Virus record (IMG/VR): IMGVR_UViG_3300029823_000384
Span: 1-32,306 of that record
From: a virus
Lineage: Duplodnaviria > Caudoviricetes
Strand: one strand, 5' to 3'
Length of the DNA: 32,306 nucleotides
The translations under genes were made by a program, and so were the position numbers. Below the pieces are notes generated by a model. The model was given only the letters and a program-made list of their open reading frames with translations, made no database searches and was not told the DNA's origin. The first letter of the stretch is position 1, and the number at the start of each line of letters is the position of its first letter. Below, piece after piece: positions 1-32,306 of the stretch.

Positions 1-735
1 TTTACTTGGCGATAAAATAACAATGTCATCCATATATCTGATATAGCGCCGTATCCTGAACGTACGCTTTGCAAACTGATCCAGCTCATTCATATATAAG
101 TTTGCAAACATTTGTGATGTGAGATTTCCTATTGGGATTCCGATATCGAACAGCCGAGTACCTTCACTAAAATTTTGACTTAATGGCAGGCCAAACGGAG
201 TGTCTTCGGATTCGATAATAGTATGAAAAAGTTTCATTAAATCCGAGTCGTCTATCTTCGAGGCCAAGATATTAAGCAATACTTGATGGTCAACGCGGTA
301 AAAAAATTTTGCTATGTCAAGTTTGAGATAATACATTTTTTCGTATTTGCAATCCAACCGCAGCCAATAGTTTATGCGTTTGACCGCAGCGTGAATGCCG
401 CGTCCGGGGATACATGCATAACTGTCTAAAATGTAGGACCGTGAAAAAATTGGGTTTACTATGCGGTAAACAGCCCATTGGAGGACGCGGTCTCTAAACG
501 GCAGCGCCATTACAAGCCGGCGCTTTGGTTCATAGACATAGAATTCACGGTATCTGCCAACTTTATAAGAATGATAAATCAGTTCGTTCTGAAGTTCTAT
601 TAGGTTTTCTTCCAAATTAGCCGAAAAGGCAAGGACTTCAGGGCAATACCTTTTGTTTTTTCGCGCGGAGAGATACGCATTATAAAGATTTTCGTAATCG
701 TAAATTTTAGGATATAAATTCTTGTAACGCTTCAT
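1..735 (-). CDS. DGR reverse transcriptase (3' part beyond left edge)
   Basis: Not in ORF track; hand translation from ATG at 735 (GGAG RBS upstream): MKRYKNLYPKIYDYENL...YEPKRRLVMALPFRDRVLQ...YLKLDIAKFF...GIPIGNLTSQMFANLYMNELDQF...YIRYMDDIVIL. Has the DGR-type GxxxSQ motif and catalytic YMDD; frame open to base 1. Confidence 0.96.
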   Translation of the reverse strand, partial: MKRYKNLYPKIYDYENLYNAYLSARKNKRYCPEVLAFSANLEENLIELQNELIYHSYKVGRYREFYVYEPKRRLVMALPFRDRVLQWAVYRIVNPIFSRSYILDSYACIPGRGIHAAVKRINYWLRLDCKYEKMYYLKLDIAKFFYRVDHQVLLNILASKIDDSDLMKLFHTIIESEDTPFGLPLSQNFSEGTRLFDIGIPIGNLTSQMFANLYMNELDQFAKRTFRIRRYIRYMDDIVILSPSK

Positions 736-906
736 TGCAATCTCTCCTGAAATAAATATTATTGTGCTTTGCGGAATTCGCTGCTGCTAATATCGGCATA
801 CACAATCATACAATTTTTTGCCGTTTATCGGCATGGAAACAGACCCCTTTATCCCCTGTACCGGAATCAAACCACGTAGGTTTGATACATCTGACTTTTG
901 GGGTAG
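736..906 (-). ncRNA. DGR TR-RNA 3' spacer (structured region between TR and RT)
   Basis: Hairpin ATCAAACC/GGTTTGAT (866-886), TGCCG/CGGCA hairpin (about 819-833), and CCCC...GGGG complementarity; position matches the DGR spacer used in cDNA priming. Confidence 0.6.
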
Positions 907-1017
907 AGCGGCGCGAAACCCGTGGTTCGAGTTCGTGTTGGTACGGGAATTGTTCAAGTACAAATAGAAAACGCCAGCGTTCGTGCCATTGCTCCAGTAG
1001 CCGCCACGCTCCGCAAC
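907..1017 (-). repeat. DGR template repeat (TR)
   Basis: 111-nt ungapped match to 1543-1653 with 11 mismatches, 10 at TR adenines (coding strand). TR reads VAERGGYWSNGTNAGVFYLYLNNSRTNTNSNHGFRAA, with 23 adenines and 7 AAY codons. Confidence 0.97.
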
Positions 1018-1385
1018 TAACGGCCTGTCCCCTGATAACGGTTTGTATTAACGGATTTTATCCAGCCTCCAACCATTCTGCCTATTTCAATGGCCATTCC
1101 CGACCATATCTCATATTTTTTAAATGGAAGGAATCCAAGGCTTTGAGAAAGTCTCAAATACGCTTTTAGTTTGGCCACTTCTACATCGAGCTCTTGTAAA
1201 GTAGTTTTTTTATAATACTTTTTACTTGCTTCAATAACTCTCTCTAAAATAATATCAAGGCAATGTTTAATATCAGCAGCCAAAGCAAATTTCTCTGATT
1301 TTGGGAATTGAGCCAAAGCGCCATATCCGTATTTAATCATATCGAAAACTTTTTGCAGTATTTTCAAGCTCTCCAAAAATAACAC
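1017..1385 (-). CDS. avd: DGR accessory variability determinant (Avd, four-helix bundle)
   Basis: LKILQKVFDM...FPKSEKFALAADIK...KKTTLQELDVEVAKLKAYLRLS...EIGRMVGGWIK typical of Avd; lies between target and TR. Real start may be TTG at 1376. Confidence 0.93.
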   Translation of the reverse strand: MLFLESLKILQKVFDMIKYGYGALAQFPKSEKFALAADIKHCLDIILERVIEASKKYYKKTTLQELDVEVAKLKAYLRLSQSLGFLPFKKYEIWSGMAIEIGRMVGGWIKSVNTNRYQGTGR

Positions 1386-1415
1386 CGTCCGTTAAAAAAA
1401 CACCGTCTGCGATAG

Positions 1416-1424
1416 ATTATAACA
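1416..1424 (-). promoter_or_regulatory. Putative extended -10 promoter for avd-TR-RT
   Basis: - strand TGTTATAAT (TGnTATAAT) in an AT-rich gap about 30-40 nt upstream of avd; no well-spaced -35. Confidence 0.5.
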
Positions 1425-1485
1425 CTATTTTATAATTTTATAACAAAATGTTATTTTCTAACGGAGTACGTTATTTTCTAAAATT

Positions 1486-1509
1486 TTTACCCGGCTATCG
1501 CCGGGTAAA
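1486..1509 (-). promoter_or_regulatory. DGR target-recognition hairpin downstream of VR
   Basis: Perfect 10-bp stem TTTACCCGGC/GCCGGGTAAA with 4-nt loop (GATA on coding strand, GRNA type), 21 nt after the target stop codon. Confidence 0.85.
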
Positions 1510-1530
1510 CAGAATACAGCGTTACAAGTA

Positions 1531-2898
1531 TCAGGCTTCAAAAGCGGCGCGACACCCGCGGCCCGAGTCCGTGTAGGGACGGGAATTGCTCAAGTACAAA
1601 TAGAAAACGCCAGCGCTCGCGCCATTGCTCCAGCAGCCGCCACGCTCCGCAACATATTCGGAATTTGCGCCAGTACCCTGATACTGATAATCATTACCAA
1701 ACTCAGCACGGCCTGTATTATCGGTAGTACTCGCGATGGCGTGCTTTGCGACTTTTACATCAGTATTTAAGGCGGTTACATATCTGTTACTCGAAGTATC
1801 TGACATTTGTATGCCGGTATCCATTTCATTAACATATAAATAACCCATCCCGCTGCTGCCAACCTTGAGTTTTAATCCCGTAGTCCATTCGTATATATTT
1901 CCGTTGAGGTCGTACGCGCCGTTGGTGCGGCCAGTATGACTGGTAAGGTTTTTCCCTGCCTCCCATCCTGATTTTCTGCCTGTTCCGGTCAATGCACGTC
2001 CTGAAATAGTCGGATCGGCTATAAATGTAATATTGTTGTCATCACAATCTTTAAGACTACTATTATTCCCGTAAGGTCCCCAGCGGTTCGAACCGAATCG
2101 CTCCGGACCTAAAATCATAGAATAGATTCCAAGTGAAACCCATTCATCGTCTGATATTAAATGGATGCTTAAATCTTTTCCTGAAACTGTATCAGAGGCA
2201 GCGCAGGCAGCGGCAGCTTTATCAATATTAATATTAGTCCAAGGTATAGTACCTTGTTTTGAAACTGCTATGGTACTTGTGCCTTCATCTGATGGAGTAG
2301 AATCAGATCGTGACATTTGGTATTTCGCAGCGTAAAACGGCCTAAAAAGAATCGTATTATAATCAATCCCGTTCTCACCGGTTGATGGGCGATGACGCAC
2401 GAAGAAACCAACGGGCCTTGAATTATATCCACAGTTAGCAGGTTTTATCAACTGATATACGCGAAAGCCCGGCTGGTATGTCCATGTAGAATACCCAAGC
2501 TGAAAGTCGTGGACTTCCAATGACGAATCGCAAAATTTAACAGGTGTCCCGTTTGCATAGCCGCCGCTCGGTGCGCCCGGAAAAATTGTAATTGAAATCT
2601 TGTTTCCAGCCGCCGAGCCACCGGCAGATACTAAATGATAATTGTTACCAATTTTAATCATAGCGGACTTGTTGATATTGCCTGTGAGGGTACCGCTGCC
2701 ATAAATATTAACATTCTGGCTACCTGCTGCTACAGATTCGACTGCTAAACCAACTTCAGAAGACAGTGTATGTGGAACATCAGCCCAATGTTTACGCTGC
2801 CAAAGAGAAGCAAACACTTCCACATCATCACTGTTGAGGGCAAAATTATCAATTGGAAGTTCCGGCGTTGTTTTTGGGGTTGGATTTATGATAATCAT
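1531..2898 (-). CDS. DGR target protein, C-terminal CLec/FGE-like fold; probable receptor-binding protein
   Basis: Motifs AKYQMS, PWTNI, HLISDDEW, GAYDLNGNIYEW, RGGxW; VR at extreme C-terminus; last gene of the tail module. Confidence 0.9.
   Translation of the reverse strand: MIIINPTPKTTPELPIDNFALNSDDVEVFASLWQRKHWADVPHTLSSEVGLAVESVAAGSQNVNIYGSGTLTGNINKSAMIKIGNNYHLVSAGGSAAGNKISITIFPGAPSGGYANGTPVKFCDSSLEVHDFQLGYSTWTYQPGFRVYQLIKPANCGYNSRPVGFFVRHRPSTGENGIDYNTILFRPFYAAKYQMSRSDSTPSDEGTSTIAVSKQGTIPWTNINIDKAAAACAASDTVSGKDLSIHLISDDEWVSLGIYSMILGPERFGSNRWGPYGNNSSLKDCDDNNITFIADPTISGRALTGTGRKSGWEAGKNLTSHTGRTNGAYDLNGNIYEWTTGLKLKVGSSGMGYLYVNEMDTGIQMSDTSSNRYVTALNTDVKVAKHAIASTTDNTGRAEFGNDYQYQGTGANSEYVAERGGCWSNGASAGVFYLYLSNSRPYTDSGRGCRAAFEA
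1543..1653 (-). repeat. DGR variable repeat (VR) at 3' end of target gene
   Basis: Matches TR; encodes VAERGGCWSNGASAGVFYLYLSNSRPYTDSGRGCRAA; homology ends after GC-rich CGCGCCGCT (IMH/IMH* boundary). Confidence 0.97.
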
Positions 2899-3209
2899 TT
2901 TGTCTGCACCGCCTTTAATACTAAAATATTTTCCTTTTCATCTACAATATGAACAGCACAAACCCAATAGTTCTGCATGTTTGGAAAGTTCTCCAGAGAA
3001 GGTCGTTCCTCTTCTTCTGCTATAAAGACATATCCGCTTGGAGTTAAATAAACCACGCCATCCTTTAATTCAAATTCCGCTGCCGGCATTTTGTATGTAA
3101 CATTACATATATAAATTTCGGCAGCAGGAAACTGAAGCTTTCCATTTGACATAGTTGGCGTGATGTTCCATGCAATGTCAGGATATTCCGCTGATACAGT
3201 TCTACTCAT
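2895..3209 (-). CDS. Hypothetical tail-associated protein
   Basis: GGAGG RBS; 4-nt overlap with target gene; in tail operon. Confidence 0.75.
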   Translation of the reverse strand: MSRTVSAEYPDIAWNITPTMSNGKLQFPAAEIYICNVTYKMPAAEFELKDGVVYLTPSGYVFIAEEEERPSLENFPNMQNYWVCAVHIVDEKENILVLKAVQTK

Positions 3210-3220
3210 CTTAATCCTCC

Positions 3221-3715
3221 TTATGCGGCCCGATAATATTTGACCGCTGTCAGACAGAAACCGCCGCTGTGTGTATCCGTTTCGCTTGATCCTACACGCC
3301 TGATTTTAATCCGCAGCGTATGGCCGTCTCCCGTAGGGATTGCTGAAACGGGAATTGGATTTGCAAACGTCGTTGTGTGAATTGCCTTATCGGAAGGAGC
3401 GTCTATGTTTTCGGCGTTCATCCATACAAAAGTTGCTCCGTCGAAACTGTATGCAATCTGTAGACTGATTTTCTGTGCGCTTTGCTCAGAATCCATATAA
3501 TATTCCAACGATATAGGGATATCGATACGCTGTGCCCAGTCAGTTTCCATCAATAGCTCGCGATCTTCGCCTGCTTTGAAAGATGCGGCAGGAATGCCGT
3601 TTGTATTGCTTACTTGTTCCGGAGCGCTTTCGGTGTCGGGATTAAATCCGTAAACTGAAAATTTATTAAAAGTCTGTGCGTCCACATATGATTTTGGCGC
3701 TAAAATAATGTTCAT
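3221..3715 (-). CDS. Hypothetical tail fibre-associated protein
   Basis: AAGGAG RBS, co-oriented between fibre base and DGR target. Confidence 0.75.
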   Translation of the reverse strand: MNIILAPKSYVDAQTFNKFSVYGFNPDTESAPEQVSNTNGIPAASFKAGEDRELLMETDWAQRIDIPISLEYYMDSEQSAQKISLQIAYSFDGATFVWMNAENIDAPSDKAIHTTTFANPIPVSAIPTGDGHTLRIKIRRVGSSETDTHSGGFCLTAVKYYRAA

Positions 3716-3726
3716 GGTTAATCTCC

Positions 3727-4527
3727 TTATAAAATATTTTGCGCAACAAATTCAAGCTTGCCGCCTATGTTTTGGAGCGATATAATGCCTGTTCCGGTTT
3801 CGTCGTCAGTAAAAATAACTTCACCGGCCTCGTTGAATTTTATAGGCAGTTCCATCGCCGCCGTCGCATCATTATCCACCATCTCAATTGGCACGGTCGA
3901 CCCACCTCCTCCGACTTTACTCTTATTAATTACCAGTGCCCCATCTGCATCAAGTTTGAAATCGTTAGAGAGCTTGACCAGCCCATCATGGCTGTAGTCC
4001 GCTTGCGAAACATTAAGGTCTTCGGCGGTCAAGGTAATATCGGAGGCCAAGTTTTTCCCGTTGATCTTACGGCTGGCCGGAACGAAAATTAGGCTTTCGT
4101 CGATAGTGGCGGTAATGTTGGCCGCATTGCCGACCACAGCGGCCATGATGAATGTGAATTCCGTTGGGCTGACACTGTAAGTTGGAATTCTGTCCGCACT
4201 GACGGCGGCATATCCGTAGGCATACAACACCGTCCCAAGGTCGGCATCGTCGACGAACAGGCCGACTTCACGCCAATAAAATGGTACGGAAATTCCTTTA
4301 TTGCTAAAATATCCTTTTACTTTGGCGGTTTTATTCGCGGTTTCCATGCCAATAATTGAGATATCTTTAACTGGATCAATCAGCTTCTGAAGACCTGTAA
4401 TATCAGTGCCGTCCTGAAGAGTTCCCTGCCCGATCTGCATCTTTGAGAAATGCAATTCTTGTCCAATCTGAGCTTTTGCCAGCAATGTTTCTCCGGCTGC
4501 CGTCAGATAAAATTTTTCTATCGCCAC
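3727..4527 (-). CDS. Tail fibre proximal (tail-collar) protein
   Basis: N-terminal LTAAGETLLAKAQ..L.FSKMQIGQG...FYWREVGLF...LYAY motif of baseplate-attached fibres; RKINGKNLASDITL repeat-type motif. Confidence 0.8.
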   Translation of the reverse strand: MAIEKFYLTAAGETLLAKAQIGQELHFSKMQIGQGTLQDGTDITGLQKLIDPVKDISIIGMETANKTAKVKGYFSNKGISVPFYWREVGLFVDDADLGTVLYAYGYAAVSADRIPTYSVSPTEFTFIMAAVVGNAANITATIDESLIFVPASRKINGKNLASDITLTAEDLNVSQADYSHDGLVKLSNDFKLDADGALVINKSKVGGGGSTVPIEMVDNDATAAMELPIKFNEAGEVIFTDDETGTGIISLQNIGGKLEFVAQNIL

Positions 4528-4529
4528 GT

Positions 4530-5054
4530 TTAATTCACCTGCCTTATTTCTAAAGTTTTTCCGGCCTGCATAAATGCTCCAAAGAATGATTGGCTTTCTG
4601 CCCCTTGTTCATATTTTAGCTGAAAAACCATGTTCGCCGGTTTTGCCTTATCAACCAAATTTATAATGTTTTTATGAGGAATTGCTTCCGATGGAAGCGC
4701 CGAAAGATAAATTGTAAATTTATATTGCTTTGGTAAAACTTCCATCCTTGCTGAAACCCCCGACTGTTTTTCAACCAAGTTTAATAAGGCAGAACCATTT
4801 ATAACGCTGTTGGCCTGAATTTTTGCCGCTATAAGTTTGCGGCGTTCAAAAAGCGTTCCGGAGCCGGCAAAGTTAAAAAGCTTTTCCCACCGTTCAATTG
4901 TTGGAAGATCCGCCGAAAGTACAAATTGATTCTGATAAGTTTGCTCTGCCTTTTGAAGCAAATTATCTGTCTGCGGATCGATTGCGCCGCCCAGAGCCTG
5001 AAAATCCTTTACATTATGAAGATACTCCGGAAGGTAATCAAGATACTGATACAT
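4530..5054 (-). CDS. Baseplate protein, XkdU/YmfQ (DUF2313)-like
   Basis: YLPEYL...QFVLSA...IERWEK...KPANM; follows baseplate J. Confidence 0.8.
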   Translation of the reverse strand: MYQYLDYLPEYLHNVKDFQALGGAIDPQTDNLLQKAEQTYQNQFVLSADLPTIERWEKLFNFAGSGTLFERRKLIAAKIQANSVINGSALLNLVEKQSGVSARMEVLPKQYKFTIYLSALPSEAIPHKNIINLVDKAKPANMVFQLKYEQGAESQSFFGAFMQAGKTLEIRQVN

Positions 5055-6138
5055 CTGTGTCCTCCGTTATAGCTACGCTGCCCTCGACCGGAATCTGATA
5101 ATCATCAAAAGCAGAGGAAAGAGTTATATTGCCTGCGTTCCCGTTTAAAAGCGTGTTCGACACATCGGCGACTCCGCTTACCGCAAGGATGGCCGCTTCC
5201 ACGCGGGCAGTTCGGATAATGCTGTCCGAAAATGCCAAGGATTCTAAATACTTTTGAACGGCGGTTTCTACGGGAGCCTGTATCCCGGCGATATCAACAC
5301 CGGTTTTGAGAGCCAGCGAAACCGAAATGTTAACCGGAAATTCTGTCACTGTTGAAATTGTTACACAGTGGCCGATAGGGGCAATCCCATAGCCTTGCCC
5401 GTGCGGTTCCGGATCAATTACATTCTGTACGGCCTGAATCAGGCTTTCGCTTGCCGGCTTATTTTCCGGTGCGACAATCACGCATTGAACCTTCCCTCCC
5501 TCATCATTTGGAGTAGGGAATACCTTTACAGCTCCGACACCGGGTATTTTTAGAATTTGCTGCTCATAATCGGCAACATTCCCACCGAAAGGCTGCTCAT
5601 TGATTTCTTTATAAAATCTCGTGCGCAGCTCATCATCAGACTCTTCCTCTTCGCCGGCAGCCAGTACTTCCGAAAGTGTAGCCGTACCAAGTCCCGCGAT
5701 ATTATCAATCGGCAGCAAGACACCAAAATAACTGTTACCGACAACGCCGGGCTGCTGGCACTGCAGCCGATATGTGCCGGATGATATTTTATTAATTACG
5801 GTATATGCAATACTATCCGCACCAAATTTTGTTCCGATAGGCACGTCCATTGGGCCGCCGCTCTCGTCGGTAAAAGATCCTTTTCTGATTGCATTTGTCG
5901 CGGCGTAACGGTTTACGCCATGTTCCGCGCAGCGGCGTGTTAAATCATCTCCGAGAGCGGTATCAGGCATTGTAGCGTCTTGAATGTTATCAGCGTAAAA
6001 TTGCTGCTCGACAAGTTGTGCAGCCACTGGCGCTAAAGCGGTATAAATAATACTGCCCTCGCGTATATCAACCTGATTTTTTAAATTATCCGGTATATTG
6101 TTCAGCATTTCCTGCATAAAGTCATCAAAAGTTTTCAT
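5038..6138 (-). CDS. Baseplate J/gp47-family protein (XkdT-like)
   Basis: DIREGSIIYTALAP, EEESDDELRTR, GGNVADYE, IPGVGAVKV, APIGHCVT. Confidence 0.92.
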   Translation of the reverse strand: MKTFDDFMQEMLNNIPDNLKNQVDIREGSIIYTALAPVAAQLVEQQFYADNIQDATMPDTALGDDLTRRCAEHGVNRYAATNAIRKGSFTDESGGPMDVPIGTKFGADSIAYTVINKISSGTYRLQCQQPGVVGNSYFGVLLPIDNIAGLGTATLSEVLAAGEEEESDDELRTRFYKEINEQPFGGNVADYEQQILKIPGVGAVKVFPTPNDEGGKVQCVIVAPENKPASESLIQAVQNVIDPEPHGQGYGIAPIGHCVTISTVTEFPVNISVSLALKTGVDIAGIQAPVETAVQKYLESLAFSDSIIRTARVEAAILAVSGVADVSNTLLNGNAGNITLSSAFDDYQIPVEGSVAITEDTDVSVS

Positions 6139-6518
6139 CAGGACTTTACCTCCGTTTGTGCAGCCCGGCTGCCGAATATAGTATCGATTGTAAAATAGAT
6201 TATACCGTTTTCAGCAGAAAAATCGCGGACATCCGTGATTCGCGTGTCCGTGCTGAGAGCATCTTTTATCATCCGTTTTGCTTCGCTGTAAGCATAATCA
6301 GAATCCTTTCCAACCAGAGTATTTAATTCACTGCCATATTGCCAAGAAAAAATAAGATGTTCATAGCGTTCGGTTTTCAGCGACATAAAAGCTGATTGTG
6401 CGACTGAGTCAATTCCGTCTATAAATCCGGAGATTCGATTGTTAGTCAAGTCCAGTTTCCAAGTTTTAGATGGGAATTCAGAAGTTTCAACGTCCTTAAC
6501 GTCAATTTGGGGAATCAA
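6138..6518 (-). CDS. Baseplate wedge protein, XkdS (DUF2634)-like
   Basis: LKTERYEHLIFSWQYGSEL...EAKRMIKDAL..D.RI...TIFG. Confidence 0.88.
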   Translation of the reverse strand: MIPQIDVKDVETSEFPSKTWKLDLTNNRISGFIDGIDSVAQSAFMSLKTERYEHLIFSWQYGSELNTLVGKDSDYAYSEAKRMIKDALSTDTRITDVRDFSAENGIIYFTIDTIFGSRAAQTEVKS

Positions 6519-6858
6519 TCATAACGCTCCTCTCCGCAGTATAAGCCTGAATGCGATCAAGTAAAATGTATTTTATACCGTCAATGCTGCCCGGTCGGCA
6601 TAGCAGCAGCACACCATCTCCGGCTTTTAAGGCTGGGCGCAAAACCTTTCCGTTTGCCTTTAATCCAATGCAATTATCAGTGGCATATAAGTCGTTAGTA
6701 TCGAGTTCCAATTTCTCGCTGACTTTAATTTTCAAAGGTGCCGTGGAAGATACTATACCTGTTAAAAAGCCGCCTCTGCCTGTATGGTCGAGAAATGCCC
6801 GGATGATTCGTTTGCATTGGTCAACAGTTACAAACATGTCAGGGCCTCCTTTAAACAA
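6502..6858 (-). CDS. Baseplate protein, XkdR (DUF2577)-like
   Basis: GIVSSTAPLKIK...LKAGDGVLL...YILLDRI; synteny; start probably the second Met (6837). Confidence 0.75.
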   Translation of the reverse strand: MFKGGPDMFVTVDQCKRIIRAFLDHTGRGGFLTGIVSSTAPLKIKVSEKLELDTNDLYATDNCIGLKANGKVLRPALKAGDGVLLLCRPGSIDGIKYILLDRIQAYTAERSVMIDSPN

Positions 6859-7807
6859 GTTTAAAATCCGCTTTTACGGTGTGAGAAATGTCTGTAAAAG
6901 TATGTACTGCCTTAGTACATAAGAGATATTTTCTTATTTTTGCACGAGGAACGTTTACATAAATCATATACCCGGCCCGAATGGTTTTATCGCCAAGGAT
7001 TTCTACACTGGTCAATTTTTGTTGCACTTTATTCTTTAAGCTAAGTAAAGCGTCCGACTTGGCTTTTGCTTGTTCGGCATTTACCGAATCGTCCAGCTTT
7101 TCATAATATTGCAGCAGCCCCCATTTTTTAATGGTGCTGCTGTCTTTAGAAATATAAATTTCTCTTTTTCCCGTATCTTTATTGTCGCGGGCGAGCTTAA
7201 TTTGGTTATAGGTTTCATCATCAATACTGCGCTCATAATTGTAGTTAAAAATAGTAGTGTCGGTTCCTGCCAGTAAATTTGAAACCGTTGATTCAATGTT
7301 TCTAAGAACAGCTGAACCGAACTCGTCTTTAAAGTAAAAGTATTTTTTTGTATTTCGTAATGTTAAATTTATGCAGTCGGAAATCATATCTAAAACGACC
7401 TTATTGTCAAAAGGGGAGAGTTTTCCGAGGTTGTAGCCGGTATCCTCAATAGTCCCTGCCTTCAGTCCAAAATCGGAAAAGACTTGCCGGGCCGCCTGAG
7501 AAGCTGTTTTATTTTTGAAGCTATATGTATCTTTTGCTTTTAAGTATCTCAACTGGTCGTAAGCTGTAATCTTAGACGGGTCGTTATTACTCCAACTATT
7601 TTTAAAGATAAATCCTTTAAAATACGGATCATTGCCATATTTTACGCTTACCGCATTGCCTTCTGAAGGCAGGACAACATCATTTTGCAGAATATTAAAT
7701 TTGCAAATTCCGGCTTGGTTAATATTATCGGTAAATTCAACAGAGTCAACAATTTGAGATATGTCAAAAATACTCCCGCTTTCGGAGGTTAACATCACTT
7801 CCAACAC
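6851..7807 (-). CDS. Baseplate hub protein, XkdQ/YqbQ-like
   Basis: ITAYDQLRYLKAKDTY, IKKWGLLQYYEK, LGDKTIRAG. Confidence 0.88.
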   Translation of the reverse strand: MLEVMLTSESGSIFDISQIVDSVEFTDNINQAGICKFNILQNDVVLPSEGNAVSVKYGNDPYFKGFIFKNSWSNNDPSKITAYDQLRYLKAKDTYSFKNKTASQAARQVFSDFGLKAGTIEDTGYNLGKLSPFDNKVVLDMISDCINLTLRNTKKYFYFKDEFGSAVLRNIESTVSNLLAGTDTTIFNYNYERSIDDETYNQIKLARDNKDTGKREIYISKDSSTIKKWGLLQYYEKLDDSVNAEQAKAKSDALLSLKNKVQQKLTSVEILGDKTIRAGYMIYVNVPRAKIRKYLLCTKAVHTFTDISHTVKADFKLV

Positions 7808-7818
7808 GAATATTCCCC

Positions 7819-8466
7819 CTATGGAATTACTAATACCCAGCCGGGATAAATCAAGCTTGGGTTCTTTATTTTAGATTTATTTGCATTTACTATTTTTGTG
7901 TATTGTGAACCGTTGCCGTAATATTTTTTTGCAATGTTCCACAGGCAGTCGCCTTTCTTTACAGTATACGTTTTTGTAGCCGGTGCTTTTGTTGCCCTAA
8001 CCGGCTGTTTGCTTGCTTGCGCTGTGGGGGCTGCTGCTGCTTTTTTAATGATTTGTACTCTTTTTATAACAGGCTCCTGAAACTCTTTTAACTCAAGTGT
8101 GTAATAATACTCGTTGGTTTCTCCAAAATGTTGTGATGGGGAAAACTGTTCAATGCTGCATGGCAGATTGATGTCCATGCCGTCGCCGGTAATAATCAAG
8201 CGCGTCGGAGACTGTTTTTCCATTAGCTCATAAATATTGTCAACATATGTTTTCGCCGGCAGCGGAGAGCTGATCGAAGAAAACGGATAAACATTGTCGG
8301 TAAACAGGCTTTTAATAGTTACTTCTTTAAGTTTGCGCTTGCCGATCTTGGTAACTTCGCCTAAATCGACAATATCAAACTGCTTATTATTGCCTTGTGC
8401 CTTAATAGTAACGTCCTCAAATGGATTCACGGGTAACTGCACTCCGTTCAAAAAAGTCTTAATCAT
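7819..8466 (-). CDS. XkdP-like LysM tail protein
   Basis: LPVNP N-terminus; C-terminal LysM YTVKKGDCLWNIAKKYYGNGSQYTKI...NPSLIYPGWVLVIP. Confidence 0.92.
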   Translation of the reverse strand: MIKTFLNGVQLPVNPFEDVTIKAQGNNKQFDIVDLGEVTKIGKRKLKEVTIKSLFTDNVYPFSSISSPLPAKTYVDNIYELMEKQSPTRLIITGDGMDINLPCSIEQFSPSQHFGETNEYYYTLELKEFQEPVIKRVQIIKKAAAAPTAQASKQPVRATKAPATKTYTVKKGDCLWNIAKKYYGNGSQYTKIVNANKSKIKNPSLIYPGWVLVIP

Positions 8467-10937
8467 CCGCTTACCACCTCGTCAATTCCCGACAGCCCTG
8501 CATCGATTTCGCTTTCTGTTTCGTCAAGAATTTGGGCTTTTATTTTGTCCCAGTCTTCACCTTTGTTGATTGTATTTTGAATTCCGACTTTACCGCCGGA
8601 ATAATTTAAATAATAAATATTTGTACCGCTGTTAGCGCTGGTACGCAGAGCGTCTGCGTCTTTTTTGGATAATTGCAATTCGTCGGCTTGTTCATATGTT
8701 AATGTTTGAAAGCTGTCGAAGCGGTTTAAAGCCGCTTCAGCCGCAATGTCGTTCAGGTATTCTAAACTTTGGTCGGAGATATCAACCGAACTTCCAATTT
8801 TATCTACCTTATCCAGTTTGCCGCCGTTCAGTTTGTTTTTAGAACTGGCAGAACCGGGTGTTAAGCCGCTATAGGCATTTCCAAAATTTTGCTGATTTGC
8901 GGCGGAATTGGCCTGTTTAGTTAAATTTGTCAGCTTATCTGAAAGGCCGGTAACGCTGTTCATGAGGCCGCCGACTTTATTGTCGATTCCCTGACCGAAC
9001 TTATATCCCGAATTGTAAGCTGTCCCATAATTAATTCTTGAGCCAATGTTCGGCGCAGTGCGGTCAAGGGTAATCGCTTTATCGTTTTTGCCCCACGATG
9101 TTACGCTGTTTTGTAATGAAGAAAGTCCGGATGTCCAGTCGGTCCCAAAAATTGCGTCTATAATTTTCGTTACTACTTTTCCAAGCGACAGGAACCACGA
9201 TATAATATTCCCGATTAGATTAGCCACGGCATCTCCGAAAGTATTAAAGCCGCCATTTGCAACGTTTAAAACCCATTCTACAATCCCGATAAACGGTTCA
9301 ACAAATATTGACCACACCACCTGAATAATTGCGTTTATAACACCAATAACGGTATTCCAAATAAAAGCGCCAGCTGCCGCAAATGCCCCGCAAATAATCC
9401 CGGTTGCCGAAAGGCTGGAACCGGTTAATTGGTTGGTGGCTCCCACAACGGCATAAACGGCTACAATAAGTAGAATAATAGCCGCAATAATCCACGTCAC
9501 GGGGCTGGCAAGCATTGCAGTATTTAAACCAACCTGCGCACCGGTTGCTGTTTCAAGGGCGGCAGCTTGTGCAATACTATTGCCAGCGTGTATGGCTTTT
9601 GAAGCAATGGAAAAAGCCTCAATAAAATTAGATACCGCCATAACTCCATTATAAATAAGTGTGGCGGCTGTAACGATTCCTATGGCTGCCGCAACGCCTA
9701 AAATGATCGGCCCGATCCACGACCAGTTATCCGCGAAGAATTGGTAAGTGTTGATTGCAATGCTTAAAAATCCGGACAGTAAATTTGCCGCAGTTGTAAG
9801 GGCGGCTGAAATGTTGTTCATCAGGGCGGTTCCCTGCGGTGTATTAAGGTATGCAGTCATTTCCTCAATTTTTTCGATTATAATGTCTATTGCGTGGCCG
9901 GGCTGTGACAGATAGTCCATCATTTGGCTTATATCGTTTCCCATAACCGTCTTGGCTTGGCTGAACGTCATCGGCATTTTTGCAAACTGCTGGTCGAGTG
10001 TTGAGGACTGCGCCATGATGGAACTGACCACCACGTCTGTAGTAAGCTTTCCGTTTTCGGCCATGCTGCGCAGCTGGCCTTTAGTGATTCCCATGGATTT
10101 AGTCATCATTTCAGCGAGTATAGGAGCATTTTCCATAATACTGTTGAATTCGTCGCCGCGCAGTACGCCGGAAGCGAGGCCTTGGGTCAGCTGTGTAATG
10201 GCTCCGGCTGCTTCCGTTGCCGACGCGCCGCTGACAACAAGGCCCTTGTTCACGGTTGATGCGAATTGAATCGCTTCATCGTTTTTACCCTTGAAATAGT
10301 CCTGCCGTCCCATGCTGGCAACGAGCGCTGCGGTAGCGGCGTATGACGTCCTTGTTGCATTTGACGCAGCCATTACTTTATTTTCAAGCTGTGCCTGTGT
10401 TTGCAGTCCGTCGTTTATTAAACTAAGGCGGGCATCCACGCCTATACGTGTATCGGCCTGACTGCCAAGCCGGTTAATACCCTGTATGGCGGTTTGAATT
10501 AGCTGGATACCGTTATTAGCTACAAGGATAGCTTTGCTGAGACCGCCAAAGCCGGACGCAACCGCTGTAACGGATCGTGTTTGTGTTCCGGTCATTCTAA
10601 GATTATTATTAAGGATATCAAGCTGTTCGTTTGTATGTGTGACTTCCTGCCGTACTTCTCCGAATTCCCTGTCTACATTATCCATTCGGGAAGACATCTG
10701 AAGGTTTTCCATGCCTCGCACCAGCCGGTCAACGGAAGAAGTCAGCTGTTCCACCGATGTGTCGGCAGCGCCGGCTTCAGTGTGGATCTCACTGAACGGT
10801 TTATCCATTTTTGGCGTGCTTACCGAACGGTTTAGGACATCAATGGAAGATGTTAAGCGGTTCATGGCATTTATTGCGTTATCTATAGTTTTTGTAAAGC
10901 CATCTTGTAAATCAAGCATAGATGATACGGTTGCCAA
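8463..10937 (-). CDS. Tape measure protein
   Basis: QLTQGLASGVLRGDEFNSIMENAP motif, hydrophobic segments; TTG start with AGGAGG RBS. Confidence 0.93.
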   Translation of the reverse strand: MATVSSMLDLQDGFTKTIDNAINAMNRLTSSIDVLNRSVSTPKMDKPFSEIHTEAGAADTSVEQLTSSVDRLVRGMENLQMSSRMDNVDREFGEVRQEVTHTNEQLDILNNNLRMTGTQTRSVTAVASGFGGLSKAILVANNGIQLIQTAIQGINRLGSQADTRIGVDARLSLINDGLQTQAQLENKVMAASNATRTSYAATAALVASMGRQDYFKGKNDEAIQFASTVNKGLVVSGASATEAAGAITQLTQGLASGVLRGDEFNSIMENAPILAEMMTKSMGITKGQLRSMAENGKLTTDVVVSSIMAQSSTLDQQFAKMPMTFSQAKTVMGNDISQMMDYLSQPGHAIDIIIEKIEEMTAYLNTPQGTALMNNISAALTTAANLLSGFLSIAINTYQFFADNWSWIGPIILGVAAAIGIVTAATLIYNGVMAVSNFIEAFSIASKAIHAGNSIAQAAALETATGAQVGLNTAMLASPVTWIIAAIILLIVAVYAVVGATNQLTGSSLSATGIICGAFAAAGAFIWNTVIGVINAIIQVVWSIFVEPFIGIVEWVLNVANGGFNTFGDAVANLIGNIISWFLSLGKVVTKIIDAIFGTDWTSGLSSLQNSVTSWGKNDKAITLDRTAPNIGSRINYGTAYNSGYKFGQGIDNKVGGLMNSVTGLSDKLTNLTKQANSAANQQNFGNAYSGLTPGSASSKNKLNGGKLDKVDKIGSSVDISDQSLEYLNDIAAEAALNRFDSFQTLTYEQADELQLSKKDADALRTSANSGTNIYYLNYSGGKVGIQNTINKGEDWDKIKAQILDETESEIDAGLSGIDEVVSG

Positions 10938-10939
10938 TG

Positions 10940-11134
10940 TTACCGCCTCCTTCTGCTGCGCCTGATTCGTGCAGCCTCAATTTTATCCTGCCGGACTTTT
11001 TCGTCGATAAATGCATATATGGCGGCCCGCTCATACCAGGGCCGCCGAAAAAGTTCGCCGGGAAAACGGTGAAATTTTACGAGTGCGTAATACGCATAGT
11101 TTGTTTCAGCGTCCCCGGTCCTCAGGAGTTTTTT
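10940..11134 (-). CDS. -1 frameshift extension of tail assembly chaperone (lambda G-T-like)
   Basis: Slippery A AAA AAC at 11134-11128 just before the chaperone stop; -1 frame reads LLRTGDAETNYAYYALVKFHRFPGELF...RRSRRRR to TAA at 10942-10940, ending 2 nt before the tape measure start. Confidence 0.85.
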   Translation of the reverse strand, partial: KKLLRTGDAETNYAYYALVKFHRFPGELFRRPWYERAAIYAFIDEKVRQDKIEAARIRRSRRRR

Positions 11135-11544
11135 ATTTCATCTTTTGTTTCTTCCGTTTGTTCAATATTAAATTTATTGATTTCACTGACCGCCTGCTGA
11201 AGGTTTGCGTGTTCTCCTGAAAGCAGCATAGCTTTTAAGAGTTCATCATCGCTTGTAACGCCGTAGCTTTTTTGAAGTTCAGCGCTTTTAAGGTCAGGAT
11301 AAACAACACAGGCGGCGATAAGTTTGTTCATGTATTTTTGATTGTTAAATTTTGAAGTTTGTCTGCCTTTAAAAATGGTCGTAACGGTACAGTCGCTTTT
11401 TATTTTTGAATCTTCGTTTTCTGAAATTGCCTGAATTTCCCACAATATCGGATTACCTTTTTCGTCGCGGAACCGGTCGCTTACTATGATTTTCTGTTTT
11501 TCCGGCTTCTTTGCGTTTTCTCTGAAAAATGCGGTTAGTGACAT
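11122..11544 (-). CDS. Tail assembly chaperone, XkdN-like
   Basis: VSDRFRDEKG.PI.WEI...CVVYPDLKSAELQKSYGV...ML.SGE; between tube and tape measure. Confidence 0.9.
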   Translation of the reverse strand: MSLTAFFRENAKKPEKQKIIVSDRFRDEKGNPILWEIQAISENEDSKIKSDCTVTTIFKGRQTSKFNNQKYMNKLIAACVVYPDLKSAELQKSYGVTSDDELLKAMLLSGEHANLQQAVSEINKFNIEQTEETKDEIKNS

Positions 11545-11568
11545 AATATTTCCTCCTAAGTTTTGTTA

Positions 11569-12024
11569 TTAACTAAATTTTTCCAGCAATTCCACTCCGT
11601 CAAATGTAAACGGAAGTTCCTGCTCTAAAACGCCGTCGTCACTGTCCAGATTTGCGAAGTCGATTTCGTCAAAATTACATCCGGTCAGGACTTTGGTTTC
11701 ACGTCCCCACTTAGTGGAAGGATCTTCATTTGTAAGTTGTAAAGAAAAATATTGGTCGGTTCCACCGTTGGCATAGTCTACAAACATCTGTTTAAAAAGG
11801 CTTGTAACGGCATGAATCGTTAAAGTACCTGATCCGGACCATGATGTGGTTTTTTTACCTACGGACCGTTTTCCTACTACCTTTTCGTCTTCTTTGTTTT
11901 TAGTGATTTTAGATTCGATTTTGATTGCGTAAAACAGATCGTAATTTCTTCCTCCAACTGTAACAAATGCTTTCCCTTCTTTGGCGTTAATGGAATCACC
12001 CTGCCGCCATTCTGTTTGTGCCAT
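11569..12024 (-). CDS. Tail tube protein, XkdM-like
   Basis: GKKTTSWSGSGTLT...NEDPST.WG...EQELPFTFD. Confidence 0.92.
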   Translation of the reverse strand: MAQTEWRQGDSINAKEGKAFVTVGGRNYDLFYAIKIESKITKNKEDEKVVGKRSVGKKTTSWSGSGTLTIHAVTSLFKQMFVDYANGGTDQYFSLQLTNEDPSTKWGRETKVLTGCNFDEIDFANLDSDDGVLEQELPFTFDGVELLEKFS

Positions 12025-12038
12025 TGTTTTTCACCCCT

Positions 12039-13361
12039 TTAACCTTCTACCACAATTGTGTTGTAGATTGTTTCAATTACATCGACCGGGCGCACGCCAT
12101 ACTGAACTACAATTGCGTCTATAAGTTCGCCTTTGGATACTGTAATGTCTTCCGGCGCAACGTCATGCAGCACGCCTTCCGCTTCCAAAGACCGGAAGTA
12201 TGATAGGATGTCCGACTGGAACAGCTTGCGCCCGTCTTCGTTATTGGCAACTTTACCGCTGTAATAAAGCATTCCGCGATTGCTTATTTCGTTACAAATG
12301 TTAAATAGAATACGTATAACCTTATTTTTGCTCATAGCGTATGTACGGCTTGATGTAAATACCGTCAGTGTATTAATGTCCTTTTGGATTAATACGCTGT
12401 TGCCGCCTACAGGCGAAGGGATAAATACCATATGCCCTGATTTTGCGTATTCGATCTGCTGTGCTGTTGTATATCGTTCATCAACGTCAACCGCGCCTAT
12501 GTAGTTTGCGTTAGTCAGGCTTTCTTTTAACGGGCAGCCTGCTGTTGCTCCCGCAATGTAAGCGGTGGCCGCCACATTGTCAATATGAGTTCCGTCTTCA
12601 AGGATAACTCCGTTTTTGACGGATATAACGCCCTCAAAATTTGCCTCCGAATCAGGGACAACAACCTGAAGATATTTACCGTCATCGTTAATCATACGTT
12701 TTGCGAACGCTATAAAAAGGGCTTTTATATCCGCATCGTCCGTTGGGCAGGCGACGGCGTTGACTGTCTGCAGCTCTATTTGGTTAAGAAAGTCCACATA
12801 ATCCGCGCTTGTGGGGTTACCGTTTGTGCCGCCTGACAAAGTTGTTCCAGCGTTTACCGATAACGTGGTGTCGGTGGCTGCCTTTGAAAATGCAATCCAT
12901 TTATTAGCCGCGAGGCTTGTTATGTCCGCCACGGTCTGGCGGTCGATTTCCGTAGTATCCAGCCATGTAATTACGTCGTATTTGCTCGTTTGTCCAACGG
13001 TGTTTTCAATCGAAACACTTAGCCGGTTCCCGTAAGCACCGGAATAAAGGGCAGTACAGACAAGATTTCCGATTGTTGCGGCGGCTTTCTCACCAGTATT
13101 TACCCGAAATAAAAAAACATGCGCTGAATTTTTCATTGCCTCTGTAATCAGCAGCGCATCTTTACCAAAATCAGATTCTAAAGATTTTGATTCTTTCCTT
13201 GTCAATGAAATTAACGTTTTTTCTTTTAACCATGGCAATATTGCCGGAATACCGACGATACCACTGTCGCCCTCTACGCTTGGGTTATTTCCGTTGCCGG
13301 AGTAATTGATATATACGCCCGGCAATACTTTATTTTGAGTTGCCCAGTTTCCTCCCGCCAT
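12039..13361 (-). CDS. Tail sheath protein, XkdK-like
   Basis: MAGGNWATQNKVLPGVYIN...DINTL...SKNKVIR. Confidence 0.94.
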   Translation of the reverse strand: MAGGNWATQNKVLPGVYINYSGNGNNPSVEGDSGIVGIPAILPWLKEKTLISLTRKESKSLESDFGKDALLITEAMKNSAHVFLFRVNTGEKAAATIGNLVCTALYSGAYGNRLSVSIENTVGQTSKYDVITWLDTTEIDRQTVADITSLAANKWIAFSKAATDTTLSVNAGTTLSGGTNGNPTSADYVDFLNQIELQTVNAVACPTDDADIKALFIAFAKRMINDDGKYLQVVVPDSEANFEGVISVKNGVILEDGTHIDNVAATAYIAGATAGCPLKESLTNANYIGAVDVDERYTTAQQIEYAKSGHMVFIPSPVGGNSVLIQKDINTLTVFTSSRTYAMSKNKVIRILFNICNEISNRGMLYYSGKVANNEDGRKLFQSDILSYFRSLEAEGVLHDVAPEDITVSKGELIDAIVVQYGVRPVDVIETIYNTIVVEG

Positions 13362-13566
13362 TATGCGTAACCTCCTTTATTAAAAATTTTTTAATAAGGT
13401 TTCGTGCTTCAGCTTCGGTATATTGTGCGTCAGGCGATAGTACTACCGACATAACATCATGGTTTACGCCCGTTGCCGCATCGGTTAACTGGCTGCCAAG
13501 AAATTCAGGCTCTGCCGTTTCCTTTTTTTGAGTTGTCCCGGCATTTGATTTTTCTTCTTTTGCCAT
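13330..13566 (-). CDS. Hypothetical protein upstream of sheath
   Basis: Co-oriented, overlaps both neighbours; YT..EA..LIKKFL motif common at this position. Confidence 0.65.
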   Translation of the reverse strand: MAKEEKSNAGTTQKKETAEPEFLGSQLTDAATGVNHDVMSVVLSPDAQYTEAEARNLIKKFLIKEVTHNGGRKLGNSK

Positions 13567-14009
13567 TATTTTAAGGCCCCCTTATCAATATCAATATTTC
13601 TAATCTTCGGCGTATTGTCGATAGGATACAAATATGTGCTGAAATCACACAGATCATGAAGTTCATCACCGTCGTCATGGCGTGTGTGGTTTAATAATTT
13701 CAGCGTACAGCCGTTATTTGTTATTTGCGTTAATTGGAGACTGAGTGCTGCAAAGATTTTATTTAATTCGTTTTTGATTTTTAAATCATTTATTTTTTTA
13801 GATGGCAAATAGGTAATATCAAATTTGCCTGAAACCCGCGCTCTGCCTCCAAGTTCCCGCGTTACATCCGTATTGCCGGCAAAACCGATTAAAAAGCAGC
13901 GTTCCGGCAGTTTATCAGGTATCCATTCGGGGTAAACCGGAATATCCGGGTAAAGTCCGTCAAGGCCTTTTGATAATGCGGCAAGGCAGATATTGAAAAT
14001 ATCCATCAC
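13566..14009 (-). CDS. Putative tail terminator/completion protein
   Basis: LYPDIPVY...PERCFLI...FDITY; synteny. Confidence 0.7.
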   Translation of the reverse strand: MMDIFNICLAALSKGLDGLYPDIPVYPEWIPDKLPERCFLIGFAGNTDVTRELGGRARVSGKFDITYLPSKKINDLKIKNELNKIFAALSLQLTQITNNGCTLKLLNHTRHDDGDELHDLCDFSTYLYPIDNTPKIRNIDIDKGALK

Positions 14010-14515
14010 CCAATCCCCCTTTGAATAGTCTTCTCGATACGCCGAGCGGCTGCGTCAAGTTCTTTTTGGGCTTTTTTCTCACTGTCCGTCATGACAAATG
14101 CGCCTTTTACATACGGTTTTTTCAGCCTAATCCAAATTCCCCATTGGCCTTTGTGTTTTCCGGATTTCACCATCTGCGCGGAATATCCGTACTTGGATTC
14201 GCCGGGCCGCAGTTCGATAAAAACGAGTCTGCCCGGCTCTTGCCGGTGGCCAAGTTCATAAAATGAAGCATAATCCTTTGGGTTAAAGACTTCAGCCTGC
14301 AAACCGCCTATGGTTTCTATAACGCCGCTTCTGTCCCATGCGGGGCCGAGTGTTGGGGAATAGGGACTGCTTCCGGTAGCAGTGTTATCCTTACAGCGGG
14401 CAAGATGCCTGTCAGCAATGGTATTAAGTTCGGCACTGGCCTGCGCTTTTGCAGCTTCCCGGACTTTTTGTAATCTTTTTATAAAACCCTTATACGGCTG
14501 CGGATCAATAAGCAT
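14006..14515 (-). CDS. HK97 gp10-like neck protein
   Basis: EVFNPKDYASFYELGHRQ.PGR...YVKGAF.M. Confidence 0.8.
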   Translation of the reverse strand: MLIDPQPYKGFIKRLQKVREAAKAQASAELNTIADRHLARCKDNTATGSSPYSPTLGPAWDRSGVIETIGGLQAEVFNPKDYASFYELGHRQEPGRLVFIELRPGESKYGYSAQMVKSGKHKGQWGIWIRLKKPYVKGAFVMTDSEKKAQKELDAAARRIEKTIQRGIG

Positions 14516-14518
14516 AAT

Positions 14519-14875
14519 TTAACTGTCCTCCGACAGCGGTATCTCGCTGTGAGATCCCGCGTATTGAAACCCTTTTCCTGCCCATAGTGTAAAAACCTGT
14601 CCTGCGCCGGTAGTAACCACGACTTTATCGCCTTTTCTTATATCGGCGTTGGGTGCGCAAAACAACGTATAAGTTCCGGCTGCCTTGCCATAGTTTCCGC
14701 TTAATGATAAATTGGCGGCCTTGTTTTGTGATAATGCGCATGGGAGGTTTTGCAGGACAGCGGTTTCAGTTTGTTCGGTCTGCTTGGTATCCGGATTTTT
14801 AACATCGGAGCGGCGATAGGTTTCGCAGAGGTCAAAGTATGTGCTTTCAATTGCTTCCTGTTCAGTCATCGGCAT
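14519..14875 (-). CDS. Putative head closure protein
   Basis: PCALSQ...LFCAP..DI.KGDKVVVT...SHSEI; synteny. Confidence 0.72.
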   Translation of the reverse strand: MPMTEQEAIESTYFDLCETYRRSDVKNPDTKQTEQTETAVLQNLPCALSQNKAANLSLSGNYGKAAGTYTLFCAPNADIRKGDKVVVTTGAGQVFTLWAGKGFQYAGSHSEIPLSEDS

Positions 14876-15207
14876 CTTGCCACCTTAAACATCGCTATTC
14901 GCGCGTCAATCCCGCTTCCCGAGCTGCCGGAATTGCCGCCGTATTCAATTGTTGTATCACCCCGTTTTACGGATGTTACTATTTGGGAACTTATCGCCGA
15001 GCCTGCCGATACCTGTCCGCTTCTGCCGATGGCTATAGCTATATCGCCCCATAAATAAGTGGCTCGGTCAGGTACCGACCTGTGGCCGGTTTTTGCTAAA
15101 AAATATTCTTCGGCCTGATTAACATAATCTCTTGCTTCATCGGAAGAAATATCGGGAATGGCGGTTATAACTCTCGCTTCAACTTTTTCTCGGTCTGCCG
15201 CTGCCAT
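14866..15207 (-). CDS. Putative head-tail connector (adaptor)
   Basis: VTSVKRGDTTIEY motif; synteny. Confidence 0.75.
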   Translation of the reverse strand: MAAADREKVEARVITAIPDISSDEARDYVNQAEEYFLAKTGHRSVPDRATYLWGDIAIAIGRSGQVSAGSAISSQIVTSVKRGDTTIEYGGNSGSSGSGIDARIAMFKVARCR

Positions 15208-15209
15208 TG

Positions 15210-15365
15210 CTATTCCTCCTTCGGCGTACCTTTCTTACCGGGGCTTAACGGCTTTTTGCTTCCACCTGAATTATTTACGGTTTTGTACCCAAATTTAGCA
15301 TAATAATCGGCTTCACGCTGTGTTTTTACTTCCCGCACAACGCCGCCCTTTTTTAATTTGATCAT
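15210..15365 (-). CDS. Small hypothetical protein, 51 aa (not in ORF track)
   Basis: AAGGGAG RBS; MIKLKKGGVVREVKTQREADYYAKFGYKTV...KEE fills the capsid-connector gap. Confidence 0.75.
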   Translation of the reverse strand: MIKLKKGGVVREVKTQREADYYAKFGYKTVNNSGGSKKPLSPGKKGTPKEE

Positions 15366-15396
15366 AATAATCTCCCTTCATTTTGGCAAACGCTTG

Positions 15397-16350
15397 TTAG
15401 GCTTTATTGCGGACACAGGCTGCCAGCGTAGGAATCTGATTTTCCAGTACCCACAAGTCATATAAAAGATGATAGTTGATAGTAGTTTCATCGCCGGTTT
15501 GGTTTTCATCCGCGCTGAAAATTTTCAGGCTGTCTATTTTACTGGCAGCAACAGGTGCGGAGGAATTCATAGTCAAAAATTCAATCTGTTCCGATGTGCT
15601 GTCGGCGGTTATACCTCCGGCTTCCTGACCTTCCGTGCGCCCGTCAAGAATCTTGATGACGGTCTGCAGACGCTTAGACGGCACGAAAATGCATGGCATA
15701 TCATTTAATACCGCGCCTCTGTATGAAACGCCGTTAACGGAAATTTCCCGCTGGAATGTAACGGAATTGTTTGTGTTTTTTGATTCATCACGGAAAGCCT
15801 GCTCGTTTTTTAAAGATACGAATGACACAAAATCAGCATCGTCTCCGGAATCATCTTTCACAACAACGGACAATTTTTTTAAGGCGTTTACGACACTGGT
15901 AGCTGCGTCCGAAGCGCCCACCCTAAGGATGTGGGTATCTTTGTATGTATCGCTGGCCGCGAGTTTTGAGTAAATCCGGTTAAAGCGGAACATATCCTGT
16001 TCGGGTACTAACTGCTTCCGGGCAAATTCACGCGTCACATTTTCCGTGGTGGCCATAAAATGGGAATCGTTCGGATCGAGCCTTCCAAGTTCAAATTTAA
16101 CGGCTCTGTCCATTTCCATCGTGTAAGTGTTCCATCCGAGTTTTACACTGCCGGACGGATATTTGTTTGTACCGGCACTGTTGTAGTTACCAAGGCCGCT
16201 GACACTTAGCTGGGCGATTTTAACATCTTTGCCGCCGCTGTAATTAATCTGTTCGTCATTAGGAACCATCCACTGTGTGGAAGATTTAGCTTCCAGTTCC
16301 TCATCAATAAAATTTTGATATGCTTCTGAATATTCAATATTATTTGCCAT
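15397..16350 (-). CDS. Major capsid protein
   Basis: YSGGKDVKIAQLSVSGLGNY...F.RKQLVPEQDMFRF...YDLWVLEN; follows scaffold. Confidence 0.88.
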   Translation of the reverse strand: MANNIEYSEAYQNFIDEELEAKSSTQWMVPNDEQINYSGGKDVKIAQLSVSGLGNYNSAGTNKYPSGSVKLGWNTYTMEMDRAVKFELGRLDPNDSHFMATTENVTREFARKQLVPEQDMFRFNRIYSKLAASDTYKDTHILRVGASDAATSVVNALKKLSVVVKDDSGDDADFVSFVSLKNEQAFRDESKNTNNSVTFQREISVNGVSYRGAVLNDMPCIFVPSKRLQTVIKILDGRTEGQEAGGITADSTSEQIEFLTMNSSAPVAASKIDSLKIFSADENQTGDETTINYHLLYDLWVLENQIPTLAACVRNKA

Positions 16351-16368
16351 ATAAAATTAACTCCTTTC

Positions 16369-16998
16369 TTATTTTACGGTAACGCCGCGCTCACGCTTTT
16401 TTGCGTTTTGTCCCGGTTTACCTGCAGCCGTACCTTTTGGCACATAGCCGTTGGCCTTAAAACGTTGTTCCACACCGGATTGAACACCTTTATCAAATGC
16501 GTTTTTCAGTGCCTTTACACGTTCGTCGGTGTTTTTTTCATCCGTCCCTTTCGCAAAATTGGCAAGTTCAGTGGGAAGGCCGGATTCTGAAAGCTTTTTA
16601 GAAGTGTAGTCTGTAAGTTTTTCATCTGCCATCTGTTTCTGTAAATATATGACTTTTTCAGCGTCGGTCATTTTTTCAAAATCCTTAGCCTCTTCTAAAT
16701 GCTTTTTATACGAGTCCACGGCATCGGAAGCGGCCTGCTTTTTTGCGGTTTCCAACTGTTCGGCGGTAAATGTATTTTCTGTCCCTTTTACCGTTTCTGT
16801 CGTTTCCGTTTTATTGGGTTGCGGTTTGGTGGCTTTTTGTGCCGGGCCGGCAGGCGCAGGTTTGGGAGCCGGCTCTGCTGGAGTGGGGTCAGTAGGGGCT
16901 GGGTCAGCTGGTGCCGGGTCGGCAGGCTGGGCAGTTCCACCGCCGGCAAAACAGCAATAACGTGGAATGCCAAAAGGTGAATATTTTGTTTTTTTCAT
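16369..16998 (-). CDS. Capsid scaffolding protein (DUF4355-like)
   Basis: Pro/Ala-rich linker, KMTDAEK, GLPTELANF, AFDKGVQSGVEQRFK. Confidence 0.8.
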   Translation of the reverse strand: MKKTKYSPFGIPRYCCFAGGGTAQPADPAPADPAPTDPTPAEPAPKPAPAGPAQKATKPQPNKTETTETVKGTENTFTAEQLETAKKQAASDAVDSYKKHLEEAKDFEKMTDAEKVIYLQKQMADEKLTDYTSKKLSESGLPTELANFAKGTDEKNTDERVKALKNAFDKGVQSGVEQRFKANGYVPKGTAAGKPGQNAKKRERGVTVK

Positions 16999-17033
16999 TT
17001 TAGTAGCTCCTTTTAAAGTGATTTTATATGATT

Positions 17034-17058
17034 AAAAAACGCCGTTTAAAAGGCGTTT
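17034..17058 (-). terminator. Putative intrinsic terminator inside late operon
   Basis: - strand AAACGCC-TTTTAAAC-GGCGTTT running into a T tract, just after the minor head gene stop. Confidence 0.45.
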
Positions 17059-17066
17059 AAACCGGC

Positions 17067-18305
17067 TTATTTCCCGTGTTTTCGGTTTTTGTAGTTTTGA
17101 CTGCGGTAGCGTGATTTTAGCATATTCCACTCCGCAGGGGCGGTATATTTCATATTTTGGAACTGTTCAAGAGTGCGTGGGGCCAATTTCCCAAGCGTCG
17201 CTTTATATTCTTCATATTGCTTTGCGTCGGCCATACCGTTTTTGTATTTTTGCTCCGCAAGCATTTCGTCTTCATGACCTTTAACATATTTACCGTACCA
17301 TTCACGGTAGGTCATATCGGCAGGGACCTTATATGTTTCGCCTTTGCCGTTTCTGGCGGCACGGGTATTATCCGAGTCCAATTCATCATTTGGAATATAT
17401 GGGATTGTTTTAGATCGGCAGAACGGATGCATCGGTGGCATATTAACACCGACCTTTCCTTCACTGACCGGAAAAATTTTTCCATCCATACTTCGGCAGA
17501 TTTCCGACGTTTTGTAATCAAGCACTGCCCTAAACTGAAAACGCTGTGTCCCGTTTTCCCGGTAAGCCAAGAGGTTGGCTTTAGATGATACCTGACTATT
17601 TTCAGTACGTATCAAGCGTCGTGCCTGATATGCGCTCATATCCATAGCTTTTTTAAGTGCTGCCGCCATTTGTCCGTTTGACGTTCCCTGAATAGCTCCG
17701 CTGGAGACAATTCTGTTCAAATATCGTGCAAGCGATATACGGTGATTGCCCCATATGCGTTCGGAATAATTTTTACCTTTCCAAGCTGTGAAGGATGCCG
17801 CTTCAATTTGATGTGTGCTGATTCTGTTAAAATTACTTCCGAAGCCTAAAAACTGCTGGCGGTCGAAAATAGTTTTATAGTATACTTCTTCAAAATTTTC
17901 CGTAAGGCTTTTTCCGGTTTCCTGAGAATAATTTCCGTAGAGGTTGGTTGCAAGCATATTAAGCTGCAAAATTAAAAGTTCCTCCCGGCTGACCGCACGC
18001 CTGTAATACAATTTATCAAGCAGTTTTTTAGCCACGGCATCCTGCGGATACTGTTGTGCAAGGCGTTGATATTCTTTCAGTGTCATATTCAGTTCTGTCC
18101 GGTCTGAGATAATTGCTTTAGCCGCCTGATAGCTGATTTTTTCCTTGTCGGCGTATTTCCGATAATAGCCGTTGATTTTACGTTGCATTTCGTGTGTACA
18201 GCGTTTAAACCAGCGGGTGACAAGCTGCGCTTTCCGCTGTGCGTACTGATATTCGCGAATGGCGTTCTTCTTTGCCCGTTCCAGCCAGTAGTCGGCATTT
18301 TCCAA
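17067..18305 (-). CDS. Minor head protein, SPP1 gp7 / Mu gpF family
   Basis: ARRLIRTE, AVLDYKTSEICRSMDG, NMPPMHPFCRS, VPADMTYREWY. Confidence 0.92.
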   Translation of the reverse strand: MENADYWLERAKKNAIREYQYAQRKAQLVTRWFKRCTHEMQRKINGYYRKYADKEKISYQAAKAIISDRTELNMTLKEYQRLAQQYPQDAVAKKLLDKLYYRRAVSREELLILQLNMLATNLYGNYSQETGKSLTENFEEVYYKTIFDRQQFLGFGSNFNRISTHQIEAASFTAWKGKNYSERIWGNHRISLARYLNRIVSSGAIQGTSNGQMAAALKKAMDMSAYQARRLIRTENSQVSSKANLLAYRENGTQRFQFRAVLDYKTSEICRSMDGKIFPVSEGKVGVNMPPMHPFCRSKTIPYIPNDELDSDNTRAARNGKGETYKVPADMTYREWYGKYVKGHEDEMLAEQKYKNGMADAKQYEEYKATLGKLAPRTLEQFQNMKYTAPAEWNMLKSRYRSQNYKNRKHGK

Positions 18306-19718
18306 TTAAAAGACCCCCTCGGTATTACCTTCGCCATCACCTGTATTTTCTTCGGCAGCCTGTTCCGCTTGTTTTTCTTTTAGCTCTTTTTCAGGGTCAT
18401 CAATTTCAGGATACATGCCGATTAATGTTTTTTCCGAAAGAATGTCGCGTAAAAGATTAATTGTTTGTGCCGCTTCATATGTATTTGCAACAGCTGAACG
18501 GTCAAAAGATAATTTAACGTTGCGCCAATCATAATTGGTATTGTGCAGAGCGTTAATGTATTCTGTGATTAGCCTTACCTTTTTTGTTTCGGACGAGCGG
18601 AAATACGTTTCTTTTTCTATAGACAGCTCTTCTAATCCGAATAATTTGTACTTTATAGCAACGCCTGAAAGATTGCCTGCAAATTCTTCGTCTGTGAGGT
18701 TTGGTACCTGTGAAAGAAAAAATATGTCTTTGAAAGTCCGCTTTTTATGGTTTTCCGCTTTTGTGTCATTAGTATCCTTTGTAATAAATCCCGGTTTGCA
18801 GCCTTCCGGAGCGTATATTACGCGGTTTTCTTTCATTACCTTCGCGCTTTCAGATGCCGACATCTCATTGCCGTCTTCATCTTCCGCATTAAGATCATCA
18901 ATTCCTTCAAAAACCAAATAAGCGTCCGAAAAAGAATCCAAATCATTAGACGTGTCGCTGACTGCCCTGTCGTAAGTGTCAATCTGTGGGATCACGTCCT
19001 CAAAATCGCCCTTCAGTTCCGCGTTATTCATCCTTATAATTACCGGCACGTCGGAAAAGTTATGGCTGAACTTTTCCTGCAGTTGCCATTGCCCGCCGCA
19101 TCGGCGCATGAAATTATAAACGTAAAGCTTCGTATAAACATCTACATATTCCACATCGTTTCCGCTGCCGTCAATGCTTGTAAGTTTATATGGCCGAAGG
19201 ACCATCGTCAAAAAATTAGCCGGCGTTTGGCTAAAAACGGGGATCATTTCATCGGCCTTGTAATACTGAGTTTTAAGCTTTCCCTCAGGGTTAATAAAAA
19301 GGAGTTCATACGAAATGCCGCGCTTGCTCATTTCTTTCGATTCCTCGAAGTGTTTGATTTTTGTCATATTGGAGTCAATAATATCATTGAGCGCTTCCTT
19401 ATATGTCGTGTTGTAGTTATCGTCAGGGCTGTCGACTTCGTATTTAACGCCGTATCCCATAAAATAGGCCGTTGCGATTTTTGTAATATATTTAGCGAAG
19501 GAATGAGAAATCTTGTTGTTGGGTTTATCCGGGTCCTGCATGGTGCGGTTTTGAATTGCCGTCTCATTTTGATAGTACTTTTCAAGGATTGACAGCCTGT
19601 TCAAATTATGGCGGAACTTTTTTAGGCAATAATCTATAACTTCCGGTGTAACGTCAGTATCATCAGCCAGCTTAATTAATTTTGGACGCAAAACTCTGTT
19701 TTCTATATCACCTGTCAC
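18306..19718 (-). CDS. Portal protein, SPP1 gp6-like
   Basis: KPNNKISHSFAKYIT, GDFEDVIPQIDTYD, FAGNLSGVAIKYKL. Confidence 0.94.
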   Translation of the reverse strand: MTGDIENRVLRPKLIKLADDTDVTPEVIDYCLKKFRHNLNRLSILEKYYQNETAIQNRTMQDPDKPNNKISHSFAKYITKIATAYFMGYGVKYEVDSPDDNYNTTYKEALNDIIDSNMTKIKHFEESKEMSKRGISYELLFINPEGKLKTQYYKADEMIPVFSQTPANFLTMVLRPYKLTSIDGSGNDVEYVDVYTKLYVYNFMRRCGGQWQLQEKFSHNFSDVPVIIRMNNAELKGDFEDVIPQIDTYDRAVSDTSNDLDSFSDAYLVFEGIDDLNAEDEDGNEMSASESAKVMKENRVIYAPEGCKPGFITKDTNDTKAENHKKRTFKDIFFLSQVPNLTDEEFAGNLSGVAIKYKLFGLEELSIEKETYFRSSETKKVRLITEYINALHNTNYDWRNVKLSFDRSAVANTYEAAQTINLLRDILSEKTLIGMYPEIDDPEKELKEKQAEQAAEENTGDGEGNTEGVF

Positions 19719-21475
19719 AAGCCAAACCTCCTTTTTCCGAATTTCAGGCGCTTTTTATTACCTCCGCAGGCAATGGTGCGGCAGCCTTCCAATGCATCCG
19801 GGCCGTCATCGTGGTCGGCCATCGGAAAAAACTCCAATTGTTCTAACAGCCTTTTATGCTGCCGGTTAAACTTAATGTACTTGTTGTCAATATCGGGCTG
19901 AAGCGTTTCTATGCGCAGGACTTTATCGGATGTCTGCTGAACTTCACGTATAGGAAGGTATATTCCCCGCCGGGCGCTTTCTTTTGCTAATTCCGTTTTA
20001 AGAAAATATTGGAATTGGTTTGTTTCACAGCCGAACGCTTTATACTTTTTCCCATAGGCTTTTTTAATCCAAACCGCTTTACCGAGTACAGCGTCGATAA
20101 TAACGCTCGGAAGCCTCCGGTCCACGTCTGCGTCGGCCACATACATATATCCGGTACTTCTCGATTTTGCAATCGTTATAATTGCGGAAAAGTCGGATTT
20201 TTTGCTCTTGCCGAGCGACGGGTCGACAAACCCGTAAAAATTGAAGTCTTTGTCCGAGAAATTAATATCATGCGGATTATAATAATCGAAGTTTTCTTTA
20301 TTGAACAGGCAGTCTTCCGGGTCAATCGGTTCATTCTGCTCTTCCGAATTAAACGACGCAGCGCCCTCCGAAACTTTCATGAACATCAGGTCATAATATG
20401 AAAGCTTTTCTTCCCACAAGACTTTTGTGCCTTTTAGCATTGCCTGCTTATTTTTGTTAAAAAATGCTAAAGCTTCGGCCTTACGGTTTTTATTGTTTTT
20501 ATTCGTCAATATGGTTTCCCAGATATTCCACAGCGGTGAAGCGGAAAAGTTTAGCACGGCTTTGTATTTAACGCTGTTGTATTCCGGGTTGTTCATAACG
20601 TTGACCAGCAGACTGTCATAGTGAAGGACTGTGCCAATATAAACAAAATCCGTATATGTGTCGCCGCACTTGGAAACGGCTTTATAAAACCAGTTCTTAA
20701 GCTTTTCCCGTTGCTCCGGGGTCCGGACATTTTCGTCGTTTTCAATATCGTCGAGGACTATCAGGTCCGGCCTCCAGTTTTTATGTTTCAGGCCGCGAAC
20801 TTTCTGCCCGGCACCCTTGGCCTGTATTTTTATTTTTGTCTTTGTAACAATAACATCTTCACGCCACACATTTCCGACAATATTGCCGAAGTCTTCGGTA
20901 ATGGCCTCGTTTTCCTCCAGCTCGTCGCTTATTGCTTCAAGAAAGCTCGCGGCCTGAGGGTAGGTATCCGACAAAATCAAAATATAGTGCTTATAGCGGT
21001 ACAGCACTGCATGAAGATCATCTTTAAATGTAAGGTTTGTACTTTTTGCGTGGCCGCGCGGAGCCGCTACAGCGTGGTGGCAGCCGGGCTGCGCGTCAAC
21101 AATTTTAGGTTGTGTGTAAGGGTTAAATCCTTTAAGGACTCCATCAGTCCAGATTTTATCCAATTCATAATGAAATTTCGGGGACGGTTTTGAAAAATAA
21201 TGCGGCAGATAGGCATTCCCGAAAAACGCAAGGTCGATTGCGCCAAGCTGTTTTCTAATGCCTGATTCCCCAACCATCGGCGCGCCGTTTTTCATCCGCT
21301 GTGCAATAGCCTGCCGTTCCGAAGCGTGGTCGGGATATGCCGCTGTATCTAAATGTTTTAAAATCAGTTTCTTTAAATCGTTTAAATTTTCCTCATATTT
21401 TTCCTCTTCATCATCGGTAACGGATGACATAATATCATATAGCTTATTTAATTTTTGCTTTTGTAAACTTATCAA
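19715..21475 (-). CDS. terL: Terminase large subunit
   Basis: Walker A APRGHAKS, Walker B LIVLDD, nuclease VDPS and HDDGPDALEG; TTG start with GGAGG RBS. Confidence 0.95.
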   Translation of the reverse strand: MISLQKQKLNKLYDIMSSVTDDEEEKYEENLNDLKKLILKHLDTAAYPDHASERQAIAQRMKNGAPMVGESGIRKQLGAIDLAFFGNAYLPHYFSKPSPKFHYELDKIWTDGVLKGFNPYTQPKIVDAQPGCHHAVAAPRGHAKSTNLTFKDDLHAVLYRYKHYILILSDTYPQAASFLEAISDELEENEAITEDFGNIVGNVWREDVIVTKTKIKIQAKGAGQKVRGLKHKNWRPDLIVLDDIENDENVRTPEQREKLKNWFYKAVSKCGDTYTDFVYIGTVLHYDSLLVNVMNNPEYNSVKYKAVLNFSASPLWNIWETILTNKNNKNRKAEALAFFNKNKQAMLKGTKVLWEEKLSYYDLMFMKVSEGAASFNSEEQNEPIDPEDCLFNKENFDYYNPHDINFSDKDFNFYGFVDPSLGKSKKSDFSAIITIAKSRSTGYMYVADADVDRRLPSVIIDAVLGKAVWIKKAYGKKYKAFGCETNQFQYFLKTELAKESARRGIYLPIREVQQTSDKVLRIETLQPDIDNKYIKFNRQHKRLLEQLEFFPMADHDDGPDALEGCRTIACGGNKKRLKFGKRRFGL

Positions 21476-21594
21476 TTTCCTGTCCTCCGTTTCTGCCGTT
21501 TTGTGCGCCGATAGAGCGCCGTAATTTATAGCCGCGTAATTTTGCCGATAACATCTGAAAAACTTTTTTAAACAGTTTTAAAGGGCTTTAAAAT

Positions 21595-21735
21595 CATAAG
21601 AAAAGGAACCCGTACAAAATTTAAAGCGTTTTGGATGTGCGCTGCCATCCAAACAGCGAAAAACTGTCGGGTTCCTGTAATCTTATGTCGGTCCTTCACG
21701 GTTTGGGGACGAATCAACCCAACCCGTATCCGGAC
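21595..21735 (-). ncRNA. Structured RNA element between nusG paralog and terL
   Basis: Nested stems CATAAGA/TCTTATG, AGGAACCCG/CGGGTTCCT, TTTGGATG/CATCCAAA plus a second hairpin presenting GGTTGATTCGTCCC. Confidence 0.6.
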
Positions 21736-21739
21736 GTTT

Positions 21740-22228
21740 TTAAAACTCTTTTAAAATCTCAAGCGATAAATAAGTGATTTTAGGCTTCCCTAAAATCTTG
21801 ACCTCCGCTTTAGCACGCCGGCGATGCCGGTCAAGTTTCAGCAGTTTTACATTTTCTCCTGTCAGCGGACCGTCCAGCACTTTATATGTTCCGTTTTTAT
21901 TAAAATGGATCTTTGATGGCAAAAGCGGCTGCTCCCAACTTTCAATCCATTTTTCCTCTGTCGGTAAAAGCGGGGAAGGCCGGCTTCCGGTCCCTAATAT
22001 CCGGATAACTCCCTGTGTCCTTTTTAGGACGTAATACAATGTATCCGTGTATTCAATCCGCACAAATACGTAGCTTGGAATCACGACATAATCACGTTCC
22101 AGCCATTTACCGCCTGACCTGAGTACCCGCCGCTCATGCGCGACAGCGGCATGGATTCCGTTACGGGTAAGTGAATCCCGTACCATATCCTCTGATCCCG
22201 TCATGACCTGAAGAACATACCATTCCAT
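21740..22228 (-). CDS. NusG-paralog transcription antiterminator (LoaP-like)
   Basis: NGN domain WYVLQVMTGSE...PSYVFV...GVIRILG; KOW domain VLDGPLTG...KLDRHRRRAK. Confidence 0.88.
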   Translation of the reverse strand: MEWYVLQVMTGSEDMVRDSLTRNGIHAAVAHERRVLRSGGKWLERDYVVIPSYVFVRIEYTDTLYYVLKRTQGVIRILGTGSRPSPLLPTEEKWIESWEQPLLPSKIHFNKNGTYKVLDGPLTGENVKLLKLDRHRRRAKAEVKILGKPKITYLSLEILKEF

Positions 22229-22231
22229 AAG

Positions 22232-22801
22232 TTAATCCCCCGCAGATTGTTTTTCCTTTTCCTGCTTAAGGACGGTCATCACCTGTTCATACAGTTCCGG
22301 ATGTTTTTTGGCCAAAATATCGGTAAGCAGTGATTGCGTGGCTTCCAGCGCGGCTTCCGTATCCGTTTTATTTTGCAGGTCTACCCGCCGCTTATAGCCT
22401 GCGGCGCGGATCAGGCCGTTCGCCTGTTTTAGCAGCTTATCAGGTGCAATGTTCTCCCATTCTTCCGGATTGACGCTGGTAATCGCATTAAAAACATTTT
22501 GTGATGCGACCCTCAAAATCGCTTCAGTCGAATCAAGGTTAGGATACTTATCCATTTCTTCCATCATCATTTTCATGTTTTCCTGCGACATCTTCAGCAT
22601 TTCCACACTTGCAAGATACTTGCTTGCATAGCGGCAAACCGACATTTGTGACACGGATACGTTATGCTGGCTTAAATATTCGACAATTTCACGGTATGAC
22701 TGGCCGCTAAGCAGCATCTGTTCAACGGTGTTTTTCAGTTCTTCAGGGAGAGCGTCTATTTTACCTGAACTTCGGTTCTTTTTTCTGCTCATTCCCATCA
22801 C
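22232..22801 (-). CDS. Mu gp27-like (DUF3486) protein, probable terminase small subunit
   Basis: GKIDALPEELKNTVEQML..G.SYREI..YL...VSQMSVCRY. Confidence 0.82.
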   Translation of the reverse strand: MMGMSRKKNRSSGKIDALPEELKNTVEQMLLSGQSYREIVEYLSQHNVSVSQMSVCRYASKYLASVEMLKMSQENMKMMMEEMDKYPNLDSTEAILRVASQNVFNAITSVNPEEWENIAPDKLLKQANGLIRAAGYKRRVDLQNKTDTEAALEATQSLLTDILAKKHPELYEQVMTVLKQEKEKQSAGD

Positions 22802-23124
22802 GCCTTTACCATTTTGTCGTTGATTTCACCGCCAAGCAAACGGATGCCGTGGGCGGTAACCTTGGCTTCCAGACGGGAATAATCGGTGTCTGCAATATCT
22901 GCGGGTTCTTTTGTTTCAATATTGCGGACTGTAATATATCCGGCTTCCGACAAAAAATTAATACAGTCAAGATATTCCGTTTCAGACATATCTGTCAATG
23001 CATATTGAACTTCTTTCAGCTTTTCATATTTATGGCGCAAAATGTTAATAGTCCGAAGAACTTTTCCGTTATTTTCAATAAACTGCCCAGCCCGCATCTT
23101 TCTAAGCATTTCCTCTTTATCCAC
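22798..23124 (-). CDS. Mu gp26-like winged-helix protein
   Basis: INFLSEAGYI...AKVTAHGIRLL.G.I.D; synteny. Confidence 0.68.
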   Translation of the reverse strand: MDKEEMLRKMRAGQFIENNGKVLRTINILRHKYEKLKEVQYALTDMSETEYLDCINFLSEAGYITVRNIETKEPADIADTDYSRLEAKVTAHGIRLLGGEINDKMVKA

Positions 23125-23470
23125 GGTTTGCCCCTCCTTTGTTCATTTGATAAATCATATCGTAGATACGGTCAAGCTTTTGGTCGGTGGCTGCTTGAGT
23201 TCGGTAAAAATCGTCCTTAAAAAGACATTTTTCTTTTAGCTCTCCCATATCTGCCGTAAGCTGTTTAATATCGTCACGCGATTGATCTTTATATGCCTTA
23301 AAATCGTCCTGAGTGACGTAAGTCTGTTTAATTTGCTGTATGTCTTTGTCATTGTCATCCGTCTTTGATACTGTCCGCTTTAAAAAATAGCCGATTACCG
23401 TTATAGCAATAGTAACAAGCGTCGTGATAATCCACCAGACTTCCGCACTCATATTCAGTCCTCCGAGCAT
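23117..23470 (-). CDS. Mu gp25-like membrane-anchored coiled-coil protein
   Basis: N-terminal TM helix WWIITTLVTIAITVIGYFL then coiled coil; start probably ATG 23452 (GGAGG RBS). Confidence 0.68.
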   Translation of the reverse strand: MLGGLNMSAEVWWIITTLVTIAITVIGYFLKRTVSKTDDNDKDIQQIKQTYVTQDDFKAYKDQSRDDIKQLTADMGELKEKCLFKDDFYRTQAATDQKLDRIYDMIYQMNKGGANRG

Positions 23471-23511
23471 AAAAAATAGGGTATATTCATGTATAACATA
23501 AATATACCCTA
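23471..23511 (-). terminator. Hairpin plus T6 after mor (early/middle terminator)
   Basis: TAGGGTATATT...AATATACCCTA 11-bp stem followed by TTTTTT on - strand. Confidence 0.65.
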
Positions 23512-23530
23512 AAAGTTCGGGGGGTACAAA

Positions 23531-23567
23531 GAAGGCATTTCATGGAAAAAGTTCCATAAGCGCCTTC
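23531..23567. promoter_or_regulatory. Dyad element, candidate Mor/C activator site of late promoter
   Basis: ATGGAA-N4-TTCCAT (23542-23557) flanked by GAAGGC/GCCTTC, directly after mor and before the late genes. Confidence 0.55.
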
Positions 23568-23572
23568 CATAT

Positions 23573-23866
23573 TCAAAAAAAGCTTTGTTGTCCCTCTATC
23601 CTTTTCATGCTGGCAGTAATCTCGCGAATGGTCCGGTCACTCAAATTGTACCTTATGGCAAGCTCTCTGCTGTTATAGCCATTATACTGCTTCCTAATCT
23701 CATTGTCACGTTTATCTTTTACAATACTTTCTGCTTGGAAAATATATATACTCGTTCCACCAAAATGAGTTACCAGTTTTCGATAATTTTCAATACCAAT
23801 CAGTTCGGCAATTTCACGCTGTTCGCCGTCTAAATCGTCTGCCGTGATGGTATCCAGCAAACTCAT
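23573..23866 (-). CDS. mor: Mor/C-family transcription activator
   Basis: IAELIG.ENYRKLV..FGG..IYI...RDNEIRKQYNGYNSRELAIRYNLSDRTIREI. Confidence 0.92.
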   Translation of the reverse strand: MSLLDTITADDLDGEQREIAELIGIENYRKLVTHFGGTSIYIFQAESIVKDKRDNEIRKQYNGYNSRELAIRYNLSDRTIREITASMKRIEGQQSFF

Positions 23867-24348
23867 TTTGCATTCTCCCTTTCGATTCGCCGACCCGCGC
23901 TTGAAACATACCCTTTTAATATTTCAATGAGCTGAGAGCCTTGCCGGTAGTTAAGCCACCTGAACGGCTGCTGCGCCGTAACGTCAATTTTAAATTGGCG
24001 TTTAATTATTCCGCACAGCCTTATGCCGACTGTTGCGGAGCTTGGTTTTCGGTCGCGCCCGGCAAGCGCGTACATCAGCTGCCAGACTTTTTTTTGCTGG
24101 CCTTCCGTCATGCCTGCGGAAGCGCGGGTGCTTCCGCACTTTTTATGTTTTTTTGGCGGCGGTGAAAGATGGGACAGTTTAATACGTTCTGTCAATTCAT
24201 TTTCAACCAGTTTATATTCATTGTCGTTAAGCTGGCTGACGTGTGTTTTACCTGTCAAATTATAAACCAGTGCGTGCAGATCATCGTTCTTTATGAGATT
24301 CAGCACAGCGCCAAGCTTATATATGCGCTGTATTTGCTTCGATGTCAT
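23863..24348 (-). CDS. gemA: GemA/gp16 (DUF1018)-like protein
   Basis: QIQRIY.LG...LHALVY.LTGK.HVSQL...QQKKVW.L...LIE.LK; directly before mor as in Mu-like phages. Confidence 0.8.
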   Translation of the reverse strand: MTSKQIQRIYKLGAVLNLIKNDDLHALVYNLTGKTHVSQLNDNEYKLVENELTERIKLSHLSPPPKKHKKCGSTRASAGMTEGQQKKVWQLMYALAGRDRKPSSATVGIRLCGIIKRQFKIDVTAQQPFRWLNYRQGSQLIEILKGYVSSAGRRIERENAK

Positions 24349-24365
24349 TACTTTCGCCTCCCATA

Positions 24366-25019
24366 TTATTTTTCAATTTGAATTTTCGGCGTTTCTTCAA
24401 CGACAATAGCGCTGTTGATCCTTTCCAGTATTTCTTGTCTGTCAGCTTCGGTGCTTCTTTTATTGGCGCTCATAAGCTGTAAAAAATTTTCCCATGTTGC
24501 CGCTTCTGAAATAAAATATGCGTACTGCTCCGAATCAGAACGGCTGAAACCTCCTATGGCCATAAGATTTTTAACGTCGGTTTTGAAATTTACGCCTTTC
24601 AGTTTTTTCTTTAAAGCTGTTTTTGTTTCAGTGGCACACGGAAGTTGCTTTATAACCTCTTCAACAGTCATCTTGGTATAGCTTTTCTGCCACAAATTAA
24701 CGAGCATTCGGGATGCGGGCGCGGTAAGCTTGTATTTTTTTTCTTCAGTCACCGCGTCGGTATATGCGCTGCCGAAAATCTCTTTAAAAAAACTGGGATA
24801 GACTTGCTTGAGGTTTTCCGACATGGTAGCCGTAACTTTATTTGCTTTTGTCCCTGAGTATGCCACGGTTTTCAGCTTAGTGTTTTTCAGGTCGTCATCG
24901 CTGATTTTCAGGAAAAACCCTTCCAGCTCGTTTTGTTCTTCTTTAAGCTTTGTGATAACGTCTTTTATTTCTACAAGGCGGTCAACTTTGTTTTGAATTT
25001 CACTGCGGTTAAGAGCCAT
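24366..25019 (-). CDS. Hypothetical early protein
   Basis: 217-aa co-oriented ORF with AAGGAG RBS and N-terminal coiled coil. Confidence 0.75.
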   Translation of the reverse strand: MALNRSEIQNKVDRLVEIKDVITKLKEEQNELEGFFLKISDDDLKNTKLKTVAYSGTKANKVTATMSENLKQVYPSFFKEIFGSAYTDAVTEEKKYKLTAPASRMLVNLWQKSYTKMTVEEVIKQLPCATETKTALKKKLKGVNFKTDVKNLMAIGGFSRSDSEQYAYFISEAATWENFLQLMSANKRSTEADRQEILERINSAIVVEETPKIQIEK

Positions 25020-25263
25020 ATTTTTTATTCAGCTCCTTTTGCAAAGCTGCGGCGCATTTTTCGCATATATTAATACCGCAAATGTTCATTACAGCTTCGC
25101 TGCTTCCGCAAAAGCGGCAAACTGGGACATGCGGATTAATTTTTACGCCGTTGCCGCTGCTTTCAACATCAACAGCCATTCCCGGTGTAAACCCTATCTC
25201 AGTCCGTATTTGCTTTGGAATAGTTATCCCGTTTTTTGACGTTAGCTTTTTTGATGTTTTCAT
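25009..25263 (-). CDS. AbrB/MazE/SpoVT-family DNA-binding protein with C-terminal CxxC pairs
   Basis: GITIPKQIRTEIG..PG.AVDV...CRFCG...ICEKC. Confidence 0.88.
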   Translation of the reverse strand: MKTSKKLTSKNGITIPKQIRTEIGFTPGMAVDVESSGNGVKINPHVPVCRFCGSSEAVMNICGINICEKCAAALQKELNKKYGS

Positions 25264-25278
25264 ATTTATTCCTCCTGT

Positions 25279-25434
25279 TCAAATTTTCGGAAGTGTCCGT
25301 ACTCGGTTAGTGTGCTTATGTACCATTGTTAGAAATTCCTTATCTTCATTAAGCACCAGCCAGTTATTTGAGTTTAACCGGAAGCTTGAGATAAGGACTT
25401 TCTGCTTTCTGGTTGGCCTTTTTCCGTGTCTCAC
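25279..25434 (-). CDS. Small phage protein, 51 aa (DUF6906-like; not in ORF track)
   Basis: GTG start after AGGAAG; MRHGKRPTRKQKVLISSFRLNSNNWLVLNEDKEFLTMVHKHTNRVRTLPKI. Confidence 0.78.
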   Translation of the reverse strand: MRHGKRPTRKQKVLISSFRLNSNNWLVLNEDKEFLTMVHKHTNRVRTLPKI

Positions 25435-25464
25435 TGCTTTTCGCTTCCTGTCTTAAAAAAATAT

Positions 25465-25519
25465 CCCCACTCTGCATTTTAGCGGGCTTGTGACCGCCTT
25501 CGGCTGCATTAAGGCGGGG
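25465..25519 (-). ncRNA. Twister ribozyme (P1 type)
   Basis: - strand CCCCGC-CUUAA-UGCA-GCCGAAG-GCGG-UCACAAGC-CCGC-UAAAA-UGCA-GA-GUGGGG: P1, P2, P4 stems and the conserved UAA, GGUnnnAAGCCC and GCAGAG segments. Predicted cut U/A between 25511 and 25510. Confidence 0.88.
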
Positions 25520-25540
25520 CGCTTGCCCCGTAAAATTAAT

Positions 25541-25768
25541 TTACCATGTAGGCCGGCCCCTTACACGGTCATTGTGGGCTTTCCTCTGATACCGGGTGCT
25601 CTGTTCAGCCTTGATTGACTGAAAAAAACGGTCTGCCTCTTTTTCCCTTCGCGCTTTTGCCTTTTTCGCATCTTCTCCGGCTTTCCAAATCTTCCAAGTT
25701 GGACACCCTGAATGGCATCCTATATAGCGGTAAGTACAATCTTTGCATGGCGGCTGTGTATAGGCCAT
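25541..25768 (-). CDS. Small Cys-rich hypothetical protein
   Basis: PCKDC..R..GCHSGC..W motif; co-oriented. Confidence 0.7.
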   Translation of the reverse strand: MAYTQPPCKDCTYRYIGCHSGCPTWKIWKAGEDAKKAKARREKEADRFFQSIKAEQSTRYQRKAHNDRVRGRPTW

Positions 25769-25881
25769 CTTTTCATCACCGAGCGTTCGGCGGTAACGAA
25801 GTCCCGCAGTTCCTTGATGGAGGGAGTCTTATCCTTCAGCCGGCATAGTGCCAAGTATGCTTCCAGTTCTTTTACAGTCAT
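25720..25881 (-). CDS. Small hypothetical protein, 53 aa (not in ORF track)
   Basis: AGGAGGAG RBS right after MuB stop; MTVKELEAYLALCRLKDKTPSIKELRDF... Confidence 0.6.
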   Translation of the reverse strand: MTVKELEAYLALCRLKDKTPSIKELRDFVTAERSVMKRWPIHSRHAKIVLTAI

Positions 25882-25894
25882 ACAAACTCCTCCT

Positions 25895-26800
25895 TTAATA
25901 TGTTATAATTTTCATCGTTTTAGCCATTGCCATTAATCCTTTATAGCTGGTATCTTCGTTATCTTTGGCATTGCTGTATAAATTGACCGCGCCACGGATT
26001 CCCTGTTCGCTGCGTGCAATAGTGTGCAGCAGTTCAATTTCTTTTTCCTGCCCATTATCGGCTAAAGCCGGAAAAAGCAATTTAATGTCTTTTTTAGTAA
26101 CTTGTAGCGTTTTGCGAATATTAATCAGTTTGGTGCGGTTCCGTATTTGTGCAAACGCCGGACGGCTGCGGCCGTTTGTAACGGTTTCCGGATTGCCGAT
26201 TAAAGTAACGCCCAATTCAGGGTTGCTGTCGGTGAATGCTCGAATTGCCTCAATGGTTTTGATTGGAAGGTGCTGGGCTTCGTCAATAATCAGTACTTTG
26301 CGGCCACCGCGCAAGGCCTCGTCTATTTCCATCCACATATCGTCTTTTCTTCCGGTCGGCAATTTTAACTGCCGGCAAAGGAGTTTTAAAAACGCGTTTA
26401 AGCTTGAAACGCACGGATTTACAGTCACATAAATTGCGCTGTTCGGGTATTCGGCAGCGTATTTCAGTGCCGCTTTTGTTTTGCCGATTCCGGCATCGCC
26501 GCATTCATCGGCAAGCCCGCCTTTTAAATGGCACATTCTAATAGTTGCGTACACGCCTTCCGAAATAGACGTTGGAACATAATTCGGAGAAACATATAAT
26601 GCCTTTGCCTCGGCCTTCAGGTCGAAAAACTCACACAGCCGGTTTTCAAATTTTTCCACATCGCCGTTATAAGTGCCTTTGCGGTATGTACTGAGAGTAC
26701 CTGTACTGTAACCGATGTTGGCGGCGGCTTTTGATTGGCTTCCAACCTCCGTAATGTAAGCTTCCAGTTTTTGCTGGAGTTCAGGATTGTACTGTTTCAT
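25895..26800 (-). CDS. MuB-like transposition AAA+ ATPase
   Basis: N-terminal HTH, Walker A GDAGIGKT, Walker B VLIIDEAQHL; overlaps transposase stop. Confidence 0.93.
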   Translation of the reverse strand: MKQYNPELQQKLEAYITEVGSQSKAAANIGYSTGTLSTYRKGTYNGDVEKFENRLCEFFDLKAEAKALYVSPNYVPTSISEGVYATIRMCHLKGGLADECGDAGIGKTKAALKYAAEYPNSAIYVTVNPCVSSLNAFLKLLCRQLKLPTGRKDDMWMEIDEALRGGRKVLIIDEAQHLPIKTIEAIRAFTDSNPELGVTLIGNPETVTNGRSRPAFAQIRNRTKLINIRKTLQVTKKDIKLLFPALADNGQEKEIELLHTIARSEQGIRGAVNLYSNAKDNEDTSYKGLMAMAKTMKIITY

Positions 26801-28785
26801 ACATCTGCCCCTTTCTTTTCGTTGTTTCTAATCATTCGTGATATATCTACAATAGGGATTTCTTCCCCGCCGGAAGCAACTTTGTTTTCCCGCTGTTCAT
26901 TCGGAGTAACCATTTCGACGATATGATTATCATCCGAAGGAAGAAGCAAGCCTGTTGTGCTGTGTTTTGCAGCACGGACATATACGTCAAGCAAATTGAT
27001 ATGGCCGTATTGTGATACTACCAATTCGCGTTTTTCGTCTGCTAAATCTTTTAGTCCGCGTTTCAGGCGGCGCTTTTCGTGCATCGCGTCCCTGACACCT
27101 TCTTTGTCGGCTCCGTAGGAAAGCATCATATCCGTTCGCAGCGGAGCGGTCATTATGAACTTTTCATTTTCATCGTAAATGCGGACTTCATTAAGATTTT
27201 CCGGGTCGTAACGTAGAAATACTTTTTTACCGGTGAAATTGATAATTAGTTCGTCATTGAAATAATATAAACGTTCTCCGCAAATAGTAAGGTGTACTCC
27301 GTTTTTCCCCACGGTTTGCAGGCGTGTGCTGCGCATCATCATAAGGTTCAGGTCTTCCGGCGCGGCACGGCGTATAACACGCGGCAAATGTTCTCTATAT
27401 ACTTGGTCTTTCGTTTTTCCCTTGTCTGCCGCAACCTTGCCGTTGTACGGCTGTTGATTAAAATAACCGTCAATCATATTGTTTACGACCTGAATAAGCT
27501 CGCCGTCTGTTGGAATCTGTCCGGTTTTCAGTTTATGTTTTAGCTTTTCAGGTTTGGCGACTACATTGGAGCCGCAGTATGTATCAAACAAACGGCTTAA
27601 AAACGTGAAATTTCGGAATTCCCGTTCAATTATTTTTGCCTGCGCGTTTCTCGGAATGGCATTAACCATCTGAATTCCGAGGCGTGTTAATATCGGCGTT
27701 GGCAATTTAATATCGACTTTCTTTTTTCGGGTACGATGCCCCGTCCCGCCAATGTCAATGTTCAAATATTCCCGGCCATTGTCAACGTAAATGTATTTTG
27801 GAAGTCCGTACCTCATACACGCTTTCCGCAGCGCCGCCAATGTGCTGTCGGAACTTGGGTTTTCCGTTACTACCCATCCGACATAAATTCCGCTCCGTGC
27901 GTCCAAAAACGCCGATAACGTCATTCTGTGCCGCTGTTCCGTCCCATCGTCGGATTTCGTGATAACGTCTATCGTATGACCGTCCGCTATCCAGTAGTCA
28001 TTGGAAGCCATATCATCGTAAAAGCGGTCGACAAAAATCCCATAGCGGTCGTTATACGCTTTTTCACCTTTGCGTGCCAGCGTCGCAACCGGTTTTGAAA
28101 ACGCTTTTGCCATTCGGTAAAAGGTATCATATGACGGCATTTGCGGGAGCAGTTCTGGGCGTTCTTCCTGTACGATAAACCGCGTCGCTTCCTCACATTT
28201 GCTGACTGGCAGCGCCCGTTCGTCCAAATATACATAAAAGAAAATATCTTTAATAGTTTTTGGAACTCTCGAAGTGCCTTTTTTCCAGTGGCCGCGTTTA
28301 TCCACAAGACCGTCAAGGTTATTTTGCTTAAATGCCGCTTGTTTGCGGTATAATATATCTTTTGATATTTTAACGTCAGGGTAATTATCTCGGCATTTAC
28401 GCACAAATTCCATGTCAGCGGCAGCTTTTGAACCATGAAAGCTGTTTCGGAAATTCTGCCAGTCTGAAAGAATATTTTCCCACAGTTCAATTTCCTGACG
28501 CTGTTCCGCTGTAAAGTTTTCCAGTGCCTTAGACTTTGCCGGGGCAGTCTTTTTTTTGGCTTTCTGTAGTGAATCGGGAACTTCCCCGTACTTTTGTTTG
28601 TAGTATTTTACTTGGAGCCTTGGTTCAAGGGCATCTAAAGGAATAAGATACATTTTGCGATTTCGATTATTGGTCGTCGTCTGGCTTATCAATGAACCAT
28701 TTAACGCCAATGACTTTACATATCGGTCACTGCATCCCTTGAGTTGGGCGACTTCCTTGACCGTAAGAAGTTCCAATATATTCAC
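26797..28785 (-). CDS. MuA-like DDE transposase
   Basis: N-terminal HTH (LTVKEVAQLKG), WIADGH (D), YVDNGREY (D), AKIIEREF (E), C-terminal VFLRYDPENL. Start may be TTG 28776. Confidence 0.94.
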   Translation of the reverse strand: MNILELLTVKEVAQLKGCSDRYVKSLALNGSLISQTTTNNRNRKMYLIPLDALEPRLQVKYYKQKYGEVPDSLQKAKKKTAPAKSKALENFTAEQRQEIELWENILSDWQNFRNSFHGSKAAADMEFVRKCRDNYPDVKISKDILYRKQAAFKQNNLDGLVDKRGHWKKGTSRVPKTIKDIFFYVYLDERALPVSKCEEATRFIVQEERPELLPQMPSYDTFYRMAKAFSKPVATLARKGEKAYNDRYGIFVDRFYDDMASNDYWIADGHTIDVITKSDDGTEQRHRMTLSAFLDARSGIYVGWVVTENPSSDSTLAALRKACMRYGLPKYIYVDNGREYLNIDIGGTGHRTRKKKVDIKLPTPILTRLGIQMVNAIPRNAQAKIIEREFRNFTFLSRLFDTYCGSNVVAKPEKLKHKLKTGQIPTDGELIQVVNNMIDGYFNQQPYNGKVAADKGKTKDQVYREHLPRVIRRAAPEDLNLMMMRSTRLQTVGKNGVHLTICGERLYYFNDELIINFTGKKVFLRYDPENLNEVRIYDENEKFIMTAPLRTDMMLSYGADKEGVRDAMHEKRRLKRGLKDLADEKRELVVSQYGHINLLDVYVRAAKHSTTGLLLPSDDNHIVEMVTPNEQRENKVASGGEEIPIVDISRMIRNNEKKGADV

Positions 28786-28810
28786 CTGCCTTTCGGCTGA
28801 TTATCAAGTT

Positions 28811-28877
28811 TAGCCATGCCATCATCGGCTGCGGGAGGCTATCCCCGCAGGACGGAGCTTCCGCTCCGTTTCGGCTG
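28811..28877 (-). ncRNA. Hammerhead ribozyme type II, copy 1
   Basis: - strand GCC-GAAAC-GGAGC(GGAA)GCUCC-GUC/CUGCGGG(GAUAGCCU)CCCGCAG-CCGAUGA-U-GGC-AUGGCUA; loop UAGCC can pair with tail GGCUA. Predicted cut 28851/28850. Confidence 0.85.
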
Positions 28878-28895
28878 TTCATTAATGGCTGAATA

Positions 28896-28904
28896 TGCTA
28901 TAAT
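28896..28904 (+). promoter_or_regulatory. Extended -10 promoter for 28926..29528
   Basis: TGCTATAAT followed by AGGAGGT RBS (28914-28920). Confidence 0.7.
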
Positions 28905-28925
28905 TCTTTAAATAGGAGGTGTATT

Positions 28926-29528
28926 ATGCATAAGTTTGAAAACTATATTCCCGAATACGACATTCCGCTAAAGTCTGTTTTACCTTGTTTGGAATATGAT
29001 GTTGCGGTATTCTGTGATTGCTTAAAATGGATCATCCCAATGCCCCTTCCAAAGTACCTACGAAAATTCAGTGAATGTTTGATTTATTATTCGAACCGAG
29101 TGGACGAGTTGAAACCTGATACATTTCCTGAAGCATATCGTGTGTACATTATGGATTACCGCTTGAATATTCTATTTGCGGCACTTGATACAACTGGAAA
29201 AATTGCAACCTATTTTTCTAAATATGGGAAGTACGCCCATGATATTGAAGATTATTGTTATGGCGATGGCGAGTTGATAGGGGATGCTATTTTCCCTCAA
29301 ATGAGTTACGATTCTAAGTCCCTTCTGAGTTTTGAAAAGCGTTATGGTTTTATGCCAGTAGATGAACTTTCCATGGCTTCTGCCCTTGTCTTTCAAAATG
29401 AAGAGCTTCTCGAAAGAAGGCAAATATCGCAGTTCCAAACAGCCTTACTGATGGAAAAATTCAGAAGCAAAAACTTGATTGACTGGAAATCGCTTGTGAA
29501 CCGTGCTAAAGAAGATTTCGGGTTCTAA
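28926..29528 (+). CDS. Hypothetical protein, paralog A (antisense to early operon)
   Basis: Own promoter and strong RBS; shares motifs with 29774..30310. Confidence 0.85.
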   Translation: MHKFENYIPEYDIPLKSVLPCLEYDVAVFCDCLKWIIPMPLPKYLRKFSECLIYYSNRVDELKPDTFPEAYRVYIMDYRLNILFAALDTTGKIATYFSKYGKYAHDIEDYCYGDGELIGDAIFPQMSYDSKSLLSFEKRYGFMPVDELSMASALVFQNEELLERRQISQFQTALLMEKFRSKNLIDWKSLVNRAKEDFGF

Positions 29529-29655
29529 GTAAACGCTCTGCTCTCTTGGAAACAGGCTGATACGGATTTTCTGAAGGTTCAAAAACACTTTTTGCTGCTA
29601 ATTTTGTCCGTCCCTGAATTTGCACTTCGGGGGCGGCTTTTTTTGCGTTATCCAT
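29506..29655 (-). CDS. Small hypothetical protein, 49 aa (not in ORF track)
   Basis: AGAAAGGAG RBS directly after hammerhead 2; MDNAKKAAPEVQIQGRTKLAAKSVFEPSENPYQPVSKRAERLLRTRNLL. Confidence 0.55.
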   Translation of the reverse strand: MDNAKKAAPEVQIQGRTKLAAKSVFEPSENPYQPVSKRAERLLRTRNLL

Positions 29656-29670
29656 AAGGTTCTCCTTTCT

Positions 29671-29735
29671 GCCCTGCCATCATCGGCACAGGTGGGGCGG
29701 TTCCTGTGGACGGAGCTTCCGCTCCGTTTCGGCTG
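29671..29735 (-). ncRNA. Hammerhead ribozyme type II, copy 2
   Basis: - strand GCC-GAAAC-GGAGC(GGAA)GCUCC-GUC/CACAGG(AACCGCCCCA)CCUGUG-CCGAUGA-U-GGC-AGGGC; loop GCCC can pair with tail GGGC. Predicted cut 29709/29708. Confidence 0.85.
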
Positions 29736-29741
29736 GGTTTG

Positions 29742-29750
29742 TGCTATAAT
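29742..29750 (+). promoter_or_regulatory. Extended -10 promoter for 29774..30310
   Basis: TGCTATAAT, identical to 28896-28904, 23 nt before ATG. Confidence 0.68.
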
Positions 29751-29773
29751 TGGAAAAAAGGGGATGATTTTAT

Positions 29774-30310
29774 ATGCCAAGAGCTAAATTTGATTCAAAT
29801 CAGGAACATATTCTGCAAATGGCTCGTATTGCCAATTTGAAAAGCTATTCTACCGATTTGCTTTACGATGCCAAAATAATCTACAAAGAGCAATTACAAA
29901 AGTATAGGGAGTGGTTTTTTGAAGACGATTTGAAACACATAGAAGATAAAATTAAAGCATTGGAATCTATTAAAATAGTGCCTATTAATAAATCGCGCGT
30001 CTACATTGTTTCCTGCGATACCTTTATTTGCTTTGCTATGTATAATATGGACGAATGCGTTGTGGACAACCTTTGCAATGTCTTTAATTTAGCCGGGATT
30101 CCGCTGGATGAGACTGAGTTGGTAAAGCCGGTTTTTAGAAGTACCTTATTTGTTTTCAAGGGAAAAGAGCTGCTTTTATCCGAAGAAATCTCTACTACCC
30201 AGCTTGCTAAACTAATGGCTATTTTTCACAAAGAAAATTTAGTTAATTACTCCGGAATTCGTTACGATTTTTATGGGAAACCACGGCGGGATACAAATCA
30301 TCGTAAGTAA
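29774..30310 (+). CDS. Hypothetical protein, paralog B (antisense to early operon)
   Basis: Own promoter; shares motifs with 28926..29528. Confidence 0.82.
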   Translation: MPRAKFDSNQEHILQMARIANLKSYSTDLLYDAKIIYKEQLQKYREWFFEDDLKHIEDKIKALESIKIVPINKSRVYIVSCDTFICFAMYNMDECVVDNLCNVFNLAGIPLDETELVKPVFRSTLFVFKGKELLLSEEISTTQLAKLMAIFHKENLVNYSGIRYDFYGKPRRDTNHRK

Positions 30311-30809
30311 CTGGCATGTTATATCTTTCAGCGTTTTTGCAAATACAGCGTATTTTCTCAAGTGCTTCCATATGAGAGGCTCTCAGGTATTTTGAGTTGA
30401 CATCTGAAAACAAGTTCTCAAGCATTTTCATTTTTTTTAATCTGCTTATCGTTACATCCTCAAATATAATTCTTAGATAAATTTCTTCTAACACTTGTCC
30501 TTGCACGTGTTTCTCAGCATAAGACAATCTTTCCCGCTCCTGAACATCCGTTTCAGGGGCGGTTTCTTCATCCAGCCAGTCAAAGCACAGCCTTGCAAAC
30601 CATTTTTCCGCTGTTTCCGGATCTGAACTGTAATGCCCGCCCCAAGTATCGCCTGCTGGCGAAAGGTGCCATACAGCGAACGGTTCGGGAACTTTTTTAT
30701 TTGGATGCTGGGCTAAAACTACTTTGTTTTTATAATTTGCTAATACTTTATAACCGTTGGATAAAATGCTGCCAATTTGAGGATACTGCATAAAAAGGCT
30801 TCCTTTCAT
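30243..30809 (-). CDS. Hypothetical early protein
   Basis: Likely start ATG 30791 after AAAGGAAG; N-terminal PEPFAVW...WGGHY...A..WF.R segment. Confidence 0.75.
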   Translation of the reverse strand: MKGSLFMQYPQIGSILSNGYKVLANYKNKVVLAQHPNKKVPEPFAVWHLSPAGDTWGGHYSSDPETAEKWFARLCFDWLDEETAPETDVQERERLSYAEKHVQGQVLEEIYLRIIFEDVTISRLKKMKMLENLFSDVNSKYLRASHMEALEKIRCICKNAERYNMPVTYDDLYPAVVSHKNRNEFRSN

Positions 30810-30812
30810 AAA

Positions 30813-30995
30813 TTATTTACCTGTATATCGGTTCCGGCCGTTTGCTTCCAAATCATCGCCAATTTGCTTGCGTACACGGCAATCCAGTATGTTAATAAAA
30901 TCTGCCCAAGCTTCGAGCGGGTTGTCAGATTGGCAGTTACGCAGAGCATCGTCAACCGCGTTGTTTATGTAAAACAGTAAATCCGATTTTTTCAT
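30813..30995 (-). CDS. Small hypothetical early protein
   Basis: GGGAGCGG RBS; packed between neighbours. Confidence 0.65.
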   Translation of the reverse strand: MKKSDLLFYINNAVDDALRNCQSDNPLEAWADFINILDCRVRKQIGDDLEANGRNRYTGK

Positions 30996-31010
30996 ATCCG
31001 CTCCCGTTTA

Positions 31011-31232
31011 TTATGCGCTGCAGGCATCAGAATACTTTTCACCGTATATTGCTTCTATTTCGGCGATTTCAGTATCTTTAAAATGCCGTTCGCCGTGTAA
31101 TTTTGCCGTTAGGTTTTGTTGGCACAAGCCGAGGCTCTCGGCTACTTCTTTCAGCGCAATGTCCTTTTGTACCGACTGTGTTTTAACCCACGTTCCAAAT
31201 GGCGTTAAAGGGCGCGGATTTCGTTTTCCCAC
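31011..31232 (-). CDS. Cro/Ner-like HTH regulator
   Basis: LTPFG.WVK...LKEVAESLGLCQQNLTAKLHGER; first gene of the early operon; AGGAGG RBS, GTG start. Confidence 0.85.
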   Translation of the reverse strand: MGKRNPRPLTPFGTWVKTQSVQKDIALKEVAESLGLCQQNLTAKLHGERHFKDTEIAEIEAIYGEKYSDACSA

Positions 31233-31279
31233 TGTATTTCGCCTCCTGCGGAAATTCGTTAAAATATAACCTATTTCGA

Positions 31280-31308
31280 TAGACTATAACGACTTTGTGT
31301 GATATTAT
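31280..31308 (+). promoter_or_regulatory. Putative repressor promoter
   Basis: TAGACT-17 nt-TATTAT with TG extension. Confidence 0.6.
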
Positions 31309-31337
31309 TTAATTGTGTTATTACTAATACAATAATA

Positions 31338-31366
31338 AGTATAATAGAATACTTTCTAAAAGTCAA
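31338..31366 (-). promoter_or_regulatory. Early lytic promoter with operator palindrome in spacer
   Basis: TTGACT-17 nt-TATACT; spacer holds TAGAA-N4-TTCTA (31345-31358); imperfect second copy at 31375-31388. Confidence 0.78.
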
Positions 31367-31378
31367 TAGATATTTTGA

Positions 31379-31834
31379 ATGTATTCTAAAAAAGGGGGCA
31401 ACTTTTTGAATATATACGAAAATATAAAAAAATTATGTAAAATAAAAGGAATGACTATTTCAAGCTTAGAAAGTGCCGCTAATCTTAGTAATGGCGCAAT
31501 CTCCAAATGGAAAAACAAAATGCCTCAAGCAGATAATTTATATAACGTTGCTAAGATTTTAGGGACAAGCATAGAATTTATTCTAACTGGAAATTTAGAA
31601 GATAGTCAGGAAAATAGAGAAAGCGCTAAATATAGTAATGATGATTTATCACTTATCGAAAAATATCGTAAATTAGACGACTGTGAAAAGCAAATTATAC
31701 TTGGCAAAATTTCAGAAATGATTTATAATAAAAAAATGGAAGAAAGTTCCGAAAAACTCTCTTCCAAAGTATTATGGAATTTACTTGCTGATTCAGATTA
31801 TAAGGACCAGTTAGTTCCAAAACATAAAGAATAA
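31379..31834 (+). CDS. XRE-family prophage repressor
   Basis: IKKLCKIKGMTISSLESAANLSNGAISKWK...VAKILGTSIEFILTG; likely start TTG 31406 after GGGGG. Confidence 0.9.
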   Translation: MYSKKGGNFLNIYENIKKLCKIKGMTISSLESAANLSNGAISKWKNKMPQADNLYNVAKILGTSIEFILTGNLEDSQENRESAKYSNDDLSLIEKYRKLDDCEKQIILGKISEMIYNKKMEESSEKLSSKVLWNLLADSDYKDQLVPKHKE

Positions 31835-31880
31835 TATTTTAGCCGTTTTATGATTATTAGTAATCAAAAGGAGGATAATT

Positions 31881-32306
31881 ATGGGATTATTTAAAAATAA
31901 AAAAGTCGCAGAAAGGAAAATACAGAATTACGATTATAAAATCAAGATGATGTATAGTGACGGTATTCCTGAACTTACAGAGAATACCAGTTGCGAGGTC
32001 ATCCTTAAAGATGGCAAAATTGTAATAACTCCGATGGCAGGGCCAGAACGGAATATCTCTCTTTGCATTTCGCAAATTAACAGCGTAAATATTCTACCTT
32101 GGGGAGAATATGCTTTAAAATACTTGCACACCAATATCACTATTCAAAAAAACTCTCCTGGGCGTACATATCTTGTTATTAATTTCATTTCATCTGAAAA
32201 TATTCAAAAATCAATTAGCTTTTGGGGAGCAATGCAGTTGCTAAAAATTCAAAGTTTTTCTGATAAAATAAAAAAACAAATGCCTGAAAAAGATATTCAT
32301 CTGTAA
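31881..32306 (+). CDS. Hypothetical protein co-transcribed with repressor
   Basis: AGGAGG RBS, complete 141-aa ORF. Confidence 0.8.
   Translation: MGLFKNKKVAERKIQNYDYKIKMMYSDGIPELTENTSCEVILKDGKIVITPMAGPERNISLCISQINSVNILPWGEYALKYLHTNITIQKNSPGRTYLVINFISSENIQKSISFWGAMQLLKIQSFSDKIKKQMPEKDIHL

Follow-up and report, generated by a model that had tools for sequence, protein, structure and literature searches.

Type II hammerheads beside exchangeable inverted genes in the early operon of a Mu-like prophage: candidate processing sites and recombination linkers

Morons carry their own promoter, SD sequence and terminator, are lower in G+C, and are present or absent between conserved neighbours. In T4-type phages the PeSL, which are small repeated promoter/stem-loop elements, delimit non-essential genes and shuffle them by recombination (Arbiol et al. 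2010, PMC2839356). Type II hammerheads of prophages cluster, with several copies flanking single genes of varying identity (Perreault et al. 2011, PMC3088659); the legend of Fig. 3 in that paper mentions some genes in opposite orientation, and the processing of polycistronic phage RNA was proposed as the role. Of the genes associated with bacterial hammerheads and twisters, those of Mu-like phages show the strongest link (PMC10085705, from earlier work), and the purpose of the self-cleaving ribozymes near them is stated as unknown (PMC10085705, PMC6765202). Phage Fc02 contains olg1/sie1, a lysogen-expressed gene on the repressor strand that overlaps the early operon after ner and has superinfection-exclusion activity (PMC9936078). 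Hammerhead clusters by variable prophage genes, the Mu-like link, promoter-terminator shuffling elements and an antisense exclusion gene are all already in print. The present locus adds a slot for inverted cargo at MuA-proximal hammerheads with an abutting promoter-like site; no description of a promoter-hammerhead junction with swappable inverted cargo was found in the literature searched, which was mainly open-access papers and, for the 2011 study of Perreault and colleagues, sections of its text. The explanation that fits best, to which we give about an even chance, is that the hammerheads are early-transcript processing sites doubling as recombination linkers for moron-like cassettes.

The window, that is, the whole 32,306-nt stretch analysed, is a Mu-like transposable prophage in which a repressor, a ner-like gene, MuA, MuB, GemA and Mor were all found by Pfam and PHROG searches, with the repressor on the plus strand and the others on the minus strand. 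The repressor-like HTH gene (31379..31834, +; Pfam HTH_3, E 4.9e-6; phrog_8, E 1.1e-13) is on the same strand as the two inverted genes, ORF1 (200 aa, 28926..29528, +) and ORF2 (178 aa, 29774..30310, +). The first early gene is a Ner/Cro-like HTH gene (31011..31232, −), so labelled from its position and a weak match (phrog_1468, E 0.00095), and a candidate early promoter, TTGACT-17-TATACT (31338..31366, −; 10/12 matches, a consensus match only), would drive transcription across both hammerheads. The ner-like gene and MuA (a MuA-type transposase of 662 aa, 26797..28785, −; Pfam Mu-transpos_C, E 4.6e-15; phrog_310, E 2.5e-106) flank both hammerhead/inverted-gene units, and MuA is the first core gene 3' of the hammerhead HH1. 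Two early-strand ORFs run against the inverted genes. The 49-aa ORF (29506..29655, −; from translation) starts directly after the hammerhead HH2, is preceded by AAAGGAG, crosses the terminator-like hairpin T1 and overlaps the 3' end of ORF1; a related ORF also follows an HH2-type hammerhead in locus L015. The 188-aa ORF (30243..30809, −; from the ORF list and comparison with relatives) has an N-terminal domain common to other Mu-like phages and a variable tail that crosses the hairpin T2 and overlaps the 3' end of ORF2. By layout, the locus resembles Fc02 olg1/sie1 in that a gene sharing the strand of the repressor lies against the early operon, and it differs in its ribozymes, none being mentioned for Fc02 (0 occurrences of the word; PMC9936078). 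The host is probably a member of the Clostridia, because the named relatives of ORF1 are from Blautia, Ruminococcus and Anaerovoracaceae records.

Elsewhere in the window, a diversity-generating-retroelement-like set occupies positions 1-2898 (−), with a reverse transcriptase (1-735; RVT_1, E 3.4e-17), a bAvd gene (1017-1385; E 6.1e-29), an Rfam RT-14 RNA (762-908; 82.5 bits) and a candidate target gene of 455 aa. A NusG-domain gene (21740-22228, −; Pfam E 2.6e-15), possibly an antiterminator, lies directly before the terminase/late genes.

The sequence-only reading had seen one unit twice, about 858 bp apart, each time with a type II hammerhead on the minus strand, and this was borne out: HH1 (28808..28876, −) is supported by Rfam RF02276 (Hammerhead_II; 39.4 bits, gathering 37), by its structure and by covariation in relatives, and HH2 (about 29663..29735, −) by its core, its stems and 28-nt identity with HH1. 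HH2 was not reported at the Rfam Hammerhead_II gathering score, and the model R1, among whose building sequences HH2 itself is counted, gave it 71.6 bits. Both have the type II topology, with three stems round the core, stems I and III closed and stem II open, and HH2 shares the core of HH1, with stems III/I/II of 6/6/3 bp. A pseudoknot between loop I and the 3' tail contains 5 bp in HH1 and 4 bp in HH2. The topology, this pseudoknot and the variable flanked genes are shared with the clustered prophage hammerheads described before (PMC3088659). Since the predicted cut follows GUC (28851/28850 in HH1 and 29709/29708 in HH2), the predicted 3' products begin at 28850 and 29708, the same positions that the sequence-only reading had named. 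A 28-bp direct repeat, consisting of stem III and the 5' arm of stem II, is identical in its two copies (28850..28877 and 29708..29735), which are spaced 858 bp. No third or degenerate hammerhead was found in the window, the next-best R1 match having E 0.078. A GCC-GAAA-GGC hairpin at 28775-28807, between HH1 and the MuA start, echoes the hammerhead 5' arm (74% over 27 nt; R1 E 0.14) and may be what is left of a former copy.

The cores of HH1 and HH2 are both CCGAUGA, with an extra U following A9; this U4C change is the sole departure from the consensus core (C3 U4 G5 A6 N7 G8 A9 / G12 A13 A14 A15 / U16 H17), so that both copies are core variants, and it was present in 6/42 aligned hammerheads. 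U4C is a natural hammerhead variant with considerably lower activity in vitro (PMC3088659), as would be expected if the ribozymes were too slow to matter in this phage and were kept only as DNA linkers and ribosome-binding-site context. We consider this very improbable. A viroid variant with U4C is still sufficiently active in vivo (PMC3088659), and stem I and the pseudoknot differ between HH1 and HH2 through compensatory changes. In the 42 hammerheads of the window and related loci, 95.2% of the cells pair, a value reached by 0/500 shuffles, with stems I-III lying within the selection filter; the pseudoknot, which lies outside that filter, was paired in 93.3% of its cells and showed double-sided changes in 4/5 pairs.

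On the plus strand, each hammerhead is abutted by an extended -10 promoter-like site. P1 (TGCTATAAT, 28896..28904, +) is a motif match with no consensus -35, located 20 nt beyond HH1, and relatives have comparable sites at this position; P2 (TGCTATAAT, 29742..29750, +), also a motif match, is located 7 nt beyond HH2, and the two are 846 apart. A -35/-10 promoter scan of the window listed neither P1 nor P2. The motif TGNTATAAT was found 4 times in the window against 1.68 expected, a count reached by 8/100 shuffles; with this mild enrichment the motif is weak alone, and therefore its position carries the weight. The proposal of a promoter back-to-back with the hammerhead is thus upheld as to the presence of TGCTATAAT at both units, and is to be narrowed to a promoter-like site of the extended -10 type with a motif that is weak alone. 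Both inverted genes have an SD-like site (AGGAGG at 28914-28919 for ORF1), and both units end in a terminator-like hairpin, T1 (29608..29643, +; -17.4 kcal/mol, with a T tract) for ORF1 and T2 (30534..30562, +; from a hairpin scan) for ORF2, each within the minus-strand early ORF that overlaps the 3' end of the inverted gene. T1 and T2 did not match each other by direct blastn, and both matched one terminator stretch in L015. A hairpin was found 3' of 10/24 inverted genes tested, 9 of the 10 at a hammerhead-type slot. Immediately after the upstream hammerhead, opposite-strand terminators were seen in the window, L004, L006 and L015, and the repeat in L006 takes in the hammerhead, the SD and 15 initial codons, in which the terminator of the opposite strand is encoded. 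In hammerhead-free L013, a by-eye reading of 4855-4915 gave a TGATATACT site followed by a close terminator-like hairpin, between the ORF2 homologue and MuA and antisense to the MuA leader.

The two units therefore share with morons, by consensus matches only, a promoter-like site, an SD and a terminator-like hairpin, and in addition a G+C of 0.38 and 0.36 (ORF1 and ORF2) against 0.44-0.45 for MuA/MuB, and variable presence. They differ from morons in being inserted antisense within an early operon at ribozyme repeats and in encoding an unnamed protein family.

ORF1 and ORF2 are remote homologues, judged by sequence, from two old subfamilies of this family, with 29 close homologues of ORF1 and 9 of ORF2 (self included in each). 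BLASTP gave E 3e-6 over 54 aa, and hhalign of the two families gave a probability of 91.7 and E 7.7e-7 over 139 columns. A joint profile, built from 22 of the 38 ORF1/ORF2 homologue sequences, collected 92 representatives at E 0.001 or better. In a tree of 14 distinct members with known context, the ORF1 clade was separated from the ORF2 clade with 100/100, so that ORF1 and ORF2 are separately acquired relatives. A recent local duplication was ruled out by this split. The sequence-only reading of the two as divergent paralogs holds with regard to homology (hhalign 91.7), the paralogs belonging to two deeply split subfamilies. The dN/dS of the L004-L300 pair was 0.116/0.653, the other 27 pairs being saturated or nearly so at synonymous sites, and this purifying selection in relatives indicates that they are real genes. 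The AF2 models had pLDDT values of 82 (ORF1) and 93.9 (ORF2). Residues K23, D32, R75, Y77 and N155 (numbered as in ORF2) are nearly invariant. No match to ORF1 or ORF2 was found in Pfam, PHROG or NCBIfam, nor any PDB sequence match for the family, and 58 family members searched against Pfam, PADLOC and PHROGs had no family common to more than 1/58. Foldseek on the models gave nothing at E 0.001 or better, tblastn gave no match among GenBank phages, and the ESM Atlas gave unnamed clusters only, under 0.9, for ORF1 and no usable match for ORF2. The best Z values in a wide VIA structure search were 2.8 for ORF1 (rmsd 3.8, 75 aligned) and 3.4 for ORF2 (rmsd 4.4, 65 aligned); low scores of models in this search show neither a new fold nor a different fold. 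By analogy, ORF1 and ORF2 would most likely be moron proteins directed against superinfecting phage or host, and the family, which has 92 representatives, a confident model and nothing clearly similar in structure, can reasonably be put forward as a candidate for a function expressed in the lysogen.

The hammerhead next to MuA was constant in the related loci sampled. The MuA-anchored sample comprised the best 80 of 290 loci, 70 of which had at least 300 nt upstream; these formed 21 clusters at 90% MuA identity, one cluster accounting for 33/70. In 70/70 loci a hammerhead lay no more than about 200 nt from the MuA start, 65 by pattern and 5 by model R1. Compared with the ribozymes reported near Mu-like genes (PMC10085705), the hammerhead here has a fixed place in the MuA leader and is linked to a slot in which inverted genes are exchangeable. 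Among 44 distinct hammerhead contexts in related Mu-like phages, 15 had a back-to-back extended -10, an SD and an inverted ORF, these 15 containing repeats of the same cargo family, and 29 did not; the near-identical phage L272 is part of the count. The same inverted unit was found at 50/1120 random positions, at 2/271 gene starts after MuA, and at 1/76 early gene starts without a hammerhead, the one being the repressor (15/44 vs 1/76, Fisher p 6e-7, with non-independent rows). Counted from the other side, 13 of 32 distinct inverted units were located 7-37 nt from a hammerhead, in promoter-hammerhead spacing classes of 7, 10-11, 23-26 and 37 nt, and by inspection the rest comprised 12 repressors, 2 units on the far side of the repressor and 5 that were taken for shadow ORFs of sense genes.

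This tie of inverted units to hammerheads is the main result against explaining the hammerheads as linkers. Inverted units favour hammerheads over other early boundaries, which are also variable, and this hints at selection for the cut. The cut would then be kept for insulation, separating the MuA/MuB mRNA from the part complementary to the moron mRNA, and inverted genes would persist mainly where a hammerhead follows, as a natural counterpart of engineered ribozyme insulators. Such selection is a live rival, although on balance we think it unlikely. It accounts for the contrast between the 15/44 contexts and the controls and for the 13/32 units near hammerheads, the several spacing classes may mean repeated origins, and the predicted 3' product would begin with stem I and the pseudoknot. 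However, a single ancestral promoter-hammerhead element that spread with new cargo would give equal enrichment, the same family is found in three lineages, inverted and upstream of MuA, where no hammerhead is present, and the 188-aa early gene shares about 320 nt with the ORF2 mRNA, an overlap guarded by no cut. Furthermore, RNase J1 can degrade 5'-hydroxyl products, as it does that of glmS in B. subtilis (PMC11780869), and the cut may either stabilise or destabilise the MuA mRNA.

Back-to-back placement as a general trait of phage type II hammerheads was rejected, since it was found in about 3 of 179 distinct contexts among the matches listed, which came from pattern scans covering 5 and 6 of 64 parts. 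Only a same-strand gene was upstream in 149 of these contexts, and 3 were judged real (L026, L021 and L040), two of them in phages without a nearby Mu marker. In those two, L021 (3610-3786) and L040 (2075-2221), the hammerhead is back-to-back with a small inverted gene; they have a downstream gene in common, and the L040 cargo is phrog_5079, of unknown function. Seven hammerhead pattern matches were seen within 2.9 kb on a single strand of one viral contig (L183-L185). In L352, a phage that has a MuA-proximal hammerhead too, a Twister-P1-like match (544-603, −; 62.1 bits, below the gathering score of 67.2) lies downstream of MuB.

Protein-anchored scans gave 25 loci, of which L351 (the window's own sequence), L012 (a near-identical phage) and L362 (26 nt upstream) were left out; the other 22 were grouped on shared upstream sequence into 9 lineages. 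In 9/9 the ORF1/ORF2-family gene opposes the early operon, and MuA was within the locus in 8/9. The sequence-only reading had proposed a repeated module and had asked whether homologues generally lack an adjacent hammerhead; they do not, as 6/9 lineages (L004 group, L005, L006, L352, L360 and L361) have one back-to-back, and the unit does recur. It was absent in 3/9 (L002, L007 group and L013): model R1 with filters off found no hammerhead in L002, L003, L007 and L013, and other ribozyme classes gave nothing at E 0.5 in L002, L007 and L013. Three further lineages (L026, L300 group and L335 group) all had a hammerhead, and as they came from hammerhead- or MuA-anchored scans they are not an unbiased sample. 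Hammerheads within 1.2 kb stand on both sides of the ORF1-type gene in the window, the L004 group, L005, L006, L026 and the L301 group. Beyond ORF2-type genes no hammerhead was found in the window, L012, L352, L360 (805 nt available) or L361.

These distributions bear on the dedicated switch that had been suggested for ORF1 and ORF2, in which two cuts on induction would release an 858-nt RNA (29708-28851), fully complementary to the ORF1 mRNA, that silences ORF1. The geometry fits ORF1, as the fragment spans from the promoter-proximal region to the terminator, and the bracketed ORF1-type genes agree with it. Nevertheless, this is improbable, and less likely than insulation. No far-side hammerhead was seen for the ORF2-type genes just listed, there is nothing to silence in 29/44 hammerhead contexts, and a hammerhead precedes MuA in 70/70 loci. 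The family is inverted without a hammerhead in L002, the L007 group and L013, unrelated cargo occurs behind the same promoter, and the two genes come from deeply split subfamilies. Silencing would need no ribozyme, because early transcription would run antisense to the moron mRNA over its full length whether or not the cut occurs, and antisense overlap and transcriptional interference would be expected in either case. What stays plausible from that proposal is the uncoupling of downstream genes from duplex formation; the release of RNA as a dedicated antisense switch is not supported.

The slot gains, loses and exchanges its cargo. L012, which is 93-97% identical to the window on both flanks, is without the 858-bp unit; it matches HH1 of the window up to 28876 and resumes at 29736, so the junction is at the 28-bp hammerhead repeat, in a comparison that is unpolarised. 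Window positions 28881-29660 were searched in L014, on the same contig as L012, and nothing was present. A series within one lineage runs from 2 hammerheads without inverted cargo (L298) through 3 with one inverted cargo (L301/L311) to 4 with two (L004), and the alignment breaks at the hammerheads. Different genes were also found in the same place: L026 has an ORF1-type and L335 an ORF2-type gene between flanks that align for 1152 nt on one side and 381 nt on the other, L015 has an unrelated 130-aa gene behind P2, the P2 promoter stretch being near-identical in L015/L273, and two unrelated cargo families occur behind one promoter in L304/L334 and L309/L326/L332. The ORF1 unit is thus absent from a close relative with its flanks adjacent (L012), and ORF2 is replaced in L015. 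In the L303/L304/L309 lineage cargo is present or absent beside one hammerhead, which marks the downstream border and leaves the other border without one. The slot supplies several unannotated cargo families: Pfam at its curated cut-offs matched none of 13 other cargo proteins, and one matched phrog_5079. A second recurrent family of 62-83 aa with an E-P-L-A motif, also with no Pfam match at the cut-off, is inverted at hammerheads in five lineages (L276:2-187, L290:3386-3577, L304:5645-5893, L348:2402-2614 and L006:4389-4613). In L344 (185-298, −), a 38-codon ORF with a start like the ORF1-family N-termini lies behind the usual promoter and hammerhead, and is perhaps a truncated cassette.

Indel and swap junctions within a repeated element (window/L012 and L298/L301/L004), at one border only in L303/L304/L309, are also what is described for PeSL (PMC2839356). 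In this locus, however, the repeat is a ribozyme on one strand and a promoter on the other, the cargo runs against the operon, and the phage is temperate and transposable. The slot works like PeSL and is not PeSL, as its cargo is inverted and its repeat a ribozyme. Compared with the clustered prophage hammerheads (PMC3088659), the abutting promoter, the cargo swaps behind one promoter and the indel junctions are seen here and do not appear in the text sections of that paper, Fig. 3 and the supplements aside.

Because related phages hold different genes or none at these sites, the hammerheads likely double as landing sites for exchangeable accessory genes and less likely form a dedicated antisense switch. 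This linker function agrees with the 70/70 MuA-proximal hammerheads, the L012 indel, the L298/L301/L004 series and the swaps that share a promoter, and also with the opposite-strand terminators, the hammerhead-free family members, and the higher similarity of hammerheads within a phage (0.72, 18 pairs) than between phages (0.64, 843 pairs; pairs not independent). Against it stand the shortness of the 28-bp homology, the single hammerhead border in L303/L304/L309, and terminators in only 10/24.

For hammerheads that serve as both processing sites and linkers, we infer the following course. In the lysogen, the repressor would block the early promoter, and the cargo would use its own extended -10 for transcription. 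Upon induction, the early transcript would pass antisense through the cargo and be cut at each hammerhead, the cut likely falling just before the next ribosome-binding site, so that the MuA mRNA would be left with a structured 5'-OH end about 65 nt ahead of its start. The cut would also detach the MuA/MuB mRNA from the cargo-antisense stretch, which may help to retain cargo and is not needed for the layout. Between lysogens, the cassettes would move by recombination at the hammerhead repeats and the neighbouring conserved genes; these backward-facing accessory genes, likely expressed in the lysogen, are likely gained, lost and swapped with the repeat as the crossover point. Since the following early gene has its SD and start fused to the hammerhead, the promoter end of an entering cassette must abut this ribozyme; the first codons after the upstream hammerhead often encode the cargo terminator on the other strand.

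The locus and its relatives offer natural pairs in which one hammerhead site is either occupied by cargo or empty, and with these, linker, insulator and antisense release can be separated by simple mutants. A more speculative and rather doubtful proposal is that the opposite-strand promoter, the hammerhead, and the SD and start codons doubling as an opposite-strand terminator form one two-faced junction element, both cassette attachment site and RNA insulator, in Mu-like phages of Clostridia. If this is true, a transposable phage would carry lysogen-expressed cargo antisense in its lytic operon, and induction would excise the antisense stretch, turning the cargo off and sparing the transposase mRNA. 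It would give bacterial hammerheads a concrete biological role, and the slot would be a hotspot for new phage-exclusion/defence proteins, including a family without a recognised fold.

Follow-up and report, generated by a model that had tools for sequence, protein, structure and literature searches.

Two type II hammerhead ribozymes, co-oriented on the early strand of a Mu-like phage, probably split its early transcript into linear messages, and the near-identical DNA that encodes them probably serves as the point of recombination at which an 858-bp cassette is gained or lost. Judged from the sequence, we give this reading a probability of roughly 0.6. The locus itself is a real and well-formed example of a known arrangement, and the cassette carries an accessory gene that lies antisense to the operon in which the ribozymes are found.

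Phage setting and organization of the locus

The stretch of DNA analyzed (32,306 nt; hereafter the window) constitutes a virus record of 32.3 kb and is laid out like a temperate phage of the Mu type. The minus strand encodes MuA, a MuB-like ATPase, GemA, Mor and gp27, and the plus strand the repressor (Table 1). The likely early promoter matches 10 of 12 consensus bases, and takes its presumed role from the Mu layout. MuA is 83% identical to a homologue in a Ruminococcaceae genome, and the named relatives appear to point to an Oscillospiraceae-type host. The early operon also holds a MazE/AbrB-like small gene (25009-25263). At the other end of the window lies a complete-looking DGR, the template repeat of which matches the variable repeat at 90%; the two repeats differ at 11 positions, each of them a T in the plus strand and an A in the coding strand. 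Nothing in the 858-bp unit matches these repeats.

Along the early (minus) strand a ribosome-binding site (RBS) and a start codon come directly after each ribozyme, those of a 49-aa ORF after the upstream copy (HH1) and those of MuA after the downstream copy (HH2). On the plus strand each hammerhead stands back to back with a promoter-like site, an RBS, a gene of 200 or 178 aa and a terminator belonging to that gene. Extended -10 sites of this kind number three on the plus strand of the window, and two of the three adjoin the hammerheads. Two co-oriented copies flank genes in a prophage operon, as is characteristic of clustered prophage hammerheads.

Table 1. Positions of features in the window, grouped by locus.
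Feature	Position	Strand	Remarks
HH1, upstream type II hammerhead	29667..29734	-	U4C core; predicted cut 29709/29708; RBS directly behind
HH2, downstream type II hammerhead	28809..28876	-	U4C core; predicted cut 28851/28850, 65 nt before MuA start
Direct repeat, copy 1 (28 nt)	28850..28877	+	5' half of HH2
Direct repeat, copy 2 (28 nt)	29708..29735	+	5' half of HH1
Segment between predicted cuts	28851..29708	-	858 nt; as DNA, cassette absent from L001
49-aa ORF behind HH1	29506..29655	-	Spans terminator hairpin of 200-aa gene; 23-nt overlap with 3' end of the same gene
Extended -10 promoter-like site (TGCTATAAT)	28896..28904	+	Back to back with HH2
200-aa accessory gene, unnamed family	28926..29528	+	Antisense to early operon
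Intrinsic terminator, 200-aa gene	29608..29636	+	
Extended -10 promoter-like site (TGCTATAAT)	29742..29750	+	Back to back with HH1
178-aa antisense accessory gene	29774..30310	+	Distant homologue of 200-aa gene
Intrinsic terminator, 178-aa gene	30534..30562	+	Similar to 29608-29636
MuA, Mu-type DDE transposase	26797..28785	-	First gene behind HH2
73-aa Ner/Cro-like gene	31011-31232		Downstream of likely early promoter
Early promoter, likely	31338..31366	-	
Repressor	31379-31834	+	Divergent from early promoter
DGR, complete-looking	1-2898		RT, cut by window edge
DGR RT-14 RNA	762-908		
DGR template repeat	907-1017		
DGR Avd	1017-1385		
DGR target gene	1531-2898		Variable repeat 1543-1653

Two type II hammerheads with a U4C core

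A preliminary description of this DNA had claimed two co-oriented hammerheads 858 nt apart, together with an exact 28-nt direct repeat, at the same spacing, that makes the copies identical on the 5' side of the cut. Each of these points is borne out: the ribozymes lie on the minus strand with the cleavage-site C at 29709 and 28851, the piece bounded by the cuts runs from 29708 to 28851, and the identity takes in the 5' half of the ribozyme and extends one base beyond the cut. A second block of 17 nt is also repeated between the two. Read on the minus strand, both copies have the form GAAAC-stem III-GUC/stem I-CCGAUGA-UGGC (the slash marks the cut), so that the type II core (GAAA, NUH and CUGANGA, with three stems and stem II open) is present in each with one substitution, U4C. 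This substitution, which the preliminary description did not mention, is accompanied by an additional U ahead of stem II. A pseudoknot joining loop I to the 3' tail can form in both copies, with 4 bp in HH1, 5 bp in HH2 and different sequences; comparison of the copies reveals compensatory changes, with the other core positions, the three stems and the pseudoknot all kept.

The Rfam model Hammerhead_II (RF02276) matches at 28808-28876 only (39.4 bits; cut-off 37) and misses HH1 even at E<=1. A covariance model built from 46 other family members – gathered by a pattern drawn from HH1 and HH2, and hence biased towards them – gives 70.6 bits at 29667-29734 and 66.6 bits at 28809-28876, with the next match at 15.9 bits. 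Among the 46 members stems I and III covary (134 cells altered on both sides vs 40 in shuffles), and the loop and tail of HH1 recur with different stem I pairs at several other loci. On the plus strand of the window neither the covariance model nor Rfam finds a hammerhead, and in 28500-31400 Rfam finds no further family at E<=1. Provided that both predicted ribozymes are active, excision of the 858-nt piece is likely. The U4C change lowers activity in vitro, yet allows viroid infectivity (PMC3088659); a tested natural example of the exact core, U4C plus extra U, was not found in the supplement text of that paper, the figure PDFs of which are poorly readable.

Within the ribosome-binding region of MuA (28779-28798) lies a second short copy of the hammerhead 5' arm (CAGCCGAAA), which is kept in three related loci (L001, L002 and L005) and could pair alternatively with the GGC arm.

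The ribozyme family and the copy before MuA

The motif pattern is estimated to occur in 1500 stretches of IMG/VR and 5000 of metagenomes. Both stems form in 250 of 273 pattern matches (from 253 loci and the window), and a pseudoknot of at least 4 bp is found in 168 of 219 family members, compared to 20% with shuffled partners. The U4C core is present in 14 of the 219 unique members; L001, L002 and L005 have it. A Shine-Dalgarno sequence, start codon and ORF lie within 50 nt on the 3' side of 164 of 221 hammerheads (random positions: mean 29, maximum 38). Upstream, 111 of the 136 hammerheads with enough DNA sit directly after a sense stop codon: 110 have a sense stop only, eight an antisense gene only, one both and 17 neither. 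A small sample yielded 14 other neighboring pairs of hammerheads, spaced by 258-2092 nt, three of which also share an identical stem III. The association of clustered prophage hammerheads (RF02276) with Mu-like genes is already in print (PMC10085705), and processing of polycistronic RNA is a role suggested for such hammerheads in a review (PMC6765202).

Conservation of the copy before MuA was assessed in 79 of 80 MuA loci (L296 is without a gene start), of which 69 have at least 250 nt upstream. All 69 carry a hammerhead in front of MuA. A script places the cut no more than 130 nt from the MuA start in 61 of the 69 (41 of 49 after removal of duplicates), with no hits in 69 on the opposite strand and none in 69 inside MuA; the covariance model places a hammerhead within about 200 nt of MuA in the remaining eight. 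HH2 is a fixed part of the MuA leader, and belongs to the phage rather than to the 858-bp unit. In a locus from a separate search, L006, the covariance model finds no hammerhead before MuA.

Further hammerheads lie downstream of MuA in the relatives L006 (5197-5267) and L003 (8696-8760). Loci L266-L274 have two or three hammerheads in the early region, of which only the copy before MuA is U4C – a hint that cleavage may be tuned there – and in L328 (2328-2395) a hammerhead-like motif before MuA has the cleavage triplet GCC instead of GUC.

Presence and absence of the 858-bp unit

Comparison with L001 (95% identity in MuA) provides a natural pair: L001 equals the window minus exactly the 858-bp unit, with five mismatches in 600 nt upstream and none in 100 nt downstream. 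In one metagenome, run X7, the unit is a minority allele; its contig has a depth of 5.8 compared to about 70-150 in the flanks (rough contig depths, from one run), and other contigs, which represent further alleles, connect the flank of HH2 with the second terminator or the early promoter region across unassigned DNA. The preliminary description had looked to the presence or absence of the unit, with breakpoints at the ribozyme, as a check. Presence and absence are indeed seen, in L001 and in run X7. However, the two DNAs are identical over 27 nt, 26 of them ahead of the cut and one beyond it; the crossover could fall at any point in this interval, and ordinary recombination suffices.

In L002 the 3' half of HH1 (46 nt identical to the window) is joined to another stem III and another antisense gene. 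For pairs of loci with the same upstream and a different downstream gene, similarity continues past the cut through stem I in 20 of 21 cases, and stem III is kept in 27 of 43 pairs that share only the downstream gene (neither set of pairs is independent). Because similarity extends past the cut in pairs that have swapped genes, exchange appears to take place across the motif and not at the scissile bond. The simplest origin of the with/without pair would be unequal crossover or deletion between the ribozyme copies, and the plus-strand terminator hairpin (that at 30534..30562 included) is likely to be a second anchor for recombination or swapping. RNA-level recombination at the cut site was considered because the switch between the window and L001 includes the cut; in view of the family-wide swaps it was dropped as a general rule. 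Among the contigs of four DNA runs – which show presence, not absence – no back-joint of a DNA circle was found.

Antisense accessory genes beside the hammerheads

Both ORFs of the preliminary description, of 49 aa on the minus strand and 200 aa on the plus strand, stand as given there. The 200-aa protein has 29 matches including itself, the other 28 at 46-63% identity, and no family in Pfam, PHROG, PADLOC or NCBIfam. A Foldseek search with its AlphaFold model (pLDDT 80.8) gave no match at E<=0.001 in PDB or BFVD; the best VIA-align Z is 2.5 and Atlas matches reach at most 0.88, all of them unnamed, which is no proof of a new fold. The protein is absent among 401 sampled genomes of a related host's order. 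It is distantly homologous to the 178-aa protein (probability 91.7%, E 7.8e-7), for which there is an 88% homologue labelled Caproiciproducens. A PADLOC match of the 178-aa protein (E 0.004) was taken as chance. The two genes define an unnamed protein family, antisense beside hammerheads, that is also represented in L297/L298, L306/L307 and L152.

Of the five distinct members of the 200-aa family found in loci, four run antisense with a hammerhead on either side, the spacing of the two hammerheads being 858, 881, 909 and 1204 nt; the fifth (L254/L255) is antisense in a Mu-like early region with no hammerhead. More generally, 21 antisense units of promoter, RBS and ORF occur among the 65 MuA loci with at least 900 nt upstream. 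In 14 of these, corresponding to eight distinct proteins, the promoter-like site abuts a hammerhead, and the other seven appear from their N-termini to resemble the divergent repressor. The association of hammerheads with antisense genes may be partly positional, because a hammerhead precedes MuA in nearly all loci.

The predicted 858-nt piece would be the antisense of the entire predicted mRNA of the 200-aa gene. Small ORFs related to the 49-aa ORF, with the same AAPE motif, are present in L002 and L005. In the window the plus-strand terminator hairpins (29608-29636 and 30534-30562) are each encoded within a minus-strand ORF with an AAPE-x-x-IQ-x-R-like motif, and this arrangement of terminator within ORF recurs in L002 (about 5385-5415) and L005 (about 5460-5490). 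In L003 (2040-2280 and 3053-3690) inverted repeats of ~21 nt, three forward and two reverse, flank short antisense ORFs of the early region; by pairing, these might draw the antisense stretch into one long stem, and so perhaps allow its excision without a ribozyme.

What the ribozymes may do

According to the reading we favor, the accessory genes would be transcribed in the lysogen; upon induction the early transcript would read through them as antisense and damp them, as in noncontiguous operons. Self-cleavage – probably partial, owing to U4C – would then detach the antisense stretch from the MuA message, at the 5' terminus of which a hairpin and pseudoknot would stand. The excised 858 nt would form a linear RNA with 5'-OH and cyclic-phosphate ends, at once an mRNA for the 49-aa peptide and a full-length antisense of the mRNA of the 200-aa gene. 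Cutting the antisense stretch off the transposase message is the likely job of the ribozyme here. Several observations count against this account. U4C lowers activity in vitro (PMC3088659), and L006 is without a hammerhead before MuA. The cargo homologue of L254/L255 does without a hammerhead, so insulation is not required; 110 of the 136 family members have no antisense gene upstream, so that insulation cannot be what the ribozymes serve in general, and their association with antisense genes may come from nothing more than a common insertion slot; and the cut site falls within the switch between the window and L001. The antisense effect seen in S. aureus phage 80alpha did not hinge mainly on RNase III (PMC11087260).

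The effect of cleavage on MuA might also be the reverse. The 5'-OH end made by the glmS ribozyme of Bacillus is degraded by RNase J1 (bioRxiv 10.1101/2023.03.12.532304), hence the cut could destabilize rather than protect the MuA message. Were the ribozyme a brake of this kind, the MuA message would be sent to RNase J1 decay and transposase thereby limited, with U4C tuning the rate; besides the glmS precedent, the conserved position before MuA and the restriction of U4C to that copy in the L266-L274 group fit such a brake. We nonetheless consider it unlikely, given that the 3' product begins with a fully paired hairpin and that many unrelated small genes are preceded by the same motif. A fully paired 5' hairpin hinders 5' exonucleases, and should protect the 3' product.

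Alternatively, U4C copies may cut little, and be retained as structured modules of the leader that carry an RBS and at which recombination is anchored. U4C is found in both copies and in L001, L002 and L005, it lowers activity in vitro (PMC3088659), and flanking genes are swapped at the motif. Against this reading, the rest of the core, the three stems and the pseudoknot are kept, HH1 and HH2 differ by compensatory changes, and a U4C viroid variant was active enough in vivo (PMC3088659). We regard this reading, too, as doubtful.

Joining of the ends of the 858-nt piece, by the reverse hammerhead reaction or by RtcB, into a stable and functional circular RNA is improbable. Such a circle might, for example, silence as a long-lived antisense RNA, or be a circular message from which the 49-aa peptide is translated. 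The ends are chemically compatible by established hammerhead chemistry (PMC6765202), homologous cargo genes lie between two hammerheads in three other phage groups, and re-cleavage could be slowed by U4C. It is also true, as the preliminary description had noted, that joining the ends restores a complete hammerhead motif, but the same is true of every pair of co-oriented type II hammerheads: a segment that could be excised and re-joined comes with the clustered layout as a generic by-product. The fold of the circle is not exceptional, with a circular MFE of -192.8 kcal/mol compared to -186.8 +/- 6.9 for 40 dinucleotide shuffles (z -0.86) and 55% of bases paired; four related segments are likewise no more structured, and segment lengths vary freely. 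In the type II topology the ends are held only by the 3-bp stem II, for which ViennaRNA predicts a probability of 0.0004 – weak evidence, as the intact HH2 itself receives 0.0014 and pseudoknots are outside the model. No endless ORF runs round the circle although 858 is a multiple of three (the longest stop-free run is 90 codons). RtcB (PF01139) was found in none of three genomes with related prophages, but this carries no weight here, as the genomes may be incomplete and none is that of the window's host. Perreault et al. sought circular or spliced products of clustered prophage hammerheads and, in the available text of PMC3088659, report none detected (data not shown there). The ambisense circle of the preliminary description finds no support either: the 200-aa gene has a plus-strand promoter-like site and terminator of its own in the DNA, the plus strand carries no hammerhead and the fold is not unusually structured. 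Low-level circles may arise as by-products of cleavage, with no role needed.

A bolder version is a long shot: that in Mu-like phages of Clostridia, on induction, paired hammerheads excise a full-length antisense copy and close it into a stable circle, silencing the lysogen-expressed accessory gene and freeing the transposase message. If true, bacteria would have a natural circular RNA with a regulatory role, encoded on a swappable cassette that is bounded by ribozymes.

That the unit is a retrozyme-like element mobilized through RNA by the prophage RT, as the preliminary description speculated, is very improbable: an RT is encoded in the window and the presence/absence break takes in the cut site, but the RT belongs to the DGR (with Avd, RT-14 RNA and a template/variable repeat pair, the template repeat matching the DGR target gene and not the unit), the unit is a single copy in the window without long repeats beyond 28 nt, HH2 is the orthologous MuA-leader ribozyme of 69 of 69 relatives, and swaps across the family do not cluster at the cut.

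The reading we favor, of linear messages and a DNA cassette, offers two leads on the question, left open in PMC6765202 and PMC10085705, of what the many hammerheads of Mu-like prophages are for. Ribozyme DNA probably acts as a swap point for gene cassettes, as shown by a natural with/without pair; and the ribozyme marks a place taken up by antisense accessory genes, from which it would sever the transposase message.

Comparison with known systems

Clustered prophage hammerheads have been known since 2011, when circles were raised as a possibility (PMC3088659). The locus resembles the clusters of Perreault et al. 2011 in its type II topology, in the pseudoknot between loop I and the tail, and in having several co-oriented copies round single genes of a Mu-like early operon, each before an RBS. 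As far as the available text of that paper goes, the locus differs in that the principal gene between the copies runs the other way and has a promoter-like site and terminator to itself, in that both cores are U4C, and in the natural presence and absence of the unit, the join falling inside the repeated ribozyme sequence.

Noncontiguous operons are known from S. aureus prophages (tha/ith; Rostol et al. 2024, PMC11087260). They share with the locus an antisense gene that has its own promoter within a phage operon, together with a switch between lysogeny and induction, which here would be a predicted one; at the level of sequence the layout, extended -10 site, RBS and terminator are all present here. 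The antisense gene of the window has no assigned function, and hammerheads are present here, whereas the available account of PMC11087260 has no ribozymes.

Retrozymes (Cervera et al. 2016, PMC4918200) likewise have two co-oriented hammerheads, 600-1000 nt apart, the cuts of which define a monomer. Their hammerheads lie in direct repeats (LTRs) of 300-400 bp, compared to 28 nt and a 17-nt block here, and their RNA is non-coding and about 70% paired (PMC4918200), as opposed to a conserved 200-aa gene and 55%. Retrozymes occur as dispersed copies with target-site duplications, PBS and PPT, and their circular RNA accumulates in vivo; of this unit, which lies in the DNA of a bacterial phage, there is one copy in the 32-kb record. 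Ambiviruses and viroid-like circular RNAs (Forgia et al. 2023, PMC10162972) also have ORFs on both strands of a ribozyme-bounded unit; relative to the ambiviruses as described in the available text, the unit is DNA-encoded and has no RdRp, no opposite-strand ribozyme and no compact fold. The 200-aa protein falls well short of RdRp length, and no family in Pfam, PHROG or NCBIfam matches it.

In the open-access literature we found no hammerheads described as cassette-swap points or as insulators of antisense phage genes. What is new, relative to these systems, is the nature of the gene between the hammerheads: it is an accessory gene in the opposite orientation, belongs to an unnamed family and recurs beside hammerheads in distant Mu-like phages. 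The locus further contributes a natural pair with and without the unit, and a slot in which antisense accessory genes recur.
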